This document shows, in pieces, positions 1 to 64,000 of a stretch of DNA of 64,000 nucleotides. This DNA comes from a virus (lineage: Duplodnaviria; Caudoviricetes). The notes under the pieces were generated by a model. It was not told the origin of the DNA. It searched no databases and was given only the letters and a program-made list of their open reading frames with translations. Made by a program: the position numbers and the translations under genes. Every line of letters starts with the position of its first letter. The first letter of the stretch is position 1. The DNA is taken from the IMG/VR virus record IMGVR_UViG_3300018495_000076, positions 1-64,000 of that record; one strand, written 5' to 3'.

Positions 1-675
1 ATCAAAAATTGCAAAATCAAAAAATGGTCTTCTTCCGCTAGATAAAAATATATCGTTATGAGAATACTGTGGTATAAAATTAATTTTATGGCTTGTTAAC
101 CATTGATTAATTTTCATTTCGCCTTTTGATTTAATGCAACCACAAGAAGTTGTATTTCCGTTTTTTAAATTGGTTGAATCAACTATTGTTCCTCCGCCAC
201 AATCACACTTGCACCGATAACATACGTGGTCAAATCTATTATTTGCAACTCGTTCTACTACTACCAATTTGCCAAACCGTTGTCCTACTAGCGACTTAAA
301 AGTTGCTTCACTAACTCTTTGTTTTTGATAACATCCACAAGACTGAGTGTTATTGTTTGTTAAATTCGATGTTTTAACAACAACTTCGTTACCACAATCA
401 CATATACATTTTTGATAAATTGGTGGAATCGATTCAATTACAGTTAATTTGCCAAACTTTTGACCAGTCAAATCAAGTTTATAAAAATGTTGATCTTTAA
501 TGTGTCCACAGCTAGTTGTGTGCCCACTAGTTAGGTAATCGGTTCTGACTTCTGTCATTCTTCCACAAGAACATTGGCAAACCCATCTAGTATATTTGTC
601 ATTTCTTTTTTCTGCTGGTATCAATGCGATAAGTTCGCCAAATTGTATCCCTGTCAAATTTAATTTTTTAGCCAT
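1..675 (-). CDS. Putative homing-type endonuclease: three tandem Cys-rich repeats plus a likely C-terminal nuclease domain; runs off the window start
   Basis: Manual translation from ATG at 675: MAKKLNLTGIQFGELIAL...WVCQCSCG...TTSCGH, with similar xxLxGQxFGKL...CxCDCG...SCGC repeats. Absent from the ORF track because it is truncated. Confidence 0.7.
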   Translation of the reverse strand, partial: MAKKLNLTGIQFGELIALIPAEKRNDKYTRWVCQCSCGRMTEVRTDYLTSGHTTSCGHIKDQHFYKLDLTGQKFGKLTVIESIPPIYQKCICDCGNEVVVKTSNLTNNNTQSCGCYQKQRVSEATFKSLVGQRFGKLVVVERVANNRFDHVCYRCKCDCGGGTIVDSTNLKNGNTTSCGCIKSKGEMKINQWLTSHKINFIPQYSHNDIFLSSGRRPFFDFAIFD

Positions 676-684
676 AATATTTTA

Positions 685-2190
685 TTACATTTCAGAAAGA
701 ATGTCATCGCTTACATTATCGACTCCGCCTTCTTCAACTTGTGCCACTGCAATTCCGGACAACGCCTTAAAGAACCAGTTCTTGTGCTTATATGCACAGA
801 ACTTAGGACGGTTGATAATACGCACTACAACTCCCTCACGAATGTGCGTCTTACCGACAGGATCGGGACCATCGTAGAACTGTTCAGCAATATCTTTTAC
901 TGCTTCGCCAATATGAGCTTCCTCATATTTAGCAACAAAGCGCTCTTCTCCTTCTGGAGTGGTATAGTACAATATAGAGCCATTGTTGTTCAAAATTGCT
1001 TTTGCAAAAACAGGGACAGTCTTTACACCAATCTGCTCACAACGGTAACGCATAAAGTCGGGGCTATACTCAACAGTGAAGCCGTCTTCGTTGGTCATGG
1101 TCATACGATATACATAGATGTCTGACTGAGGCGTTTTTTCATTATAAACATTAACACCTTCAATCATATCCTCTGTCTCAACCAACCGAAGACCATCAGG
1201 TTCGCATCCATAAGAGAACACTGTGGTCTGTCCATACTGTTTAACAAAATCTTTATCGTTGAGTTTCTTATTGTCTCCACTTGCCATAATAGGGGCACCA
1301 GTATGAGTGTATCCCACTACTTCGTAGAAAATTTCCTCACCCTTATTCAACTTGCCCTCAAAGAACTTTGAATGTGCTTCACGGAATTCATTACTTCCAT
1401 AATATCCACCCTCAAAATTCTCAAGTACGGTACGACGAGTACCAGATACGTAGCCCCAATCATAAATTGGCTCGCCGTGCTTAAGGCTATGATATAGCGC
1501 ATTACGTCCATCCGAACCCCAATTCTTTTTTGCCTTGACTGCCATTATAAGCTTGTTGATGAATCTACGATAAGAAGAATCTTTATAACCAACAAGAACA
1601 GGAAGATAGCCAGTTCTCTGTGAAGTGCCATGCATCTTGAGTGTAATCTCAATCTCATCACCGGGCTTAAATGCGCCAAGATTGTACGCAAGCTGTTCAG
1701 TATCTGCGTGTTCTGAAAACAAAGGTGCTACGGGCACTTTCTTCTTTCGAGTCTTGTTACCAGAAGAATAATGTCCTCTTCTATTCTGAGCGCGAGGTAC
1801 ATATTTGCAACAAATCTCGTGTCCGTTAAAACTATTAATTGCTCCCTCACGAAGAGTGGTAATATCACCAAAAGATTCAAGTGCCTTCAGAGGAAGGAAG
1901 AGGCCATCCGATTTCTCACCCCGAAGCTTAATAGCAGTTACATTTCTCTTGTCGGGATCCATATAACCACCGATATTATTACCGTTCTCATCCTTCTTGC
2001 GAAGCAGGTTGTTTGCCTCTGCGAATTCTACGGAAAGCTGACCGTCCGAAGGGAAATAAATTCCTAACTGATTATCCTGATACTCCATCGATACGATTAC
2101 GGCATTGCCAAAGCATTCACCAATCTGTAGTCGATCTGCATTTGGATGTTTGTGTAGGTTTTTGATTCTTGTAATGTAAGCGTTGTACAT
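685..2190 (-). CDS. ATP-dependent RNA ligase (DRB0094/Rnl5-like) with N-terminal OB-like domain
   Basis: N-terminal HPNADRL motif, adenylation motif I variant TLKMHGTS, YEVVG, and C-terminal REGVVVR...YKHKN (motifs IV/V). Confidence 0.8.
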   Translation of the reverse strand: MYNAYITRIKNLHKHPNADRLQIGECFGNAVIVSMEYQDNQLGIYFPSDGQLSVEFAEANNLLRKKDENGNNIGGYMDPDKRNVTAIKLRGEKSDGLFLPLKALESFGDITTLREGAINSFNGHEICCKYVPRAQNRRGHYSSGNKTRKKKVPVAPLFSEHADTEQLAYNLGAFKPGDEIEITLKMHGTSQRTGYLPVLVGYKDSSYRRFINKLIMAVKAKKNWGSDGRNALYHSLKHGEPIYDWGYVSGTRRTVLENFEGGYYGSNEFREAHSKFFEGKLNKGEEIFYEVVGYTHTGAPIMASGDNKKLNDKDFVKQYGQTTVFSYGCEPDGLRLVETEDMIEGVNVYNEKTPQSDIYVYRMTMTNEDGFTVEYSPDFMRYRCEQIGVKTVPVFAKAILNNNGSILYYTTPEGEERFVAKYEEAHIGEAVKDIAEQFYDGPDPVGKTHIREGVVVRIINRPKFCAYKHKNWFFKALSGIAVAQVEEGGVDNVSDDILSEM

Positions 2191-2214
2191 TTGTTGTTTC
2201 TCCTTTATATATTA

Positions 2215-2826
2215 TTAATTAATAAGACTTTTATAAGTGTCAAGCATTTCTTTTAACTCAGGACTCTTTGTTGCCATCATTTCAAACAAAGTGAGTTCTT
2301 GTATTTCCTTAACTTTTTTGTCCATCTCTGCTTTCAATTTTGCAGCCTGTTCTCTTTTTGCTACACGCTTATTATAGGTTGTCATATCAATATTACAAAC
2401 GATTTCACGACCTTCGTGGCAAGAATCAAGCATATATTGTTCAGCTTCATTTCTTGCAATAATATCGTCAAGAATTGCAAGTGCCATATCATGATGTGCC
2501 GGTTTAACCACAACCATGTCTCCAATAGCACACATTGTATCATCATACAAAGCGTAATAGTATGTTTTGTTTGTATTACTGCCGTTCAGAAAGCGAATTT
2601 TTGCTACATCATATTTGCCAATCATCATTTGTTTCTCCTCTTTTTGTTCTGTATTATTCTTAACATGTTTTAAATTCATATTATTATAAGTCAACACATG
2701 ATCATATTCTTTAAATTTCACCCGTGTTGAACGACATGTTGAGTCTGTTACATAGCCCATTTTTTGATAAGTTTTAAGCATAGAATTGGCCACTGTGACC
2801 CAATCGCCTTTATTAAATTGTCTCAT
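2215..2826 (-). CDS. Hypothetical phage protein
   Basis: 203-aa ORF with GGAGG RBS, co-oriented with its neighbours. Confidence 0.75.
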   Translation of the reverse strand: MRQFNKGDWVTVANSMLKTYQKMGYVTDSTCRSTRVKFKEYDHVLTYNNMNLKHVKNNTEQKEEKQMMIGKYDVAKIRFLNGSNTNKTYYYALYDDTMCAIGDMVVVKPAHHDMALAILDDIIARNEAEQYMLDSCHEGREIVCNIDMTTYNKRVAKREQAAKLKAEMDKKVKEIQELTLFEMMATKSPELKEMLDTYKSLIN

Positions 2827-2992
2827 TGTGACCTCCTTCTTTTATCCACCGATTATAAGCTTCAACAAAAATCTCTTTTGAAATAAGCAGTTTATACAAT
2901 GGGGCTTCACTTTCATATTGATATCGATAAACTGGAACATAAATCCCATCATCTGCAACATAAGGCTGATGTTGAATTAACTGTTTTTCCAT
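2813..2992 (-). CDS. Small hypothetical protein (59 aa, MEKQLIQHQPYV...)
   Basis: Manual translation; fills the gap between adjacent genes and has a GAGGAG RBS. Confidence 0.6.
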   Translation of the reverse strand: MEKQLIQHQPYVADDGIYVPVYRYQYESEAPLYKLLISKEIFVEAYNRWIKEGGHNETI

Positions 2993-2995
2993 CTG

Positions 2996-3241
2996 CTACT
3001 TCTCCTCTTCGAGTGTTACATGATAACAACAATTTTGGCAAAACCGTTGTCCACCATCTGTTGTAAAATAATCGTCTACGATCCATTTACCACAGTCATC
3101 ACATCTGTGTGTTGCAACAAAAGAACCACCACACTCTGGACATCCATCAAATTCTTCATATGGTGGTGTATCAAGACCATGTGTTTCTACATAATGTGCT
3201 GGATGTTCAAATAAATGCTGACATTCAAGACATACAAACAT
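2996..3241 (-). CDS. Small zinc-finger protein
   Basis: Four CxxC pairs; GGAGG RBS upstream of ATG 3241. Confidence 0.7.
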   Translation of the reverse strand: MFVCLECQHLFEHPAHYVETHGLDTPPYEEFDGCPECGGSFVATHRCDDCGKWIVDDYFTTDGGQRFCQNCCYHVTLEEEK

Positions 3242-3276
3242 ATAAGTTTTTCCTCCAATCATTCTGCTGTGTTTAT

Positions 3277-3337
3277 ATTATAGCATATATTTTTAAAATG
3301 TCAATAATTACATTGATTTATTTACATTTTGTTAATA
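3277..3337 (-). promoter_or_regulatory. sigma-A promoter with extended -10 and upstream direct-repeat box
   Basis: TTGACA (3299-3304), TGcTATAAT (-10 at 3277-3282), TATTAA-N5-TGTAAA at 3321-3337. Confidence 0.8.
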
Positions 3338-3360
3338 AAAAAGGAGAGATTACTCTCTCC
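3337..3360 (-). terminator. Rho-independent terminator after the amidase gene
   Basis: Minus strand reads GGAGAGA-GTAA-TCTCTCC-TTTTTT. Confidence 0.8.
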
Positions 3361-3367
3361 ATTACAA

Positions 3368-4114
3368 TTATTTAATACCTAATAGTGTTTTCCATGTATT
3401 AAGTCCACAGCATCCATCGACCACAAGCCCATTTCTCTGTTGAAAATTTTTTATTGCGGTTTCTGTTTCCTTGCCGGCAAGACCGTCTGGCTTTATTCCA
3501 AGCAATCTTTGTACAAGCATTGTTGAGTTTTTATATTTGTAAAATAATCTTCTTTTAACAATACACTTCGTCGCAACGCTTTCGGTTTCATTTCCCCATT
3601 TGCCATCTAAGCCATATGAGTTAAATTTAAAACCATCTGCTGATGCTGCTCTTTGAAAAGATAATACAAGATTTTCATCTTCGTTGGTTGTAAACTTTTC
3701 TAGTGGAAATAGACTCCCTGGGCAATTAGTTGTCATTAAATCTTTATGACCTTTGACATTCTTTATATTGTATTTCTTTTTCAAGTGCTCCACAAGCTCT
3801 AATCCAGATTCGACTTGTACTTGTGTTGGCATTTCTTTTTCGAAATCTCCTTCAAAACATATTCCAATGCTTGTTGAATTATACCCTTTTGCATGAGATC
3901 CAATAACATCATCTTGTCTACCTCTAAATATTCTGCCCTCTTTGTTTATGAAGTAATGGTATCCACAACCACTCCATTGATTAGACAAATGCCAATTATG
4001 AATATTGTATATACTACAATGACTTGATGCTGCATGGTGTAATACTATCATATCAATCTTGCTTCTTTTAGCTAATGCACCTGCCCAATTTAGGTTTGTT
4101 TCAATAATGTTCAT
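3368..4114 (-). CDS. N-acetylmuramoyl-L-alanine amidase (Amidase_2/T7 lysozyme-like) with C-terminal peptidoglycan-binding domains
   Basis: IVLHHAA, GYHYFI, GSHAKGYNSTSIGICFEG, GHKD..TNCPG; PG_binding_1-like DGLAGKETETAIKNFQQRNGLVVDG. Confidence 0.9.
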   Translation of the reverse strand: MNIIETNLNWAGALAKRSKIDMIVLHHAASSHCSIYNIHNWHLSNQWSGCGYHYFINKEGRIFRGRQDDVIGSHAKGYNSTSIGICFEGDFEKEMPTQVQVESGLELVEHLKKKYNIKNVKGHKDLMTTNCPGSLFPLEKFTTNEDENLVLSFQRAASADGFKFNSYGLDGKWGNETESVATKCIVKRRLFYKYKNSTMLVQRLLGIKPDGLAGKETETAIKNFQQRNGLVVDGCCGLNTWKTLLGIK

Positions 4115-4210
4115 AAGATAAACCACATCCTTGCTATAATCATTTTGTTGTGTTAAATCGTCGGCTATTTAACGCAACTTAATTATATCATAAGATGTGG
4201 TTTAGTTCAA

Positions 4211-4327
4211 TCATTTTGCATTGTGAAGTGCTCTGAGTTTGCGCTCCAATTTCGCAATAATACGGTCGTTATTGCTCGGTCTGGTTTTTAAAAGTGCAAT
4301 ACGTGCTTTAATTGCTGTTTCGTTCAT
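4211..4327 (-). CDS. Small basic protein (38 aa, MNETAIKARIALLKTRPSNNDRIIAKLERKLRALHNAK)
   Basis: AGGAGA RBS, ATG at 4327, TGA at 4211-4213. Confidence 0.6.
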   Translation of the reverse strand: MNETAIKARIALLKTRPSNNDRIIAKLERKLRALHNAK

Positions 4328-4357
4328 TGGTTGTGTTCTCCTTATTTGTTTTTAGTA

Positions 4358-4432
4358 TGGCTGGGATGGAAGGGATCGAACCTTCGAATACAGGAGTCAA
4401 AGTCCTGTGCCTTACCACTTGGCGACATCCCA
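4358..4432 (-). tRNA. tRNA-Gln(TTG)
   Basis: Full cloverleaf, anticodon arm CAGGA-CT-TTG-AC-TCCTG, encoded CCA. Confidence 0.95.
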
Positions 4433-4575
4433 ATATATTGCGCTTTTAACTTCGATAGGAGCGCTAACCTATCAAGCAATCACCTTCATCCACTTTGGAG
4501 TCATACCAAGGTTGCTCGTATGATATGATTTTTGTTGACAAAAGCACACGAGTGTGTACGATTATCTGTGTAGCA

Positions 4576-4664
4576 TGGCGCCACATTGAGGTGTCGATCC
4601 CCATACCTTTCACAGTACCTTTCGTTTTCAAGACGAAGTGCGAAGCCGTCCGCATTAATGTGGC
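4576..4664 (-). tRNA. tRNA-Ser(TGA) with non-canonical 8/4 fold
   Basis: 8-bp acceptor GCCACATT/AATGTGGC, 4-bp T-stem GGGG/CCTC, long variable arm, G73-CCA. Confidence 0.8.
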
Positions 4665-4667
4665 ATT

Positions 4668-4756
4668 TGGCGGAAAGCGTAGTATTCGAAACTAATACAC
4701 TAAACATGTACGCATCCCTTAGCAGGGGAGCCGCAATCCTCTTGCGTTCACTTTCC
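4668..4756 (-). tRNA. tRNA-Ser(GCT) with non-canonical 8/4 fold
   Basis: 8-bp acceptor GGAAAGTG/CGCTTTCC, 4-bp T-stem TAGT/ACTA, long variable arm, G73-CCA. Confidence 0.8.
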
Positions 4757-4761
4757 ATATT

Positions 4762-5580
4762 AAGAGCCGAGTATTCTATTATCCATGGAAGCCCCTCGGC
4801 TGGGCTACTCTGTTATCCTGAGTAAGGTGTGTCCTTATCGGACTAAATGCATCAACCGCCGAAACGATTGAAGGAACCTTTTCTACTGCTAGTAGATAGG
4901 CACAATTTGGTTAACCAAAAGACAGTAACGATATGGACAAAGCCGGCTTCGAACCAACCTCACCAACAGCATCGTCCCTCACAATGCTTAGTGCCCAGTA
5001 TCTACATCTTTTGGTATACGATTTCTATCTAAGCATCGCAACGACACGTTCTCGTCTTCCGCCGCTGGCAGTTCATTAGCTTCCCACTTATCCCTCAATT
5101 CAATCCGTCCCCAGCACGCATGCTGTCGAGGGGGCCAACTACTTTTCGATAGTATTGTTGTTTATAGGCTGTTCATCTCACATCCATTTACCACAGCTGC
5201 TAGACCTCACCTTTATAATAGTATCGACCTATTTCCTGGATGTTTACTCGGGTTAACAGCCCGTCCCAGGCTTCGTGGCACCTATAATTAACTTTCTTGT
5301 TCTGGCGCCCTCAAGAGAAAGGGTTCGTTAATGTGCCATAACGATAGGCTCCCTCACAAAAACTATCTGGAGAATAACACCAAACAATCGCGGCTTGTAG
5401 CTGCCCGTTATGCCCAGCTTCTATATTCCCACTATGCCCTTCGCTACAAATTAAAGCGAGTTTTTTATAAACAAGTACTCACCCTCCCGATTCTCCAAGT
5501 GAGACATCTGCACGATTGACCCATAATATTCAACCCTTTTCGGTGTAACAAACAGATGTGACTATTTTATTGATCGTTCT
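4762..5580 (-). ncRNA. Large structured ncRNA, GOLLD-like candidate (boundaries approximate)
   Basis: ~820 nt between tRNA-Trp and tRNA-Ser, richer in GC than coding DNA, many hairpins, no credible ORF. Size and phage tRNA-array context fit GOLLD RNA. Confidence 0.55.
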
Positions 5581-5601
5581 TTTATCACAATACTTGTTCT
5601 T

Positions 5602-5676
5602 TGGCAGGAGTGGATTGAAATCGAACAATCGTCAACAGTTTTGGAGACTGTTGTGCTACCATTGCACCACACTCCT
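5602..5676 (-). tRNA. tRNA-Trp(CCA)
   Basis: Cloverleaf, ACAGT-CT-CCA-AA-ACTGT, encoded CCA. Confidence 0.92.
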
Positions 5677-5683
5677 ATATAAC

Positions 5684-5805
5684 TAGCCACCTTTATAAGA
5701 CGGGATTCGAACCCGCGTCTTCAGCTTTTCACGGCTGACGCTCTAACCTCTAAGCTACACTGGCAATGATGAAGCCAATAGAATTAAAGTTGCTGTAGGT
5801 GACTA
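5684..5805 (-). ncRNA. Y-RNA(YrlA)-like RNA: terminal helix+ACAGCAA module enclosing a circularly permuted tRNA domain
   Basis: TAGTCACC-TACAGCAA...GGTGGCTA terminal stem. Inside: hairpin-closed acceptor TATTGGC/GCCAGTG, D arm, anticodon arm with 8-nt loop, T arm GCGGG-TTCGAAT-CCCGT. Confidence 0.75.
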
Positions 5806-5881
5806 TGGAGCGAGATACCAGATTCGAACTGGCGCTTACTGCTTGGAAGGCAGTCGTGCTAGCCGCTAACACTAATCCCGC
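5806..5881 (-). tRNA. tRNA-Gly(TCC)
   Basis: Cloverleaf, ACTGC-CT-TCC-AA-GCAGT, U73-CCA. Confidence 0.93.
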
Positions 5882-5935
5882 ATATGTTGCCTTTTTACAG
5901 AAGGCTAACTGTTTCTGGAGGTATAGAATGAAAAG

Positions 5936-6012
5936 TGGTTGGCCCTTAGGGACTTGAACCCTAGACCGCCTCGTTATGAGCGAGATGCTCTAACCAACTG
6001 AGCTAAAGGCCA
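5936..6012 (-). tRNA. tRNA with CAT anticodon (Ile2-like, or elongator Met)
   Basis: Cloverleaf, TCTCG-CT-CAT-AA-CGAGG, A73-CCA. Confidence 0.9.
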
Positions 6013-6048
6013 ATATAGCATGGCTTTCGCCATACTTAGTTGTGGCAT

Positions 6049-6138
6049 TGGTGCCGGAGAACGGGCTCGAACCGTCACGGAGTGTTTAGTTCCACGGGAT
6101 TTTAAGTCCCGGGTGTCTGCCAATTCCACCACTCCGGC
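6049..6138 (-). tRNA. tRNA-Leu(TAA)
   Basis: Type II cloverleaf, CGGGA-CT-TAA-AA-TCCCG. Confidence 0.95.
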
Positions 6139-6142
6139 ATGT

Positions 6143-6217
6143 TGGTCGGGATGACAGGGATCGAACCTGCGTAAACCAGTCCCCAAAGCTGGTGGGCAAC
6201 CACTGCCCCACATCCCG
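6143..6217 (-). tRNA. tRNA-Pro(TGG)
   Basis: C1-G72, A73-CCA, anticodon loop TT-TGG-GG. Confidence 0.92.
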
Positions 6218-6221
6218 ATAT

Positions 6222-6303
6222 TGGTGCTCGTAACAGGACTTGAACCTGCACGAATTAACATATGATCCTAAGTCATACGCGTCTTCCATTCCGCCATACG
6301 AGC
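6222..6303 (-). tRNA. tRNA-Leu(TAG)
   Basis: Cloverleaf, TATGA-CT-TAG-GA-TCATA, A73-CCA. Confidence 0.93.
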
Positions 6304-6376
6304 ATATTACAGTCCTCAATTAGCTACTTCAAGAACTGCAACACTTTGTACAAAACTCGTGAGTGTATACCTCACT

Positions 6377-6421
6377 TGTTGCCAGCGACAGGATTTGAAC
6401 CTGCTCTAAGCCATAACTGGC
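6377..6421 (-). ncRNA. tRNA minihelix-like element (acceptor + T arm only)
   Basis: GCCAGT...GCAGG-TTCAAAT-CCTGT-C-GCTGGC-A-ACA; D and anticodon arms replaced by a ~10-nt linker. Confidence 0.55.
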
Positions 6422-6570
6422 ATATTCGTTGATTGAGCCATAGGATTTTCACCTATGGGAGCAAGCGTTATTAGGCGGCTAGCATACCTAATAACAGGCT
6501 TTACTAATTCTATCCCCACTTACCATTTTCTTGCTTTTTCACATCTTGTATTTTTAAGAGATTTTCTTTT

Positions 6571-6640
6571 TGGTCGCCCTCAGGAGATTCGAACTCCATC
6601 GCTGCACACCTGTGCCGCCGCTCTTACCCTTAAGCTATCG
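6571..6640 (-). ncRNA. tRNA-like element or pseudo-tRNA (D arm, T arm and CCA; no anticodon loop, unpaired acceptor)
   Basis: TA-GCTT-AAGGGTAA-GAGC, hairpin GCGGCAC-AGGT-GTGCAGC, GGAG-TTCGAAT-CTCC, ACCA. Confidence 0.55.
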
Positions 6641-6752
6641 TTAGACTAATCTCTGCAACCCTATCCTAGAGTTGTACGGACTCCTATGGATAGGTCGTAC
6701 TTGTTGCATACTTAATGTGGCTTTATACTCACTACTCAATCATTTTGTTTTG

Positions 6753-8312
6753 TTAAACAATGTCCTTAACTGCGTCCTCGATAGCTTGATATCTTTCGAC
6801 ATTAAGCACATCGAGCAAACATTCGTAAGGATCAAGTTTGTTAGACATCACCATTTTGACAATGTTAACACTAAATCCACTAACAAGGGCAACGCCGAGG
6901 CCATTTTCTTTGACAGGAATGGTACCGGTGCGAGAATTTACATTCCAGAACACAAGTCTAGGGAGCTTGTATCCATGTGCTTCGTACTTCTTAGCAATCG
7001 TCTCAAAGAGTGTTGCCGTAGGAGCTTCACGATATGAATACCAGCCACTAGAGCGAGTGGAATTTGTGGTGGCACAAGAGTCAAATTCCATATCAGACAC
7101 GATAAGAATATTAGTAGGAATATCCTCCTGGGCCATATGGTTATTCACTGCCGTCTGAAGAATCAAATCAAATACTGCCTCAATATTAGTGTTTGCACAC
7201 TCATTGTGTCTCAGAGCAATACCCAACTTATCATGAAGAGTCTTGGCGTTGCTAAAGTCAACAAACTGTGGTCTTTCACTAAAGGTGATATACTTATCCT
7301 TAAACTCACCAGAAGCTCTTTCAGCAAAATAAATAGCAAGAGCATTGGCAACATCAAGAGCAGTAACACTAGTCTGACCACCAACATTGACAGTCATGCT
7401 GCCGGAACCGTCTGCGACAACAAGTGTATTGCCATTGCCATTCACTGTGTCGGGCAGAGCTTTCCACATACCCTCAAGTGCGGCGTCATGTAATCTAACG
7501 GACTGACTCCACATACCACCAGACATGTACTTATGCACAATATCATGAGGAAACAAAACAGAAGCATTAATCTTAGCCTCGCCTTTTTCAAGCGCACCAA
7601 GATATGCTCTACGACGCTCCTCATCGTTGCAAAGGAATGCATTGTTGTAAATAAGATTTGCACGAGAAGGAACGGCCTCATAATTGATTCTACCCCATTC
7701 TCTTGCAGACATCTTACATTCAACCACGTCAATATACTTACGGAGTTTAGAGAGCATCTTACGATAGTTCTTTGATGTCATGCCAAGCCCATTGCGAATG
7801 ATAGTTGCATATCTCTTTGTTTCCTTGGAAGACGCATTCTCTGAAGGAAGCCACTTTCCAATAAGAGAGATAGATTTATTGTTCTCCATGTTAATTCTGT
7901 CTTCACCAAGCTGTTCTGCGACACCAGCAATGATGTTCTGCTTCAAATCTGTATCAAGAAGACACCACATATCGTCGTATCTACCATATTCAGATGTAAA
8001 CTTCAGCACTGCCTTGATTACCTCAGGCTTATTCTGAGCAAGGTGCTTAAGCACGATTCTAAACAGTCTTCTTTCGCCAAGACCCTCACGGCAGTCTCTA
8101 GTGTAAAAGAGCCACTTGATTGCCACAATAGGATCTTCCCAATAAGCGTCCATAAACTTATCGATAATCGTCTGTTCCAAAGCGCCTCTGAGAGAAGCAA
8201 CGGAGAAGTTAAGATCAAGCAGTTTCTTGCCTGTGCTTTTAAATCCAACAGCACCATTTTCGGTCAACTGCTTTTCGTTGTTAAGTTCATTTTTCATTGC
8301 ATTCATAAACAT
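6753..8312 (-). CDS. DUF2828-family protein (helical domain + C-terminal vWA; Ro60/TROVE-like architecture)
   Basis: TENGA, LFYTRDCREGLGERRLF, YGRYDD, KWLPSEN, INYEAVPSRA, MIDAS motif DGSGSM, NTNIEAVFDLIL, SDMEFD, FWNV, LVSGFS; GGAGG RBS before ATG 8312. Confidence 0.88.
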   Translation of the reverse strand: MFMNAMKNELNNEKQLTENGAVGFKSTGKKLLDLNFSVASLRGALEQTIIDKFMDAYWEDPIVAIKWLFYTRDCREGLGERRLFRIVLKHLAQNKPEVIKAVLKFTSEYGRYDDMWCLLDTDLKQNIIAGVAEQLGEDRINMENNKSISLIGKWLPSENASSKETKRYATIIRNGLGMTSKNYRKMLSKLRKYIDVVECKMSAREWGRINYEAVPSRANLIYNNAFLCNDEERRRAYLGALEKGEAKINASVLFPHDIVHKYMSGGMWSQSVRLHDAALEGMWKALPDTVNGNGNTLVVADGSGSMTVNVGGQTSVTALDVANALAIYFAERASGEFKDKYITFSERPQFVDFSNAKTLHDKLGIALRHNECANTNIEAVFDLILQTAVNNHMAQEDIPTNILIVSDMEFDSCATTNSTRSSGWYSYREAPTATLFETIAKKYEAHGYKLPRLVFWNVNSRTGTIPVKENGLGVALVSGFSVNIVKMVMSNKLDPYECLLDVLNVERYQAIEDAVKDIV

Positions 8313-8351
8313 TTGATTGTCCTCCAAAATTGAATTTTTATAAAACAATCC

Positions 8352-8412
8352 AAGACACATTTGGTTATATAGATTAAAAGTCTATTCCAGTTAAGATTGC
8401 TGTCTGTGTCTT
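8352..8412 (-). ncRNA. Free-standing helix+ACAGCAA RNA module, copy A (in the DUF2828 leader)
   Basis: AAGACACA-GACAGCAA...TGTGTCTT, 8-bp terminal stem. Confidence 0.7.
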
Positions 8413-8430
8413 AAGATATCGTTTACATAC

Positions 8431-8577
8431 GAGATACCATAATTGTAATTAATTTAAACTAGGTTTAAATTGGCTATTGTCAGTCAATGCCTAAAACACA
8501 AGTATATTCCGCTTGGCATAACCGCGAATTAATTTCATCACTTACTATAATGTTATTAAAATTGCTGTAGGTATCTC
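8431..8577 (-). ncRNA. Free-standing helix+ACAGCAA RNA module, copy B
   Basis: GAGATACC-TACAGCAA...GGTATCTC, 8-bp terminal stem. Confidence 0.7.
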
Positions 8578-8587
8578 TTTGTTAAGC

Positions 8588-8644
8588 AAGACGCATTTAA
8601 CTTCAATCCCACTTTGAATTATATAAAATTGCTGTGTGCGTCTT
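8588..8644 (-). ncRNA. Free-standing helix+ACAGCAA RNA module, copy C
   Basis: AAGACGCA-CACAGCAA...TGCGTCTT, 8-bp terminal stem. Confidence 0.7.
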
Positions 8645-8651
8645 TAAATTA

Positions 8652-8780
8652 TGGTTGAGAGGGTTGGATTCGAACCAACGAGGCACAATGCCGATGGATT
8701 TACAGTCCAGAACATTGCTGCGTAGTCTCTATCAAGACTAACATAAGGCTCCATTGCGTTTACCACTTCGCCACCTCTCA
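8652..8780 (-). tRNA. tRNA-Tyr(GTA) with a 44-nt insertion in the anticodon stem (8708-8751)
   Basis: Removing the insert gives an 85-nt tRNA-Tyr with ATGGA-CT-GTA-AA-TCCAT. The insert holds hairpin TAGTCT/AGACTA followed by CGCAGCAA. Confidence 0.85.
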
Positions 8781-8785
8781 TTATT

Positions 8786-8906
8786 TGTTGCACGGAGTAG
8801 GATTCGAACCTACGGCACCAGGCACCCGAACGCATTGTAAATTTGCAGTTTAGGTTTATGTCTAAACCCAATTATTACTGTGCTCTACCAGCTGAGCTAT
8901 CCGTGC
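8786..8906 (-). tRNA. tRNA-like gene with a 44-nt anticodon-stem insertion (8834-8877); 8-nt loop GTTCGGGT, identity ambiguous (Arg TCG or Pro CGG); ends in ACA
   Basis: Acceptor GCACGGA/TCCGTGC, canonical D and T arms. CAG|GC rejoins to pair with GCCTG. The insert holds hairpin GGGTTTA/TAAACCT followed by AAACTGCAA. Confidence 0.7.
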
Positions 8907-8911
8907 ATATT

Positions 8912-9042
8912 AGGCGGGAAGGGCAAGATTCGAACTTGCGACCAACGGCTTAGCAGGCATTATCGTTAACATTGCTGTGTACGGCTTTACCAAGTCGCAT
9001 TGGTTGATGTTTACGTTGCTCTACCAACTGAGCTACCTTCCC
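8912..9042 (-). tRNA. tRNA(GCT anticodon, short variable loop) with a 55-nt anticodon-stem insertion (8959-9013); ends in CCT
   Basis: Acceptor GGGAAGG/CCTTCCC. ACG|GC-CT-GCT-AA-GCCGT after removal gives 76 nt. The insert holds hairpin TGCGACTT/AAGCCGTA followed by CACAGCAA. Confidence 0.75.
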
Positions 9043-9090
9043 AGGTCTCGATGAATCAATCATTTTGTTGTGTATCATCATCGTGAATTT

Positions 9091-9252
9091 ATTGTACCAT
9101 ACTTTATTTGATTTGTCAATAGTTCTTTCAATCTGTTTACAAATCGTTTACATTTGTTTATATTTTGGATTGATTTCCTATTGTGTTATCATTATAGCAC
9201 AATCATTTTGTTTTGTCAAGTACTATTTGTAAGCGTTAACATTTTGTTTACA
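9091..9252 (-). promoter_or_regulatory. Tandem sigma-A promoters driving the tRNA/ncRNA array, each with an upstream direct-repeat box
   Basis: TTGACA-17-TACAAT (9091-9119) and TTGACA-17-TATAAT (9191-9219), both with extended -10. Boxes at 9136-9152 and 9236-9252. Confidence 0.85.
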
Positions 9253-9255
9253 ATT

Positions 9256-9498
9256 TTACTCTTCGTCATTAGGACTCTGATCTACAATGAAGTCTTTAAT
9301 GCACATATAAATGTCTTTTGAACAACTTACATACAAATCTGCCCAACACATTCTTGCCGTAGCAGTAAACATCAAAGACTTCGCCGTAACTCTGCTTCCA
9401 AGTCCGTCCTCGATAAATACATCTTCCGGCACGGTCGATACATTTTTAACAAACTGAGCAATGTCATTCATTGTTTCTAAGTAAATTTTCTGTCTCAT
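9256..9498 (-). CDS. HPr/Crh-like protein
   Basis: 80 aa; RVTAKSLM resembles the HPr Ser46 motif V(N/D)AKSIMG; no His15 equivalent. Confidence 0.6.
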   Translation of the reverse strand: MRQKIYLETMNDIAQFVKNVSTVPEDVFIEDGLGSRVTAKSLMFTATARMCWADLYVSCSKDIYMCIKDFIVDQSPNDEE

Positions 9499-9538
9499 GC
9501 TGTTCACTCCTTTCTCAATCATTTTTGATTGTATGTTC

Positions 9539-9599
9539 ATTATATCATATATTTTCCAATTGTCAATATGTTTTTGTTATCGTTTACAATTCGTTTACA
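9539..9599 (-). promoter_or_regulatory. sigma-A promoter plus direct-repeat box
   Basis: TTGACA (9561-9566), TGaTATAAT (-10 at 9539-9544), TGTAAA-CGAAT-TGTAAA (9583-9599). Confidence 0.8.
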
Positions 9600-9662
9600 A
9601 TTATACCCCAAAGGGTGTGTTCCAATGGGGTATAATAGGTAATTATCACCGATAGGGTGTAA

Positions 9663-12600
9663 TTATAGAGTGGTTTTTCGAAGAGATTTCGTATCGTGCA
9701 GCCACTGTTGATAAGTCTTTAACTTTTCTACAAACAAATGGTTATCTTCTTTTCTTCCAAGAATACATAAACAACTGCCTTTAACAACAAAATCAGAATA
9801 CTCTTTCAGCTGTCTACTCCAAATTGTACCCTCAACAATTTGATTGTTGATACACAAGTCGATATATGCAAATGGATTGTTATTTTTATCTTTTTTTCGC
9901 TTAATGTCAACAATAACACATGGCACTATCGCTTTATCTCCATCGGGAATGTCATCCCATTCAATACCAATACGCGCATATGCTTCTTGTAAAGGGTTAT
10001 CAGTAATAAACATAGACAAACTTTGAAATTCCCACAAAAACTCATCCTGTGCATATTGCTCCTTAAAGTCTTGCATGTGCTTAGTGTACTTTTCTTTTTG
10101 TTGTTTTTCAAATAAGTCTTTCTTCTTCTGATTATAGATTGCCAAAACTGCGGTCTTATCTGTCTTTTTGCCAACTCGATAATCGTTAACATCAATTTCC
10201 CACTCGGTAAGTAACTTCAGCTTTGTCGGCAAAGAAGACACAGGAGTATATTCCTTAAATGTAAAGAGTGACTTAGCATATCTCTGCATCAATTTCATTT
10301 TATCACTAACTGGGAATGCCCCCGCTTTAATCAAAGCAATTGTGGCGGTTTTATCTTGAACCTTTGCTAAAAAATCATTAAAACTAGAATACGGCTGATT
10401 CTCAATAATTTTAGCAATTACAGACGATCCAATACCTTTAACTGCACCAAACCCAAACAGGATTTCTTTTTTGTCTGGATGTGCAGTAAAGCTATCACTA
10501 GATTCATTAATCTTTGGAGGAAGTACATTAACTTCTAGTCTGTGACAATCATTAATAATTGAACTCAACTTTTCAGTTCTATCTGATTTTGCCGTCAATA
10601 GTGCAGTCATAAATTCAACAGGATAATAAACCTTCAGCCACGCCGTCAAATAAGACAACAAACTGTACGCGACAGCGTGCCCACGATTAAAACTGTACTC
10701 TGCTTGCTTCGATATTAAAGCCCACACATCTTCAATCTGTTGTTCTGTCCACTGTTTACTGTCTAAACCATCCTTAAATTCTGTATATAAGGACGCCATC
10801 ACATCTTTCTTCTTTTTTCCAATTGCACGTCTTGCGGTATCTTGCTTTTCTTCTGGAAACCCTGCATAGGCAAACAGATGGAGTGCGTCTTCCTGGTATA
10901 AGAGAATTGAGTGTGTTTTCTTGAACAACTCATCTAAGTCTGGATGAATACTCTTTATCTCCTCTGGATGTAATTTGTTCTTGCAATAATCGGGAAAACT
11001 ATCTTTTGTGCCTGGTCTATTACTTGCATTAACAGCGATAACATCTTCTATGTTATCAACATGTGCATTAATACTCATTGTCCTTGCTTCTTGTGATTCA
11101 AACTGGAAAATACCAATTGTGTTACCAGAACTATAAACCTCATCGAATACTTTTTTATCATCAAGATTTAAGTGGTTAATATCAACATCTTTCCAAGTCA
11201 AACCAGTCAACCTCAAAGTGTCATCAACAATGTCCAAATTCTCCAATCCCAGATAGTCCATCTTACAATACCCAAGAGAATCCATCGCTGCATGCATTTC
11301 CAATTGTGCCATTACATTTTTGTCGTTGTCAAGACACAGAGGCATATGTTCTATGACCGGGTGTGGTGTAATTAAAGTAGCACTTGCGTGTCTACCTCTC
11401 GACTTAGGAAGCCCCTCAAGTTCCATAACATACTTAAACCACAAAGGAAACTGCTTATATATCTTGTCGAGCTTTTCATTTTTACCAACCAACTCTTTAA
11501 GCAACACTTCTTTTTCTTCTTCTTCACCAAGGTCACTTAAAGTTTTAACGGTAGGTATCATCTTGGCAACTTCATCCCTCATAGAATAAGAAATCTGCCC
11601 AAAATAAGGACTACTCTCTTTCTCGTTAAGAACCTTGCCAATATCTTTAATGGCCACTTTGGTACTCAAAGTATTAAATGTAGCAATTGGTGCGACATTC
11701 TCCTTACCAAACAATTCCTCAGTTAGCTCAATTATTTCTTTTCTTCTTCGTTTACTAATATCCCAGTCGAAGTCTGCAAGGCTACCAATACGACCCATGT
11801 TTGCAAAACGAGAAAAGTCCAAATCCCAACGCACACTATCAATCTGAGTAACGCCAAGCAAAAATAAACATAAGCAATTTGCTCCTGATCCTCTAGAGTA
11901 ACCCCTTGGCAACTCTCTTTTATCTGCTTCTTGAGCAATCATATACAACATGATAAAATAGTCCGTATAATCTAAAGCATTAATGACCGGTAACTCCCGC
12001 TCAAGTCTATCTCGTCTAATTTTCTGATCCTTTGTAGACATCCAACCAAACTTTTCATCAAAAGATTTAAAAACCAAGTAATGAAGATATTCTTCGTGAG
12101 ATGAGTATTCTGCTGGTACATCTACAACTGGTGTAATACTACCATGCCCAACACCATAATCAATGTTATCATCAACCATGTTGGCAATTTTTACAGTTTC
12201 GTCAATGCCTTTCTGAATAACCTCTTGAGAATTCCATCCACTCAAATATTGATATACATCTTTTTCGGTTTGCAAATGACATCCTGCATAAATTTCTCCT
12301 GCTTCACGACCCTCTCCAATTTCAACAAAAATAGAATGAGTATCAAGTTGGTCTGCATTTAACATATGTGCGTCAGTAGTAATAACATATGGAAGTCCAT
12401 TATCTTTTGCAAAATTATAAATTGCAGTATTGCATGACAACTGTTCCTCGGTAGGATGTGATTGAATCTCAAGTGATACATAATCAAATGTATCTTTAAG
12501 TAAATCAACATACTCTTTCGTTTCTTGAACTTTTCCATTCTCAAGATATCTACTCACACGCCCTGCTTGACAAGCAGTAAGACAAATAATACCCTCTCCA

Positions 12601-12992
12601 AGATTATTGTTATTAATCCAAGAGATAGATACCCTTGGCTTTCCATAGAATCCAGTTGTTGCAGCCTCACTTACAATCTTGAATAAATTTTTAAGACCTT
12701 GTTGTGTTTTAACAATTAACAATAGGTGATATCTTGGCTGTTTATACTCTTTAGTGTCTTGCTTTTCTAGGTAGTTGTCTACCTCATAAATCTCACAAGC
12801 CACAATGGGTTTAACTCCATGTTTGTTACACAACTCTACTTGATTGACAAACCCATGCATAGTCCCATGGTCTGAAACTGCAATAGCCGGCTGATTGTTG
12901 TCAGCAGCATATTTAACAATTTGCTCTACTGTTAAAATAGAGTCTAACAATGACCCAAGTGCTGAGTGCACATGCAAATTAACAAAACTCAC
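9663..12992 (-). CDS. dnaE: DNA polymerase III alpha subunit (family C)
   Basis: PHP domain LHVHS..SLLDS, SDHG; RGSGANCL; catalytic DFDWD; KMDYLGL; GIFQFES; YSFNRGHAVAYS; C-terminal OB fold. GTG start after AGGAGG. Confidence 0.95.
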   Translation of the reverse strand: MSFVNLHVHSALGSLLDSILTVEQIVKYAADNNQPAIAVSDHGTMHGFVNQVELCNKHGVKPIVACEIYEVDNYLEKQDTKEYKQPRYHLLLIVKTQQGLKNLFKIVSEAATTGFYGKPRVSISWINNNNLGEGIICLTACQAGRVSRYLENGKVQETKEYVDLLKDTFDYVSLEIQSHPTEEQLSCNTAIYNFAKDNGLPYVITTDAHMLNADQLDTHSIFVEIGEGREAGEIYAGCHLQTEKDVYQYLSGWNSQEVIQKGIDETVKIANMVDDNIDYGVGHGSITPVVDVPAEYSSHEEYLHYLVFKSFDEKFGWMSTKDQKIRRDRLERELPVINALDYTDYFIMLYMIAQEADKRELPRGYSRGSGANCLCLFLLGVTQIDSVRWDLDFSRFANMGRIGSLADFDWDISKRRRKEIIELTEELFGKENVAPIATFNTLSTKVAIKDIGKVLNEKESSPYFGQISYSMRDEVAKMIPTVKTLSDLGEEEEKEVLLKELVGKNEKLDKIYKQFPLWFKYVMELEGLPKSRGRHASATLITPHPVIEHMPLCLDNDKNVMAQLEMHAAMDSLGYCKMDYLGLENLDIVDDTLRLTGLTWKDVDINHLNLDDKKVFDEVYSSGNTIGIFQFESQEARTMSINAHVDNIEDVIAVNASNRPGTKDSFPDYCKNKLHPEEIKSIHPDLDELFKKTHSILLYQEDALHLFAYAGFPEEKQDTARRAIGKKKKDVMASLYTEFKDGLDSKQWTEQQIEDVWALISKQAEYSFNRGHAVAYSLLSYLTAWLKVYYPVEFMTALLTAKSDRTEKLSSIINDCHRLEVNVLPPKINESSDSFTAHPDKKEILFGFGAVKGIGSSVIAKIIENQPYSSFNDFLAKVQDKTATIALIKAGAFPVSDKMKLMQRYAKSLFTFKEYTPVSSLPTKLKLLTEWEIDVNDYRVGKKTDKTAVLAIYNQKKKDLFEKQQKEKYTKHMQDFKEQYAQDEFLWEFQSLSMFITDNPLQEAYARIGIEWDDIPDGDKAIVPCVIVDIKRKKDKNNNPFAYIDLCINNQIVEGTIWSRQLKEYSDFVVKGSCLCILGRKEDNHLFVEKLKTYQQWLHDTKSLRKTTL

Positions 12993-13091
12993 TACTTTTA
13001 TCCTCCTAATCATTGTGTTGCGTAATTATGATAATACCAAAGTACCTAATTTGTCAAGATACTTTGGTATTAATTCACATTTTATTTACAA

Positions 13092-14219
13092 TTACATTGC
13101 TATAACCAATTTTTCACTGGCACGTGTCATACCTGTGTATAGCCAACGCAAATATTGCTCTCGATCATTGCCTAAATATTCATTGAAAAGAACAACTTTT
13201 TCATACTGGCTGCCTTGGCTTTTGTGAACAGTGGTACAATACGCATAATCAAATTCCATCGGTCTGATTTCCTTTGGATACATCTTCCAATTATCCTGAT
13301 TTACCGTTGGTTTACCATCTACAAACAACTTGTAGTCCATACTCAAGTCCACAAACCAATCATTATAATCTGTATCAAAATTGGCAACCATTTTTGGCTT
13401 TAAATAAAAAGTATCTTCCTTTCTAATATTGCTAATCGTTCCAATTGATCCATTAACCAAATCACCAACAGCCCACTGGTTTTTAAGACAAATGCATTTA
13501 TCTCCATTAATCGGTTCGTCAACATATCGATTTCCCCAATGAGCACGTCTAATACGATTATTTAATGAAAATCTTGTTACATTCTTCCCACACAAAACCA
13601 TATCTGCCGTCACAAGCAACTTATCAGCAATATTATCCTTGGGTACAATGCGTACATCCTTACCCTTGAAGTAATTTAAGTACTTACCTTCTCGTACATC
13701 CATAGATAACCGAATAATTTCACTATCTTGAGCTTGTCGCATAATTTCATCGAGAAAGATGTGAGGATGTTGCAAAACTCCATTGTCCTCTGCGATAGGA
13801 GGTAATTGAAATGGATCTCCTAGGCATATGATATGAATACCCCACTTCATCAAGATGTCCCATTGAGATTTTTCTAACATCGAAACTTCATCTATTACGA
13901 TTAGTTTAAGTGCTTTTTCTGGCTTCTCTCTTGGAGTATGTACGAAGGTACCATCTGGTAATTCGGTTGTGTGATACAAAAGTTTGTGTGCTGTTGTTGC
14001 ATCTGGACAACCTTTGTTTTTTAAAACTAACGCTGCCCTACCAGTATATGCTACATACGCTATTTTGTTTTTTGGAATATTAAGTTCTTGGATAATAAAT
14101 TGCACAAGAGTAGACTTTCCAGTGCCTGCAAACCCGGCTATTACTGTAAATGGTTCCTTATTCTTATATCTAGAAATTGCCAATCTAAGACCTTTTTCTT
14201 GCTTGTCAGTTAATATCAC
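13092..14219 (-). CDS. SF1B RecD/Dda-like DNA helicase
   Basis: Walker A GFAGTGKST, DEVSM, GDPFQLPP, TVHKSQGSQY, LYTGMTRA. Confidence 0.92.
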   Translation of the reverse strand: MILTDKQEKGLRLAISRYKNKEPFTVIAGFAGTGKSTLVQFIIQELNIPKNKIAYVAYTGRAALVLKNKGCPDATTAHKLLYHTTELPDGTFVHTPREKPEKALKLIVIDEVSMLEKSQWDILMKWGIHIICLGDPFQLPPIAEDNGVLQHPHIFLDEIMRQAQDSEIIRLSMDVREGKYLNYFKGKDVRIVPKDNIADKLLVTADMVLCGKNVTRFSLNNRIRRAHWGNRYVDEPINGDKCICLKNQWAVGDLVNGSIGTISNIRKEDTFYLKPKMVANFDTDYNDWFVDLSMDYKLFVDGKPTVNQDNWKMYPKEIRPMEFDYAYCTTVHKSQGSQYEKVVLFNEYLGNDREQYLRWLYTGMTRASEKLVIAM

Positions 14220-14222
14220 AGT

Positions 14223-15077
14223 TTACTTTCTCTCTTTCTGTTGTATATCAACATTACTCTTATCATTTGTTATTACTTCATAATCTTCTTTATATACCCA
14301 ACGAAAGCCTCCGGCTGTTTTGCGCTCACCACGGCAACAAGCCGTTATTGAAGTTCCAAAAGTATTTAATGTCTGTGCCGCACAAGTCGCACTACAAAAA
14401 CTATCAACAAACTCGCCATCCTTTGTGAGTTGTACAACTTGTTTTGCCACTGGACTTTTTTCACCCCTTTTGGAATCACCAATTCTCTTACAAGTTTCTT
14501 TAGAAAAATGTTTTCCGTAATTATGTGACTTCTCTCCCTTTTGTGCCTCACTCATTTTCTTACGAGTTTCTTCGGATAACCGTTTCCCTTTATGCGATTC
14601 ACTCATTCTCTTGCGAGTTTCTTCGGAGATATTTTTGTTAGCTTCACTAATTTTCTGACGGGTTTCTTGGGTGTGACATTTCCCATACATTGGATTGTTC
14701 TCACCAGCAAGTTTGTGGTTGCCATAATTAGGATTATTTTTTCCAGTGCGCAATTGTGCTACTTTACTCAAATGCACTTTTATTTCCTCGTACTCTTCAG
14801 GACTTAGTTCATATCTTTGATGTGTATTAGATCTAAGAAGTGCCATGCAAGTATATGCGTACACTAAACTATTATTGTTTGGATTTTCTTGTGCTAATAA
14901 TTTGTGTGCAATAAAATGTTCTCTTGCAAATAAATCAATTAAATTATCTGTGGCATTATCACCACCCATACATCTTGGAGTAATATGATGTTGTTCATGA
15001 TATTCATCCCCACATCCAAACCTACCCCTAGTGTCTATAATATTTTGTATATATTCTTTATATGTCATATCGTTCAA
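14223..15077 (-). CDS. HNH homing endonuclease with NUMOD3 repeats and a NUMOD1-like domain
   Basis: EQHHITPRCMGG..NLIDL..REHFIAHKLL; repeated SEETRKKMSE.KG; C-terminal TAGGFRW. Confidence 0.88.
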   Translation of the reverse strand: MNDMTYKEYIQNIIDTRGRFGCGDEYHEQHHITPRCMGGDNATDNLIDLFAREHFIAHKLLAQENPNNNSLVYAYTCMALLRSNTHQRYELSPEEYEEIKVHLSKVAQLRTGKNNPNYGNHKLAGENNPMYGKCHTQETRQKISEANKNISEETRKRMSESHKGKRLSEETRKKMSEAQKGEKSHNYGKHFSKETCKRIGDSKRGEKSPVAKQVVQLTKDGEFVDSFCSATCAAQTLNTFGTSITACCRGERKTAGGFRWVYKEDYEVITNDKSNVDIQQKERK

Positions 15078-15099
15078 AACTTAATCCTTTTATTTTCTT

Positions 15100-16845
15100 T
15101 TATCTCACAATCTCTAAATCTTTAATATTAACCTGCCCAGTAGTTATGTTATTAAAATTACTCACTTCCAAGGTTCCAACAACATTAATCTCTACAGTAG
15201 CATTTTCATCCCAATTATTCATAAGCCAATCATATAATTCATTGCTGTTATCAACCTTAAATTGTACATATTTTACAGGGTGGTCTTCCCATGTGATTTG
15301 AATCGTATCACTGTTTTTCCCACATATTCTTGCGCTTTTATTGTCAACAACCAAGCCTTTAATAGCAAACAATGGTTCTTCAACTTCTTTGGCCCATAAT
15401 GTTTTGTATTCATCTACGGCTTTACACAAGAAAAAGTCCACATTATTCGCGTCAATCTCAAAATCCACCGCATAAACTTTTCTGAAATCCATATCTGCAA
15501 GTTGCCGATTAAACCATTCTTGTGCCTTAGATATATTCTCTTCGGCAATCTCAATTCCGAAAGCACTATTATGACCCTGTGCCAAAGCCACATACGGACA
15601 ACTCTCAGTGAATCCTCTAAAGTCTTCAATCGGACAATAATCAAATGCTCTGCCTGATCCACCAAACACACTTGGATTGTCTGCTCGTCTTCTGAGCAAT
15701 AATATAGGCTTGTTAAACACCTCTGCCGTCTTGATTGCAACCAGACCAGTTAATGCTTGTTCCAACTCTTCGGTACAATCACACACAATCACTTTGTCGT
15801 GTAATGACTGTGCTTCAATTTTATCTTTCAGTGCCTTAAATCCTTTCTCTTTTTGTCTATCCTGTTTGCCTTTGTAAGACTTCATTATTCTCACACAATG
15901 CTGATAAATATTCTCTTGGATGGGAGTTGATTCACCTCGTTTGGTATACTCAAACATTTCTGACTCATCCTCACAAAACGCCCTCAGTAACAATTTCTTA
16001 TCTTCTGCTGTACCCATGCGAATATATGAGTTAATTAACGGTGCTACATAAAAAGCCACAGTAAAGGGAGAAATAATACCTTTTGTGCTAAAACTTTGGG
16101 CGTCAAAAATTTCTAACATCATTTTATTACGAATATTTGAAAGTCCAAATGCAACTTCTCTACGAGTTGCAATATCTTTTAATGACATAACATCTGCAAT
16201 ATTTGCAATTGCAACAAGATCATCATAATTGCTGGCATAATCAGTCCAATAAAAGTCATCAAGTGCTCTACATAGTTCTCTTGTAATAGCACACCCACAA
16301 TATGATTTGTTTGGATAATTTTCAGAAGTTTGATTGTTAATAACAACTGCACCACTTTCGATGTTTTTATAGCCATCTTCGGAGCATTCATGGTGGTCAG
16401 TAATAATCACATCAATGCCTCGTGTCTTTAATTCCAAGCATTGCTTAAAATCATTTGAGGCAGCATCTGGAATCCACAACAATCTTGTGTCATTGGGCAA
16501 CTCAAAATCTCCAGACAATCCGTGGCTTTTTGGATTGTCATGCACTACAATTTCGACTGGATAATTTTTATCCAAATCCTTAATATACTGACGCGCCACT
16601 GTAGCAGAGCATAATCCGTCTGTATCATTGTCAGCAAGAATTGCAATCTTGTTTCTACTTGAAAAATGTTTGTCAAATAAATCTACTGCTTTATCAATGT
16701 GATCTAGCAATCTCCAGTCTTCCGACCCTTGTGTTTTTGTGCAATTCAAATATTCTTTCGGATTTTCAATCCCTCTATTTCTTAGCACAGTGCCAACTAT
16801 ATCTGTAGTGTCATTTGCGCTGTTGTTAATAAGTTTATATCGCAA
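15100..16845 (-). CDS. recJ: RecJ-like DHH/DHHA1 ssDNA exonuclease
   Basis: DNDTDG, ITDHH, IADVM, PLINSYIRMG, GSGR, GHNSAFG. Confidence 0.9.
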   Translation of the reverse strand: MRYKLINNSANDTTDIVGTVLRNRGIENPKEYLNCTKTQGSEDWRLLDHIDKAVDLFDKHFSSRNKIAILADNDTDGLCSATVARQYIKDLDKNYPVEIVVHDNPKSHGLSGDFELPNDTRLLWIPDAASNDFKQCLELKTRGIDVIITDHHECSEDGYKNIESGAVVINNQTSENYPNKSYCGCAITRELCRALDDFYWTDYASNYDDLVAIANIADVMSLKDIATRREVAFGLSNIRNKMMLEIFDAQSFSTKGIISPFTVAFYVAPLINSYIRMGTAEDKKLLLRAFCEDESEMFEYTKRGESTPIQENIYQHCVRIMKSYKGKQDRQKEKGFKALKDKIEAQSLHDKVIVCDCTEELEQALTGLVAIKTAEVFNKPILLLRRRADNPSVFGGSGRAFDYCPIEDFRGFTESCPYVALAQGHNSAFGIEIAEENISKAQEWFNRQLADMDFRKVYAVDFEIDANNVDFFLCKAVDEYKTLWAKEVEEPLFAIKGLVVDNKSARICGKNSDTIQITWEDHPVKYVQFKVDNSNELYDWLMNNWDENATVEINVVGTLEVSNFNNITTGQVNIKDLEIVR

Positions 16846-16848
16846 CTT

Positions 16849-17286
16849 TTATCCCTCCAGTTCATTTAACCTTTTTTCAATCTCATTAAGTTGCTCTTCT
16901 GTGTCTCTGTCCTTGCAACTAATCGACCAATAAGTTGTACTTTGCCAGGTGGTATATTTGTAATACCATTTATTATCCTTTAACTTGTAAATGCAATCAC
17001 TTCCTTGTATTTCTGTTACACCAAGCTGATTTGCCTTGTCTCGCAGTTCATTATATTTTTGCAATTTCTGATTAAATTTAAGAATTCTCTTGGCTGCCGG
17101 AACACCACCCTTCTTGCTTTCTTGCTCAAACTCTGCACACACGGTTTCGCGTGTAATATAACAACAGTGCTTATAGCACCATCTTTCAGTCTTAGCGACA
17201 TCATAATGAGCCGCATGTTGTTCTGGTCTTTTAGGCTTATTTGAGTGCACACAATTACCACAACAATTTGCAAATGTTAAATTCAT
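16849..17286 (-). CDS. Hypothetical Cys-rich protein
   Basis: CCGNCVH motif; in-operon ORF. Confidence 0.7.
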   Translation of the reverse strand: MNLTFANCCGNCVHSNKPKRPEQHAAHYDVAKTERWCYKHCCYITRETVCAEFEQESKKGGVPAAKRILKFNQKLQKYNELRDKANQLGVTEIQGSDCIYKLKDNKWYYKYTTWQSTTYWSISCKDRDTEEQLNEIEKRLNELEG

Positions 17287-17489
17287 TCTTGTACCTCAAC
17301 TTCCTCATAAACAAGTCTTGGATAAACATCATGTAAATCAACCATTTTCTTACACTTGTTGCATGTATGATAATACATAGTAGGATATATAGCAACGCTA
17401 AAACCGCTACCGTTATACTTAAACTCGCCACCACATTCACAATACATATGTTCGGTATATACTTTTGTTTCTACTCGTTTCGTTTTCAT
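17283..17489 (-). CDS. Small zinc-ribbon protein
   Basis: CECGG...CNKC; GGAGG RBS. Confidence 0.65.
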   Translation of the reverse strand: MKTKRVETKVYTEHMYCECGGEFKYNGSGFSVAIYPTMYYHTCNKCKKMVDLHDVYPRLVYEEVEVQE

Positions 17490-17536
17490 TTCGTTTCCTC
17501 CTAAAAATTTCGTATAAATTTCGTATTTATTGCGTT

Positions 17537-18562
17537 TTACTTTATTCTATATATATGATTCCGAACAAGACGCACCCATTTGTTTACATCATCACTCGGA
17601 CTCTCTTTTTCGTTCAAAATATTGTCTTTGTCGAGAATTGCATACACTGGCACACCGTCCACAAATCTTGCAGCAATCTCTTTTAATTGATCTTCTTGAA
17701 TATCTTTATCATACGCAAAAACTATTTGCACCCCCATACGAGTTAGCATATTGATTTGATATTTTGATATTTTGGAACCACCAGTAGCCACTCCATAATA
17801 CCCCATATCATATAACTGCATAACACCTTTTTCGCTCTCAGTAACATACACCTTGCCATGCTCCAAAATCATATTCAAGTTTTTATCAAGACCGTACAAA
17901 ATTTTTCCCTTGTTGCAATTAAAAAGATATAAATATTTGTTCTGCCACTCTTCAATTTCTTCTTGAAACAGACGTCCTTTTACGCCTACTAAATCTGCGA
18001 TTTCAGAGTATATTGGTATGGTCAGTCTATTCGTCTGTGGATCATATCCAACCTCAAAAAATCGCTGAGTACTTAGTGAAATTCCATCCCTTTCGAAGAG
18101 AATATTGCCAACTGGAAGATAATAATTAAGCACTTGTGGGTTCAGTGGTTTTAATGGTGAACTGTCTTGCTCTTCTGCAACACACTCTTTGTTCATATCA
18201 TTTATGCATTGCAAAATCTGCAAACTTTCCGGCACTTCTTCATCTGTGTGATAATAATCCAAGCCACACAAGTCACAAAGCCATTTAATCGCTTCAAAAA
18301 AAGAACATTCAATAATATAACTTACCAAATCATATAAATCCGTACTTCTTGTTTGCCCTTTTGGGAGTATTTGCCTTGTGTAATTTATGGTAGTTAAATT
18401 ATCATTAAGATAAACACAAATTGCTGTTGCATTATCACCATCTGGGTTGGCTGCTTGCACCATATCACTACGAATTTTAATATGATGACAACCAAGTTCT
18501 TCCAAAACATTAGGGACTAAATTGTTGTCCAAAATGTGCCCTTTTAACTTTTGTGCGTCCAA
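17537..18562 (-). CDS. DNA primase (DnaG-like TOPRIM)
   Basis: RLTIPI, GVKGR, LYGL, TOPRIM motif VTESEKGVM...AYDKD; adjacent to the helicase. Confidence 0.85.
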   Translation of the reverse strand: MDAQKLKGHILDNNLVPNVLEELGCHHIKIRSDMVQAANPDGDNATAICVYLNDNLTTINYTRQILPKGQTRSTDLYDLVSYIIECSFFEAIKWLCDLCGLDYYHTDEEVPESLQILQCINDMNKECVAEEQDSSPLKPLNPQVLNYYLPVGNILFERDGISLSTQRFFEVGYDPQTNRLTIPIYSEIADLVGVKGRLFQEEIEEWQNKYLYLFNCNKGKILYGLDKNLNMILEHGKVYVTESEKGVMQLYDMGYYGVATGGSKISKYQINMLTRMGVQIVFAYDKDIQEDQLKEIAARFVDGVPVYAILDKDNILNEKESPSDDVNKWVRLVRNHIYRIK

Positions 18563-18582
18563 TTTAATCCCTCCTTTTTATA

Positions 18583-20175
18583 TTATGCTTTTTTAAATTT
18601 GTTAACATTTCTACTGCTTTTTACAATCAGTTCTCCGTTGATTTGATTCCATACATTGGTATCAAGATTGGTTTCCATTACAAAAATAGAACCCTTGTTA
18701 CCTCGTCTGTTCTTTAAAATTTTTAAGCCAGTGTATTGCTTTTTAGGATCAAGTTCATTCTCTACCACTTCTCCAAACTTGGGGTCATAGCGAGCAATCG
18801 CATAATCCTTATAATCTTCTGGTTTGATATGCAACCAACCAACGCATTCGTCTACAAGATGAAACAACGATGATGACATGGCAATCGAGTCTTGGGTCAT
18901 CTCTTCAATTCTTTTGTGCACAGAAGCTCTATCTGCCTGTACCGTAAATACACCGGCTGCAGTTTTGAGCTTCTGCACACACTCCTGTAGTCTTGTTGCA
19001 GTCTGTTGGAATACTGCCCAATCTCCAACTTTGCTACTGCTAGTTGATGGAGGTGGTTTCAATGTATCGTAACAAATAACATCTGCACCAGAACACAACA
19101 CTGCTTGATTGAACAATCTAATCATGGCCTCGTCACTATAGTTGCCAGTAACATCCTTAAACAAAAACTTGTCTTTCATGTTGTTTTCAAGATATCTTGC
19201 AACTTCACAGACTTGTTGGTATTCTGTGCTCTCACTTGCAACACGCTTTCGAAAATCTTCAATGCTTTCTGTAAATTCACCATCTGCATTGTGCCCACGA
19301 TACATAATTTGTTTATCCCAATCTGACATATAACTTGCAAGCACCAATCTTTTTTCTGGAATAACAAGGTCTGTTCCAGTGATTTTCTTCATATATGGTG
19401 CATTACATGCAGTGGTCAATACAGCACGTTTTTGTTTGTCCAAACTCATTTCATTGGAACACAAATACACTTTTGCCTCTTCCACAAAAGCAAGATATGT
19501 TGCCAGGTAAATTAAGTTACGACCTTTACCAGAGTTTGAAATTGCCAAACTCATCAATGTATCACCAGAATGCAACCCCAAGCAGTATGCGTTCAAAAAA
19601 TCCCATGGTGTTCCCATGCCCATACTAGGTGTATCAAAAAACCCATTCACAAAATCCATGGTATCTTTTGCCATATCATCTGGGGCGTCAAGGTTCACAA
19701 TAGTTGAATTGCAGATCGTATCCAATCTGCCACGAATCAATCCTGCAACATCCTCGGCAGACATTTGACTAAACTTATTATGACCAACAATATTTTCAAC
19801 AGGATAGTTTTCTTTGTCAAGATTTCTCACCAGAGAATACTTTTTCAATGTATTTACTGCACCCATTAACGACTCATCATCAAGCGCCAAGTCCATCATG
19901 GCTTTAACAGTATTAAATCCACCAAACTTCTTATATCCTTGTAACCTTGTATTATTCATACTAGCAAATGTATTTAGCAGTGCCGGGGATACTTCGTTGG
20001 AATATGACAAAAGATAGTCAGTTAAAAATACATTCCAAAATCGTGTGTTGCTATCTCCAAAATCACTATTCTTAATCACATCCATATATGAAAAAAATGC
20101 TTGAGGGTACTTGAAAAAACTACCAAGTATGCTCAATTCAATTTGTGGACAACTTAATTCCAGTTCCTCACTCAT
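18583..20175 (-). CDS. Replicative DnaB-like (SF4) helicase
   Basis: Walker A variant AISNSGKGR, SNEMS, YDTLK, VQADR, ILKNRRG. Confidence 0.85.
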   Translation of the reverse strand: MSEELELSCPQIELSILGSFFKYPQAFFSYMDVIKNSDFGDSNTRFWNVFLTDYLLSYSNEVSPALLNTFASMNNTRLQGYKKFGGFNTVKAMMDLALDDESLMGAVNTLKKYSLVRNLDKENYPVENIVGHNKFSQMSAEDVAGLIRGRLDTICNSTIVNLDAPDDMAKDTMDFVNGFFDTPSMGMGTPWDFLNAYCLGLHSGDTLMSLAISNSGKGRNLIYLATYLAFVEEAKVYLCSNEMSLDKQKRAVLTTACNAPYMKKITGTDLVIPEKRLVLASYMSDWDKQIMYRGHNADGEFTESIEDFRKRVASESTEYQQVCEVARYLENNMKDKFLFKDVTGNYSDEAMIRLFNQAVLCSGADVICYDTLKPPPSTSSSKVGDWAVFQQTATRLQECVQKLKTAAGVFTVQADRASVHKRIEEMTQDSIAMSSSLFHLVDECVGWLHIKPEDYKDYAIARYDPKFGEVVENELDPKKQYTGLKILKNRRGNKGSIFVMETNLDTNVWNQINGELIVKSSRNVNKFKKA

Positions 20176-20809
20176 TGGTTTCACCGCCATTCATTTCTTG
20201 ATACAAATCAGAAATCTTTCGTTTTTGATTCCTTGTGCCTTTAATTGCACTGATATCCACAATAGTTTCTTGTGCTCTTTGTTGTGTGCTAACTTCTCGT
20301 GCCACCTTTTCCTTACGCTTAATGGTCCGATATTCTGCATTTTTTGAAAGCAATATGACAAGGTCATAATTTACCGCACGCTCACCATCGATATCTTTTT
20401 TTGCCCTTGTCGCACACAAATCTTTCCAGAAATATTGCCACTCATCCAATAGTTCCATGGGTGAAATTGCATAGGCAAGACCTTTGTATGTTCCATTATA
20501 AATATCACTCAACTTAATATAGAATGCCTTACCAAGAAATGAAACATTGTAATGGCTTAAAATCCAGTCATTTAAATCATCCTTGGCAACCAATTCCATT
20601 TGCTTCTTTGTAGTTTCCGCAACAATGTTATCAATGTTTTCTTTTGCTTCTGCCCACATAGATGACGAGCGTTTTGATTGCATTTTATTCTCACACAAGT
20701 TTACAAAACAATCAAAATGATAAAATTTATCTTTATAACAAATTGCCTTGTTGTTATTTTGTTGGTCAATATATATCATTTCTGCACAACAAGTACATTT
20801 TCTTTTCAT
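20168..20809 (-). CDS. Conserved replication-module protein with N-terminal Zn finger
   Basis: CTCC...HFDC; lies between the AAA ATPase and the helicase, as in SPbeta-like phages. Confidence 0.65.
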   Translation of the reverse strand: MKRKCTCCAEMIYIDQQNNNKAICYKDKFYHFDCFVNLCENKMQSKRSSSMWAEAKENIDNIVAETTKKQMELVAKDDLNDWILSHYNVSFLGKAFYIKLSDIYNGTYKGLAYAISPMELLDEWQYFWKDLCATRAKKDIDGERAVNYDLVILLSKNAEYRTIKRKEKVAREVSTQQRAQETIVDISAIKGTRNQKRKISDLYQEMNGGETNE

Positions 20810-20871
20810 TTTTGATCCTCCTAATAGAGTTATAGGACTGGGTTTTGCCCAATCCTATATTTGAACATTAT

Positions 20872-22029
20872 TTACGCTTTACAAATTTCAAGAATTTTAG
20901 TCAACACATCAACATCCGTAACCTTTTTAATTGCTACAGGAGTAGCAGGAAGGGACGCACTAGTGAGTGATGCTTTCTTTTTATCTCTAATTGCCTGAGG
21001 CATATTTCTCATGAGGTCGTTAATCGATGCAATAAGTTCTTCGGCATTGGCTGTGATATTTTCTGCTACAGGAGTTTCGTCATTCACAATATCACCAAGA
21101 ACTTCTTTCTCAAAAATCTGTCTATCTTTGTGAATTGCGTCATCAAGGTCATTTCTGATTGCAAAAGATTTTCTGCCAGCACCTTTGCTAATTGTTTCTT
21201 CGAATGCAAGAAGTGACGGATTTACTACTACATCACCTTTCTCAAACGTATGAGTTCTGTCCTTTTCAATGCCGTAGCATACTTCCTCATCTTCATTTCT
21301 GAACATTCGAATCTGGGTTTTAATATTGTAGTCAATTCCAGCAAACGAGTCAGGAATTTTCTTACCAGTAGGAGTGCTAGTAAACTGACCATTTGCGTCC
21401 TTTGCAGATACTTTTTCATCCTTTTCTCTAGCCGTCATAATAACATGGATCGGAAGTGCCATAAGAGAAAGAACCAATCTCTGTCCAGCATAATTGAGCT
21501 GATTGTAGTCCTTCAGTTCAAGACCTGCATTCTGTGTGGCAACATAAATTTCTTCTGCTGTGCCACCATTGTTCTTTGCCTTAATTTTGTTTCTCTTCTG
21601 AGACAACTGCAACAGTGACTGCGTGTTTGTCAGTTTCAGAACCGAAGTACCGTCAACAATAACTGCGTCAGGAACAAACTTTTCACCATATGCGTCGGTA
21701 ATAAGTTCATCGGTTTCTTCACCTTCATCATCGAGATAATAAAGGTCTTCGCATTTTGCAATTTTAGAGACATACAATTCGACTTCAGACAAAGACTGTG
21801 TATATGCCATAAAAATGTTTCTTGTGTCTACACCCTGGTTTTCAAGTTCTTCGAGAACCTCATCCGCACCACCAGATTCAATATCGAAACAGAAAACTCT
21901 GAACGGAGTTCCGTCTTCTCTTTTAAACTTTGCAATTTCAAGAGCCTGTGTGCTTTTACCAGTGCCAGGTGCTCCATAAAACAACATGTTAAGCTTTGGT
22001 CTGATTAATCCACCTTGTCTAATTTTCAT
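20872..22029 (-). CDS. AAA_24/Sak4-like ATPase (recombination or ssDNA annealing)
   Basis: GAPGTGKST, FDIESG, VIVDG, MTAREKD, IEKDRT. Confidence 0.8.
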   Translation of the reverse strand: MKIRQGGLIRPKLNMLFYGAPGTGKSTQALEIAKFKREDGTPFRVFCFDIESGGADEVLEELENQGVDTRNIFMAYTQSLSEVELYVSKIAKCEDLYYLDDEGEETDELITDAYGEKFVPDAVIVDGTSVLKLTNTQSLLQLSQKRNKIKAKNNGGTAEEIYVATQNAGLELKDYNQLNYAGQRLVLSLMALPIHVIMTAREKDEKVSAKDANGQFTSTPTGKKIPDSFAGIDYNIKTQIRMFRNEDEEVCYGIEKDRTHTFEKGDVVVNPSLLAFEETISKGAGRKSFAIRNDLDDAIHKDRQIFEKEVLGDIVNDETPVAENITANAEELIASINDLMRNMPQAIRDKKKASLTSASLPATPVAIKKVTDVDVLTKILEICKA

Positions 22030-22067
22030 AATACATCAATTCCTTTCTGTAATCATTCAGTATTGTA

Positions 22068-23126
22068 TTACCAATCTTCTTCCATATCTGCGTCAGAAGA
22101 AGTATCGCCCCATCCGTCATCAGTAGTGGTGGTTTCTTTCTTGTCACCATAGTTCTTTTCTGCCTTGTCTTTGTTAGCAATTGCTCTTCTTGCTTCAGCA
22201 ATGTTATCCTCGGTATAAGTTTCCTTATCAATCGTAGCAGGTTTTGCACCTGTGATAACAAATTCAAATACTCTCGGATTGTCTACTCTGTCAAAACTGC
22301 TCTTTACACCCCAATCGTCTTCTTCGGTTACCTCTTCGACAACGATAGTGCTCTTGCACTTACCACTGACTTCGATTGCAGTGTATGCCTTAAGATTCTT
22401 TTTCATAAGCTGAGCAAGTTTTGCGTCTTCAATAACGAAAGATGTATTTGTAATCGTAGAATATCCGATATGCAAAGCGCTCACAACAAATCTGCCGGTT
22501 TCCTTACCCTTGTTATCTTTTTCTTTTTCAATGCTCTCAAATACGATGGTTGTCTTGAAATCGGCAAGCACTTTATACTCTTCGTCTTCGAAGTCAATCG
22601 GCTTGGAGCACAAAGAAATCTGATTAGGAATAAGTTTCTGACTTCTTTGTACTTCGCCCTTCTTATTCACATAAGAATCAAACTCCAATGCACCTTTCAC
22701 AAAAACAGGCATATTGTCTTTAAGATTCTTGGAGATGTATGCAGCCGCATCGTAATCGACCAAAGTTTTCTTGATATTAGATACTTTGCCGTTTTCATCT
22801 GTGATAGTTTCAAGGCCAACTCTTACACCGATCAGGTTGTATCCATCTGCCGGGCATTTATCTCTCTGTGCCCATACAACTTCCTTAGTATCTTTCAGTT
22901 CACCATTGTAGTAATAAACTGACTTGTTGGCAGTACCAGTCAAAGTCATGTATGCAGTCTGACCTTCGTCATAAACTACACCAAAATTAAGCAGATTCAT
23001 ATCTGCGTTGTTTTTTGTCTTGGTGCTTTTGAAAAAATTCTGTTTGAGCACACCACTTGCATTGCCTCTGATTTGAAATTCACCTTTGGTCTGAGGCAAG
23101 TCAAAAATTCTCTTCTTTTTTGCCAT
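22068..23126 (-). CDS. ssDNA-binding-like protein
   Basis: Acidic C-terminal tail DDGWGDTSSDADMEEDW; position next to the Sak4-like gene. Confidence 0.6.
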   Translation of the reverse strand: MAKKKRIFDLPQTKGEFQIRGNASGVLKQNFFKSTKTKNNADMNLLNFGVVYDEGQTAYMTLTGTANKSVYYYNGELKDTKEVVWAQRDKCPADGYNLIGVRVGLETITDENGKVSNIKKTLVDYDAAAYISKNLKDNMPVFVKGALEFDSYVNKKGEVQRSQKLIPNQISLCSKPIDFEDEEYKVLADFKTTIVFESIEKEKDNKGKETGRFVVSALHIGYSTITNTSFVIEDAKLAQLMKKNLKAYTAIEVSGKCKSTIVVEEVTEEDDWGVKSSFDRVDNPRVFEFVITGAKPATIDKETYTEDNIAEARRAIANKDKAEKNYGDKKETTTTDDGWGDTSSDADMEEDW

Positions 23127-23169
23127 AATTTAAGTTCTCCTTTATTGTATTAAAATAATAATTTTTATA

Positions 23170-23394
23170 TCAATCATCTTGTCGTGTATGACGATATTTG
23201 TAAAATCTAGAATCTGCCACTGGATTATATAGCATATATAAATCATCTGGGCTGTTTCCCACCCACAGATGTAATGTTTCACCACGGCAACGAGGACATA
23301 TCATTGATGTGTACAATTCTTCAATGTCATGTGGTGTTTGGTTTTTGTGTATATATCCACATGCTTGACATTGAAAAGAATTCTTATCCCCCAT
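23170..23394 (-). CDS. Small zinc-ribbon protein
   Basis: CQACG...CPRC. Confidence 0.6.
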   Translation of the reverse strand: MGDKNSFQCQACGYIHKNQTPHDIEELYTSMICPRCRGETLHLWVGNSPDDLYMLYNPVADSRFYKYRHTRQDD

Positions 23395-23489
23395 AAATAT
23401 TCCCCCTTCCCTACTTAATCACTTTGTTTTCTAAAGCAATCATAGTATAGCAGAGAAAGAGGAATTTGTCAAGTGGTAATACCAATTGT

Positions 23490-23744
23490 TTACGATTTAT
23501 TCATAATTATGGTTATTGTCAGCTTACCATCCGACATAGTATACATACCATCTCGGATCTCTGTTTGTGTGATATCCTGCTTGGACATAAAAATTTCTTG
23601 CCCTTTTAAAACCAATCCAATTCGATCATCATTAATTATGTGCACCGAATCACAGTTATGAAGTTGTCTACCGAATAACGAATGTTTTAGTAATACTTTT
23701 GCTTTTGTATTTTCTAAGTTTGTCCATTGTTCAAAAAATTCCAT
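23490..23744 (-). CDS. Hypothetical protein
   Basis: 84-aa ORF with RBS. Confidence 0.55.
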   Translation of the reverse strand: MEFFEQWTNLENTKAKVLLKHSLFGRQLHNCDSVHIINDDRIGLVLKGQEIFMSKQDITQTEIRDGMYTMSDGKLTITIIMNKS

Positions 23745-23838
23745 CGTGTATTAGTCCCTTCTGTCGAATAAAAATAATATGAGTTCAAATTTATTATAGC
23801 ACGAACTAATGTTCGATTCAATGCATAAAACATACCAA

Positions 23839-24072
23839 TTAGTGAATTATATGCCAGAAATGCCACCATACTATAAATATACCAAAACCTACTCCTAGAA
23901 CACCCACAAGTGGTGCTTGCTCTCTAATTGCAAGAATCACTAAAGGCATAACACCTAATACTGTTAGTGAAATCAAACTACATATCCAACCGCAAACAGT
24001 CCAATGCTCCTCATACCCAACATAATTCAACTTATCATTGTGTTCTTTAATTTTTCTTTTAAGCCAATTCAT
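23839..24072 (-). CDS. Small membrane protein (two TM segments)
   Basis: Two hydrophobic stretches. Confidence 0.65.
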   Translation of the reverse strand: MNWLKRKIKEHNDKLNYVGYEEHWTVCGWICSLISLTVLGVMPLVILAIREQAPLVGVLGVGFGIFIVWWHFWHIIH

Positions 24073-24109
24073 AGTTATAACCTCTCAATCATTCTGTCTT
24101 GTAATTCTT

Positions 24110-24135
24110 AAAAACGAAGAGGAATTGCTTCCTCT
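24110..24135 (-). terminator. Rho-independent terminator
   Basis: AAGAGGAA-GCAA-TTCCTCTT-CGTTTTT. Confidence 0.7.
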
Positions 24136-25077
24136 TTATTGAAAATACTTATAAAACTTATCTTTTACGACCTGTACATATAAATCAGTATACAAATCAT
24201 ATCTTCTTGCCAGTGCCTTGCATTCGTCTGTTTTTATATATTCCAGAAAATCAAGCCCACTAGTTTGAATTCCTTCCTTAATATAATGCAAGAATCCAGA
24301 TTCTTGTATACCACTGCTTGTTAATGTTATATTGAAATCTTTAGATATCAGTATCAACCTTCTTTGTGCAAAACGGTAACGTCTTTCGACATCTCCATCA
24401 TTCGTGATGTCATCATTATCAGACAAACTATTAAATCTGGCTTTATATAAGCCCAAACTTTTCACCTTTGAAATTCTACTTGTTGAGCCAAAAGATATCA
24501 ATTCATCTTCGTTAAATGCATGACGCAACAATTCGTAGTCTTCTGGTGTGATATCAATAGTTTTTCCGTTCCGGAAATATACTTTTAAGTTATTGCGACT
24601 AACTTGATCTAAATTCAAAAACATCAACTCTTTCAATTTATATCCACCAACACCTTCAAACAATAAAAATAAAATTGCTTTATCGGTATAATTCAATAAA
24701 TCGTTTTGAATATCGATCAGTTGCTCTTTTGTTATAAGTAAATCGCTTTTCTTTTTTTCATTGACGCATTGTTTAAGAATATCCTTTGTAATATTGTCAT
24801 ATATATTGTGAACATCTTTTTTCTGATTATGTAATATCCATCTTGCAGCATGTTTTAATATTAAATTAAGATTCTGAAGCGATCTTATTGATATCGCGTT
24901 CACTGCTGTGTACATTACAATTACTTCATCTTCCGTAAATTCATAAAAGACTTTTGAAAATTTCTTTTCAAATTCAATAGCCCTATTCAAAGTTGCACGA
25001 ACACTTGCTATAGCAATAACACGGCTTTTTTGGTACTCTTTTATAAACTCCTCTACGGTATTTTGACTTGTTAACAA
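24136..25077 (-). CDS. Catalytically degenerate tyrosine-recombinase-fold protein, MrpR(YopR)-like repressor candidate
   Basis: N-terminal core-binding-like domain; DKAILFLLFEGV...EL box I lacking the Arg; LTSSGIQESG in place of HxxR; adjacent to an intact recombinase. Confidence 0.65.
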   Translation of the reverse strand: MLTSQNTVEEFIKEYQKSRVIAIASVRATLNRAIEFEKKFSKVFYEFTEDEVIVMYTAVNAISIRSLQNLNLILKHAARWILHNQKKDVHNIYDNITKDILKQCVNEKKKSDLLITKEQLIDIQNDLLNYTDKAILFLLFEGVGGYKLKELMFLNLDQVSRNNLKVYFRNGKTIDITPEDYELLRHAFNEDELISFGSTSRISKVKSLGLYKARFNSLSDNDDITNDGDVERRYRFAQRRLILISKDFNITLTSSGIQESGFLHYIKEGIQTSGLDFLEYIKTDECKALARRYDLYTDLYVQVVKDKFYKYFQ

Positions 25078-25116
25078 ATAAATCCACTCCTTGTGGTTGA
25101 TTTTGCTTTATCATTA

Positions 25117-25156
25117 TACACTACAAAATGATATATTGCAACCATTTTGTAGTGTA
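25117..25156. promoter_or_regulatory. 14-bp perfect inverted repeat (double operator) over the promoter of the MrpR-like gene
   Basis: TACACTACAAAATG-N12-CATTTTGTAGTGTA, flanking TTGCAA (-35) and abutting TATAAT. Confidence 0.75.
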
Positions 25157-25164
25157 TTTTATGC

Positions 25165-26142
25165 TTAAAACATGTTGTCCAATGCTTCCGTCGCTTTCTG
25201 TTTATTTTCATCAAGAACTGCAGCATATCTTTGTGTTGTTGTAACAGATTGATGTCCCAATATATTTGCAATCGTTTGAATGTCTACACCTGACTTCGCC
25301 ATGTTTGTGGCAGCCGAAGACCTCATTTTATGTGGAGTAATATGTTTGCCGTTAATGCCATCGGCATATTTTTTCATAAATTTTCTCACTCCTTCCTCGC
25401 TTAATCTTTGCCTCCACTGAGATATAAACAAAGCACTTGTTTCCGCGTCACCAAAATAGGTTGCCCTATCAACCAACCATGCAGACAATATATTACGTGT
25501 ATTGGTTCCAAATGGGAGATATCGTTCCTTATGACCTTTTTCAATAACATGTATGGTGTTGTTCTTAAAATCAATATCCTCAATATTAATTTGGGTCAGT
25601 GCACCAACACGCATTCCTGTTCCTATGCCGAGTGCAATAATAGCAAGATCCCTATTCACAAATTGTGGTTTAGATTCTTCTTTAATTTTATCCATAATGG
25701 AATTAATTTCACCCTCTTCTAGGTATATAATTGGTTTCTCTGTTCTGTTTTTTGGTCTTCTTGTTTTGGTCATAGGATTAATGTCTAGATAGTCATCCAT
25801 TACTAAGAAGTTAAAGAACGAATTCAATGCACTCCATCTCGTTGCCTGGATGCTATCACCATTTTTCACTTCTTTACCGTCTTCAACCCTGCGGCGCAGT
25901 GATACAATATATTCTCTAATATCGGAAACGGTTACATGTTTGTAAAATTCATTTTTGTTACCATCTTTGTGCACCGAGTCCATGAAATCTGCAACATATT
26001 CTATGTAATGCTTCATGCTCGCATATGTTTTTTGGTCTGCCTCCATGTAGTTATAGAATTCGGAAAAAACTACAGGCAATGTAGATAGTTTTTCTTCAAT
26101 TTTAGTCTTTAATTTATTCTCTTTCTCGATTCTTCCACTCAT
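25165..26142 (-). CDS. Tyrosine recombinase (XerC/D-like)
   Basis: TGMRVGAL, EKG, TPHKMRSS, LGHQSVTTTQRY: complete R-K-H-R-H-Y set. Confidence 0.92.
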   Translation of the reverse strand: MSGRIEKENKLKTKIEEKLSTLPVVFSEFYNYMEADQKTYASMKHYIEYVADFMDSVHKDGNKNEFYKHVTVSDIREYIVSLRRRVEDGKEVKNGDSIQATRWSALNSFFNFLVMDDYLDINPMTKTRRPKNRTEKPIIYLEEGEINSIMDKIKEESKPQFVNRDLAIIALGIGTGMRVGALTQINIEDIDFKNNTIHVIEKGHKERYLPFGTNTRNILSAWLVDRATYFGDAETSALFISQWRQRLSEEGVRKFMKKYADGINGKHITPHKMRSSAATNMAKSGVDIQTIANILGHQSVTTTQRYAAVLDENKQKATEALDNMF

Positions 26143-26540
26143 TTTTTAATACCTCCATTTTTCCATGTAAAGAAAATTATTGTTGCAAAAATCCAAATCA
26201 ACCATCTGTCCTTGAAAATAATGCCGACCGCCATAATCACAATATACCACACCCAACCAATAAAAATGTCGTCTATCGAGGGCAGAATTCTCTCTTGTGT
26301 ATTGTTTTGTTGAGGTTCGGCATAGTATACAGGCTCGATAATTTCAATAATCGTTTTATCAAGCGGAAATAGTTTTGATAATTGGCACCCAGTTCCGTCT
26401 GTTAATCGCACATAAACCAAATAAGGGCTTATCCATTCAATAGTCCCCTCATGAATTGTTCCATAAAAATCAAACTTTAACCTTGTTCCAACATCATAGC
26501 ACTTTTCTTTGTATCTTAAAAAATACTCTGTTTCCATCAT
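26139..26540 (-). CDS. Membrane protein
   Basis: Two hydrophobic C-terminal segments. Confidence 0.65.
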   Translation of the reverse strand: MMETEYFLRYKEKCYDVGTRLKFDFYGTIHEGTIEWISPYLVYVRLTDGTGCQLSKLFPLDKTIIEIIEPVYYAEPQQNNTQERILPSIDDIFIGWVWYIVIMAVGIIFKDRWLIWIFATIIFFTWKNGGIKK

Positions 26541-26748
26541 TTGCTCTCCTTGTTTTTTCTTCTCATCTTTGTCAATTCTCTCTGCCTCCAAAATTCATGT
26601 TCGTATTTTTCTAATGCCCCACACTGCTTTTTTAAGCATTCTTTTTGTTTAATCTGTGTAGATGTAAGATAGCAACGATGCTTTAAGCAATATCCGACAC
26701 ATCTTTTTTCACTAATTTCCGTATTATACAAACTATGCAACATGGTAA

Positions 26749-27168
26749 TTAGTTCACCTCCTTTACAAAACCCAATTCTGCTTGGTGTACCCAATAGTTG
26801 CCAACAACCTCGTTTGACACATCCCAAATATCCCATGTAGAATGGTCTGCTACATATGTGATGTGCCCTCTGCCACAATGAGCAATGGCATGACCGCCAA
26901 ATGTTTGCACAAATTCCTTGAACCTAACCTTACTGCCATCTTTGTGCACAGGCTGTTTTTGTTTAACATATCCAAGGTCTTTCAAATACACTCCATAGCA
27001 TTCAGGAGTGTTTAACATATAGCCTGTCTTGATACTATATTCTGTCAAATCTCTGATTGTTTTCTCCCAGGTTTCACCTGTGGAAGAACAAAGTGCCCTA
27101 ATGACACAATCATCGGTGATTCTGTGTTTGGGGTTACAATTGTAGTAGTGGTAAGTGATTTTGTTCAT
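26749..27168 (-). CDS. Hypothetical phage protein (DCVIRA motif; papain-like fold possible)
   Basis: NCNPK..ITDDCVIRAL...HITYV...D.WD. Confidence 0.6.
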   Translation of the reverse strand: MNKITYHYYNCNPKHRITDDCVIRALCSSTGETWEKTIRDLTEYSIKTGYMLNTPECYGVYLKDLGYVKQKQPVHKDGSKVRFKEFVQTFGGHAIAHCGRGHITYVADHSTWDIWDVSNEVVGNYWVHQAELGFVKEVN

Positions 27169-27260
27169 GATTCATGCTCCTCGTTTCTGTGTACATTATT
27201 ATACACTAAATTTTCTGTACTTTCAATCATTCTGTCCTGTAATTCGCAAATTGTTTACAA

Positions 27261-27797
27261 TTAGTTTAAGATGCCATATGGCTTATAAACAACCAACAAC
27301 GGTGCAGAAGCCGTGCCACCAACTCGCTCAATTCTTCCTTTAAATATAGATTGAAGAATTTCTTTCAAGTCACTGGCAGTTAACACCATCTTGCGAGGAC
27401 TTGCTGGGTAATTACAAATAAACACACCTCCTTTTTCTAGGCTATTGTATACTTGCTTCAGCGTTTCGAGTAACATAGACATTGAACTTTGAACGTTGAG
27501 GACATTGCTTGCCATAATCACTCCGTATTGTTTGCTGAGTGCGTCTTGGTCGTGTAGACCTTCAATGATATTAGTACCAAAGTCATATGCCGTTACATTG
27601 AATCCTTCCTCCCTGAGCCACTGAGTGTGTACTGCACCCCTGCCAGCTCCAAAGTCAAGTATTGAGCAATCCTTGATAACATGCTCTGCCACATACTTCG
27701 GAACAATTGCCCGGATACTACCATCCTTATTCTTTGCAGACGCTCCATTGGATCTGCTAGTTGCATTCGCAATTTTGATTTCCATTTCATTAAACAT
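27261..27797 (-). CDS. Class I SAM-dependent methyltransferase, similar to the MTase domain of the Dnd-associated methyltransferase
   Basis: SILDFGAGRG, TAYDF, ASNVLNVQ. Confidence 0.75.
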   Translation of the reverse strand: MFNEMEIKIANATSRSNGASAKNKDGSIRAIVPKYVAEHVIKDCSILDFGAGRGAVHTQWLREEGFNVTAYDFGTNIIEGLHDQDALSKQYGVIMASNVLNVQSSMSMLLETLKQVYNSLEKGGVFICNYPASPRKMVLTASDLKEILQSIFKGRIERVGGTASAPLLVVYKPYGILN

Positions 27798-27810
27798 ATT
27801 TGTTTCCTCC

Positions 27811-28305
27811 TTAAATTATATTATATTTTTTAAGCTGCTCTTCCCACTTATGTGGATAGCCACTAGCTTTCTCAGGCAACTTGCTCAACCAATGCTTTGA
27901 CCATTCATAGGACTCTTTCACATTAAATCCCTCATAGTCGATAGGTACCCATAGCCATTTATGATGAAAAATTTGGCTATTATATTTGTTCCAAATTTCT
28001 CCTGTCTCTGTGTTGACAAACACCATCTGCCCAACAACCGGCTCTCGTTCTGTGCAAAACCCTTCACACACATCGAACCTAACAATATATGGTTTTTTGA
28101 AATCATAGCACAATGTATTGAACAAGTACGGTGACAAGTTTTTCTCAACAAGAATTCGTACAGCCTTAACCCATACCTTTTTTGGAATAATGCCACGATG
28201 TGCTCCATTGGCAACATAAATCTTGTCTCCAATTTGCTTGCCTATACCATATTTGCTATATTTTATTTTTGATCCTTTAAATGTTTCTAACGGTTTCATG
28301 TTCAT
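27811..28305 (-). CDS. Protein resembling the accessory domain of the Dnd-associated methyltransferase
   Basis: GIGKQIGDKIYV...FCTEREPVVG...IFHHKWLWV..DYEGF. Confidence 0.55.
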   Translation of the reverse strand: MNMKPLETFKGSKIKYSKYGIGKQIGDKIYVANGAHRGIIPKKVWVKAVRILVEKNLSPYLFNTLCYDFKKPYIVRFDVCEGFCTEREPVVGQMVFVNTETGEIWNKYNSQIFHHKWLWVPIDYEGFNVKESYEWSKHWLSKLPEKASGYPHKWEEQLKKYNII

Positions 28306-29186
28306 AATTATCTTCCTTTCTTAATATCCCATTTGATCTTGATAAACAGCGTGTGTCGTCTTATACATTCGTAATGCCTTGCTCTTTGTAATTGCTCCGA
28401 ACATTTTTACATATTCGTTAAACGTTCTCTCATCCCAACACTCATAATACCCATCACCTCCTTTTGTGTAATATTGTTTTGATAAATTCATAAACTCTTG
28501 GTAAGTAAGTGTCTTTTGCATTTTTCATCTTCCTTTCAATCATTATGTACGGTTAAAACGGCAATGTATCAAACGGTAAATGCTTATCACACCAGTCAAA
28601 TATCTTTGGGTGATTGTCCATCATCCATGCCCAAAACTGCTGACGGACATACTCTTTTCTGTTCTTCTTTGATCCATTCCAATACAATGTCCAAAATAAA
28701 CTTTTCTTTTGCATAATTAATCCTCCTCAAAACAAAAGACCTGCTTATTCGCAGATCTTTTGAATATCACTTTGCATACGGCTCAGGCATTTGTCACACA
28801 CATCAAAACCAATTACACCATCATCGTACTTTACACGACTGATTTCAAGATGAATGGTTGCTTCTCTTTCACAGCACAATAAGCATTTACCACCATCGTT
28901 AATTTTTGTTAATTCAATAATTTTCTTTTCCATATTAAATGCCTCCTTACAATATATTATATACTTTTTGTGATAAAATTACATGTCTTCTTTCTCAATA
29001 CTAAATCCCAACCCAGTAGCTGCAATAAATTTAACTCCTGGTTGCAACTTAAAACAACTTCCGTCGGGATTTTGCACATACACAAAGCTATCCGTGTCAA
29101 GAAAATTATTCACAAGTCGTTCTGCGTTGGCTATCAAGCCCAGATTGTGAATCCCAACGCACAGGTTCCACTCAAATTTGCTCATA

Positions 29187-30062
29187 TTAAATTACCTCCT
29201 TCAAATCATTTTGTTGTGTATTGATAAAACTAAAGATATGAGCAATCACATCCACAGTAAACGCATCACCAAGCACATCAGCGGCTTCATTTCTTGTAAG
29301 ACATTTCGTATAGCCTTCCGGCACCGTTTGACATCTCTCCAGCTCAGTCTGGTTCAGATATCTAATTGAGTTATCATTGCCTTTTTCTTCCCACACAATT
29401 GTGGTAAATTTCTTGTATCTATGCAACATTTTTTGCTTATCAACCAAAGGTCTGCTATCACTGACGAGCAACGCACGAGCCTTTTGTCTGTCAGTATAAC
29501 CACTCGTAAGAATACTCTGCAATGTAATTCCCTTGTCTTCAGGTTGAGTAATACCCTCAATATTAGTCCAATAATACCGATCTCTCAAAGCCGCACTGAC
29601 AAGTTTGCTATTAATTCGAATCGGTGCAACACCCATAAACTCCGTTAAAACATCTCGATCCTCATCTTTCATGCTTGCCACATTTTCAAGCAAGAACCAA
29701 GTAGGATTAACTTCTTTCAGAATACGATAGCATTCAAGGAACAATCCCGATCTTACTTTATCCTTAAGCCCAACTCTCATATCTGTTTTCATAGCAATTG
29801 AAAACGACTGACAAGGACTTCCAAATACCATCAAATCAATATGACCGACATTGTAATTGCCATTCTCCGTATAGAGCACACCTCCTTTGTACCTCACTTT
29901 GTTCACATCACCGATGTGAATAGTGTCAGGATAATTTTCTTTTGTAACTTTGACTGCAATGTCTTTGATTTCGGCAGCATAATACTTGTCTACATGCATA
30001 CCTATTCTGTCAAGAGCAATATGGGCAATGCTCATACCATCACACAAACTTAATACTTTCAT
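29187..30062 (-). CDS. DNA (cytosine-5)-methyltransferase
   Basis: Motif I variant LSLCDG, motif IV GSPCQ, motif VI LENV, motif VIII R.RYYW, C-terminal LGDAFTV. Confidence 0.9.
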   Translation of the reverse strand: MKVLSLCDGMSIAHIALDRIGMHVDKYYAAEIKDIAVKVTKENYPDTIHIGDVNKVRYKGGVLYTENGNYNVGHIDLMVFGSPCQSFSIAMKTDMRVGLKDKVRSGLFLECYRILKEVNPTWFLLENVASMKDEDRDVLTEFMGVAPIRINSKLVSAALRDRYYWTNIEGITQPEDKGITLQSILTSGYTDRQKARALLVSDSRPLVDKQKMLHRYKKFTTIVWEEKGNDNSIRYLNQTELERCQTVPEGYTKCLTRNEAADVLGDAFTVDVIAHIFSFINTQQNDLKEVI

Positions 30063-30170
30063 AATTATATCCTCCTAATCAATCATTTTGTTTTGTTATT
30101 TTTGTATAGGTGCGTATTCACCAAAATATATTTTTTCTCCTTTTTATAAATTGTTATTAATTTACTTTGC

Positions 30171-30854
30171 TCAATGCTGAGCAAAAATCACTGATTTCAC
30201 CTTCTTACTCCAACACACCCCACAAGCCGAGCAAGTACTTTCTCTTCCTGGGCATACAAACGCATTATCAGGAAATTGAGGATTCAAACTTTTGTCATTG
30301 AAATCCACATAAGCCACACCGAGTTTATGAGGATTGGGTACATCCCACATCTTATGCCAAGCAGAAAAGATAATATTCAAATTCTCAGGCAAATCACCAT
30401 TATCACTAATCCATTTATTAACCCACTCATATCGTTTAGTGAATGCCATATATTTTACTGCCGGAGTTCTCTTGCACAATGCAATCATTCTTTCCAAAAA
30501 CTCATAATCGGGAATGTCACCACTATCAAAAAATCTTACTTTTGGCAATCCTGAAAAACGTATCTTGCAATACACTTGCTCAAAGAATTCCTCTGCATTC
30601 TCCATATACAATCTAAAGTTTCTGTAGTATGCCGCCTGTACTTTTGCTATCTGCTGACAACCTTTACATGCATAACAAGTTGCTTTGCATGGAGCGTCAA
30701 TTCTACAAGTACATACTGGCATAGCAAGATTTAAGCAAGCCTTGCCTGTTTTGCTATTGCCATTGTTCATACAAATTTCATTGCTCTGACTTGCCAAATA
30801 ATCAATGTATTCTGTTCTGCTCATAGTTCCTTTGTTGTTGTTCTGCTGTTTCAT
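30171..30854 (-). CDS. Gp88-like (radical-SAM-like) protein
   Basis: GNSKTG, CTCRIDAPCKATCYA, RFFDSGD, FTKR, CP...CSACGVCW. Confidence 0.7.
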   Translation of the reverse strand: MKQQNNNKGTMSRTEYIDYLASQSNEICMNNGNSKTGKACLNLAMPVCTCRIDAPCKATCYACKGCQQIAKVQAAYYRNFRLYMENAEEFFEQVYCKIRFSGLPKVRFFDSGDIPDYEFLERMIALCKRTPAVKYMAFTKRYEWVNKWISDNGDLPENLNIIFSAWHKMWDVPNPHKLGVAYVDFNDKSLNPQFPDNAFVCPGRESTCSACGVCWSKKVKSVIFAQH

Positions 30855-33800
30855 ATTATTTTCCTCCATATTATAACATATTATTTTTAATTTGTCAATC
30901 ATTTTGTCGTGTTTTTCATAATCCATACAGATACTTCCGTGCAGCTTTCAGCATATGCACCAGTATATATCCATTCACCGTATCGTTCCAAGGCGTCATC
31001 AATTGGTAGCCTTGCCACAAAGTCCCCAGTGGTACGATACAGTCTAAGCACTTCTGTCCTCACATCGTCCTTAAAACTTTCTCTCAATGTTTGCATATTA
31101 TTCCTCCTCATTATGCGAATAATTATTCATATTTTATGCATATTAATCATTCAACCATGCAATCACCTCCTCTTCCGTCTGAAACTCTTCAACCCAACAG
31201 TCTCCTGTAGTGTTATCACAGCCAACCCAAACATCATTGTCGCAGCAATAAAACTGTTCATGTGGCACTGACTTATGATTATCACACCATGATTGTACGA
31301 TAGCAAGCATTTCTGTTGCAGTAATCTTTTTCATTGTTCATCCTCCTTTGTCCAAAACTTCCCATTATAAGATATTCGACCAATTAAGTTGCCAAGCCCA
31401 TCATAAACTTCACCTCCTTCCCAATTACCTGCACCAATGTCATATTTATCAATGTACTCTAACACTCGACGCTGGCATTCTTCTATTGATGCTGTGTATA
31501 CCAATTCTTCAGGTACACCATACATCGGCTCATACGGATTTTCATTGTGGTCTATATTGCCACATGTTGCTAATCTTACAGAATAAATCATTTTTTAATC
31601 CTCCTCTTCAAACAACCACTCATAGCCCAATGTTTTAATTTCATTATCCTTAAAACCTAACAAGTGCAAATTTGCCACAATGCTTTCTGTGTCATCTGTA
31701 AACCAATCGATACATCTTTTCAGCAATTCCAATGCTCTCAAATAACTGATTGTTCCATCATTACCGAGCCATACCTCCTTTTGAATGTATATCAGAAGTT
31801 CTGTACTGCCAACGGAAGCCAACTGTCTGGCACATTCATAAATTGCTTTTTCAAAGTCGTGCCAAGATTTACTTGAGTCCAATTTTGCAAGCTCTGTGTT
31901 GTACCAATCATCATTCAGCAGTGTGTACTGCCCATGCTCTACAACCATATGGATTGCCGCACGGAAAATAACATCTCCGGCACAAGAATATTTGCTTCTG
32001 ATTGTATCAATTTTCTGTTTGGTTTCTGTGTAGTTTTTCATAATTTATACCTCTACTTTCATATAAAATCACTCTTTTATGTGGTTGTTTAACTTCTCTG
32101 CCTTATGCTCTGCTTGTTTCTTGAATAGATAGCACCACTTTAATCCTTTAAGTCCGTACCACTTCAAGCAACATTTCAAATGTCCTCGCAAATTATAAGG
32201 CATTACATCATAATAGATATTATCGTTTCTATCGTAATACTTGTCTACTTTCCATAATGTCATATATCTTTACCTCTTAAAATCGTCATTTTATTATTAA
32301 AGTTCCGTCAAATCAAAATCTTCAAACTCTGCAATGGATTCTCCAAGTTCCAATGTCAGCCAACCACCTTTGACAAAATAACCTTTAACATCCATTCCAT
32401 CCAATTCTTCTTCTGGAATATTATCGTCAATCTCAATTCCGTTTTTGTCAAAGATTTCAACCACATCTGCGGTCTTATATATATCTAATCTCTTAAATTC
32501 TGCATAAGTCATTTTGTTTACCTCCTATAAAATTATCCTTTTAATCTCCGTTCTAACAAATATTTTTTCAAAAGATACTGTTTATCTTTTTCAATTTGTT
32601 CAATATGTTGATACAGATAAACAATATATTCATAAAGTTCTGTGGTAAGTTGTCTACTTTCTTCAAGAGCATAACCACGATGATTTGCTATTTCAAGAAA
32701 AACTTGTGCATATCTAATATCATGTAGGCGATTTTCAGAACTTTTATCAATCTTTAATTTATCCATTGTTGGAGAAACGAAGTCTTTGCATCCATTTTTC
32801 ATAACACAACCTCCTCTTAAAACACAATATTTGTTTCTGCCGTGATTTTTGCCACCAACTGATCCAACTCATCATATTTGGCAAGCAGATATTTCAGTTC
32901 GTCAATGGTAATTTCTCTCTTTGCACTATCATAGAAACTATCACTATTTTCATAGACATAAATTGTACCATCACTGCATGTTGCAATGTGAACACCGAAT
33001 GTTGTGTTGTAATTCTTGTTTCTGAATTTTTCTTTCAGAACGGAGTATTCATCATGCTCCAGGAAGTATTTCTCCTCCTGATGTTTGCATTCCTTTAACT
33101 GACGATGGAATGCTTCATCAACCAAATCATCATAAGTGTCATAATCCCCCTTGTAACGATATGTGATATTTCTGTGCATTCCAAGAAGATAATACCTACC
33201 ATAGTTGTACATAATGTCAACAATAGGTCTGTTATACTTTGTGTCATTTCTTTTAACCCATGCTATCAGAGAAACCGTTTTGACATCTCCCCATTTGTCT
33301 TTTGGTAATGCGACTTTGTCCTCATTGAACTTTTCAATCAGCGCCAAGACATAACTCAATTTTCCATCTTGCATACGATCAACAAACTCAATCTTGTCTT
33401 CTCGTGATACCTGTGACTCACAAGCATATATTTTTTCTTTACCTACAATCAATCCTCTTCTTTCATTCAACAATGCCATTTCTTCAACTTTCCAATTAAA
33501 CATAATTAAATCCTCCTTTAAAATAGTAGTTTTATATGCTTACATTTCCAATATTGTTTGTGCCACTCTCATTTTAATTTCTTCTATGCACTCTTTGGGC
33601 GTATCAAAACTTTCCATTGTTCCGTTATTTTTTGTTCCACCACCAACTGAAAAATATTTGCTACCATCATCAAGTTTAATAATTTCTATAAAAATTCTCT
33701 GCTCTTTCATTTGTTAAATCCTCCGCTTAAAATGTGATTTTTATTGTACAACTTCGACTTCGTCTGTGTCTGCCTTGTTCAATGGATAAATTCCATATTC

Positions 33801-36800
33801 ACATTCACATGCTCGACCACTCGCAATCCATTTTTTGTTCGTTGCGTCTATTCCAAGTTCATTGTTTTCTGTCTTGTAGACCTTTTCGGTACGACCATCC
33901 TCGTATCGGATAACACATCCATCGGTAATTTCTGTTCCATTTTTGTCGAAATACGTTCTTGTTCCATTTTCTGTTTTAATCATAATCATTTTCCTTTCTG
34001 CCACGGTATTATGAGCCGCCGTGGCCCGGCATAATTATTTTAAATCATTTTGTGTTGTAATGTGTTAATTCAGCGTTAACATTTTGCGAATTTTAAAGCA
34101 CTTCCCTTGCTTCAATAATTACTTCGGATACATAATCGCTAAACATATTGTCTACATAAACACCCCAATAATCAATGGTATCAAACAGTTCACAAGTTTG
34201 ATTTGCAAGTGCCTCCTCAACCCAATCAACTTTCTTTTCTTCTTCAACAAGTTCGTTGAATTTCACAACTGCGTCTGCATAATCTACATACAAGTAAGCG
34301 TCCGCATAGTCATCTTTTTCCTCACGGCGAATTCTTTTTACTTCATATAATACAAATTTCATATTATTCTTCCTCCCTCATCAATTTTGTTATCAAACTC
34401 ATTGGAAAACTTGCTCCATATTGTTCCTCAAGCAATTTCACAGAAAATTCGGTTATTTCTCTACCAACTTCCGTAACACCTTTTTTAAGGGCTACTTTAC
34501 GCTCTTTGTCATTCATATTTTCAATATCTTCATTTGTGTAACAAGACCCGTATAGATTAACTTCGGTCACACTACACTTCGCAAGTTTTTTAATATAGGT
34601 TTCAGTCAAGTAGTCAATCGCTTCCCAATATGCACTATTCGAAACATTATTCATAATTTCATTGGTACTAAATTTCACATTCATTGTATCCATTATCATT
34701 TCCTCCTTATTCCCATCCAAGGGCATAACCCTTAGTGACATCAAACATATGCACACCAAACCACTCTTCGAGCATAGTTAAAACCTCATTGTCGTATTCT
34801 TCAAGGTCTATGCCACGATCCTCTAAGAATTCATCCAATGTAAGTCTGTAATTATCAAGATAAACATCAAATGCCTTGAGAATGTTTGCCTTGCATTCCT
34901 TTTTTGTCTTGCCTATTGCATAAAGCTCATAACTTAAGTCTCTTACGATTCCAATATACATATTAATTTTCCTCCTCAATTTCATATATTGTAATGCAGT
35001 TATACTGCTCTTTACCAATTGTTTCAACTTCAAACTCGACTTCTATGTCATTGAACCACATTCCCCTTACTTGCACACTAACAAATGCGTCCAAACAAGG
35101 TATGCTCGTCCAATATCCACCAAGAGTTTGTATGGAGATATTAAAATCTTCTCCGTTGAACCTACTGTCATGTTCAAGCACATAAAGTAGCTCATTGATT
35201 GTGTGCTTGACTCTGTCCTTCATGAACATATGTGCTTTGAAAGCCCATGTAAGTTTGTTCTTAAATGTCTGCCGTGTCATCTTCTTCATCCTCCATATAA
35301 ATAGTAAATCCAATTCCCTGAATGCAATCGCATTCTTTTTCGATAAACTCTTCGGTAAGCATTGCAATATCAGCTTCGTCTGCTCTTTCAGATTCTCCAT
35401 CTCCAAAGCAGTAAATTCTAACATCGACATCAATTGTGCCAGTCATTTCCCCACCACAATCTGTGTTGAAAAAGTCATCCTCATCTTGCACAAAACCCGG
35501 TGCATAAAATTCATAGGATTTAAATCCGTCCGTTGCTATAACATGGCTAAAAATCTTACTCATGATTAAACCTCCTTGTTTTTGTTGATTTCAATAGTGT
35601 GTGTAGGTTCATCCTCGTTGTAGTTTGCATACACAATCAATCTTGTGCCACCTTCTGTAGGATGTTCCATAACATCAAGCATACAAACAATTTCTCCATC
35701 GAGTAGCAGTTCTACCCCTTTGGCAATGCCATCATCATAAGTTCGTACTTGAATTACTCCCGCTTTCGTTATGCATTCATTTTTCATGCTTATTTCTCCT
35801 CTCCGAGCAATTTATTTTTATAAGTTTCAACAAGTTCGTTGATATATTGGGGGTCTTGATCACCATAGAACCAACCAATTAAATCACCACTCTGCTTAAT
35901 TGTGTAATCCATCACAAATGTAATATCAGAGCATTTGTGGTCGTTATCGTAGCCAACAAGCAGTTCCTTGTCGATACCAATAAGGCTTCTGATAACATTT
36001 CTTACCACTCTTGGGTTAATATTTCTCATGCTGTACATATTCAGATTACCAAAGTTGCAATGGTAGCACTCTGTGTAATGCTTCACATCTTTAAGAATCA
36101 CATTATACCAACAGATGATATCGGAAATATCCTCTTTGCCTTCAACGAATTGATTAATGAATTCACTCAAACTTCCGCATTTCCAACCCCAATCATTCCA
36201 ATCTTCTTGCAATGCAACACGGATGATATCCTTCAATTCAGCAGGTCTATACTCACTACCAACCGTATTACCAGTTGTGGGATTGCCATTTCCGTATTCC
36301 TCTTCGTACATCTCACGAAGAGCAAAGGCAATTTCATTCACGGAATCGGCATAGTAATCAATTTCAATCTCATGCTCACCAACGGAAATACGAATCTTAT
36401 GGTCTTCATACCACTGATTCTCGTCGATACTTCCATCCTCGAACTCCTCCACAGGTGGACAAACAAGCGCCTCTCTGCTGAATTCCTCATAGTTTTTCAG
36501 TGTGTACTTTTTCATTTTTGTTTCCTCCTCAAATTTAGGTTTAATAACTTCATCGTTGCCTTCGTATACAGTTGCCCAGTACGGATGTTCTGTTAAGTTA
36601 TGGATACTTTCATTGTTCAGCATTTCAATTTCTTCATCCGTATTGCCGTGAATTTTGTTATAATTATTTGCCACATCCCAAGCAAAATCGTAATTGTCTG
36701 TTTTTACAAGTGTAAGAATGCTGTTATAAGTTGTTTTGCTTCTAATATCTACACAATACATTGTTTTATTTTCCTCCTCTTTCATAGGTGCTTCGTACCA

Positions 36801-39800
36801 CATAACAACAACATGCTCGTTAGAATTGTCAAAATCTACAGCCTGCAAATCCTCATCAAGATTGCCTAAATCCCATAAGTGTTCAAGTACATCTTTTTGG
36901 CACTGCCTATTGGTTGGGTCAAAACTTTCAATATGCTCGTAAGGGATTACATAACTACAAGTTGTTGACTTCTTTGCCATCTGGATAATTTCCTTTGCCC
37001 ACTGTTTTACAAGTGCATTTGTGTGTTTCATAATATTAATCCTCCATAAGATTTTTAAATATTTCAATGATTGTTGCTTCTGGGTTTTTGTATTCCTTCA
37101 AGTGTGCACGAATATCACACTTGGTAATTACATCCAATGGCTTTTCTGGGCACACTTGTTCAATGATAGCCTTAAACTCAATCTCATAAGTTTTCAATTT
37201 GACCACCCCCTTTCTTTGCAAAGCAATGTAACGATCAAACAATGCACAAACCAAAGCACTGCTTCGTGTCGAATTCATGTAGCGTTTTTCCATTTTAAGA
37301 ACCCTCCTCTTCATCAAACAATTCTCTTTCCCATTCATCGAACAATGTTTCTGGTGCCATCCAGTCAAGATGGTCAAACAAATCTTCGGCAAGTCTTTCG
37401 TTGCCGTTGCAGACGTCAAGCAAATCCTGTCTTGTGTATCCTTGTATTGCCACATACGGATTATTTACAAGTTCCGAAGCAAGGAATTCTTTGTCTGATA
37501 AATGGTCTAAGTCGTTACTAAATTCAAAACCATACTCATTGATGTAGCACACCCCCTCTCCTGTTTCAAATGCATGCCTATCTTTATAGACAACACCGTT
37601 ATTCTTGTAATTTCCAAACTGACCATACTCTCCAAAATAATAGGTTGTGCCACCAATAACCAATTTCCATCCAGCCGGATAAACTTTTTTAATTTTCATT
37701 TTCTCAAATCCTCCAATTCTTTTCAAATGGCTCTTAATAACTTTGTGAAAAGCTTCTTGCTCACAGTCAAAGATGGTATCGTTTTCACAAACCTCACATA
37801 TTACATCCAAAGCAATATCTGTGATATTAATGTTTGCCGTGCTTGGATCGATATTGTAATCTTCGGCAAGCTTTAAAGCAACCTCATCTTTGTAATTTCT
37901 AATTCTTACTTCGGTGTAGGTGTCACACATTTCTTGTTCTGTAAGTTCAATTTCTTTTCCGTCACGATAAATTTTCATGGCTTATACCTCCTTTCCAGAA
38001 AATCTAGGCAAGAACCAAGAATCATTGCTAAAATCAATGGGATATACTTCACGGTTAATTGCCTTATAGATACCAACGATGTCATGGACAAAGTTGAAAT
38101 CATCTGCTTCAAGCCAATCTTCAAGCCTCATGTTGAAATATCTTGTGGCATTCTGCACATCCAAATAGGCTGTAATACGGTTGTCCTCATACAACCCCAT
38201 GCTCTGTGCACGGTCTACAATTTTGTTGATAAGTTCATAGTCTTTCTTGGTAAGTTTTTTCATTGTTCATTCCTCCAATATTATTTTTCATTTTTGCCAA
38301 GTTCATATGCTGCTTTGAGTGCGGCTTCTAAACTCCACACTGATGTTTCGAAGAAGTCATCTGTGTCAGAGTAATATGTCTTGAGAGTTGTTCTGTCTTG
38401 CAATTCTGGGATATGTTTGTTGGCAATTGTGGTCAGTTTCTTTTCAAGAGCAGTTAACTGACATGAATTTCTGCTGTTGTTTACGAGTTTCATTACTTAC
38501 CACCTCCTTTCCAACCATATACTGCAGCCACATCTTTGTAGAGTGACTTCGTATAATAGTTTAATTTGCTTCTGCTAATCTCTTCGCCGTTATAAATTGC
38601 GTCGAGAAGATTATTGATGTTTCTATCCTCACGGATTACCCTATATAAGTAGTGGTTGACTCCATCATGATGATGTTCAGTTCCTCGGATATCATATCCA
38701 TCTCCATAAAACTCTGCATACTCTTCATCACAATAAAGAATGTCTTTAATATTTCGGCTGTTGATGATTCTGTAACCGCTTTTTCTGCCATTCCACAAAC
38801 CGAGGTCGGCAATTAAAAGAATTCTGCCGTCAACTACTTTGTTGAGATTCACTCTCTCGTCACAGAGATACTCTTCATTTGTTTCAACCATCCACTCGTA
38901 GATTGCATCTTCATCATTAGGGTCAAGGTCTTCAATCTCGTTGATTTCGAGAAATTCTTTGTAGCCATCTTTCCAATCGTTAATGTCCAGATTTATACTG
39001 CTCCAAATTGTGTACTTTTTCATTTTTGTATCCTCCTTAAAATTTCGGCGCATTTAAGTCTTCTTCTGTTACTCTCCAACCAATGGGTGTGTATCCCAGT
39101 GCGGATAAAAAAGCATAATATATGGTATTCAGCCACTCTATTCTCGTTTTGTCATTGCCTTTGATTTTATCAAAGACATCCATGTCAATAAATCGTTGTT
39201 GCTCCTCCTCGGTCATTTTTTCCCATGTCCATGATTTTTTGATAACATTTTGAAAATAATTTTCTACTGCGTTTGAGTATTTTTTCATAATTCATTCCTC
39301 CTTAAATTTTCTTGATTCCCGGTATTATTGCTTCGCCATCAAACATTACGCTCAACAAGTTTTGTGGTGTCCACCAATTGCGTCCATAGCCGTAGTAACC
39401 CTCAAAGTTTGCACCAAACTCTGTGTACACATCTCCGTCGCAATTCCAATCTGCCTCGACGGTATGGAACGGCTCAAGCTGTTTGCAAACCCTACCATTC
39501 TTCCAATGGATTTCATGGTCTGTACGAGTTATATCAATTTCGTACTTATCACAAAAGAAACCTCTTTCAATAGACCATCCAGAATGCTCCAATCTCATTT
39601 TATTCCACCTCCTTTCTATACTCATCATACTCTGCCTTTGTTAGCAGTTGTTTCATATAATGCTTATCTTGGTATTCGTTGACGATAAACTCATCAAAGC
39701 ACACCCAGATTTCACTTCCGAAGCCATAATCAAATTCCCAAACATCAAACACAGTTTCAAGATCATCATTGGCTTCTTCCATACAGACAGACAACTCTCC

Positions 39801-42800
39801 AATCAACTGTGTCAATGTATATCCATGACGCAACATCCAGTCGAGTTGATACTTTTCGTAAGCAATTTGTTTGATATTCATCTTGCTTTCCTCCTTGAAA
39901 TTGGGATTAATAACACCCCATTCATTTATTATCCTGATACACTCAATTGATTCCTCTGTTACCTCACACTCTTCTACCCTAAGGTCGAGTTCATACACTT
40001 TTGGGGCATTTACGAAGAATGATTCTACACTTCTGCATTGAAGTTTTACAAACAGCTCATATGCCTCCGTATAAGTATCAAATCTTCCAAAACCAATTCC
40101 GTAGTCAGTAACTTCAAGGTCTTGGTTATAACCAAGACCACATACATAATATTTGATTGCCATTATTCTTCATCCTCCTCTTCGTAGTCATCGTCGTAAT
40201 CTACCGCACCAATCTGTTCACCCTCTGTGATTACCACAGCTTTGAAATCTTTGCCATAGAACACTCGTACTTTATGCTCTTCCACATCATAGTTAATTTC
40301 CATTGCAAAATCACTGCCATACTTTTGTTTCATGCCAATTACAACCTCCATATCTTCGTCGAAGTTCTCAAGCATTTCAATTAAATCTCTTACTGTCATA
40401 GTTAATTCCTCCCTTAAATTATCGTTTTATTTATACTAATTTTCCACAGTTATGCATATGCAACGAACCACAATGCATAACTGCTTTAACACCAAATCTG
40501 TGTACTGAATTATAGTTGTCGATCATATCCAATAATTCTTCTTTGCACAAGCAGTTGTAAGATTCGATAACCAATTCGGCATTGTCATTGTTGGATATGA
40601 GCCAACTTTGATGAACAAAAAATCCAGATGGACATTTCTCTTGATAAATGCCAAAGCCTTCGTATTCATCTCTAAGCACATATTTGTCCTGTGTTCCATA
40701 TACATTTTTAATTGTGATAATTCTTTTCATATCAATTTCCTCCATTACCATTTTCGATTAAAGTCGTGATCCCAACTTGCACCATCGTAAGCATCGGTCA
40801 AATAATCTATTAATTCGGCCAATGTCCAATTAACTCTCATAAAAATCTCCTTGCCATCTGTAGAAAAATTGTAAATTTCTTCGTCCCACCAGAATCCCCA
40901 CAAGTCTTGATCTCTGTCGTAATGCTCAAAGAAATCATGCCATTCTGTCGGCTTCTCCTTGGGATAATTATAACCAGATAAAGGAAGACCATTATCGTAA
41001 TGAAGAGTTTCCATACAATCGCTAATCCTTGCAATAGCGTGTACCGAACCTGGACGAGTTCCCTTGAGTATTATATTGTCAGCACAACTCAAACAGTTGT
41101 TCAATACTTCATTGTCATCCAATTCTCTTAATAATTCTGTCGCCTCGCCAACAGTTACCCCCTTGAATATTTTTGTCAGAATAACACACGCCTCATTCAA
41201 ATCGTTCGACAATGCCTTTGTAAGTTCATCTGCGTATCTTTCAATCATTTTTTCAACATTCTTCATTTGTAATTTCCTCCTAAATATCAAATCAATTCAT
41301 AAAGTGTATCAAATCCACATTCTTTACACCAATCACACTTGGACTCAACTGCGTCCATTTCATCCACATAATGTGTAAGTGTTGCTTGGTTTCCCTCATG
41401 GCACTCAATGCCCATAAGACAATGTTCACAGACCCACAAGGTTTCTCTTGGCTCGTAGTCATCTCCATAGGGAATAGATTCCCATCCCTCATAGAAAGGA
41501 ATGTTATAATCATCAAGCAGTTTGTTTACCATAAATTCCTCAAGGCAATTATCTTGGTCGGTATTATGCCACTCAATATAATACTCATCAAGAGATTTCA
41601 GCATTGCTTCTTTGGCAGATTCATACTTGTCATGCAACTCAATTTTCAAGGTGCGTTCAAAGCACACAACATCGTATTCAATAATCATTTTATTTTACCT
41701 CCTCTAATTTTGTAATGGGCAACGGATTTTTCTCGAAACATCCATAATACCAATCACACAGTGTTTCAATGGTATCATAGTTCCAAATCTCATCCCAATA
41801 CTGTTTGTCGCTTGCATTAGGATGTTCTTCATAAAAGAGTTCGCTGATATAGCTCATATAGCCATCAAAAAATGCATAACAAATATGTTCGTCAATGCCC
41901 ATATTGTTATGATAATCGGATACATAGATGCTATTCAGCACCACTTGGTTTCTCAATCTTTGCAATTCATTTTTGTTCAACATTTTATTTTTCCTCCAAG
42001 CCAAATATTTGTACAATATCCTCAAAACTGTTTACATACATAGGTACTCCATGAAACTCCATTTCTGTTACTGGATCATCTGATCCCGGACCAACATAAT
42101 CTTCTGCCCACCACATTTTTCTAAGTTCCTCGATGGAGTTAAAGTTCCATTCTCTGTATTCTCCGTCTATATTAATTGTTACAAATGTCAACATATTATT
42201 GCCTCCTTGAGGGGTAGGTTTTTGCCTACCCCTATTATAATCATTTTGCTTTGTGCTTACAACGACCAATTGCCAATGTTATTGCCGTTGATATCTTGAA
42301 TTTTACCTTCGGTTTCGCCATTCTTAATGCGTTGCAAAATTCTTTCGAATATGCATTCGATCTGATAGTCCATGCCATATTCTTCAAATGCCGCATTATC
42401 GGTGTTGAATTTAATTGTCATATTACTTACCTCCTTTCTCAAGATAATCCATAAGCACCTTACCAGTTTTACAAGCGTGCTCATTTCTTCCGTCAAATCT
42501 GCCATCTTCATACATCTCTCTGCATTTCAGCAACCATTCAAGGCAAAGTGTAGTAAAATCAGACTGCAAGGTTCTGTGCTCACGGCTCATTTGCTCAACG
42601 AATGACTGATAGTTAAAAATGCAGTTGATTTCGTTTGTGATATGACTTGCAAGTTGTTTCTCCTTGGCAACTGTTGGCTCTTTGGTTGCCTCAAAGTAAC
42701 TTACATTTCCAAGTCGATCAACAGATTTCAGTCTTACCTTGGTGTCAGTTTCTCTATCGAGTGTGAACTTACGGAATAAATTCAAACTATTGAGCTTCGT

Positions 42801-44834
42801 CATCAGTTCATAACCTGTGGTGCTATCCTCAACTGCGTCTTCAATATGTGCAATAGAACACTCATCTCCATACCACAGATTGCTAAGTGCCTCACGAAGT
42901 CCATTTGAAGTTTTTAACGCTGGATGTTTCATATTAATTCTCCTCCTCATTGTATACTGTTTCTACAAAATCCCACATCATATCCCAATCGTGATTGAAT
43001 GCAGAATCACAACCAAGCCATTCACTGTAAAGGAACTGAAGTGGACGAGAGAAGCTGCTGAGCCATTCATATATATTCTCGTAATCCTCAAATTCATGAT
43101 AATTGCTCATGAACATTTCATAATAGGACTCGTAAAATCCTATTCTGTACCAATGTTCATAGGCATTTACACCAATGTTTGCCTTAAATTCCTCTCGTTC
43201 TCTTTTGATGTTGTTAATAAAAATTTCGTAGCAAGTCATATTAGTTTTCCTCCTTATTCAAATCTCTTACTCGTTCATTCAGCAATTGCAATGCAACTGT
43301 GAAACTTACATGATAATGTCCATAGTTCAAACTTACTCTGCCTCCAAACACACTTGCAGTCCATACTACATACTGACCATCAAAGTATTGACTCGGCTTG
43401 ATGTATTTGCCGACCACCATAAAGAGTTTATCTTCCTCATCAGGATGGTTATTCAGCTTGCATACAAAAATGGGTTTGCAGTTCAATTCCTCTACTTTTG
43501 CAGTGATTGCACAGTAAGTTTCTGCGGAAATGGTTGTGAAATCTTCGTTGTACTTTTTCATGGTTTATATCTCCAAGTATTTATATTCCCCGTATATCTC
43601 CGATAGGGCAGAGAATTTTGATTTAATTAGCCGACCAACTGCTCCATGTAAATGCCATCATCATCTTCGGATGTCATGACATATTGCAAAACTTCTTCAC
43701 TGTCAGTGTCAACAAACTTGATATTGATATAAGTGTTGGGTACAAAATCGTCGAATATTTGCTTATCGACTTTTATTTTTCCCGTATTCATATCACATTC
43801 AAGTAATTCTGCCTTTTCAAGATCAATGTCTGCGTGAATATTATCAGATTCGTCCACTTCGATGTGATAGAAATTTTCATCACAATGATAACAGGTATAT
43901 GCATAACCTGCCACATCTGACGGAGCAAGGTCTTTGCCACATTTGGGGCATTTTCTGATACGATCACTTTCGTACTTGTCCACAAGAATTCTGTTAGGAT
44001 AATCCTCGTGGTAGTACAATTCCAACTCCGTAGAAGTAGTTGTGTTCAAGCAAATTGGAGTGCCGAGTTCAACGGCTTTTTCTTTAAGTTTGTTGAAAGC
44101 CTCAATGATATCTTCGTGTGTTGTGAGTTTGTTGAGATTGATTTCCTCCTTGTTCTTTAACATCTCTTCAAGTACCTCAAGATATGCTTTATAGTGCTCA
44201 ATATTTTTTTCTGCAAACTCAGAGATACCAAGCACAATTTCCTCGTTTGATATCGTGCCTTTGATGTCATAAATTTCTGCACGAACTTCGTCACAAGTTA
44301 ATTCATCGAGGTTGGCTTTGCCTGTCGCTTCCAACAATTGGTTAAGCCAACACTCGATAAATTCTTGTGTTTCGGCGTCATCCATCAAGCCTTGCAAAAA
44401 ATCATTGTCATCATCATATTCCTCCTCTTCATCTTCAAACCCCTCGTCAAAACACAGTAAGCCTGCCGGTTCATATCCATAAAACTCTGCAAGAGCAATA
44501 AGTGCTTGCTTGGGTTCGTAGGTTATCTTGTTAAAATTGCTTGTTTCTGTGTGTCTGCCGTCAGTTACAATTACGGTGTTGTCTTCAAATGTGATAGTAA
44601 TAGTTTTCATATATAAATCCTTTCTGCTCGTTTATGTCCGTAATCGCCCAGACATTTTGTTTTGTTAATGCTTTTGAATCATATATCCCAAACCAAAGAA
44701 GTTCATTGCCGTATCAAGGCAACGGAATTGCCATGCTTCTTTTTCATTTTCAGTATGGATAGGATAGCCGTATTCATCTGTTCCAGATATGTACAGCCAT
44801 TTTCCCTTATTCCGTTTACATACAGTCCAATAAG

Positions 44835-45287
44835 TCAGAATTGCTTCCTCCTTGATCTCTCTGATCTATCCAAACATTCTTGCAGTCGTACCTTTTTGCC
44901 AAGTCTTTTATCTCGCTCCCCTTTCTGAATGCGAGTTGCCTTGCCTGTTTCTTGCAGACGGTTTGGCATATCGTACTTATATGCAAGGTGATGCATGTGC
45001 TTAGAGTAATTACTTTCTGTTGTTCGAGCATTGTTGCAGAGTTCAAATTTCTCTTTGTACTCTGCTATGCTCATATTGTGAAACTCTCTCACATGAGAAC
45101 CGAGCCGTTTGTATGCTCGTCCACACATATGGCAGATTACATAGCCACGGTGGTCATGCTCAATTTTACCTTTTGGTGGGATGGGATTATCAGTTCCTCC
45201 TTTGAGGTAGTAGAGATAACAGCCTTGGCATGTTGTCCCCGGGTAAACTTTGGTTGGAATTACTTTTCCGCATTTTGTGCATTGCAT
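44835..45287 (-). CDS. Ros/MucR-type zinc-finger protein
   Basis: ICHMCGRAYKRLGSHVREFHNMSIAEYKEKFEL. Confidence 0.65.
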   Translation of the reverse strand: MQCTKCGKVIPTKVYPGTTCQGCYLYYLKGGTDNPIPPKGKIEHDHRGYVICHMCGRAYKRLGSHVREFHNMSIAEYKEKFELCNNARTTESNYSKHMHHLAYKYDMPNRLQETGKATRIQKGERDKRLGKKVRLQECLDRSERSRRKQF

Positions 45288-47378
45288 TTTTGTGCCTCCT
45301 TGAAATCATCGACAATCTGCCATAGCCAAGCGGCAAATTTGTCGTAGTTTTTGATGGGTTCGTCGTAGGATTTGTGCTGTTTGGTTTTGTAGTCGTACTC
45401 ACATTTATGTTGAGTGAGTTTATCGACAACTTCGTAACCGATACTGTCTACAAGGATGAAGCGCTTGTTGTCTACATCCACATAGAATGTAAACGAGTTT
45501 CGTGCATTTCTCAGTATAAACCCATCACCACTATAATCCGACCTAAATCTGTAACTTCCAAATTCCTTATTGTGCTTAAAACTATTATCAATGGACAATT
45601 CCTCATTTTCCCAATAAGGCACAATTCCGTACTTCTTGGCATTGTCAATCATGAATTGCTTGAGTGGTTTCATATCAGGGATTCCTTGAGGATATTCACA
45701 GAAGAAGCAATCATTCTTTTCTCTGAAGAGAATAGGCTTTTCTTCGATGTCGTGAACACACTTCTTGTTGTACTTTGGTATATAAGCACAAGAAATTTGA
45801 TACACTCTCTTCTCATTGACAATGGAAATTTTCTTGTTGCCATCTTTAACTTCTTGCACATCACGGCTTGACTCCTCTTTGAGCAGAGTGTGTTCATGGA
45901 ACCACCAGCATCCATCACACTGATTGATTTTCGCTCTCTCCTCGGCAATTGCCTCAGCCACCTCGTCATAAGTGCCTTGCTTAACAGAAGAGCAATAAAA
46001 TGCTCCAAGACGAATGTCGTCAATGATGTATTTGACCTCTTTATCCATGATTCGTTTTCCGTCTGTTGTGTTGTATTGATTGCTGAAAATATGGGTTGTA
46101 TCAACCTCTTTAATTTCTCCGTTGCGCAGTACAAGTTTCATCATTTTAATTCCTCCTTTACCAAATATCTCTCATTGCTTTAATCTGTTCCTCGGTAAAG
46201 CACCTACGAACATCATTGTATTCCTTGACGACAGCATTATATGTGTTGATAAGATTTGTCATATCCTCAACACAGTGGATTTCATATCCGAACTCATGCA
46301 TAAAATCATCTATACTTCCGACATCGTACTTTTCCAAGCATGAGAGTATGTCGTACTCAGTGGGTTTTATGTTTGCTTCCGTGTTATGTCGGCTATCATA
46401 AAAATTCCCAGTCATTTGACCTCTCTGTGTCTTGATGATAAATGTGTACATATTATGGTTGCCTTTGTCCCAAGTTACTTTGACTTTACCAATATATGTG
46501 ATACTCATTGTTGCAGGGCATGTGTTCAAAAATTCTCTTGCTTGGTTTTGATAATCAGTTGTCATTTTTTAATTCCTCCCGTTTTGTAACAAGTTTTGCT
46601 CTCAATTTAGTGAGCAATTGAATTGCGTCACATTGCTCATCCAATGTGTCGATATCATCCATTTCGATGATTGACAGCAATGCGTTATCAAGCAACTTGA
46701 TGTTTTTGTTCGTTGTCATGGTTGAGCTCCTCGCTTTCTTACAATGTGGCACAGAAGTTGGCTAATTTGTGCCACAAGTGGTATGTGTCCAAGGTCATCT
46801 TGATTTCCTCAGGCACACCGGTTCTCAGATACCAAGTGTAGGCTTGCTTGTGCAATCTGTAGCAAGCCTCAATCTCGGCTTCTGTGAATTGCTCCCTCAT
46901 GAGCCTTCTGCGCTTGCCAGTGTTCCATACGGCACGGCTCATTGTTTCGGCAACAACCGAATAAGGGATTTCCTTACGGATTTCGTCTGCATTAAAGCTG
47001 ATGTAAAGTTTCATAATTACACCTCCCTTCTTGCATTGTTGTCCACAATATCGTCAAACCAACGACTACCAACCTCAAAACGAGCCAAGGCAATTTTCAT
47101 GTGGTTGATGTTGGTTACGGATACGATTGTCAGATCGTTGGGATATGCATTGGCACCACGAAGACCGTAGGTTGCATTCATAAATTCTCCTGTGATGATG
47201 TGGAATGTTGGTTCTTGCCCATCGATTGTTGCCCCAAGATTAACAAGCCAATCCATTACGGCTTCAAAGTTTTCTTCTGCTGCAGTTAATCCCTCCCAAG
47301 TGAGGGCGCTCTGATTGTAGAGTGCCTCAAGTTGTGCTTTTGTGCATACATTAATTGTTTCCATTGTTAAATTCCTCC

Positions 47379-47873
47379 TTAATTTTCAGATATCAGTTTG
47401 TTAAGTTCTTTTCGTGCTTCGTCTCGCAAGGCAATTGCTTCTTGCAATTTTTGTTGGAGTTCCTCCATACGAGCCTTGTGCTGAAATTCCTCAATGTAAA
47501 TATCGTTCCGAAGTTCCTCAATGTGAGCGTCCTGCTTGTTGATTTGCTCGTTAGCATTACGCATTTTATTTTGTTTTGCTATCAGTTCGTCATAAGCCCT
47601 TGCCTTTTCGGCATTAGCACGGTTGGTTTCGGCAATTTCTTGCATGAATTCAAGTATTTCATCTGCATAGCAGAAGCGAAGTCCCTTTACAGTTTTCATA
47701 CGCTTGGTCAGTACCCACGAGATTGCACCAGAAGTAACCCCAATTGCTTTTGCTGCTTCTGCTACCGAAGCATAGAATGTGTTGGTTGTAATGCAGAATA
47801 CTGCTCTGCAATTTCTGTTGGTTTTGATTCCGTTAGCATTAATGGTTGCGATGTTCTGAAGTGTGATAGTCAT
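47379..47873 (-). CDS. NUMOD1-like HTH domain plus coiled coil
   Basis: YASVAEAAKAIGVTSGAISWVL..KTVKGLRF; helical C-terminus. Confidence 0.6.
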   Translation of the reverse strand: MTITLQNIATINANGIKTNRNCRAVFCITTNTFYASVAEAAKAIGVTSGAISWVLTKRMKTVKGLRFCYADEILEFMQEIAETNRANAEKARAYDELIAKQNKMRNANEQINKQDAHIEELRNDIYIEEFQHKARMEELQQKLQEAIALRDEARKELNKLISEN

Positions 47874-50693
47874 AGTTTTATACCTTCCTTTTGGCATTGT
47901 TGCCTTTTTTCTTTTGTGTTTTTTTGGTTTAGTTGCGAATAAGTTCGCTCGGTTCAATTGTTTCTTCGGTGAAGTCTTCAACATAAGCCCAATTGTGTTC
48001 ACCTCGTTCGTTATCAACGAGTTCACAATTGTATCCCTTTTGGCAGTTCTCCCATATGAAGTCTTGCACCTCATAGAAATTGTCGGTTTCAAGGCTGTCC
48101 ATAAGTCCAGCAAAGTTTGTGCACAGATACGCTTTAACGATGTATCTCATAGTCCGTTCCTCCTTTCATTAATGATCCCATTCAGGGAAATATGCAGACC
48201 AAACGGGAATGCCGTCATGGTCAAGATATACCATATGCATTGCAGGTTTCCATCCTGCATAGTTGACAATTTGCCCTTGCCAACAAATGCAGGTTACTCT
48301 TTCGTCGGTAAGGTCATCAAATGCGATTTTGCGGCTGACTTCCGTGAAGAACTTGTCCTTGCTTGTTTGCAGATGTACGATGTGCTCTTCGCCCTCGCAG
48401 TCGGTGTAGATATAAAAGCACGGCTTGTTAATTCGAGAAGCATAGATATGAGTAATTAATCCTTCTAGACAATTCTCAATTTTTTCAAGTTTTATGGTGT
48501 TATGCAGACCAATATCTCCATCCATGATGTCGTGTGCTTTTTGGTATTCGGCAAATATTTCACTCACTTTGTCATGGATCAGTTCTTTCAAGTCAAATTC
48601 CCTTTTGGGGCAGTCTTGAAAATCCTCCCATTCAAGAACCGTATAGCCGTTTTCTTTAGCAGACTGGATATCGCCCACTCTGCCGTCATTGAAGTAGTAG
48701 ACGGTTCTCTCTTTGTAATACTTACTCCAATTGTCTTTTCTGACATAGCTATCACCACTATGCCAAATTCTGCCGTTTTCGTGAAGGAGTGCACAAAATT
48801 CTTGTGCTGCTTCTTCTGTTTTGGTATGCATAACGAACTTTCCGTTTCTGTAATTTTCAATGTTAAATTTTTTCATTTTCTTAATTCCTTTCTTTAATGG
48901 TTTCCGTAACACACTTTGTTGTTCAATGTGTTACGGAAATGTTTGTTGTTGGTGTTGTGTAATTTTTGGTGTGATACTTAGAATCCGTTACGGTTGTATT
49001 TCCAACGGATATCGAGCACCTTGAACTGTGTCCAAGATTCCCATGCTTGCTTGAGTACATCTGTGCAGTTTTCAACGATATTACCCATTGTGAGTGATTT
49101 CCATCTGTAAATAATACCTTTTTGAGTGTTTTTCATTTGTAATTTCCTCCGTTTAAGTTGTTGTTAATTGTTTCCATAACCCATTATAAATCATTCTGTC
49201 GTGTAATGTGTTACGGAAATGTAAATTTTGTTTGTTACGCTATTGCTTTACCAAGCAGATCGTATCTCTGGTCCGCAGTCAGCTTGTCGTCGTTCATGAT
49301 CTCGTAGCATTTTACGAACACGATAAGATCATCAAATTCCTCACTGATATCGTTGATTAATTCTTCCTCATTGTTCACAACATCTCGATACTCATATGGA
49401 TCATAATCTTCCAAAAACTCATTGATTTGCTCGGCAAGATAACGTTTGTCGTTTTCCCTGAGTTCATCCCATATGTGGCTATAAGCGCCAATTCCGTAAA
49501 GATGTTGAACACCATCAATGGTTTTTATATCTTCGCCCTTCCAAATGTATGGCTCGTCGCAGTCATCATACTGGATGACGAATGCGTCAGCGTCCTCATC
49601 ATAAATCATTGGACTGTCATCGTTATGCCATTCGGACATAATTTTGAGTGCCTCATCAAATGTGAAGTACGGTGTCGCCCATCCATTCCACAAGTAGCCA
49701 CTTGTGTATCCGATGTATAAATGCCCTCCATCAATGTAGAATACTGATTTTTTCATAAAATTCCTCCTTATGCGACATTGCGCAGATTAAAAATGAAATT
49801 CAATGCGGCTTTACAAGTATCAAACAGATATATTGTGCCGTTTACGGTTACAAGATACTTGTTATCAACTTTCTTGAATGTGATTTTCATGGGTATAATT
49901 CCTTTCTCCCCGTATTGCCGATAGGTCAGCTTGTAAATTAGTCTTCGTTGTGTTCTCTTTCTTGCAGTTCGTCCAAGATGTCGAGTGCCTTGTTACGGCA
50001 TTCACCTTTGCCTACCATAACAAGTTCTTTTTTTGCAGACTCATAAAAGCCTGCACGAGCAAGGTCATACCATGCATGACCCCATGTTCTGTGGGTGTTG
50101 CAAATGTCCCACAAGCAGTCCTTGAGGTGTTCTGTACCCCAATAACCACTGTCGGCCTTTCCCTTCACGTAACCTTTTACTCTTGCGGAAAGTCTTGCCA
50201 TATATATACCTCCTTGCCACGACCTTAACTGCCCAATCGAGTGGGTTCAGTGGTTTATGTGGCTGTGCTTTATATGACTTGTGTGCTTGTTTAAGCCCAC
50301 AATGAAGCCCTTGACCATTTGCACAGTCAAGAGCTCGATGTAGGTTTAAGCATTACATGACGCGGCAAAGTGCATTGACACCGTTGTAAATCAAGCCGTC
50401 AATGCCGAGAAAATACTGTGTACCGTTCTTGTAGATGATGAACTTGTCAGGCTGACAAACAGAACCAAAGCCACACCATTCAATGCGACAATGTCTGCTT
50501 TTTGCAAGCTTGCACACTTTTGCGAACAATTCGTTGCATACAGCTTCTTGGGTACGCCAATTGCCATACATACGAACTTCATACAGTTCCTTGCAAAGTT
50601 CAATCATTTCGGTCGTTTTGTTGCCCATAAGAGCACGGATAGTTTTGTACATAAGTACCTCCGACAGTAGGTTGTCAGCCGTAAATTTTCACT

Positions 50694-50743
50694 GACAGTT
50701 TCGCTCTTGCTTGTCAGCGTCGGACTTTTACCGACGGACTGTC
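50694..50743 (-). ncRNA. Type III hammerhead-like element with core variant G8A (possibly inactive)
   Basis: GACAG-TC-CGTCGG-TAAAAGT-CCGACG-CTGACAA-GC-AAGA-GC-GAAA-CTGTC. Confidence 0.6.
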
Positions 50744-51306
50744 GTCATAAAACGGCTACACAATTGTAGCCGTTGTAAGTTATGCTCAATTGATGACTTC
50801 GACCTTTTTGACGATTGTGTAAAAGCTTTCGTCATAATCAGCCGAACTAACATTACGGACAGTTCCGTAAGGGGTTGTAAATCTAAACCCTGTTGTGGTC
50901 AATTCAAACAGCCCCGTAACTCCGTGCTCATTGTTGGGTTTTGTGTTACCATACATGACAAACATTTTGCCATCGTAATTTTTGCGAACCAAATACCAAT
51001 AAAGTTTCATAAATGACCTTTCTGCCCAAATGGACAATGCTCAATTTTTCTGCACGAGAGCTGGTGCAAATATTTAATGCCGTATGAGGGCTGGGATAGG
51101 GTTTGATTAACGGCTCAAACCCTTCAGAAAGCCGGTTACACATTACACTTCCGTAACTTCAAAATCCATCGGCTCATCCACAATGCTTTGATGCGCCAAC
51201 GCCCATGCAATCAGTTTTTCGACTGCCTCGTCTTCGTCATGTGCCTCAACTACATGTGTGGTGCATTCGGGCATAGGTGCAAAACTCCAATAACCTCTAA
51301 ATCTTT

Positions 51307-51675
51307 TCATGCTTGTACCTCCTTCAATTCCTTCTTTGCTTGTGCATATCTTGCTTCCCACTCTTTGCAGTAAGCAATTGTGTCTCGCAAATCTTGTGCC
51401 AATTCTGCGAGTTCGTCCGTGAAGTTTTCAGGTTCCCAGATTTCGGTGTCGAGCAATTTGCTCAGATCCCTATGTATACGAACACGAGTATCACGAGAAT
51501 TCATGATTGCCACGGTGTAGGCACACTTGAGGTGCATGAGTTCCTTTTCACGGCGGAGTTTGCCGTTGGGTGTGTCTTCAAGCACGAGTGCTTTGATGGC
51601 TTCACTTGCATAGAAGTAACATGTCGAAACTTCCAATTCCTCTGCCTTGCGAATTGCGTTCATAAATCTTTCCAT
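51307..51675 (-). CDS. Hypothetical early protein
   Basis: AGGAGG RBS; 122 aa. Confidence 0.7.
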   Translation of the reverse strand: MERFMNAIRKAEELEVSTCYFYASEAIKALVLEDTPNGKLRREKELMHLKCAYTVAIMNSRDTRVRIHRDLSKLLDTEIWEPENFTDELAELAQDLRDTIAYCKEWEARYAQAKKELKEVQA

Positions 51676-51821
51676 AACTTCCTCCTTCTGCCCGGCTCTT
51701 TCGAGCGTATGGAATTGGGCTGTAAAATTTTAATTGCCTTGCGGCTGGTAGAGCCTCGTTTTCGGTCGTAGGCTCTTAGTACCGAGTGTTTTACGTGTTA
51801 TCGCCTCACTGCCAAGGGTTA

Positions 51822-52469
51822 TTAGCCGAGCATATCCTCGGTCAAGCCATAGGTTTCAACTGCCTTTTTCCACTTAGGGGACTTCAGCAGACCCTCTTTT
51901 GCCTTGGGCATGAAGTCTTTGAGTTCCTCAGCAGACTTGCCCAGAACAGTGAATGTGGTTGCCGCTCCTCCGTTAGCAATGCTGTATGCACTTGCTGCAC
52001 GGTTCAGCACGGACATTTTCATTTTGTCGAGTGCCTTCTGGGCGGAGGGAGTGAGTTCCACCTTGGTTGCTTTCACTTCCTTGACCTCGGTTGCCGCCTT
52101 TGTGGGTGCGTCATTTCCTTTGCCCTTACGAGCATTGGACTTCTTGCTTCCCTTTTCGGACTTGCCATTTCCCTTGCTGTCGGTCTTAGGCTTGCTTTCC
52201 TTCGCCTGCTTGCTTGCTTCCTCAGGCTTGGGCTTACGGTTTGCCTTGTACTCATCTTCGCTCACGGAAGTAATTGCCTGAGCAACGAACTTCTTGGCAA
52301 GAGCAACCTTAGGGAACTCGGCCTTGAATCCGCCTACACCCTTGAGCACTGTGCCACCAAGGCTTTCAACGATGGCTTTGTTGCGTACATACAGGTCATG
52401 TGCCACATAACGATCTGCGGTTACGATGGTCTTGTTCTGTGTGAAGTTGATAGGTGTAAAGTTTGTCAT
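51822..52469 (-). CDS. Lys/Ala-rich hypothetical early protein
   Basis: AGGAGG RBS before ATG 52469; basic low-complexity linker. Confidence 0.75.
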   Translation of the reverse strand: MTNFTPINFTQNKTIVTADRYVAHDLYVRNKAIVESLGGTVLKGVGGFKAEFPKVALAKKFVAQAITSVSEDEYKANRKPKPEEASKQAKESKPKTDSKGNGKSEKGSKKSNARKGKGNDAPTKAATEVKEVKATKVELTPSAQKALDKMKMSVLNRAASAYSIANGGAATTFTVLGKSAEELKDFMPKAKEGLLKSPKWKKAVETYGLTEDMLG

Positions 52470-52545
52470 AATTAAACCTCCTTTGTGCCTTGTGCGCATA
52501 GGCTATGACATTGCGTGTACCTATGCAAGGCTATAATATTTTATT

Positions 52546-52612
52546 AGCCGTTAGCCGTGCTTATGCACGTTGCCCACCCTACACTATCGTGGAAGTCGGC
52601 TTGTTGTAGGGT
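52546..52612 (-). ncRNA. HDV-like self-cleaving ribozyme
   Basis: P1 ACCCTAC/GTAGGGT, P2 AGCCG/CGGCT, P3 ACT/AGT, L3 TCCACGAT, P1.1 CC/GG, GCAA, P4 CGTGC/GCACG, J4/2 GCTAA with catalytic C. Confidence 0.88.
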
Positions 52613-52645
52613 TAGGCAGTTTATACTCATACCCAGGAGTGTGTG

Positions 52646-52939
52646 TTAACCAAGACAACGAACCATGCGTTTGAAGATGTCAATGTCCTTGAAGGACTTG
52701 ATGTAGCCACTATGGATGTAAGTATCGTTATCACGAATGGATACCCATAACACACCGTTTTTCATTCTGTCTACTACCACGATGATCTTGCGCTCGTCAT
52801 CTTGGCGCACACCAAAGAAGTCGAACCATAGACACTCTCCTTCACGCTTGAGTGTGCGTCTATCGTATGTGAAGTACCTATCCACATAAGATACGAGTTT
52901 ATTGGTGTTTGTTCTGGAAACTTTGAAAAACATAATCAT
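52646..52939 (-). CDS. Hypothetical early protein
   Basis: AGGAG RBS before ATG 52939. Confidence 0.65.
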   Translation of the reverse strand: MIMFFKVSRTNTNKLVSYVDRYFTYDRRTLKREGECLWFDFFGVRQDDERKIIVVVDRMKNGVLWVSIRDNDTYIHSGYIKSFKDIDIFKRMVRCLG

Positions 52940-52966
52940 TCTCCTTTTGCCTATTGGCGTTAATGT

Positions 52967-53013
52967 GGCAATTCGCATGCACCCTCGCCTCGTGAAGGCT
53001 TGCCCATGAGGGT
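52967..53013 (-). ncRNA. Minimal (P4-less) HDV-like ribozyme
   Basis: P1 ACCCTC/GAGGGT, P2 GGCAA/TTGCC, P3 GCC/GGC, L3 TTCACGA, J4/2 GCGAA. Confidence 0.75.
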
Positions 53014-53055
53014 ATCCATTTTTACGAGTTGGAATTTCAAGCTATCTCGTGTGTG

Positions 53056-53304
53056 CTATAAGTTAGCGCATAATTGGCAAAGCAACTTGTTGACATAGCC
53101 TTGTGGGTACAAGGTTAATGTGTATTTGTCCCTACAAGCACCAATCAGTTCCTCGACATCCATGTCGTCGAATGCCCACACAATCTCGTGATTGCGTGTA
53201 ATGATACCGTTAATTTCGTCGTATGCGTCTACCACATATGCGTCACCAAAGCACCAATATCTTGTGCCCCAATTGTAGTTGACTTTTGCTATTTGCTTGT
53301 ACAT
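53056..53304 (-). CDS. Hypothetical early protein
   Basis: AGGAGAG RBS; 82 aa. Confidence 0.65.
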   Translation of the reverse strand: MYKQIAKVNYNWGTRYWCFGDAYVVDAYDEINGIITRNHEIVWAFDDMDVEELIGACRDKYTLTLYPQGYVNKLLCQLCANL

Positions 53305-53324
53305 AAATCATCTCTCCTTTGCAA

Positions 53325-53377
53325 TCCGTTTCGGCTCATGCCATCATCGGCTCATGGACTTTTACCACGAGGACGGA
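53325..53377 (-). ncRNA. Type III hammerhead ribozyme (U4C core variant)
   Basis: TCCG-TC-CTCGTGG-TAAAAGT-CCATGAG-CCGATGA-T-GGC-ATGA-GCC-GAA-ACGGA; GUC cleavage triplet. Confidence 0.75.
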
Positions 53378-53411
53378 AGGCAGTTTATGCTCGTGCCTGG
53401 GAGCGTAGGTG

Positions 53412-53729
53412 TTAGTGTGACACATGTGTGATAGTGTCGTCGGTAACATCGAATGTGTACTGCGTATCAAAGTACACGGTTACGAGTGTGCCGTTGTCAA
53501 GATTGGTGGTGTAGTCCCAAATGTGTCCATCAGCAGTGATTATTGTGCCGTCTTCGTAGTATGTGCCCTCTTGAGTGCGTTCGCCCATAAGCACACACCA
53601 ACAGTTCCAATCAGCATAGATGGGATTGTGGCGAGTGTTTTTGCATACCACCTCGATGGTGCTTACGAGCATCCATGCGAGGACGAGCACGAATACGAGT
53701 GTGAATGCGTTGCTGATAAATTTTTTCAT
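53412..53729 (-). CDS. Hypothetical protein with N-terminal membrane anchor
   Basis: MKKFISNAFTLVFVLVLAWMLV; AGGAG RBS. Confidence 0.7.
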   Translation of the reverse strand: MKKFISNAFTLVFVLVLAWMLVSTIEVVCKNTRHNPIYADWNCWCVLMGERTQEGTYYEDGTIITADGHIWDYTTNLDNGTLVTVYFDTQYTFDVTDDTITHVSH

Positions 53730-53782
53730 GGTTTTTCTCCTTTGCCCACTCACGAAATGGGACTTGTGAATTTTGTTTTAGG

Positions 53783-53850
53783 CGTGACTTCGGATGCATA
53801 AGCACCCAAACGCACTTGGCTTAACACGGTTTAGCCTCCCCAAGTGGAGG
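53783..53850 (-). ncRNA. Pistol self-cleaving ribozyme
   Basis: P1 CCTCC/GGAGG with loop ACTTGG; CTAAA; P2 CGTG/CACG; TTAAG; pseudoknot strand CCAAGT; GCGT; P3 TTGGGTGC/GCATCCGA; A-GU cleavage site. Confidence 0.9.
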
Positions 53851-53884
53851 GAGCAGTTTATGCACTTGCTCAGGTGCATGGGTG

Positions 53885-54409
53885 TTAGCGAACACTCTCC
53901 CAGTATGTCCAACCTTCAGAGCCAATCTGTGCAGACATGTTGTGCTTGCGAAGGACGGAAGCAACTGCCTTATTGGCTTCTCTGCCTTTGCCTGCATAGG
54001 TATCAATCCCAATCTGCCACTCAGCCTTGGTAGGCTTGGGATCACCCTTGCCAGCGGGTCTGCGAGCACGAAGCTTTGCCTTAGGCTTTTCTGCTTTGGG
54101 TTGTTCATCGGTTTCACTCTTGGGTGCCTCTGTGTGCATAGGGTAAAGCAATCCATCACTGTCGAAATGCCCAATGGCAGTCCACTGGAAGGTCTTCTCC
54201 TTCGTGCATTCGAGAGCGCAAAGCGTGTTCTCGTACTTTACGAGATTCCACAAAGCAACCTTGTTGGCATCCTTGCCACCTTTGATGGTGCTTGTTATGC
54301 ACACACATGTCTGGGTGTAGTATGCTTCGTTTGTGAAGCGAACTGCACCTGCTTTTTCTGCGGCTGTGTATGCGCCTGCGAGTGTCTTGTAAGTCTTGTT
54401 GGTTTTCAT
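53885..54409 (-). CDS. Hypothetical early protein (C-terminal W.YW.S.R domain, paralog 1)
   Basis: AGGAGG RBS; ends AGKGREANKAVASVLR...GWTYWESVR. Confidence 0.75.
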   Translation of the reverse strand: MKTNKTYKTLAGAYTAAEKAGAVRFTNEAYYTQTCVCITSTIKGGKDANKVALWNLVKYENTLCALECTKEKTFQWTAIGHFDSDGLLYPMHTEAPKSETDEQPKAEKPKAKLRARRPAGKGDPKPTKAEWQIGIDTYAGKGREANKAVASVLRKHNMSAQIGSEGWTYWESVR

Positions 54410-54473
54410 AGTACCTCCTTTGCCCATATGGGCGTGCTCGGTTTATGCACATGAACTGGTGCGTGAATTTTGT

Positions 54474-54543
54474 GTCCCGCTCTGCCTTGACAAGACGAAG
54501 TCTTGCCTCACGGACTTGCGACCGTCGTTGGTGGCATTAAGAC
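54474..54543 (-). ncRNA. Twister ribozyme (type P1 with P5)
   Basis: P1 GTCT/GGAC; TAA; P2 TGCC/GGCA; ACC; P4 ACGG/CCGT with loop TCGCAAGT; P5 GGCAAGAC/GTCTTGTC; GAGCG. Both pseudoknot pairings (AC/GT, CGC/GCG) are retained. Confidence 0.9.
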
Positions 54544-54572
54544 GCCCCCACCCGAAGGTGAGGGCATGTGTG

Positions 54573-55085
54573 TTAGCGAATGGACTTCCAATAGTCCCAC
54601 TCTGCACCGTTGGGTTCAATGCCGAACTCGCGGATGATTGCGGCTGCCTGCTTGTTCGCGCTCTTGCCCTTGCCTGCGAGCTTGTCGAGTTTTTTCAGCA
54701 ACTTGGCATTGCCCTTGCCGTTTGTGCGCTTGGGTGCGTTCACGGGCATGAGCACGCAGCCGTCGCCGTTAGCCGTGCCTTGAATCGTGTATTCCTTGCC
54801 GTCCATCAAGTCCTCGTACTCACGAGCGGGATCGTATGCCTCGGCGCGCTCGGACTTGGGCACATACGCTGCGTGAGCCTCGGCATAGTCTGCTCTGAAC
54901 TTTTTTGCTACGGATTCTGCCGTTTTGACGGAGTCAAATGTTACGGCTACGAAGCCTTCGGCAGTTTTGGCGATTTCGGTGTTGTGGTCTTGGGCGAGCT
55001 GCACGAGCGCCTTGTATGCGCCGTACGGCAGGTACGCGGTTGCGGTAAGGGTGTTCTGGGTTCTCTTAATCAAATTCTTAGACAT
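54573..55085 (-). CDS. First gene of the leftward operon (C-terminal W.YW.S.R domain, paralog 2)
   Basis: AGGAGG RBS; ends AGKGKSANKQAAAIIR...EWDYWKSIR. Confidence 0.75.
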   Translation of the reverse strand: MSKNLIKRTQNTLTATAYLPYGAYKALVQLAQDHNTEIAKTAEGFVAVTFDSVKTAESVAKKFRADYAEAHAAYVPKSERAEAYDPAREYEDLMDGKEYTIQGTANGDGCVLMPVNAPKRTNGKGNAKLLKKLDKLAGKGKSANKQAAAIIREFGIEPNGAEWDYWKSIR

Positions 55086-55199
55086 AAATGCCTCCTTCTG
55101 CGTGGATCACACGCTCATATATTGCGTATGTGCTATACACATACACTCACCAAGGGTATCCCTCGGAAATCTATGACCATATCATACTCCATGCCTTAT

Positions 55200-55870
55200 G
55201 CAATAAAATTCTGAAAACTCATATTTTCTGTACTTTTTGAAAAAAATCACTGGGGGTAGATAAAACCACGACTTTTGAGTGCTTTTTGCTTTATTATGGA
55301 ACGAGGTCTACTTCTACACTGACTTCAAAATGTACGAAAAATATTTTCCAAAATCACACTCTCCAGCCCTAATAAATTACACCAATCCACTCCAACTTTA
55401 CCACCTTAAAACCACACCAAAATCACCATAGCCCATACCACAAAACAGTCTGGGCAAGATAATTTTTCTCCAAATAGCCACCTAATCCCGCAACTTATCA
55501 ATCAATACACCACTTCTCAAACACCTCACCTCTTTAAACTACAAGAAAAACCCTTATTATTTCCCCTAACCCCCATGTCATAAAACAAAATCGTCTTCCT
55601 GGCAACAAATTCCCACTATAACAATCGTTTTCAAAAATCACTCAACAAAAACAACAACATACCACACAAAACCACATATAATACAACATTTTCCTATATA
55701 CAACTCTTCCTGATCTCACAATCCTTAAAACCACCAATTTTCAGCCATCATAACCACTTCTCACAAGCAAAAACCCACTATAATCAATTAAAATAGGGGG
55801 TATCATTAAACTGCACACATATAACAACCCCATAATGTGATACAAAACCACACATATACAAAAAATATTT
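55200..55870. other. Non-coding divergence region with extreme strand asymmetry (A/C-rich, G-poor on +)
   Basis: No credible ORF; recurrent ACCAC/AAAACC; sits at the switch of coding strand. Confidence 0.7.
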
Positions 55871-55878
55871 TCCATGAT

Positions 55879-55960
55879 TGTTAAAAATATGTAAACATTG
55901 CTACACATCTATTTACAATTCATTTAAATTAGTTTATACTATTTACAGTACAAAATGATT
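55879..55960 (+). promoter_or_regulatory. Rightward sigma-A promoter with direct-repeat box and downstream operator motif
   Basis: TGTTAA-N5-TGTAAA (55879-55895), TTTACA (55912)-17-TATACT, TACAGTACAAAATGATT (55944-55960). Confidence 0.8.
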
Positions 55961-55977
55961 CATAAGGAGATACACAC

Positions 55978-56376
55978 ATGCCAAAAAACAAAATTCAAAC
56001 CTATGTACCCGGCAAAGGAGTATTAGATATTCAAGTTGCTGCCAACCAAAAAGTAATTGAGATCCACAAGGTCAACCCCAAAGGCAAATTCATCTTAGAC
56101 ATTGAAGCCAACAAGCAAGCAATGCAATCACTATCACCTCAAGCCTATATGCTCTATATGCATTTCATCTTAAATATCCCCGGCTACAAAGAAGCATTAA
56201 GTCTCAAGAACATTACAGAAACAACATCTCTTACAGAACGTACCTACTATAAAGCCGTTAACGAGCTTATAGAAAAAAAATATCTCGTCAAAGAAGACCA
56301 CTTAGACTTCTCTGACTATTATGGCTTTTACGAGAACCCTTTCAAGGGGTGCGACGAAGTCGAATCCCTAGTTTGA
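55978..56376 (+). CDS. Winged-helix DNA-binding protein (replication-initiator-like)
   Basis: LSPQAYMLYMH...LSLKNITETTSLTERTYYKAVNELIEKKYL. Confidence 0.65.
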   Translation: MPKNKIQTYVPGKGVLDIQVAANQKVIEIHKVNPKGKFILDIEANKQAMQSLSPQAYMLYMHFILNIPGYKEALSLKNITETTSLTERTYYKAVNELIEKKYLVKEDHLDFSDYYGFYENPFKGCDEVESLV

Positions 56377-56399
56377 AATTACGAAGTATATTTCAAATT

Positions 56400-56496
56400 T
56401 ACTTTTTTATATTTATATATTTTATATTTATATATATATGTTCCGACACGCTGTCGGAGGGGTGCTCTGACATTTTGTAGGGAGAGTGCTCCGACA
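56400..56496. repeat. AT-rich tract plus three TGYTCYGACA repeats at 24-bp period (candidate iterons/origin)
   Basis: Repeats at 56439, 56463 and 56487; pure A/T tract at 56403-56439. Confidence 0.6.
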
Positions 56497-56522
56497 TTAA
56501 GAAAAAAGGAGCTTATAAATGT

Positions 56523-57017
56523 ATGGATAATCTTTTTCGTATAAATGGAAATGATTTAATTCAATATAATGCCGATACAGATTGGTATGGCAAATATTTC
56601 GACACATTCTCAAATAGTGCACAATTAAAAACATCCGCTGGCGTATACGCCTTTATATTATGTAATGAAATTGTATATATTGGTTCAAGTATTAATTTAT
56701 TTAGCAGGTTGCGAACACATATTATGAATATACAATGTGGTAACAAGTGCCATACACACAGCATTGGTGAAAGGAAATATTATTATTTTAATAAATACAT
56801 CACCAACATGCAATATACACTTTTGCAAGTCTGTGACAAGCATATATCTAAATCCGAATTAGAAGCATATGAATATGAATACATCAAAACACATGAACCA
56901 ATATTTAATGTTCAATATGGAAAGCAACGTAAAAAATGGAATGGAACCGACCAAGATATTAACAATTTTGTTAATGGAGTAATTGCTATCAACAAATTAA
57001 AAAGTAAATTAGATTAA
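56523..57017 (+). CDS. GIY-YIG nuclease
   Basis: GVYAF...VYIGSSINLFSRL..H...E..YI...PIFN. Confidence 0.8.
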   Translation: MDNLFRINGNDLIQYNADTDWYGKYFDTFSNSAQLKTSAGVYAFILCNEIVYIGSSINLFSRLRTHIMNIQCGNKCHTHSIGERKYYYFNKYITNMQYTLLQVCDKHISKSELEAYEYEYIKTHEPIFNVQYGKQRKKWNGTDQDINNFVNGVIAINKLKSKLD

Positions 57018-57029
57018 GGAGAACCATCA

Positions 57030-60000
57030 ATGAACTGCCTAGACAACGAATGCCGTCATCAATATGTCGTGCTTGATGACTTTTACTGCAAACTTACCGG
57101 CAAACCAATTCCAGAAGATATAGATGTCACACAATGCAAAAACTATGTACAGGCACGCACTTGTACTAACTGTGTTTATGGTATCCCAACGATATATGAA
57201 ACTGGCACCATTGATGATATAGAATACAGGTGTTCACTTCAAAATAAAAAACTCATGTACGACGATTCAAATCCGTATTATAGGCATTATGCAGATGTGC
57301 CTGAATGCAACATTAATAAGTTCAAAGGAGTATAACAAATGAACCTACAAGAATTTCATGCTTACCAAAACCAGGACGGCACATATCGTATTGAGGCAAA
57401 TTCTACGGTTAAGTATGGTGAAATAGAACGCAATGGAAAACTAATCATCCCTCGTGCTAGACTCACCATGGAAGCATTAGTAGATTACGACACTTGTAAT
57501 GTAATGACATTTATAACGGAGGAAAATTAATATGCTTGACAAATATCAGTATTTTAAACGGTCAAAATCCGAAATGAAGCAAGAAGAAATCGTAAATAAC
57601 ATTTGTAACAAACTATGGGATCAACATGGATACAATACAGCTTTTTATCTTGGTGGATTATTGGAATTAAAATGTATCGCAACAGTATTGAGAGATAAAG
57701 AATATTTTACTAAACAAGACATGCTGAAAGTTATTGATTATTATACAAAACAAAAAGACGTACCAGATGAAATTAAAGAATTAGCAAATATAATTTTAAA
57801 AGAATTTGATTATAAGGAGAAAGAAGATGGCAATTAAAATGCTTAAAGAGGCAACAAAAGTATTTTTAGCTGAGTGTGGCAAGTGTGATTGTGTGTTTCA
57901 GTATGATATTAGTGATGTATACACAGGATTCTCATACTCGTATGTGCATTGTCCACATTGTAATACAACAATACCTCACGAAAACAGAAAGAACCATAAA
58001 GAAAATGAGATTAAAAATGCACCCACAGTCAATCTATATGAATGGATTAGTGTTGAAGATAGGTTGCCTGACGAACTATTTACCGCAGTGCTTATTTATT
58101 GCCCAAAGAACCAAAATATTTATTGTGCATACTTAAATACTAGAAATGAATGGCATATTTTTGATTATGGTGTCGGACAACAAGTTGTTGAAAGTGTCAC
58201 TCACTGGATGCCATTGCCCAATTCACCAGCAACAAAGCAATAAGAAAGGAACAAAGAAATGCAAAAAGCAAGAAAAACACCGACGGCAGAACAAAAACAA
58301 TGGATGAAAGAAAACGGCTATACCGAAAAGCAAATGGATGCGTTTTGGGAAGAAAATATTGAAAGCAATCCAATTGTACGAAATTTAAATAGCCATGGTA
58401 TGAGTTGGCGAGATATGAATATATCAGTCGTGTCTAAATTGCCCACACAAAAAGAACGAGATCTTGAAGCAAAAAAGAAAAAAGAAATTGAAGAACGGCA
58501 AAAAGCTGAAGCCGAAGCCAAGGCGAAAGCCGAAAAGGAATACTATCATGAGCATTTTGAAGAAATCATTGTAAAGAAAATTTTGGACGGCGAAAAACTG
58601 AGTGAAAAAGAGTTAATACGGATTAAAGACTTTGAAATTGACCGTGAAGACGGTGATAACCGTAGGTGGAGCAGAACTGTAACATCAATTCTGCATATGT
58701 GTGATCGTTACTTCGCATTGGTATGGGAAGAAGGGCTGACAGAATATCAAGACAACGAATATTATAACCAGCCATACGAAGTTGTGAAAAGAACTTACCA
58801 AAAGACTATAACCGTAACAGAATGGGTGGAGGCAAGCAATGAAGTGCAATAAAAAACGCAAACCGACATATCCATGGTATCACATCGAAAAATGCCCAAT
58901 ATGTGGCTCGGACACATTTCAATATATGTCTGAGTCTATGTGGGGCTGGGGAACGGTCGAGCAGCACGGTGATTGCTTAAGGTGCGGCTACACTGTGGAG
59001 CAAGCATATTCTCCGGTCTATGAGGCATTTTGGGATGTGAAAAGAGGATATAAGCATCCTACATTGGGCTATATTGAAAAGAATGTCAAGCGGCACAAGA
59101 GGATTAGACGGAAGAAGAATATTAAGGATATTGAAGTTAATCCTTTATGGATCAAATACATATAAAAATAAAATTTTAAGGGGTAGAGTATGACAAATTT
59201 TGAATATATTAAATCTATGACAGCCGAAGAGTTTTTTGATTTTGTATCTGATTTAGAGTTATATAAATGCAATGGCTGTCCTGCTAAGAGTAAATGTGGC
59301 GAATATTATTCTTGCCCAGATGCTTTTGTAGCGTGGTTAAACAAAGAGAAGGACGAATAAAAATAGAGTTTTAAAAGAGGAATTATGAGGGTTTGGAAAG
59401 CAATTGATGATGAAAAGCCATCTAAATCAGTGGTCTATAGAGTCAAGCAAGATAGTGGGTGCTTTACATTTAAGTATGCATATTACGACTCGTTATACGA
59501 CATATGGAATTATGATGGTGATTGGCGGCCGATGATTGTTAATGGTTATGTAACACATTGGGTTGAATTGACTAAAAAACAACAAGAAAGGTTTAAGGTG
59601 GAAGATGAACGATAAAACAAATTTAATTGATGACGAAATTCCCGCTTATAAAAAGAAATCAAATAAAAAGGGTCAACCTCGTTCAAATCATAAACATACT
59701 TATGAAACGGTTCTTCTGACTCGCAATTATCATACTACTGATTTTGCAACAGGCAAACCAAAGGTGAACCAAACTAGATTGCCAACAAAGGTATGTACTA
59801 TTTGTGGTAGGATTGATAAAGTTGATCGCGATCCGTCTTATTATGTTAAGAAACCTATTACATATCTACCTTTTGTTGGTTTTGAAAAGGCACTAAGTGA
59901 GCAAGCTTTAAGTCTACCAAAATGGCATGCAGAGGATTTTTGGGATAAGTTTGCAATAAAAACATCTGAAGAACAACAACATTAAGAGGTGTATTATGAA

Positions 60001-61641
60001 AATTTACAAAAGAGAAATTAAACCATATATTGAACCACCTTGTTTGCAAGGTTCTAATGATAAACCGTATCCAGTTCAGGGATATGATTGGATGCCAGAA
60101 GATATGGAAGAACAATTAAAACATGAAATTGTTGTAAGCGATCCTTGGTCTAAGTTAATTTTCAAAGAACGATATGTCGTAATAGGTGATGGGATTATCG
60201 GTGAATTTAAGAAGAGGTAATAATATGAATTTAGTACGTTATAGATTTAAGACAAAAGCCGTCGATGATTATAGACCACTGATTGACATGAAAGACATTA
60301 AAATGCCTTGGTGGTGTACTGGTTTGGCTGCAGATAACAGTTATGCAATTATTGTATGCTACTTGCCGAAAAGTGAAGATTTGTTTAAGTATTGGGACGA
60401 TGCTTACGATATGGAGTCTGAAGAAGTAGCAGAAATTGTATATACGGATAGATTTCATAAGACGGAATGGTTATAAAGAGGTGATATATATGGCAAAGAA
60501 ATTAATTTGTTTTCCGTTTGTTAACGGCAATCTTCAAGAATATTCGTTTAATAATTTAGATGATGCCGAAAGAGAGCGAGTATATAATGGTGAAGAAGTA
60601 GTAAAAGAGTTTACATATAACAAAGATAAGAAAGAAATATGGAAACCAAACACCGAAGTGGAACTGACACTTCATTATCTAGATTATGGTCGTGGTAGAA
60701 GTGCCGTGACATTTTATTGGGTAGATGATGATGGTCACGAATATCCAATGTTTATTAAAGATGTGGATGAGTTGCTAAGACAAGATATGGGAACATCAAG
60801 TGTGCATGCAATTTTTACTTATGTTAAGCGTGGTCAAAATTATGGCATTAAGTTTTTGAGAAAGATTGAGGAGTAAATTATGTCAAACAAACTTACAAAA
60901 ATGGCAAGAGAGATTTTATCTATTGAAGAAGATTTACAGTTTAGATTTGATTACAAAGAAAAACCTTATCCAACATTTGATGATTTTGAAATGTATACCT
61001 TTGAACAAACGTGGGGTAGTACCGCACTTGGATTTGGTGGCATGGGTGGTCAAGCAATAACACATGCAAGAACTTATGTCTTTGTTCCCACTAGCTGCAA
61101 TCAAAAATGTTTTGTTTATTTTGCTGGCAGATTTGCATATGCAACAGATTATAGTCAAGAATTTATGGATGATGTATTAAAAGGTAATATGGCATCCGTA
61201 TCTGGCGCTGGGAAGTATGCAAAGAAAGATGGTTAAACAATGAAAAATAAAGAATTTATATATGAATATTGGAGCCGAACTGAGCATGGAAGGAAGATGA
61301 TTGCCTCAAACCATGTGTCAGAATCAGACTTGTTGTTTTTGATTCCGAACAATGTCAAGAGAATGCACGGCTTACCAACAACACGAATCGTCGGCAAGAA
61401 AAAGAGAAAACAGAAGGAACAAAGAAGAAAATTTATTTTTTCTTTTAGTCTTTTTGATCTTATCGAAGAGGTTATAGAAGATACGCTTGGTTCTATGTGG
61501 TCTCAAAACGAGTTCTTTCAACAGTTTGTAGATGTTAAAAATGTTACACATGGGTTTCAACCAAATTTTCAATTCGACAAATCTAAGATTGTAAATGTAC
61601 CGACATTGACTAAGCCGGTAAGATTGTATATTGATTATTGA
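57030..61641 (+). other. Run of short hypothetical phage genes (includes a DUF551-like protein at 57827-58243)
   Basis: Co-oriented ORFs with RBS; EWISVEDRLP...VTHWMPLP. Confidence 0.75.
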
Positions 61642-61806
61642 TTTGTGTAAAGATACTTTATTACATAGTGTTAAAATCAATTCTGAGCCTCAAAATCAAT
61701 AACTACTTAGGCAAAACTCAATTAAACATATCTACGCTAATCCAATTTTTCACCCCATTTAAACAACCCTTAAAAACGGCAACTATTTATGTATTTTTAA
61801 ATAAAT

Positions 61807-61877
61807 TGTAAATAATAACTGTTATCTATTGACAATTATTATTAATTATGTTAAAATATTAACACTACAGAATGATT
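61807..61877 (+). promoter_or_regulatory. sigma-A promoter with box half-site and operator motif
   Basis: TGTAAA (61807), TTGACA (61829)-17-TAAAAT with TG, ACACTACAGAATGATT (61862-61877). Confidence 0.8.
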
Positions 61878-61890
61878 AAGGAGACTAAGT

Positions 61891-62103
61891 ATGCGTAAAA
61901 TGAAATTAAAACCATGTCCAAATTGCAGCAAAAGTGGCAAGAGTCTTTGGATATGCCGGGTTATTGGTGTGCCATTTTGGTATAAAAGATGGCACATCGA
62001 ATGCCCTAGTTGCCATTGGTGTGGAAAGTCAACGATGTTTGTTTGGAATGCCAAATTAGCATGGAATATGATGGCCAAAAGAAGGAGAAGAAATTATGGA
62101 TAA
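61891..62103 (+). CDS. Lar-like restriction-alleviation zinc-finger protein
   Basis: LKPCPNC...IECPSC...AKLAWN. Confidence 0.55.
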   Translation: MRKMKLKPCPNCSKSGKSLWICRVIGVPFWYKRWHIECPSCHWCGKSTMFVWNAKLAWNMMAKRRRRNYG

Positions 62104-62419
62104 AGAAAATATTGAAAAAATGGCAAAAGTAATAAAATTCTGCAAGAATACATCAATTGATGAATGCAATACTAAGGTGGATTGCCACCATTGTATTGCT
62201 GAACAAATTTACAACGCAGGATACCGTAAGCAAGAGTGGATAAGTGTTGAGGATAGATTGCCGACATATAAAGACGGCAAGGTTTTGATATATACCGCAT
62301 ACGGAATCAGCATTGCCGAGATAACGGTAAGCGGCAGATGGAAAGGTGCAAATGCTATTCCCAAATTTATTACACATTGGAAGCCGCTTCCCGAACCGCC
62401 GAAGATGAAAGGAGAATAA
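62096..62419 (+). CDS. DUF551-like protein
   Basis: EWISVEDRLP...ITHWKPLPEPP. Confidence 0.7.
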   Translation: MDKENIEKMAKVIKFCKNTSIDECNTKVDCHHCIAEQIYNAGYRKQEWISVEDRLPTYKDGKVLIYTAYGISIAEITVSGRWKGANAIPKFITHWKPLPEPPKMKGE

Positions 62420-62957
62420 TATGAAATGTGAAAAATGTTTATATAGGAAGAACTGTCAGTTTCTTGCCAAACATAAAAAAGCAGTCGTAGAAGGTTGTAC
62501 TGCTTTTGCAAGTGAAGCAGATTTAAAGAGAGAAACAGCAAAAGAAATTTTTGAGGAGATTGAAAACGCATTATTTAATAATCATTGCGTTGATGATGGA
62601 ACTGATTGCCCTACACCACATTACTTTGAAGAACTCAAGGATGATATTGCTGCACTCAAAAAGAAATATGAGGTGGCTAAAAATGACAAAGGCTAAAAAA
62701 GCAGTATTAAACGAACTGTCTAAAGAACAGTTGATTTATTTGATTGAGCAGTTCTATCATAGTCAATTTTTAATTGGTGAAGTCTGTGTAGCTGAGTCTA
62801 AGCAGCATATTGATTCTGGTGACGCGGTAGACGAGATCCGTGATTGTCTTTACGATATGCCAAATATGAATAATGTGATCGAGTTAAAAGCCTACATAGA
62901 CATGAAAATGGGAAAGATTACAATCGCAGAATTCAGAAAGATAATGGGGCTGGACGA

Positions 62958-63263
62958 ATGAAGTTGTGGGTAGATGATACTAGACCTTGCCCGGACAGAT
63001 TCGAATACTTCTGGGCTACTACGGTTATACAAGCTATACAAATAATTCAAGATGAAGAAACGGTTGGAGATCCGTTGGAACTTTTGGATTTGGATCATGA
63101 CGCTGGTGATTATTATTTCGGTGGAGGAGATTATATTCGAATCTTAGACTGGCTTGAAGCAACGGGTCGCAACTACCCTATTCGCATACACAGTGCCAAT
63201 GCGGTAGGTAGGGAAAATATGCGCAGAATTATAGAGAAAAATGGTTGGAAGGAGGTAAGATAA
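62958..63263 (+). CDS. Cyclic-phosphate-processing receiver-domain protein
   Basis: LWVDDTRPCP...LDLDHDAG...DYIRILDWLE...IRIHSANAVG. Confidence 0.75.
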   Translation: MKLWVDDTRPCPDRFEYFWATTVIQAIQIIQDEETVGDPLELLDLDHDAGDYYFGGGDYIRILDWLEATGRNYPIRIHSANAVGRENMRRIIEKNGWKEVR

Positions 63264-63790
63264 TGTTTAAACGTAAAAAAACATACTGTGTACGATGGGC
63301 TTGGGCGGATGGCATTGCTCGTCAAGATATCGTGAGTGCAAAAGACATTGCTTATGCTTGGAGAGAACTAAAAAAAGAACATCCTTGTGCGGCATATTGC
63401 TTTAGAATTACTGAGATAAAGAATAACGAGTTTAAGGAGGACAGTGTATGACCGACACAGAATATATTGAAAGAACTTTTAGAACAGAGGGTGAATAAAT
63501 GAAATGTATAGATTGCGGTAGTTGTCATAAAACCGAACTCGTCAAATGGAATCCCTTGGTATTGAAGTTTGAAAATGTAACTGTATATCAATGCTGGGGA
63601 GTGCCAGAACCATTTGAGATTGCTGATTTAGATGTTGAATGTCCTGCATATCCAAAAAAATATGAATGCAAGTTTTGTCATGGTGGCATTTATGGTGGTG
63701 TATTTTCTTTTGTAAAGCGTTGTAGTCCGGAAATTAGCGTTCATAAATTGTACTGCCCTGTTTGTGGTAAAGAGTTAAAGAGGTGATAAA

Positions 63791-64000
63791 ATGAAATTTT
63801 TTGTAAGTTCAGATATACATAGTGCGTATACGCCCTGGATGGAAGCGTTGAATAAGGCCGGATTTGATGTAAATAATCCTGAACATAAAATTATATTGTG
63901 TGGAGATTTGTTCGATAGAATGGATGAATCTCAAAAAGTTTATAAGTTTGCAAAAGATATGCTTGAAAAAGACAAGTTAATATACATCAAGGGTAATCAC
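63791..64000 (+). CDS. Calcineurin-like metallophosphoesterase (runs off the window end)
   Basis: Manual translation: MKFFVSSDIHS...ILCGDLFDR...IKGNH. Confidence 0.85.
   Translation, partial: MKFFVSSDIHSAYTPWMEALNKAGFDVNNPEHKIILCGDLFDRMDESQKVYKFAKDMLEKDKLIYIKGNH

Follow-up and report, generated by a model that had tools for sequence, protein, structure and literature searches.

A handle-closed, circularly permuted tRNA-like RNA in a tailed phage and its family beside a Ro60-like DUF2828/DUF7788 gene

On the minus strand of a tailed-phage genome (Caudoviricetes), a tRNA array reading Leu, Pro, Leu, Met, Gly and Trp (5602..6303) has 122 nt embedded between its last two members (5684..5805), at which ARAGORN calls no tRNA. 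Coordinates refer to the window, the 64,000-nt stretch of IMG/VR record IMGVR_UViG_3300018495_000076 that was analyzed, unless otherwise indicated. The locus raises the question of what these 122 nt encode. A sequence-only reading had proposed a circularly permuted tRNA closed by a terminal helix, with a design resembling that of Y RNAs. Y RNAs combine a 5'-3' stem, bearing a conserved motif on its 5' strand (GNCGAAN0-1G in YrlA), with a variable and often tRNA-like module, and are described as being encoded less than 4 kb from the Ro60 gene and on its strand (PMC4201824). We found that the element is a permuted tRNA body carrying a predicted terminal handle common to hundreds of small RNAs, and that these RNAs are linked to a gene whose product has Ro60-like sequence features.

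Architecture and fold of the permuted RNA

Direct reading of the minus strand located every part that had been named from the sequence alone. The element opens with the closing helix P1, whose 5' strand UAGUCACC (5798..5805) forms 8 of 8 pairs with 5684-5691. One spacer base, U (5797), separates P1 from an unpaired ACAGCAA (5790..5796) that is invariant in nine type-A sequences, and an A/U-rich linker, CUUUAAUUC (5781..5789), leads on to the acceptor; its length and sequence vary among the nine. The 5' part in full reads UAGUCACC-U-ACAGCAA-CUUUAAUUC. The acceptor hairpin consists of the 3' strand UAUUGGC (5774..5780; tRNA positions 66'/67-72), a 9-nt capping loop, UUCAUCAUU (5765..5773), at the site of the would-be discriminator, CCA and intergenic spacer, and the 5' strand GCCAGUG (5758..5764; positions 1-7). 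U8, A9 and the D arm, GCUU AGAGGUUA GAGC, follow (5740..5757, with the D arm at 5755-5740) and were assigned by the Rfam tRNA alignment. The anticodon arm, UCAGC-CGUGAAAA-GCUGA, has an 8-nt loop (5721..5738). The variable loop AGAC, the T arm GCGGG-UUCGAAU-CCCGU and C66 occupy 5699..5720 (T arm 5716-5700), as placed by the Rfam alignment and covariation. A linker, UUAUAAA, and the 3' strand of the closing helix, GGUGGCUA (5691-5684), complete the element (5684..5698), and a conserved G lies directly after it at 5683. From 5' to 3', the acceptor hairpin is thus followed by the D, anticodon and T arms, and the ends exit at 66/67. Unlike that of tRNA (RF00005), the acceptor is closed by a 9-nt loop and is not formed by the free ends of the RNA. 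The encoded CCA of tRNA-Gly (5808-5806) abuts the 5' end at 5805, which bears out the claim that the element starts immediately behind it.

In order to examine this model we used nine homologous sequences, gathered by a pattern that fixes the closing helix, in an alignment (A5) fitted to the model; the near-invariance of P1 in this subset (100% of cells paired) reflects that selection. The five helices hold across the nine sequences, with 98.8-99.2% of cells paired and compensatory (double) changes in 15-16 of 29 pairs. All six inner acceptor pairs show compensatory changes, the 5' acceptor strand likewise covarying, as do 4 of the 5 pairs of the anticodon stem. None of 500 shuffled alignments scored as high as the real one, slid controls were paired in only 33-48% of cells, and RNAalifold independently predicted the same five helices from the same alignment. 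Tertiary features are retained as well: the Levitt pair 15:48 is G:C in four sequences and A:U in five (9/9 consistent), U8, A9, A14 and the D-loop GG are kept in 9/9, and the T loop reads UUCRANU in all nine, with its UUC and A58 present throughout. The covariation and the tertiary pair confirm the element as a tRNA body whose acceptor stem is capped by a loop and whose ends are displaced, the structured, circularly permuted tRNA mimic that had been proposed.

In a scan of the whole window, 5758..5699 scores 45.9 bits (E 1.4e-6) on the Rfam tRNA model through model positions 7-64 only, and the match is thus to a tRNA body without its terminal acceptor stem. A purpose-built covariance model (R1) gives the element 143.7 bits. 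Folded singly, the RNA has a minimum free energy of -39.1 kcal/mol (z = -2.87), and none of 200 shuffles folds as well. The minimum-energy structure mis-draws the D and anticodon arms; in the centroid, the closing helix survives together with the acceptor hairpin and the T arm. Position 7 (G 5758) pairs with C 5699, the base just past the T stem, in 9/9 sequences (GC in seven, CG in two), and the alternative U.G pair within the acceptor hairpin is available in 7/9 only, which sets the chain break at 66/67. The opening point had been placed between the T arm and the acceptor; the break lies one pair further on, at 66/67 and not at 65/66.

The D, anticodon and T arms are canonical and covarying, but the anticodon loop has 8 nt. 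This 8-nt loop, NGUGAAAN, occurs in 5/9 members including that of the window; 7-nt loops occur in 4/9, among them CGGAUAA, AGUGUAU and AUUUGAA, and several lack U33 in register. The capping loop begins with N-CCA in two members (GCCA in L223, ACCA in L233) and with N-UCA in two others, the window element and L002. The suggested origin from tRNA-Phe, for which only the GAA in the anticodon loop speaks, is not sustained: the loops of other members differ, the 14 canonical tRNAs of the phage include none for Phe, and the best match of the body is tRNA-Asp, a weak one (25 of 60). That the RNA cannot be charged holds for the primary transcript. A search by DNA for close relatives among isolate phages matched only the neighboring tRNAs. 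The 22 sequencing runs listed for the locus include none of RNA; one of four DNA runs examined also contains a relative resembling L002.

A terminal handle shared by many small RNAs

The sequence-only reading had treated the closing helix with its CAGCAA as a feature of this RNA. The helix is real, but it is not private to the element: the same handle is found on hundreds of neighboring small RNA units of 50-150 nt. The handle is predicted to comprise an 8-bp terminal helix, one base, an unpaired ACAGCAA on the 5' strand and a G after the 3' strand. A set of 126 units, collected with ACAGCAA as the anchor, has the flank consensus WAGRYRCN-N-ACAGCAA ... NGYRYCUW-G, with the G after the 3' stem strand in 110/126. 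The window element fits this consensus in its stem (UAGUCACC / GGUGGCUA), its U, its ACAGCAA and its G at 5683. When the 7-mer 5' strands were tested for their own complement, 123/417 had one, versus 33 with stems swapped; a second set gave 97/256 versus 24. Neither a complementary partner for ACAGCAA nor a fixed-register helix after it was found. One candidate, an A-U helix following ACAGCAA with the motif as a bulge, was rejected when its pairing in four registers (0.34-0.50) equaled that of swapped controls (0.37-0.45).

The cargoes borne by the handle include anticodon-arm mimics, tRNA bodies in the order T arm, acceptor, D arm (the YrlA order), tRNA bodies in normal order and the permuted body described here; some units carry bare anticodon arms, T arms or A/U-rich hairpins. 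Units occur in tandem arrays of 2-8, often with tRNA anticodon-arm mimics, and are found inside or alongside tRNA arrays, in most cases with a gap of 0-12 nt to the neighboring tRNA or unit. The phage studied here encodes at least 8 RNAs with the common handle. Three of these lie in tandem on the minus strand at 8353..8643 (8643-8589, 8576-8432 and 8411-8353), and the last has an anticodon-arm mimic of Lys(UUU) type as its cargo. Upstream of them, three tRNA-like genes at 8652..9042 (9042-8915, 8906-8789 and 8780-8652; minus strand) are normal in their ends, D arm and T arm, with a 44-56-nt insert at the anticodon arm consisting of a hairpin followed by ACAGCAA, ACUGCAA or GCAGCAA. ARAGORN calls none of the three; the Rfam tRNA model gives 8906-8789 a score of 49.1 bits with a 56-nt insert. 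Two consensus sigma-70-type promoters (12/12 and 11/12 matches; 9091..9219, minus strand) head the RNA array, the protein gene discussed below and the tRNA cluster. Some handle units are currently annotated as tiny hypothetical ORFs or pseudo-tRNAs, and the units are otherwise missed. Judged by sequence, the element is no isolated case but belongs to a large family.

Against Rfam 15, with E up to 10 allowed, neither the element nor the upstream units gave a match other than tRNA and a sub-threshold YrlA; Y_RNA and its relatives gave none. The YrlA model (RF02553), proposed earlier as a check, gave the element 23.3 bits (E 0.013) against a threshold of 69, in a spurious alignment running from its T arm into the D arm of the following tRNA, and membership in YrlA was rejected. 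Units of the handle family in YrlA order score 45.2 and 34.3 bits against the same threshold. The claim that the RNA was independently derived thus holds for the topology of the permuted subfamily but not necessarily for the whole system, given these YrlA-order members.

Other permuted RNAs offer partial parallels. In the permuted tRNA genes of Cyanidioschyzon merolae and of some other algae and archaea, the 3' acceptor strand precedes the 5' strand across a short intervening loop, and the ends of the precursor pair through a bulge-helix-bulge that the splicing endonuclease converts into a circular intermediate. The element likewise has its acceptor 3' strand upstream of the 5' strand, a short loop between them and paired ends. 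It differs in that only 6 nt are permuted and its ends form a continuous 8-9-bp helix with ACAGCAA, with no bulge-helix-bulge. In two-piece tmRNA (permuted ssrA of alpha-proteobacteria and cyanobacteria), the capping segment is cut out to leave a two-piece chargeable molecule, which provides a bacterial precedent for a permuted tRNA-like domain. Unlike tmRNA, the element has no tag reading frame; ARAGORN makes no tmRNA call and no Rfam tmRNA match is found in 5500-6000 at E up to 10.

A further likeness in layout is to YrlA as described by Chen et al. 2014 (PMC4201824). Both are small RNAs beside, and on the strand of, a gene for a Ro60-type protein, a putative one in the case of the element, with a terminal 5'-3' helix whose 5' strand carries a conserved motif. 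In both, the tRNA-like domain combines D and T arms with an acceptor closed by a loop and has a covarying Levitt pair (G15:C48 / A15:U48); other members of the handle family share the YrlA order of T arm, acceptor hairpin and D arm. They differ in the motif, which is ACAGCAA in the element and GNCGAAN0-1G in YrlA (the only CGAA of the element is in its T loop), in the adjacent gene, which is DUF2828/DUF7788 and not a Pfam-TROVE protein, and in the opening, as the element retains an anticodon arm and opens at 66/67 whereas YrlA opens at the anticodon stem (PMC4201824). The Y RNAs of metazoans and Deinococcus (Yrn1) and Yrl1/Yrl2 of Thermus phage phiLo are also modular, with a stem for the protein and a variable effector module, with several different RNAs per genome and with phage-encoded cases next to a Ro60 gene (PMC12135203). 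Those RNAs, however, are described as having a bulged helix with a CGAA-type motif and as bound by canonical TROVE Ro60 (PMC12135203), whereas the handle shares no sequence with known Ro60-binding motifs and its units form tandem arrays, often of anticodon-arm mimics. We found no description of the handle RNAs in literature on DUF2828, DUF7788, the motif and phage Ro60; the phage YrlA candidate tables of PMC4201824 may overlap with the YrlA-order members.

Linkage to a gene for a Ro60-like protein

A gene at 6753..8312, on the same minus strand, ends 948 nt upstream of the element and agrees with the Y-RNA-like design that had been proposed. Its 519-aa product, the presumed partner of the RNA, matches Pfam DUF2828 and DUF7788 (a vWA domain; E 9e-35 and 4e-45) as well as phrog_850, 'RNA-binding protein'. 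The start at 8312 lies behind GGAGG, and the resulting length agrees with that of P0001. Among 12 relatives, Pfam vWA_Ro60 was matched in five (best E 9.7e-5) and VWA_2 in nine. A homologue 85% identical to the protein of the window (P0006) was used to query the ESM Atlas; once the DUF2828 and DUF7788 clusters were set aside, all 30 of the nearest named clusters were TROVE, the top one at a score of 0.94 with 180 shared features. Pfam TROVE itself had no match in the phage genome at E up to 10, searches of the PDB by sequence and by profile, with E cut-offs of 1 and 10, gave no relevant match and did not reach Ro60, and no NCBIfam family matched the protein. By tblastn, DUF2828/DUF7788 proteins occur in 696 phage records, and mycobacteriophage homologues, DUF2828 and DUF7788 by Pfam, are annotated 'Ro-like RNA binding protein'. 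For the homologue in phage Bas63, gp130 (bas63_0130; 35% identical), a preprint reports 'high structural similarity to Ro60' along with activity against the Ppl defense system, and its authors guess that some of the tRNA genes of Bas63 are Y RNAs (PMC11482910). The weak vWA hits, the language-model neighbors and that one preprint's statement on a 35%-identical homologue suggest that the protein is Ro60-like and a distant relative of Ro60.

Handle units cluster around this gene well beyond the window. At 92 viral loci around DUF2828 homologues, 272 units lie on the strand of the gene versus 18 on the opposite strand; 95 are less than 500 nt upstream (in 88 loci) and 53 less than 500 nt downstream, with only 0-9 units per 500-nt bin beyond 2 kb from the gene. 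The unit pattern arises by chance at about 7.5 per 175 kb, both strands counted. At 80 loci from bacterial and archaeal assemblies the counts were 149 on the same strand versus 16 on the opposite one, with at least one unit at 59/80. Among isolate phages, units stand beside the gene and on its strand at 8/8 loci examined, the hosts being Listeria, Escherichia (two phages), Mycobacterium, Enterococcus, Staphylococcus, Campylobacter and Bacillus. Phage S-CoN_Ph5 of Staphylococcus has its units immediately behind the gene, with no annotated tRNA closer than 2.1 kb. Bas63 has three handle RNAs in its tRNA cluster, one (L238) at about 3250-3335 and two in 3880-4130 of its own coordinates. Cultivable carriers of such units include Bas63, List-36, EfV12-phi1 and Izhevsk. 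In the reverse direction, the RNA pattern by itself led to 12 loci of 5 kb or more; 7 of these have a DUF2828 gene in the fetched stretch, and one further locus has it elsewhere on its record. As for the permuted members, 5/9 lie 0.45-2.3 kb downstream of a DUF2828 gene and on its strand, and two (L222 and L233) have none within the few kb of sequence searched. The phages that conserve the permuted element have DUF2828 proteins of only 57-75% identity. In the present phage, one unit is found about 62 kb from the gene, between two tRNAs (genome 70100-70200). The linkage to the gene would also be compatible with a role needing no contact with the protein.

A proposed Y-RNA-like role and its alternatives

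We consider it probable, if well short of certain, that the element is an analogue of Y RNAs in which the handle anchors a protein and the tRNA mimic acts as a bait or tether. The handle would be the binding site of the neighboring DUF2828/vWA protein, the putative distant Ro60 relative, and in that case the handle RNAs would be functional analogues of Y RNAs. It would present a complete L-shaped tRNA mimic, with D, anticodon and T arms and tertiary nucleotides retained. The element may be co-transcribed with the tRNA array and freed by the processing of its neighbors, its 5' end arising from 3' maturation of tRNA-Gly and its 3' end from RNase P cleavage at tRNA-Trp followed by the trimming of about 6 nt. 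Within the particle, the tRNA-like body could bait or tether a tRNA-recognizing factor, candidates being a host tRNA-directed defense nuclease or an RNA repair or decay enzyme, in parallel with the Y RNAs that tether Ro60 to PNPase. Since the anticodon loop varies across the subfamily, it points to no single bait specificity.

Two other explanations concern the handle. It could be a processing, stability or insulation element of phage tRNA operons, for instance a recognition site for an RNase of host or phage or a protective clamp for spacer RNA, that makes no contact with the DUF2828 protein, the linkage then reflecting a shared tRNA/RNA-repair module. The units do sit in or beside tRNA arrays, even that some 62 kb from the gene, and their sharply conserved ends (5' W-A-G, 3' C-U-W-G and the G after the stem) are such as a cleavage signal would have. 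We nevertheless regard this as unlikely, because unit density peaks within 500 nt on either side of the gene and falls with distance even where no tRNA is adjacent, as in S-CoN_Ph5; because handle and gene stay together in phages of five very different host groups, which is hard to attribute to shared host RNases; and because an invariant 7-nt single strand by a covarying helix is typical of a protein site. The concentration of units just before the start codon (the 95 units in 88 loci, with the last upstream unit of the window ending 40 nt before the ATG) would also suit cis or trans regulators of the DUF2828 gene, such as autoregulatory leader sites or decoys that titrate the protein, and the highly heterogeneous inserts could then be passengers from tRNA arrays. 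A passenger, however, would not be under the clear structural selection seen in the permuted body, its tertiary pair included; the element is itself downstream of the gene, within a tRNA array, and many units likewise lie downstream of the gene (53 within 500 nt). We think such a regulatory role improbable.

The remaining alternatives concern the permuted body. It might be a genuine permuted split tRNA gene, cut by RNase P 5' of G 5764 in the capping loop, with the upstream piece trimmed and given a CCA, and with the two pieces, joined by the acceptor stem and the closing helix, charged and employed by the ribosome, where the 8-nt anticodon loop might allow unusual decoding. The 7-bp acceptor stem, which the 7:66 pair stacks onto an intact T arm, the full set of tRNA tertiary nucleotides, the capping loops that begin N-CCA or N-UCA and the bacterial precedent of two-piece tmRNA would all agree with this. 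So would the YrlA of M. smegmatis, the YrlA that has a 7-bp acceptor stem: RNase P cuts this RNA in vitro, and in vivo it is cleaved and CCA-tailed (PMC4201824). Against it, anticodon loops differ among close relatives, several without U33 in register, and the same handle bears cargoes that cannot be tRNAs, namely bare anticodon arms, T arms and A/U-rich hairpins. At 66/67, moreover, a helix and two linkers would stick out from the acceptor/T-arm stack, and the 174.8-kb phage genome has neither RtcB nor Pfam tRNA_int_endo (the control matches 4 archaea). An ATP-dependent RNA ligase is encoded at 685-2190. We give the split tRNA little credence. Decay after a tandem tRNA duplication would account for the layout, which fits an end-trimmed repeat (acceptor 3' strand, N-CCA-like loop, tRNA), and for the silence of ARAGORN. 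A functionless by-product is nonetheless hardly credible given conservation alongside DUF2828 proteins that have diverged to 57-75% identity, 15-16 helix pairs with compensatory changes and almost none broken, a retained handle, and a stem divergence that rules out the nine sequences being recent copies.

If the Y-RNA analogy is extended beyond this element, many tailed phages may encode a Ro60-like RNP with a universal handle and a changeable library of tRNA parts as an RNA-based counter-defense; we put this forward tentatively, as a doubtful generalization. The library would hold anticodon arms (mostly of Lys-UUU type), T arms, YrlA-order bodies and whole permuted bodies, and the particle would act on the tRNA-targeting immune nucleases of the host by baiting, sequestering or redirecting them, or would bring repair enzymes to cut tRNAs. 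Such a system would account for the neutralization of Ppl by the Bas63 homologue, and the capped acceptor would make of the permuted member a tRNA mimic that is neither chargeable nor consumable.

Y RNA and Ro60 form an old puzzle, in which the tRNA-like modules are known and their contacts are not. The handle RNAs would represent a large phage-borne sister system with a different protein family (DUF2828/DUF7788), a different and very simple RNA handle, and unusually explicit tRNA-derived cargoes in three topologies, absent from Rfam 15. In its permuted member, the tRNA fold has been re-threaded at 66/67 with its tertiary covariation retained. The system is present in tractable phages, namely Felixounavirus Bas63 of E. 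coli K-12 and phages of Listeria, Staphylococcus, Enterococcus, Bacillus, Campylobacter and Mycobacterium, and the Bas63 protein already has a reported counter-defense phenotype (PMC11482910). Both the binding of the RNAs by the protein and the role of the tRNA mimics should thus be directly testable.

The RNA array and its permuted member

The phage record is 174,761 bp in length with direct terminal repeats, and the window is its first 64 kb. On the minus strand, with a DnaE-type polymerase gene upstream, an RNA array is headed by two tandem near-consensus sigma-70-type promoters at 9219..9191 and 9119..9091 (12/12 and 11/12 consensus matches, both with an extended -10 TG). Downstream of these are three tRNA-like genes carrying large inserts (9042..8652), three small units closed by a hairpin (8643..8353), the gene for a 519-aa DUF2828 + DUF7788 protein (8312..6753) and a tRNA array (6303..5602), beyond which are endolysin and ATP-dependent RNA ligase genes. 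The element, a 122-nt RNA at 5805..5684, lies within the tRNA array between tRNA-Gly and tRNA-Trp. A Pistol self-cleaving ribozyme match (53783-53850, minus strand; 38.5 bits against a gathering score of 34.5) is far from it. Eight sequencing runs, labelled as faeces or bovine metagenomes, contained at least half of the locus's sampled words, and six of these may be the source sample itself.

Read 5' to 3', the element comprises UAGUCACC, U, ACAGCAA, CUUUAAUUC, then UAUUGGC, UUCAUCAUU and GCCAGUG (the capped acceptor hairpin), UA, the D arm GCUU-AGAGGUUA-GAGC, G, the anticodon arm UCAGC-CGUGAAAA-GCUGA, AGAC, the T arm GCGGG-UUCGAAU-CCCGU, C, UUAUAAA and GGUGGCUA, followed by G at 5683. The parts listed in the sequence-only reading match this strand exactly, and its claim that the RNA starts right after the CCA of tRNA-Gly is borne out, the 5' end being the base next to the encoded CCA. 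The 3' end is 6 nt from tRNA-Trp (7 nt if counted from the closing helix at 5684). The Rfam tRNA model scored 45.9 bits on 5758..5699, confined to model positions 7-64, and ARAGORN called no tRNA at the element. The strand folded 2.9 sd better than its own shuffles, with the closing helix, capped acceptor hairpin and T arm present in the MFE and centroid structures alike.

Relatives were collected from the flanks of neighbouring-protein homologues and by two pattern scans fixing only the closing helix and motif. Nine sequences share the layout, eight of them distinct in the helices: the window, L002, L009, L028 (same record as L138), L223, L233, L234, L222 and L225. In their alignment, which was fitted to the model and in which the near-identical L222 and L225 represent one event, 98.8% of 259 cells were paired, both sides had changed in 15/29 pairs, and none of 500 shuffles reached any of five measures. 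Pairing fell to 36-48% when the 3' partners were shifted by 1-3 columns, and RNAalifold, with no structure supplied, returned the same five helices. The near-invariance of the closing helix among the nine was demanded by the search pattern. The capped acceptor hairpin is the most variable helix, with compensatory changes in 6/7 pairs (UAUUGGC/GCCAGUG, UGUCUUC/GAAGAUG, UGUAGCA/UGCUAUG, UGUCACA/UGUGAUG, UGUCUCU/AGAGAUG, UUGAGG/CCUCAG and CUUCCU/AGGGAG).

Position 7 and the base right after the T stem are paired in all nine sequences (G:C in seven, C:G in two), whereas an alternative U.G pair within the acceptor hairpin is available in seven; the T stem thus stacks on the acceptor helix via 7:66, with the chain interrupted between 66 and 67. 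The permuted tRNA with a loop-closed acceptor therefore stands as the sequence-only reading had it, but the opening that it put between T arm and acceptor moves to 66/67. The Levitt pair is kept without exception (G15:C48 in four, A15:U48 in five), and U8, A14, the D-loop GG and the T-loop nucleotides are invariant. Selection for an L-shaped tRNA fold follows from helix covariation, the Levitt pair and the kept tertiary nucleotides, and we are highly confident that the element is a selected, permuted tRNA-like RNA.

The handle and its cargoes

The handle, an 8-bp closing helix followed by one spacer base and an unpaired ACAGCAA, was also found around quite different contents; any small RNA closed by it is here called a unit. 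A simple scan (a 7-mer, 0-2 bases, ACAGCRA, and the 7-mer's complement within about 250 nt) of 97 loci around homologues of the 519-aa gene gave 318 matches on the gene strand, compared with 22 on the opposite one. With a tighter search span, 92 loci held 272 units on the gene strand versus 18 opposite, against a chance rate of about 7.5 per 175 kb on both strands of shuffled genome sequence; the 500 nt before the gene held 95 units and the 500 nt behind it 53, and past 2 kb the density was down to 0-9 per 500-nt bin. In a further, independent 80 loci taken from assemblies of bacteria and archaea, for the most part MAG contigs, the counts were 149 versus 16, and 59 loci had one unit or more. 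Conversely, among the 12 loci found via the RNA pattern alone that were 5 kb or longer, seven contain a DUF2828 gene, and an eighth has one elsewhere on the same record.

The consensus of 126 units reads 5' W-A-G-R-Y-R-C-N, one base, ACAGCAA, an A/U-rich linker ... N-G-Y-R-Y-C-U-W, G 3'. The handle helix covaries across the family: when closure was not required beforehand, the upstream 7-mer of each motif instance closed 123/417, compared with a mean of 33 and a maximum of 43 for swapped 7-mers, and 97/256 versus 24 in a second locus set. The heptamer has no conserved pairing partner and no fixed-register helix after it. Rfam 15 contains no family matching the units, and no published description of the handle or its arrays was found in the literature searched; supplements of PMC4201824 may list some of the phage members in YrlA order.

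Most units are 50-70 nt. A tRNA-type anticodon stem-loop occurs in 75/184 short inserts (shuffled inserts: mean 17, maximum 26), UUU being the most frequent anticodon with 20 cases. Some longer units carry a T arm alone; other cargoes are bodies in YrlA order (T arm, capped acceptor, D arm; e.g. L010:2884-3001, L216:2822-2938, L320:2086-2201 and L237:4025-4144), normal-order tRNA bodies in which the handle is built from leader and trailer (L137, L230:8665-8774), and the permuted body of the element. In L099 the handle is inside out: a tRNA that is normal in other respects has a capped hairpin and then the motif in its anticodon region. In L004, ARAGORN reports two 'tRNA-???' with odd-length anticodon loops (2716-2787, cgta; 2945-3018, at) immediately behind the DUF2828 gene; a match to the covariance model of the permuted element at L004:2698-2794 (51.4 bits) indicates that one or both are tRNA-like RNAs closed by the handle.

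In the window, a tandem of three units (8353-8643, minus strand; 55, 145 and 59 nt) directly precedes the DUF2828 gene, and the last contains AUAGA-CUUUUAA-UCUAU, a tRNA-Lys(UUU)-type anticodon arm. The insert-bearing genes (9042-8915, 8906-8789 and 8780-8652, minus strand) have normal acceptor, D and T arms and, at the anticodon arm, a 44-56-nt insert containing a hairpin and then ACAGCAA, ACUGCAA or GCAGCAA. The third retains a Tyr (GUA) anticodon stem-loop and long variable arm; a canonical tRNA-Tyr is also present (genome 70012-70096). These three genes look like a more degenerate inside-out form of handle RNAs. Outside the window, a handle-closed tRNA-like RNA at genome 70100-70200 (plus strand), about 62 kb from the DUF2828 gene and flanked by tRNA-Tyr and tRNA-Thr in a second tRNA cluster, has a D arm, an anticodon arm with loop CUCGAAA and a T arm, without an acceptor stem.

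The DUF2828/DUF7788 protein

The 519-aa protein has Pfam domains DUF2828 and DUF7788 and belongs to phrog_850, 'RNA-binding protein'. Homologues were found by tblastn in 696 phage records, with carriers including Felixounavirus and Listeria, Enterococcus, Staphylococcus, Campylobacter, Bacillus, Vibrio and Mycobacterium phages; those of Mycobacterium phages are annotated 'Ro-like RNA binding protein' and are DUF2828 + DUF7788 in Pfam. Among genome assemblies, the protein's nearest relative (76% identity) is encoded on L239, a 165,582-bp phage-sized contig with the same three units upstream of its DUF2828 gene; its binning with a Paludibacteraceae MAG is either a host hint or a binning artefact.

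All eight isolate-phage loci examined carry units beside the gene and on its strand. They lie upstream in Listeria phage List-36 (three), Enterococcus phage EfV12-phi1 (four), Campylobacter phage F374 (two) and Bacillus phage Izhevsk (four), downstream in Mycobacterium phage Winky (three) and Staphylococcus phage S-CoN_Ph5 (three), and in the tRNA cluster behind the gene in Escherichia phages CL1 and Bas63 (three). The Felixounavirus cluster has handle RNAs at L218:5714-5778, about 6340-6420 and 6388-6510, with equivalents in Bas63 (L238); their helix is AGACCNNN / NNNGGUCU, then GG, their motifs are ACAGCAA, GCAGCAA and UUCAGCAA, and all three are without annotation in both records. In S-CoN_Ph5 the units (L321:4010-4099 and neighbours) are annotated as tiny hypothetical ORFs. 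EfV12-phi1 and Izhevsk have 'tRNA-Pseudo' or 'tRNA-OTHER' features in their neighbouring tRNA arrays (L320:444-510; L323:1-26, 1094-1166), but these do not coincide with units found by the scan. In List-36, a ROOL RNA match (L219:2459-3010; 91.5 bits against a gathering score of 99.1) precedes the DUF2828 gene and its three units by about 1 kb.

PDB sequence searches did not link the 519-aa protein to Ro60, nor did the Pfam TROVE model match it. The Pfam Ro60-specific vWA model matched 5/12 family members (best E 9.7e-5), and with DUF2828 and DUF7788 clusters excluded, all 30 named ESM-Atlas clusters nearest to an 85%-identical homologue were TROVE (top score 0.94, 180 shared features). According to the PhageMaP preprint (PMC11482910), Bas63 gp130 is structurally highly similar to Ro60 and acts against the Ppl defence system, and its gene is just upstream of tRNA genes, some possibly Y RNAs; bas63_0130 is a member of the DUF2828/DUF7788 family. 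These three weaker lines agree in suggesting a Ro60-like protein.

Comparison with Y RNAs

PMC4201824 describes Y RNAs as a 5'-3' stem joined to a variable module: the stem binds Ro60 through a conserved motif on its 5' strand, and in YrlA the module is a tRNA mimic. Y RNA genes are close to the Ro60 gene on the same strand. The handle family has the same design logic but its own protein family and motif, and its YrlA-order units go so far as to score 45.2 and 34.3 bits on the Rfam YrlA model, short of the threshold of 69. In the working that we propose, the handle would anchor the DUF2828/DUF7788 protein, and the element, freed from the array through processing of neighbouring tRNAs, would be an RNP subunit showing a complete but capped tRNA shape. 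On balance, we favour the explanation as a whole, that the element and the handle family are Y-RNA analogues. The likeness to YrlA drawn in the sequence-only reading would hold for this Y-RNA-like working; membership in YrlA failed on score, motif and order of arms. Identity as a tRNA or a tmRNA was rejected, as was a Cyanidioschyzon-type permuted tRNA gene, there being no BHB and, in the phage genome, no splicing endonuclease.

A handle serving processing or stability independently of the protein would account for the sharp ends and the setting among tRNAs; it explains neither a density centred on the gene nor the conservation across hosts, and we regard it as unlikely. Less probable still is a split tRNA that becomes chargeable once opened by RNase P: in its favour are an acceptor stem of 7 bp, remnants of N-CCA in 2/9 capping loops and the M. 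smegmatis YrlA precedent, whereas anticodon loops are not conserved and most handle-family members cannot be tRNAs. Selection on the tRNA-like body contradicts both a mainly autoregulatory role for handle RNAs, to which we give similarly little credence, and a pseudogene, which we consider highly implausible.

The simplest origin of the element would be a tandemly duplicated tRNA that lost sequence from either end and was captured by the handle. The capping loop has the position expected of a discriminator, CCA and a 5-nt spacer (GCCAUUUUU in L223, ACCAUUUUU in L233); the suggested tRNA-Phe ancestor finds no support. As to what the tRNA shape may contact, the Ppl phenotype, the RNA ligase nearby and the cargoes with anticodon arms suggest tRNA-directed conflict or repair.

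Follow-up and report, generated by a model that had tools for sequence, protein, structure and literature searches.

Three tRNA-shaped genes lying upstream of a DUF2828/DUF7788 gene in the genome of a gut phage encode, more likely than not, Y-RNA-like RNAs that are built on a tRNA scaffold, remain unspliced and partner the Ro60-like protein which that gene is predicted to encode. They were studied in a stretch of 64,000 nt from the virus record IMGVR_UViG_3300018495_000076, further referred to as the window. The genes resemble Y RNAs in the format of a tRNA more than they resemble ordinary intron-bearing tRNAs, because the same hairpin-plus-CAGCAA element that they carry surrounds the Ro60-like gene in many unrelated phages.

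All three genes are encoded on the minus strand (9042–8652), 300–700 nt upstream of the DUF2828 gene. Each has seven of seven acceptor pairs, five of five T-stem pairs, a consensus T loop and a D stem, and in each the anticodon stem is interrupted within its 5’ strand by an insert of 44–55 nt. Gene 1 (8915..9042) consists of a 7-bp acceptor stem, a D arm, a T arm with the loop TTCGAAT, and an anticodon stem ACG|GC/GCCGT that is split after nucleotide 29 and closed by the loop CTGCTAA. In gene 2 (8789..8906) the stem is CAG|GC/GCCTG and the 8-nt loop is GTTCGGGT. Gene 3 (8652..8780) is Tyr-like, with the anticodon GTA, the stem ATGGA/TCCAT, the loop CTGTAAA, a long variable arm and an encoded CCA. 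A preliminary description of the window had reported three tRNA genes with 44–55-nt anticodon-stem inserts, each insert containing a hairpin followed by the motif. Both statements hold for all three genes, and removal of the inserts restores 5-bp stems throughout. Its remark on the Tyr junction is likewise correct: since TGGA is repeated, the junction of gene 3 may be placed anywhere from 27/28 to 31/32. The common insertion site 29/30 that it proposed applies to genes 1 and 2; in gene 3 the site is ambiguous, and in the relatives the insertion point follows nucleotide 28, 29 or 31. The 8-nt loop of gene 2 had gone unnoted there.

In the default mode, ARAGORN calls seven tRNAs in the window and none within 8652–9042, whereas with the intron option it calls all three genes. 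Gene 3 is then given as c[8652,8780] Tyr(gta) i(32,44), and genes 2 and 1 as c[8787,8907] and c[8913,9042], respectively, with arbitrary anticodon and intron assignments. Gene 2 also matches the Rfam tRNA model (RF00005) at 8789–8906 of the minus strand with 49.1 bits (gathering score 29), and in this alignment 56 nt replace 11 anticodon-arm positions of the model; genes 1 and 3 yield no match to the Rfam tRNA model at E ≤ 5. The inserts were deleted in silico exactly at the boundaries proposed in the preliminary description, and the products were submitted to ARAGORN in the default mode. Gene 1 becomes a 75-nt tRNA-Ser(gct), with a class-I body atypical for Ser; gene 2, a 77-nt tRNA-?(Arg|Pro)(cg) with an irregular loop; and gene 3, an 85-nt tRNA-Tyr(gta). 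The anticodon arm was considered canonical if it had an uninterrupted 5-bp stem and a 7-nt loop with U33 and a purine at position 37. Such an arm is formed in two of the three genes (1 and 3), the loop of gene 2 having 8 nt.

The inserts share a common plan, namely, a GNNA-capped hairpin and then C(A/U)GCAA. In insert 1 (8959..9013, minus strand, 55 nt) the hairpin at 8998–8981 has 7 bp, including one A·C mismatch, and a GGTA loop, and is followed by ACA and by CAGCAA at 8977–8972; the orthologous insert in a related locus, L001, has a perfect 9-bp stem. Insert 2 (8834..8877, minus strand, 44 nt) contains a 9-bp hairpin with a GACA loop at 8871–8850, separated by a single A from CTGCAA at 8848–8843. 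Insert 3 (8708..8751, minus strand, 44 nt) contains a 7-bp hairpin with a GATA loop at 8740–8723, and two nucleotides, CG, precede CAGCAA at 8720–8715. Among tRNA-shaped elements longer than 95 nt from 130 loci, 23 of 39 contain the motif. In 17 of these 23 elements the motif is preceded, at a distance of 1–4 nt, by a perfect hairpin of 6 bp or more, compared to 17 of 315 other occurrences of the motif from the same sources. Folding of single sequences produced z-scores from −1.6 to −3.5; the minimum-energy folds retain the acceptor stem, the T arm and the insert hairpin, and the anticodon region is inconsistent.

Four free-standing copies of the module, an 8–9-bp helix followed by ACAGCAA, are found near the three genes, also on the minus strand. 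Module 1 (8588..8644; z = −3.5) reads AAGACGCA, CA and CAGCAA, with TGCGTCTT as the partner strand. Module 2 (8431..8577; z = −3.4) reads GAGATACC, TA and CAGCAA, and a 123-nt interior separates these from GGTATCTC. Module 3 (8351..8413) lies immediately upstream of the DUF2828 ribosome-binding site and encloses an anticodon-arm look-alike, ATAGA CTTTTAA TCTAT. The fourth copy (5684..5805; z = −3.1) has a tRNA-like body with a 9-bp helix in place of the acceptor stem, and its part 5699–5758 matches positions 7–64 of the Rfam tRNA model (45.9 bits). ACAGCAA does not vary among the 32 free-standing copies that were collected from the window and from 12 loci. The 8-bp helix of these copies is 93.8% paired, a value inflated by their selection for having a partner strand, compared to 70.2% in shuffled sequences, and none of 500 shuffles reaches 93.8%. 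Compensatory changes occur at all eight pairs, and slid controls are 28–50% paired. Judged by these alignments, the module is a real, covarying RNA element. No Rfam family matches the helix-plus-ACAGCAA element, and no description of it was found in the literature. The count of ACAGCAAT alone is a weak signal (8 matches with 3.9 expected; 4 of 100 shuffles reach 8), with four of the eight matches falling at 8396–8978 of the minus strand. A loose rule, C[AT]GCAA with a helix of 8 bp or more anywhere within 200 nt, was rejected as non-discriminating, since across the genome it is satisfied by 26 of 324 motif occurrences, compared to 6–21 in 20 Markov simulations. The module signal derives from the extended motif, its position and covariation.

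In total, 21 insert-bearing tRNAs were found in the window and nine other loci. An alignment of 12 members shows 98.8% pairing in the acceptor stem, with compensatory changes at seven of seven pairs; the T stem is 100% paired (four of five pairs compensatory), and the insert hairpin is 84.1% paired (five of seven); the 5’ boundary of the insert is G|UA in all 12. By this pattern of substitutions, the insert-bearing tRNAs form a conserved class. It is highly improbable that they are functionless, dead tRNA genes broken by a spreading repeat. Direct repeats (TGGA, ATAGA, ATAGT) do flank some of the inserts, and many members have irregular loops, but the compensatory changes preserve the acceptor stem, the T stem and the insert hairpins, which indicates purifying selection, and the class is retained beside DUF2828 where the proteins share only 37–73% identity.

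The anticodon loops are less constant. The orthologue of gene 1 (L001:3313-3438) keeps the fold by compensatory changes and has the loop CTTATAA instead of CTGCTAA, and that of gene 2 (L001:3448-3564) has TTGAGGA instead of GTTCGGGT; the loops of orthologues in L015 and L016 also differ, CGGGG vs AAGGC. After removal of the insert, a canonical loop can be attained in 12 of the 21 members, including genes 1 and 3, and a 7-nt loop with U33 and R37 is unattainable in the other nine. Given these 12 canonical loops and the loop GTT common to two distant loci, L002 and L004, some members may still decode, spliced or not. From the irregular and differing loops, together with an uninterrupted second tRNA-Tyr(gta) that has a different body and is located at 70012–70096 of the genome, decoding looks dispensable.

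The DUF2828 gene (6753..8360, minus strand; PHROG 850) encodes a protein with the Pfam domains DUF2828 and DUF7788, for which a Ro60-like ring and a vWA domain are predicted; judging from the sequence, translation probably begins at the ATG at 8312, preceded by GGAGGA. An AF2 model of the protein has pLDDT 82.7. In a Foldseek search with this model, ranks 1–12 are all occupied by Ro60, Rsr and Ro60 of phage phiLo over the full length (approximately 520–600 columns), with the phiLo Ro60 structures 9kop and 9l5y at the top of the list. The metal-site motif of the vWA part (DxSxS: D317, S319, S321) is invariant in 13 homologues. The model thus predicts a HEAT-repeat ring with a vWA domain, that is, a Ro60-like fold. 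At E ≤ 0.01, Pfam lists solely DUF2828 and DUF7788 for the protein, and TROVE is not matched; a phmmer search against PDB sequences returned nothing significant. Five homologues from cultured phages have the same two domains (E ≤ 0.001), LeBron gp53 with an additional VWA_CoxE match below the cut-off. DUF2828/DUF7788 proteins are present in about 700 sequenced phage records, including the Felix O1-like, KVP40-like, P100-like, Staphylococcus, Campylobacter and mycobacteriophage groups.

The module is linked to this gene far beyond the window. Searching for AAGACACNNACAGCAA yielded 83 matches in 80 viral loci, 33 of them with a partner strand. A DUF2828 gene is present in the examined locus for 14 of these 33 matches, compared to one of the 50 without a partner strand. 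Modules adjoin DUF2828/DUF7788 genes both in related phages from metagenomes and in cultured phages of seven genera, the examples being Bacillus phage Tsamsa, Fusobacterium phage Fnu1, Vibrio phage ValKK3, Cronobacter phage S13, mycobacteriophage LeBron, Felixounavirus dune and Listeria phages LMSP-25, cka14 and cka16; the module-flanked DUF2828 proteins of cultured phages share only about 25–40% identity.

In the window, in six related loci (L001, L002, L003, L004, L008, L010), in Tsamsa, Fnu1, ValKK3 and in the Listeria phages, a module is located directly upstream of the DUF2828 start. It heads the mRNA leader of the gene in ValKK3 and Fnu1, and the 3’ strand of the ValKK3 copy covers the ATG by pairing. 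Two σ70-like promoters, which are consensus matches only, are found upstream of gene 1 (9091..9219, minus strand; TTGACA-17-TATAAT, 12/12, and TTGACA-17-TACAAT, 11/12), and the minus strand from these sites to the DUF2828 gene contains no terminator-like site. This arrangement would suit modules that are mainly cis-acting parts of the DUF2828 leader, involved in translational autoregulation and serving as processing sites, with the tRNA shapes acting merely as punctuation for RNase P/Z and no stable RNP formed in trans. We consider this rather improbable, as modules are also found downstream of the gene (LeBron, S13, L015) and in a tRNA cluster 60 kb away (genome position 70111), genomes contain numerous copies with elaborate tRNA-like interiors, and structural selection persists on the acceptor and T stems.

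For tRNA-scaffolded partner RNAs, the following scheme may be proposed. The three genes, three free-standing modules and the DUF2828 gene would be co-transcribed from the promoters at ~9.1–9.2 kb, and the ends of the RNAs would be cut in the same way as tRNA ends. The 44–55-nt insert would be retained in the RNA, its helix, single-stranded ACAGCAA and U-rich stretch forming a handle for the DUF2828 protein; from the genomic linkage and by analogy, we infer that this protein binds the module directly. The tRNA body, as a counterpart of the YrlA tRNA-like domain, would provide stability and a surface for tRNA-binding enzymes or tRNA-attacking host nucleases. Such an RNP may have a role in RNA repair or counter-defence.

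A specific case of this scheme is considered separately, because it predicts a different phenotype: the handle-bound protein would display tRNA bodies or anticodon-arm look-alikes as decoys that absorb or sense host anticodon nucleases. A strict hairpin with a 5-bp stem and a 7-nt YU-NNN-R-N loop is enclosed in 8 of the 32 mini-modules (shuffle mean 0.69; none of 500 shuffles reaches 8), with loops that include CTTTTAA (three modules), CTGATAA (two) and CTTGTAA, and the loops vary rapidly between orthologues. However, such a hairpin is missing from 24 of the 32, some of the eight are orthologous copies and hence not all independent, and no target nuclease is known. A Ro60-like protein of phage Bas63, gp130, whose gene is adjoined by tRNA genes, reportedly counteracts the defence system Ppl (PMC11482910), but according to the same paper the target of Ppl is DNA and not tRNA. 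Taken together, a decoy role is decidedly unlikely. Precedents for the partner-RNA reading are Bas63 gp130 and the abundant non-coding RNAs encoded upstream of the Rsr-like gene in Listeria phage CKA15 (PMC12282133), which may correspond to DUF2828 and the modules. The RNA partners of DUF2828/DUF7788 proteins have so far been a matter of guesswork (PMC11482910, PMC12282133).

Among the closest known counterparts of the three genes are YrlA RNAs. The module helix of LeBron, S13 and dune forms the closing stem of a permuted tRNA-like domain composed of the T arm, a closed acceptor stem and the D arm. The LeBron copy matches the Rfam YrlA family (RF02553) with 39.8 bits (E = 2e-7), below the gathering score of 69, and the S13 copy scores 18.1 bits. 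The YrlA matches in the window (25.7 and 23.3 bits, against the same gathering score) just span two neighbouring tRNAs. The YrlA-like RNAs of DUF2828 phages have their two ends within the handle helix and a loop-closed acceptor stem, whereas the insert-bearing tRNAs end at the acceptor stem and have a GNNA-closed handle. The latter correspond to circularly permuted versions of the YrlA-like RNAs adjoining DUF2828 in other phages, so that the preliminary description was right to speak of a permuted form; the free-standing modules have the YrlA topology, and the three genes, the tRNA topology. In common with the bacterial and phage Y RNAs bound by Ro60/Rsr, as characterized by Chen et al. 2014 (PMC4201824), the three genes encode small RNAs beside a Ro60-type gene and combine a tRNA-like domain with a protein-binding stem, here putative. 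Unlike YrlA, they end at the acceptor stem, and two of the three retain a canonical anticodon loop; the Rfam YrlA consensus lacks the handle (helix and ACAGCAA), and the protein in the window belongs to DUF2828/DUF7788 rather than to TROVE. Some module-bearing RNAs, for example, that of LeBron, may already be among the phage YrlA RNAs of that study. Phage phiLo of Thermus has a Ro60 that binds two Y-like RNAs encoded upstream of it, Yrl1 and Yrl2 (Hu et al. 2025, PMC12135203). The likeness consists in a phage protein of the Ro60 fold, here predicted, and RNAs encoded just upstream; the phiLo RNAs were chosen for a CGAA motif within a stem-bulge-stem structure, and the paper describes neither embedding in a tRNA nor ACAGCAA.

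The preliminary description had offered two alternatives for the three genes, unspliced chimeras of a tRNA and the module, and short protein-dependent introns. The former, as Y-RNA-related RNAs, are better supported, because the module covaries, is linked to DUF2828 across distant phages and sits where splicing makes no sense; the latter alternative is weakened rather than refuted. It implies a new type of short tRNA intron, excised by an endonuclease that is possibly guided by the handle-bound DUF2828 protein, with a ligase-like enzyme rejoining the exons into working tRNAs. Consistent with splicing are the 5-bp stems obtained in all three genes and the textbook anticodon arm of Tyr, the canonical loops possible in 12 of 21 members, and the constant G|UA boundary in 12 aligned members. 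An RNA-ligase-like gene (685..2190, minus strand; PHROG 968, E = 7e-59) lies 4.5 kb away. Its matches to Pfam RNA_ligase and to the PHA02142 OB domain are both below the cut-offs, and phmmer found nothing significant for its product among PDB sequences; homologues occur near DUF2828 in two of 21 loci searched (L002, L003). The annotation of Listeria phage LMSP-25 places a ‘tRNA splicing ligase’ close to DUF2828. On the other hand, the complete phage genome (174,761 bp) contains no match to EndA-type endonucleases (PF01974; the control matched in four archaea) and none to RtcB (PF01139). Gene 2 is left with an 8-nt loop and nine of 21 members have no canonical solution; close orthologues carry differing loops; the insertion site varies (after nucleotide 28, 29 or 31); an intact tRNA-Tyr is encoded elsewhere; and the identical module is found in mRNA leaders and closing YrlA-like domains, with nothing there to splice. 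Introns of this kind are therefore unlikely.

The two functions could also be combined, the handle being both the site of the Ro60-like protein and a removable intron, so that the RNP stores caged phage tRNAs. Upon an attack on host tRNAs, a nuclease and the RNA ligase of the phage would remove the handle, freeing working tRNAs. We regard this as quite unlikely; if true, it would be the first case among bacteria and phages of a short, protein-dependent pathway for tRNA splicing. The protein-spliced tRNA introns of archaea and eukaryotes are similar in that a short insert in the anticodon arm interrupts an otherwise complete tRNA and a ligase-like gene is present in the genome. They differ in position (37/38, compared to 28–31 here), the loops remaining here are often irregular, and the phage lacks both EndA-type endonuclease and RtcB. 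Group I introns, too, interrupt tRNA genes of bacteria and phages (in the anticodon loops), but were rejected, given that inserts of 44–55 nt fall far short of the more than 200 nt that a catalytic core takes up. A search of 3500–10500 against Rfam at E ≤ 5 revealed no intron, ribozyme or other family beyond tRNA-related matches.

Unspliced partner RNAs also have an engineered analogue. In ‘tRNA scaffold’ RNAs, a foreign RNA is placed in the anticodon stem for stability. Both designs have an RNA module in the anticodon arm and a tRNA body for folding, end processing and stability; the scaffold is man-made, and the three phage genes would be its natural counterpart.

The helix followed by ACAGCAA provides a searchable RNA signature for DUF2828 phages, which occurs in several formats, namely, as mini hairpin RNAs, as tRNAs lacking the acceptor, as permuted tRNAs of the YrlA-like kind and as full tRNAs with a handle in the anticodon arm. 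It offers an explanation for ‘odd’ long annotated phage tRNAs; one of these is a ‘tRNA-Ser’ of 121 nt in Cronobacter phage S13, a cultured phage with the same arrangement, whose long ‘tRNAs’ are located at 132703–132945 of its record. It also makes testable the recognition of RNA by Ro60-type proteins, the origin of Y RNAs from tRNAs, and the use of phage RNPs against tRNA-targeting or other host defences, for which E. coli K-12 with Felixounavirus and M. smegmatis with LeBron are tractable systems.

Of 22 sequencing runs retrieved, none is on record as RNA. In four DNA contig runs no insert-less allele was found, as the apparent joints bear intervening letters and stem from unrelated tRNAs. 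A GUAA/UUAC helix bridging the insert is a candidate, being 79% paired with no covariation. Sequences from the four runs, taken at 80% likeness, contain a few substitutions in the hairpin loop of the Tyr insert.

The three tRNA-shaped genes, all on the minus strand, occupy 9042–8915, 8906–8789 and 8780–8652 (genes 1, 2 and 3, respectively), and each carries an insert in the anticodon stem. None of them is called by ARAGORN at default settings, and all three are called with the intron option; the Rfam tRNA model matches only gene 2, at 49.1 bits and with 56 nt inserted in the anticodon arm. The inserts were excised in silico at the boundaries proposed in the preliminary description, and default ARAGORN was run on the products. 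It yielded Ser(gct) of 75 nt for gene 1, an irregular ?(Arg|Pro)(cg) of 77 nt for gene 2, and Tyr(gta) of 85 nt for gene 3. The 5-bp anticodon stems that removal of the inserts had been said to restore are present in all three genes, although the junction in gene 3 may be placed anywhere from 27/28 to 31/32.

The insert hairpins are capped by GNNA loops (GGTA, GACA and GATA) and followed by 1–3 nt, C(A/U)GCAA and a U-rich stretch. The same module, a helix with an ACAGCAA element, also occurs free-standing. Four such copies lie on the minus strand of the window (8644–8588, 8577–8431, 8413–8351 and 5805–5684), and in each the strand preceding ACAGCAA pairs with a strand 33–123 nt downstream. The fifth is found at genome position 70111, between Tyr and Thr of a second tRNA cluster, where the helix takes the place of the acceptor stem of a tRNA-like body. 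This cluster (Glu, Asn, Ala, Asp, Tyr, Thr and Met; genome 69509–70366, plus strand) lies outside the window. A covariation set was compiled from 32 free-standing modules of the window and 12 loci. ACAGCAA is invariant in all of them, and compensatory changes are observed at all eight pairs of the 8-bp helix. The helix is paired at 93.8% against a shuffle mean of 70.2% (equalled by none of 500 shuffles), but only the covariation is informative here, because the copies were selected for having a partner strand. By itself, the loose helix rule performs near chance level genome-wide. Almost without exception, the 32 modules have a G immediately after the 3’ strand of their helix (...CTTG, ...CTAG, ...CTCG).

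A protein-guided scan yielded 17 related viral loci, and in twelve of these (L001–L008, L011, L013, L015 and L016) Rfam tRNA matches of 113–140 nt are located just upstream of the DUF2828 gene. According to our own scan, the window and nine loci together contain 21 long tRNA-shaped elements. In 130 loci, 321 tRNA-shaped elements are of normal length and 39 are longer than 95 nt; the motif is present in 23 of the latter. Perfect hairpins of 6 bp or more end 1–4 nt before the motif in 17 of these 23 long elements, versus 17 of 315 motif occurrences elsewhere in the same sources. The observation of the three inserts is confirmed: it exceeds chance by far and is conserved. Among 12 aligned members, the acceptor stem is 98.8% paired with compensatory changes in 7/7 pairs, the T stem 100% paired (4/5 pairs compensatory), and the insert hairpin 84.1% paired (5/7). 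Since all three covary, structural selection acts on the tRNA body as well as on the insert, and the genes are not decaying. Cronobacter phage S13 (L019, 4896–5138) carries two GenBank-annotated genes, ‘tRNA-Ser’ of 121 nt and ‘tRNA-OTHER’ of 113 nt, in which CAGCAC or CAGCAT comes after a hairpin; both belong to this class of insert-bearing tRNAs.

The inserts could be spliced introns, which we consider a minority possibility, or decoding could at least be retained. Canonical loops can be formed in 12 of the 21 members, the Tyr arm of gene 3 is of textbook form, two loci (L002 and L004) share a GTT loop, the 5’ boundary of the insert is always G|UA in the 12 aligned members, and a ligase-like gene lies nearby in the window, L002 and L003. 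Against this, a search of the complete phage genome found neither an EndA-type endonuclease nor RtcB, a canonical 7-nt loop is impossible in the other 9 of 21 members, and splicing would leave gene 2 with a loop of 8 nt. Orthologues with the same body differ in the loop (CTGCTAA vs CTTATAA; GTTCGGGT vs TTGAGGA; CGGGG in L015 vs AAGGC in L016), and the insertion site varies, being after nt 28, 29 or 31. Moreover, the genome encodes another, intact tRNA-Tyr, and the identical module is found at sites with nothing to splice.

In mycobacteriophage LeBron, S13 and Felixounavirus dune, a tRNA-like domain of permuted order is closed by the module helix; its T arm comes first, then a closed acceptor hairpin, then the D arm. 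This architecture is that of YrlA, the bacterial and phage Y RNA family bound by Ro60; the LeBron copy scores 39.8 bits (E = 2e-7) with the Rfam YrlA model, under the gathering score of 69. The 5’ to 3’ order in these RNAs is handle strand, ACAGCAA, linker, T arm, acceptor, D arm and partner strand. Opening the GNNA loop of genes 1–3 and joining the acceptor ends gives exactly this order. The preliminary description was therefore correct in calling the module of these genes permuted, and the permutation ties them to Y-RNA biology.

The neighboring DUF2828+DUF7788 gene (6753–8360, minus strand) encodes a protein with a predicted Ro60-like fold. Pfam matches DUF2828 and DUF7788 only, and not TROVE; Foldseek ranks 1–12 for the predicted model (pLDDT 82.7) are all full-length matches to Ro60 structures, including Thermus phage phiLo Ro60, Deinococcus Rsr, and Xenopus and human Ro60. 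The DxSxS motif of the vWA part is invariant. The first in-frame ATG of the ORF (8360) falls within the 3’ strand of the 8413–8351 module. The in-frame ATG at 8312 is the likelier start, as it is preceded by GGAGGA at a 7-nt spacing and the homologues mostly align from residue 13–18 onward only.

At least 83 motif matches in at least 80 loci were obtained when viral contigs were scanned for the pattern. Among the matches listed, 33 of 83 have a partner strand, and DUF2828 is present in the locus for 14 of these 33 versus 1 of the 50 without a partner. Cultured phages also have modules flanking DUF2828, at roughly 25–40% shared protein identity: Bacillus Tsamsa, Fusobacterium Fnu1, Vibrio ValKK3, S13, LeBron, dune, and Listeria LMSP-25, cka14 and cka16. 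In the three Listeria phages, of which cka14 and cka16 are siblings of CKA15, three modules lie approximately 170–330 nt upstream of the orthologue of the CKA15 Rsr-like gene. In Fnu1 and ValKK3 the DUF2828 mRNA leader starts with a module right behind a sigma-70-like promoter. Given this position at the mRNA 5’ end and the 3’ strand pairing over the start codon in ValKK3 (L021, 2950–3000), translational autoregulation is suggested for the latter phage.

A strict anticodon-arm look-alike (5-bp stem, 7-nt YU-NNN-R-N loop, e.g. CTTTTAA, CTGATAA or CTTGTAA) is enclosed by 8 of the 32 mini-modules, a quarter of copies only and some of them orthologous; shuffled interiors gave a mean of 0.69, and none of 500 shuffles reached 8. 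In the window, DUF2828 is directly preceded by one of these modules. The look-alikes suggest a handle that presents parts of a tRNA, compatible with a decoy or substrate-mimic role.

According to published studies, bacteria and phages encode YrlA RNAs next to Ro60 genes of the TROVE-domain type (Chen et al. 2014, PMC4201824), a phage-encoded Ro60 binds host PNPase as well as two Y-like RNAs encoded upstream (Hu et al. 2025, PMC12135203), and jumbo-phage ROT/TROVE proteins have a tRNA-like partner (Iyer et al. 2021, PMC7824862). Bas63 gp130 is described as a Ro60-like protein that adjoins tRNA genes and counters Ppl defence, with a guess that some ‘tRNAs’ beside it are Y RNAs (2024 preprint, PMC11482910), and in Listeria phage CKA15 the 2 kb upstream of the Rsr-like gene reportedly give rise to three non-coding transcripts of very high abundance (2025 study, PMC12282133). 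Literature searches on DUF2828/DUF7788, phage Ro60/Y RNAs, TROVE/vWA RNA repair, intron-containing phage tRNAs and tRNA-like decoys (the supplements of Chen et al. 2014 aside) brought up neither the ACAGCAA handle nor its tRNA-embedded forms, and Rfam 15 contains no family for the handle. Most likely, genes 1–3 represent a new tRNA-format variant of Ro60–Y RNA partner RNAs with a newly defined, putative protein-binding handle. Such RNAs may serve in RNA repair, counter-defence or as decoys.

The phage genome, derived from animal-gut metagenomes, is complete (174,761 bp, direct terminal repeats, CheckV completeness 100%, 36.6% GC), and the window covers its first 64 kb. Every gene at 1–14 kb of the window is on the minus strand, including the RNA-ligase-like gene (685–2190), an amidase gene, a tRNA cluster (4358–6303) and the PolIII alpha gene (9663–13013). 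An HNH/homing-endonuclease-like ORF (1–675, minus strand; PHROG 374), open at the window edge, is directly downstream of the RNA-ligase-like gene. Two T-arm-like pieces on the minus strand, GGAG TTCGAAT CTCC followed by ...GCGACCA (within 6566–6660) and CAGG TTCAAAT CCTG followed by CGCTGGCA (within 6373–6425), are uncalled by ARAGORN and Rfam; the only match is a weak tmRNA 3’-end one (8.8 bits), and single-sequence folds are uninformative. Between tRNA-Gln and tRNA-Trp, a stretch of about 1.15 kb (4440–5600, minus strand) has no minus-strand ORF above 85 aa, no Rfam match at E≤5, and a GC content of 46% versus 33–35% in the flanking genes; it is a candidate large structured RNA. A Pistol ribozyme match (Rfam RF02679) lies at 53783–53850 on the minus strand, scoring 38.5 bits against a gathering score of 34.5.

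Follow-up and report, generated by a model that had tools for sequence, protein, structure and literature searches.

A compact intergenic H-type pseudoknot of phages and its possible role as a structured 3' cap

The analysed stretch of phage DNA, 64,000 nt in length (the window), carries three copies of a 28-nt H-type pseudoknot whose sequence recurs in phages and prophage-like contigs assigned to many bacterial phyla. Its fold was established here by covariation, and its placement and wide distribution by counts in other phages. The comparison of hundreds of homologues strongly supports that the H-type fold, with both stems covarying, is real. The motif is apparently undescribed and very widespread. 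Protection of 3' ends and insulation of folding are the two leading explanations for it. We tentatively prefer the former, with a probability that we judge to be somewhat short of even: once the ribozyme has cut, the pseudoknot would remain at the end of the upstream mRNA as a structured cap that resists nucleases. A review describes the biological role of phage self-cleaving ribozymes as still open. A conserved partner at the cut site leads to a testable model, in which ribozymes would cut a long transcript into messages that are capped at the 3' end beforehand.

Results

Copies of the pseudoknot in the window

PK1, PK2 and PK3 share a 28-nt architecture, which consists of a 4-bp stem P1, an 8-nt loop, the linker AUAAAC and a second stem S2 (Table 1). 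All features, and the genes likewise, are on the minus strand. In PK1, S2 comprises 6 bp with loop positions 2-7, two of which are G.U pairs. The covariance model R1, trained on other phage contigs only, found exactly PK1, PK2 and PK3 in the window (36.8, 16.4 and 43.5 bits; E values 2e-8, about 0.01 and 2.7e-10). The same three were recovered from the whole phage record of 174,761 bp, in which the sole further match with E < 0.1 (2883-2903, 16.5 bits) was without the loop. PK2 was also found by the strict scan. PK3 has the canonical form of the family and exactly matches a pattern present in at least 120 IMG/VR loci. By strict architecture and R1 together, all three showed all features of the family. 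The homologue of PK1 in contig L114 has a compensated P1 (GCUC/GAGC) and the S2a sequence UAGGUA, and the exchange 52631 A>G, seen in a variant from a bovine-gut contig, replaces a G.U pair of S2 by G-C.

The first-pass annotation had listed five copies, of which these three held by architecture and by R1. A fourth, at 53015-53049, is divergent. Its S2 has only 4 bp, formed by UGGA with the UCCA that ends the loop; the loop length is outside the family definition, and R1 gave no match. In the homologous contig L114/L470, UCCA/UGGA is replaced by UCCC/GGGA, a single compensatory change that supports the pairing, and variants of the linker occur in contigs X8 and X9. The fifth, at 54436-54462, is not a confirmed family member: it showed no in-register S2, the 4 bp that form at an offset include one G.U, and R1 gave no match at E<=10. 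This hairpin, 11 nt past the twister-like element, is part of the following gene's 5' UTR.

Four copies had been described as lying between a stop codon and the next element, and this was seen again. The spacing from stop codon to pseudoknot was UAA +5, UAA +7, UAA +6 and UAG +6 nt, and the next element followed at 0 nt, except at the divergent copy, which has a gap of 0-2 nt.

Table 1. Pseudoknots, hairpins and ribozyme-like elements in the window.
Feature	Position	Strand	Description
PK1	52613..52640 (52640->52613)	-	ACUC / CUGGGUAU / GAGU / AUAAAC / UGCCUA
PK2	53378..53404 (53404->53378)	-	GCUC / CCAGGCAC / GAGC / AUAAAC / UGCCU; S2 5 bp
PK3	53851..53878 (53878->53851)	-	(U)GCAC / CUGAGCAA / GUGC(A) / (A)UAAAC / UGCUC; S2 5 bp
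Divergent pseudoknot	53015..53049 (53049->53015)	-	CGAG / 17-nt loop / CUCG / UAAAAA / UGGA
Look-alike hairpin	54436..54462 (54462->54436)	-	GCAC/GUGC, 8-nt loop CAGUUCAU, AUAAAC
HDV-like ribozyme candidate	52544..52612	-	first base directly after PK1
Minimal HDV-like candidate	52967..53014	-	no P4; read by eye; follows divergent pseudoknot
Hammerhead-like element	53325..53377	-	type III topology; read by eye; not confirmed as ribozyme
Pistol ribozyme	53783..53850	-	Rfam RF02679; first base directly after PK3
Twister-P1-like element	54474..54543	-	Rfam RF03160, 33.2 bits, below gathering score 67.2
UUCG hairpin	54545..54564	-	8 bp, G+C-rich; from sequence

Family definition and covariation

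The family was defined by a C-G-closed 4-bp P1, an 8-nt loop with C as its first base, the linker NWAAAC of 6 nt and an S2 strand of 5-6 nt complementary to loop positions 2-7. The resulting intergenic pseudoknot has 28 nt, with an S2 of 5-6 bp, an L1 of one invariant C, an L2 of 1 nt and NWAAAC as L3. In unbiased cases, in which these positions had been left free, C was found at L1 in 70/70 and AAAC at the 3' end of L3 in 65/70. The linker variant CUAAAC occurred in 15 of 70 family cases, and the composition of S2 was limited to URRGYA/URCYYA.

An H-type pseudoknot with covariation in both stems had been proposed by the first-pass annotation, with a covariation analysis as the check, and this analysis bore the proposal out. 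S2 showed double-sided changes in 6/6 pairs, with 64 double-sided cells as compared to 21.9 +/- 3.8 after shuffling (90 rows, chance rows included). P1 showed them in 4/4 pairs, with 106 cells as compared to 37.3 +/- 3.9. None of 500 shuffles reached the observed count for either stem.

A loose definition of the motif gave dozens of matches on both strands of the window and was not significant alone; the significance of the motif rests on the strict architecture and on the homologues elsewhere. Chance origin was rejected by reversed-sequence controls, which gave 0 matches versus 115 and 9 versus 427. We also rejected a protein-coding signal as the general case, since most copies start 5-10 nt past a stop codon and the paired positions covary in ways that coding does not predict. 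In contig L250, two copies lie within short ORFs with strong ribosome-binding sites. A protein-binding palindrome at the DNA level was rejected because the stem is variable and the spacer conserved. Judged by their known features, boxA-like, RNase P/CCA-like and type III antitoxin-like readings were dropped, as the required flanking letters were not general and the copies are not tandem.

No Rfam 15 match was obtained at the motif in the window at the gathering score, in 8 kb at E<=10 or at five canonical loci, and none on a 71-nt stretch of phage SIO1. The sole match on a 61-nt window stretch was a chance match of 9.9 bits on the opposite strand. The suggested similarity to a RAGATH-type motif of Rfam did not appear at E<=10 on stretches of 60-70 nt. 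No description of the motif was found in the literature covered, which included passages of PMC10690425, PMC4604425, PMC6765202, PMC10879173, PMC5737381 and bioRxiv 10.64898/2026.09.22.753630; one may nevertheless exist in supplements, in the 2015 paper defining the RAGATH motifs or in subscription journals.

Elements downstream of the pseudoknots in the window

The pseudoknot had been thought to be paired with every ribozyme, which proved too broad. Only the pistol ribozyme passed its Rfam threshold (38.5 bits, gathering score 34.5). The HDV-like candidate after PK1 reached 36.8 bits with the HDV-F-prausnitzii model, below the gathering score of 44, and the twister-like element was likewise below its threshold. 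L114 holds a homologue of this HDV-like candidate with a longer P4. Two elements had no Rfam match: the hammerhead-like element (E<=10), which has one deviation from the CUGANGA core and an expected cut 6 nt past PK2, and the minimal HDV-like candidate, in which a P2 pair changes in a compensatory way from G-C to A-U in comparison to L114. Furthermore, plain hairpins rather than the pseudoknot stand before the twister-like element and before a second hammerhead-like element near 50.7 kb. For the former, a UUCG hairpin is found in the pseudoknot's place, in the order stop codon (54573-54575, +8 nt), hairpin, twister-like element.

In a 5.6-kb block of the window, 6.6 +/- 2.4 promoter-like sites were expected and none was found. 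The pseudoknot spacers (52.4-54.6 kb) likewise contained no terminator-like site on the minus strand. Cleavage would therefore make the mRNA ends in this block. Nine neighbouring proteins had no PHROG, no PADLOC and, except for one sub-threshold case, no Pfam match. No relatives were found for a neighbouring protein of 225 aa, and a 2.8-kb region had no match in the named phage collection.

Distribution in other phages

Three pattern scans of IMG/VR yielded at least 120 loci each, and placement was counted on 177 distinct instances listed from other phages. Named isolates with the motif include roseophage SIO1 and crAss-like phages. Up to 8 copies were found in 15 kb. Copies of one phage often share an identical P1, as in L204, in which AGAC/GUCU occurs six times. 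Genes for ribonucleotide reductase, DUF932, Hsp20 and gp2.5-like SSB proteins repeatedly precede the motif, and the downstream context varies.

The identical P1 stems, the restricted composition of S2 and the invariant unpaired bases in L1 and L3 could suggest that a protein, an RNase or a small ligand specifically recognises the motif, for example as an operator like the pseudoknot of T-even gene 32, a processing signal or a preQ1-I-like aptamer. We regard this as quite unlikely. A phage-specific protein, for which the first-pass annotation had considered a binding site, does not fit well to the presence of the same sequence in many phyla and next to unrelated genes. The single nucleotide of L2 leaves no obvious pocket, no riboswitch family matched, and tertiary contacts within a compact pseudoknot may explain the conserved bases. 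The preQ1-I aptamer (RF00522) resembles the motif in its short P1, its A-rich, AAAC-like tail and a 3' strand that pairs to the loop. Unlike this aptamer, the motif has 1 nt between S2 and P1 and no such ligand pocket; there was no match to the preQ1-I model in Rfam and no association with queuosine genes among the neighbours of the motif.

Placement relative to upstream genes

An open frame of at least 60 codons ended within 60 nt upstream in 116 of the 177 listed instances. Eighty of these frames ended 5-10 nt before P1, 45 of them at 5-6 nt, and none nearer than 4 nt. When any stop codon was considered (338 contexts), distances of 5 and 6 nt were seen 72 and 68 times, as compared to 14-32 times at other distances. 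A long ORF on the same strand was present upstream in 189 and downstream in 101 of 294 contexts, and neighbouring genes were convergent in 9 cases versus divergent in 2.

The sharp mode at 5-6 nt, which is also the distance at which frameshift and readthrough pseudoknots work, would fit an element linked to translation. It could act on the ribosome that terminates upstream, by pausing, by a block of re-initiation or by recoding, or it could serve as a standby site or enhancer that docks on the 30S platform for a start codon 15-30 nt downstream. The next start codon was never nearer than 15 nt, and a partner as universal as the ribosome would fit the occurrence of the motif across phages of many bacterial phyla. 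Despite these points, such a role appears unlikely to us. The spacing has a broad tail (36/116 beyond 10 nt), 61/177 listed instances are without a nearby ORF end, and spacer lengths showed no 3-nt periodicity. In the window, readthrough would meet a stop after 8 codons at PK2 or 4 codons at PK3, with no shared extension, and the ribozymes would part the pseudoknot from the downstream start site. No slippery heptamer was present at the window copies, in which the spacer from stop codon to P1 is 5-7 nt. Past the stop codon before PK1, in-frame reading runs for 32 codons through the ribozyme.

Placement relative to downstream elements

A recognisable ribozyme followed in only 3 of the 177 listed instances (2 twisters, 1 HDV-like), which speaks against an accessory of ribozymes. 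The twisters of L247 and L250 start 0-1 nt past the pseudoknot, and the HDV-like element of L114 follows directly. Most listed instances were followed by a ribosome-binding site, U-rich sequence, a tRNA or a promoter-like box. None of 348 contexts had a tRNA directly upstream, and the 2 upstream tRNAs were 46 nt away.

A U-run followed at once in 27 of the 177 listed instances, and several copies were located just before promoter-like extended -10 boxes. Together, S2 and the U-run might form an intrinsic terminator of compact size or a site of transcriptional pausing. We consider this highly unlikely, as the U-run was absent from 150/177 listed instances and from the window copies, at which no terminator-like site was called. 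An intrinsic terminator was rejected for the window on the same grounds.

Several features of the downstream side would suit a folding insulator, that is, a structured spacer that shields a downstream ribozyme, tRNA or ribosome-binding site from upstream coding sequence or ribosomes. The motif is always 5' of structured elements and adjoins them: tRNAs start 1-13 nt past the pseudoknot in 18/348 contexts, and ribozymes 0-1 nt past it. The downstream start codon was 15-30 nt away in 53 of the 96 cases with a called start. The 8 nt after the motif contain only 3-12% G and are thus an unpaired stretch, and a plain hairpin can substitute before the twister-like element. HDV ribozymes can be misfolded by upstream sequence, and an upstream hairpin can relieve this. 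An insulator also covers copies in 5' UTRs (at least 25 instances, behind a -10-like box and leader hairpins), which a 3' cap does not. We regard the insulator as the main rival of the cap, with a rather low probability. Many copies precede nothing that would need insulation, namely the U-runs, promoter-like boxes, terminator-like hairpins and the 9 convergent genes. For insulation, an ordinary hairpin or a spacer without structure would suffice, which leaves the invariant C and AAAC across phyla unexplained.

Discussion

A proposed structured 3' cap

Both the protector and the insulator fit the order of stop codon, 5-7 nt, pseudoknot, 0-1 nt and cleaving element. According to the preferred reading as a 3' cap, one long minus-strand transcript would be made, in which the 3' end of each cistron bears a self-contained structured cap. 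The ribosome that finishes the upstream gene would halt 5-7 nt before P1. Because of the mRNA channel, this is about the nearest that a fold can sit to a terminating ribosome without being unwound. The ribozyme starting 0-1 nt past S2 would then cut. After this, only 0-6 nt would trail the pseudoknot at the end of the upstream mRNA, which would carry a 2',3'-cyclic phosphate. For lack of a single-stranded tail to bind, 3'->5' exonucleases could not start, and the message would stay intact together with its stop codon. In this scheme, cutting at the predicted positions, resistance to nucleases and any influence on half-life are inferred.

The cap reading is supported by the placement after genes and just before cut sites, by the association with the upstream gene and by the stable hairpins found where the pseudoknot is absent, ahead of the twister-like element and of the second hammerhead-like one. 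Other observations count against it. The 5' UTR instances have no upstream cistron to protect, and 64 of the 177 listed instances precede a ribosome-binding site and start codon within 45 nt with no known cutter between. At PK3 the pistol cut is presumably about 55 nt further on, so that the pseudoknot would not be terminal; the tail would be longer in this case, but folded. Two of the four downstream "ribozymes" are without Rfam support, and the two L250 copies lie within ORFs. Finally, nearest-neighbour energies are modest (P1 -2 to -5, S2 duplex -5 to -7 kcal/mol), and strong nuclease resistance would therefore need tertiary contacts.

Relation to known RNA elements

REP elements, the stem-loops of T7 mRNAs made by RNase III and the pseudoknots of prime-editing guide RNAs stabilise RNAs or protect their 3' ends. 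They are repeated structures between cistrons or at 3' ends that block 3'->5' exonucleases, and the small H-type pseudoknots of prime-editing guide RNAs were engineered for exactly this purpose. To our knowledge, the natural 3' stabilisers of bacteria and phages are hairpins, not pseudoknots, and none is paired with self-cleaving ribozymes. In contrast to these elements, a protective function of the motif is deduced from its context.

Compact H-type pseudoknots with a first loop of 1 nt and an A-rich last loop are known from the gene 32 leader of T-even phages and from luteovirus frameshift sites. They resemble the motif in size (about 28-35 nt) and topology, with one nucleotide across the deep groove and the A-rich loop in the minor groove of stem 1. 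Like the motif, the gene 32 pseudoknot is located between phage cistrons and upstream of a ribosome-binding site. These pseudoknots are single-gene devices, which serve autoregulation by gp32 or frameshifting with a slippery site, whereas the motif occurs up to 8 times in 15 kb next to unrelated genes and, in the window, without a slippery site or an extended frame.

In a broader and more doubtful interpretation, the motif would represent a host-independent class of phage "bookend" RNAs, a 28-nt triplex-type pseudoknot resistant to 3'->5' exonucleases that punctuates polycistronic transcripts and provided the founding scaffold of pistol. If so, it would be the counterpart in the bacterial world of viral exonuclease-resistant RNAs, directed against enzymes that work 3'->5'. 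In phages of many phyla, the motif would then be paired with whatever cutter is available, be it a ribozyme, RNase P at a tRNA or a host endonuclease, and pistol would have arisen by insertion of a catalytic hairpin into the pseudoknot scaffold. Although no Rfam family contains it, the motif would rank among the most frequent structured RNAs of phages. It could be used for the annotation of gene ends and as a small natural part for stabilising or insulating RNA.

The motif is also a clue to the origin of the pistol ribozyme; its architecture equals the P1-pseudoknot-linker part of pistol. The Rfam consensus of pistol (RF02679) likewise has a 4-bp P1, an 8-nt loop and a linker of the AUAAA type. 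Pistol has an additional helix strand and 4-5 nt after its linker, before the 3' strand of the pseudoknot is reached, and the catalytic hairpin and cleavage site follow; in the motif the 3' strand is located directly after the linker and nothing catalytic follows. L1 is C in the motif and G in the pistol consensus. The motif is without P2 and P3, and the Rfam pistol model gave no match to it even at E<=10. In the window's own pistol ribozyme, the loop CACUUGGG pairs with the downstream sequence CCAAGUG, and the linker is CUAAAC, which is also a variant within the motif family.

A compact pseudoknot recurs in the window

The window holds three accepted copies of a compact H-type pseudoknot, PK1, PK2 and PK3, all built from a 4-bp stem (P1), an 8-nt loop, the linker AUAAAC and 5-6 nt (S2) that pair with loop positions 2-7. 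In the whole 174,761-bp record, strict scanning returned these three, one 4-bp chance-like match and nothing else. A loose scan gave dozens of matches on both strands of the window, and the verbal definition used in the first-pass annotation was therefore not significant in itself. The covariance model R1, built from 148 motif sequences of which none was taken from the window, recovered PK3, PK1 and PK2 in the window and again in the whole genome. In related bovine-gut contigs the PK1 variant 52631 A>G lends further support, as it replaces a G.U pair in S2 by G-C.

The first-pass annotation had claimed five pseudoknots, one for each ribozyme. Besides PK1-PK3, its copy at 53015 is acceptable as a divergent relative; compared with its homologue in the contig L114/L470, UCCA/UGGA has become UCCC/GGGA, which is one compensatory event. 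The copy at 54436-54462 was rejected, as it has no in-register S2 and no match to R1.

Table. Positions of pseudoknots, ribozyme-like elements and CRISPR spacers matching the motif
Feature	Position	Strand	Remarks
PK1	52613-52640	-	R1 36.8 bits
PK2	53378-53404	-	R1 16.4 bits
PK3	53851-53878	-	R1 43.5 bits
Divergent copy	53015-53049	-	17-nt loop; missed by R1
UUCG hairpin, 8 bp	54545-54564	-	fifth spacer, in the place of the pseudoknot
Pistol ribozyme	53783-53850	-	Rfam 38.5 bits, threshold 34.5
HDV-like element	52544-52612	-	Rfam sub-threshold, 36.8 vs 44
Twister-P1-like element	54474-54543	-	Rfam sub-threshold, 33.2 vs 67.2
Hammerhead-like element, type III topology	53325-53377	-	by eye
Second hammerhead-like element, type III topology	~50694-50743	-	
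Minimal HDV-like candidate, without P4	52967-53014	-	by eye; after divergent pseudoknot
Three CRISPR spacers matching the motif	L279 1772-3060		one array, 'Ca. Tepidiaquacella' genome
One CRISPR spacer matching the motif	L255 ~5078		Cloacimonadota contig

Both stems covary in other phages

Whether the pseudoknot is real was decided by evidence from other phages. Three pattern scans of IMG/VR, with at least 120 loci each, fixed the loop, linker and S2 (first scan), P1 and the linker (second scan, loop and S2 free) or both stems (third scan, with the single-stranded L1, the first base of the loop, L2 and L3, the linker, free). Since a different part was left free in each scan, each gave an unbiased view of that part. 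When P1 was fixed, 97 of 129 listed matches paired in S2 over 5-6 consecutive in-register positions, and the pair types among listed matches were varied (UGAGCA/UGCUCA, UAAGCA/UGCUUA, UAGGCA/UGCCUA, UGAACA/UGUUCA, UGAGUA/UACUCA, UGGUUA/UAACUA). Among 90 distinct listed rows, chance rows included, double-sided change occurred in 6/6 pairs of S2 and in 64 cells, as compared to 21.9 +/- 3.8 in shuffles, and none of 500 shuffles reached 64. The S2 covariation score was 0.215, with at most 0.095 in slid controls. When S2 was fixed, 93.5% of the P1 cells of the listed matches were paired and 4/4 pairs changed on both sides (106 cells versus 37.3 +/- 3.9 in shuffles; 0/500 reached 106). The earlier proposal that both stems covary was thus borne out for all pairs of S2 and P1.

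With both stems fixed, L1 was C in 70/70 listed cases, L2 was U or A in 68/70, and L3 comprised six letters in 65/70 and ended in AAAC in 65/70. In its geometry the motif is a classical compact H-type pseudoknot, with 1 nt over the deep groove of the 6-bp stem and six A-rich nucleotides crossing the minor groove of the 4-bp stem. The invariant C and the AAAC would most simply make tertiary contacts, by analogy to the pseudoknots of luteoviruses and of T-even gene 32; that the motif is a site for a specific protein, RNase or ligand appears quite unlikely to us. Across all retrieved loci, relaxed structural scanning yielded 427 matches versus 9 in reversed sequence, and single phages among these loci carried up to 8 copies in 15 kb, all on the same strand.

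Comparison to known RNAs

The first-pass annotation had considered a RAGATH-type match in Rfam, but no family of Rfam 15, RAGATH motifs included, matched the motif. No description was found in the searched open-access literature. Among known structures, part of the pistol ribozyme comes closest: its Rfam consensus has a P1 of 4 bp, a loop of 8 nt and an AUAAA linker, and the loop of the window pistol also pairs with a downstream strand. The pistol differs in that an additional helix and its catalytic hairpin intervene before the 3' strand of the pseudoknot; the motif is thus no pistol itself, although both may share a scaffold. Its presumed action is most like that of intercistronic stabilisers or of small pseudoknots engineered onto guide RNAs. 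We concluded that the motif belongs to none of these three groups, and the window element is a member of a very common and apparently undescribed phage RNA motif.

Spacer layout and ribozyme-like elements

Genes lie on the minus strand throughout 49.8-55.2 kb of the window, with a G+C content of 45-47% versus about 36% elsewhere. Five minus-strand spacers between small genes share a layout of stop codon, C/A-rich stretch of 5-8 nt (CACAC, CACCUAC, CACCCA, CACACA, CACACAUG), compact structure, ribozyme-like element and the ribosome-binding site GCAAAGGAG. The compact structure is a pseudoknot of the first-pass annotation in four spacers and a UUCG hairpin in the fifth. The 5.6-kb block had no promoter-like sites (sigma-70-like match; 6.6 +/- 2.4 expected), and the pseudoknot spacers of the window had no minus-strand terminator-like sites. 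The nine proteins of 49800-55400 belonged to no Pfam, PHROG or PADLOC family. The strand switches near 55.2-56 kb. The C-termini of the 170-aa (54573-55085, -) and 180-aa (53885-54427, -) proteins are alike (…EWDYWKSIR and …GWTYWESVR), suggesting that these tails are paralogous. Nine tRNA matches cluster at 4361-8906 (-); the match at 8789-8906 (-) has a 56-nt insertion within the anticodon arm, and that at 5699-5758 (-) is partial.

The pistol is the sole window ribozyme of the spacers that passed the threshold of Rfam. The hammerhead-like element following PK2 and the minimal HDV-like candidate following the divergent copy gave no Rfam match at E<=10, nor did the second hammerhead-like element. 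The hammerhead core has the consensus CUGANGA, from which both hammerhead-like elements deviate once; they are paralogous, with an identical stem I loop (UAAAAGU), and a hairpin instead of a pseudoknot lies 5' of the second. In the minimal HDV-like candidate, P2 shows a compensatory G-C to A-U change between the window and the L114 homologue. The candidate is similar to the 'theta' minimal HDV-like ribozymes that PMC10879173 describes for gut phages.

A short A-rich box, ACAAAAUUCAC, lies at 54463-54473 and 53765-53782 (-), after the twister-like and pistol elements, and its counterpart ACACCAAAAAAUCAC at 134-152 of contig L250 follows twisters there. Another conserved leader element (…CAUAAACCACUGAACC…GGCAGUUAAGGU…) lies just 5' of a ribosome-binding site in the window (~50215-50270, -) and in the Lachnospira contig L247 (~4050-4105), where it comes after a twister. 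In the related bovine-gut contig X8, gene ends and PK3 align with the window. Opposite window positions 53773-53850 (pistol), 52540-52716 (PK1 together with the HDV-like element) and 53386-53637 (part of PK2), X8 has unaligned letters of similar length; ribozyme spacers may have been swapped as modules.

Placement and possible function

Placement was counted for 177 distinct instances among the matches listed and for wider sets of 338, 348 and 294 contexts. In 116/177 listed instances, an open frame with 60 or more codons ended within 60 nt upstream of P1, with a gap of 5 nt (n=20), 6 nt (n=25) or 7-10 nt (n=35) and never below 4 nt. The distance from any stop codon was 5 nt in 72/338 and 6 nt in 68/338, and other distances counted 14-32. 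Neighbouring long ORFs were nearly always on the strand of the motif in the 294 listed contexts, upstream in 189 and downstream in 101, and convergent pairs outnumbered divergent ones by 9 to 2. Ribonucleotide reductase, DUF932, Hsp20 and gp2.5-like SSB genes recurred upstream, the reductase gene also in phage SIO1 and Lentibacter phages.

In the 177 listed instances the motif was followed by a ribosome-binding site and start within 45 nt (64), a U-run (27), a tRNA (7), an extended -10-like box (7), a twister (2) or unclassified sequence (70), the latter including terminator-like hairpins, promoters and one HDV-like element. That the U-runs mark a terminator or pause role is very improbable in our view. 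The nearest downstream start codon was always at least 15 nt away in the listed instances, and the G content of the 8 nt after the motif was 3-12%. A tRNA started 1-13 nt 3' of the pseudoknot in 18/348 listed contexts and was never found directly 5' of it (0/348). Twisters started 0-1 nt 3' of it in one Lachnospira and one Selenomonadaceae contig. The proposed tie to ribozymes is real in the window and recurs elsewhere, but it does not define the element.

Tentatively, we favor a structured cap that ends the upstream message. Provided that each downstream element cuts in the manner of its class, every upstream message would end in a pseudoknot, and the end would bear a 2',3'-cyclic phosphate. 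Beyond the pseudoknot, an HDV-like cut would leave a tail of 0 nt, a hammerhead-like cut one of about 6 nt, and a pistol cut the folded body of the pistol. Such a tail-less structured end would offer no foothold to 3'->5' exonucleases and keep the stop codon off the end. Given that mRNA unwinding by the ribosome takes place about 11 nt from the P site, the minimum 5-nt gap after the stop codon would fit a fold that has to stay closed during termination. The cap is also supported by hairpins that occupy the pseudoknot position ahead of two other ribozyme-like elements, by tRNAs on only one side and by the link to recurring upstream genes. Copies in 5' UTRs, found in at least 25 contigs downstream of a -10-like box with one or two leader hairpins and often preceding small zinc-ribbon-like genes, do not fit it. 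They would be accounted for by a folding insulator, which would also explain why the motif adjoins ribozymes, tRNAs and ribosome-binding sites; we consider this possible but doubtful, as it leaves the invariant bases and those copies with nothing to insulate downstream unexplained.

The contigs that carry the motif are assigned to many phyla, and it is also present in crAss-like phages and in named phages of Roseobacter-group bacteria, Clostridium tetani and Erwinia. This universal host range and the spacing fit a ribosome-linked role in termination, re-initiation or standby binding, which is nevertheless unlikely given the broad spacing tail and the window's ribozymes, which would cut the motif from the next gene.

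Two L250 copies lie inside short ORFs (183-323 and 2394-2540; 46-47 codons) with a strong ribosome-binding site and the pseudoknot in frame (…CPEHDVKLL…). Several differences between both copies are synonymous, and in this lineage the motif may overlap real small genes. In a freshwater-type phage group (L126, L127, L137, L182, L206), a -10-like box lies about 90 nt 5' of the motif. About 100 nt containing two hairpins lead from this box to the pseudoknot, and the next promoter-like box comes immediately after it; the arrangement may represent a small non-coding transcript ending in the pseudoknot. The motif sequence was also present as CRISPR spacers in two arrays (Table).
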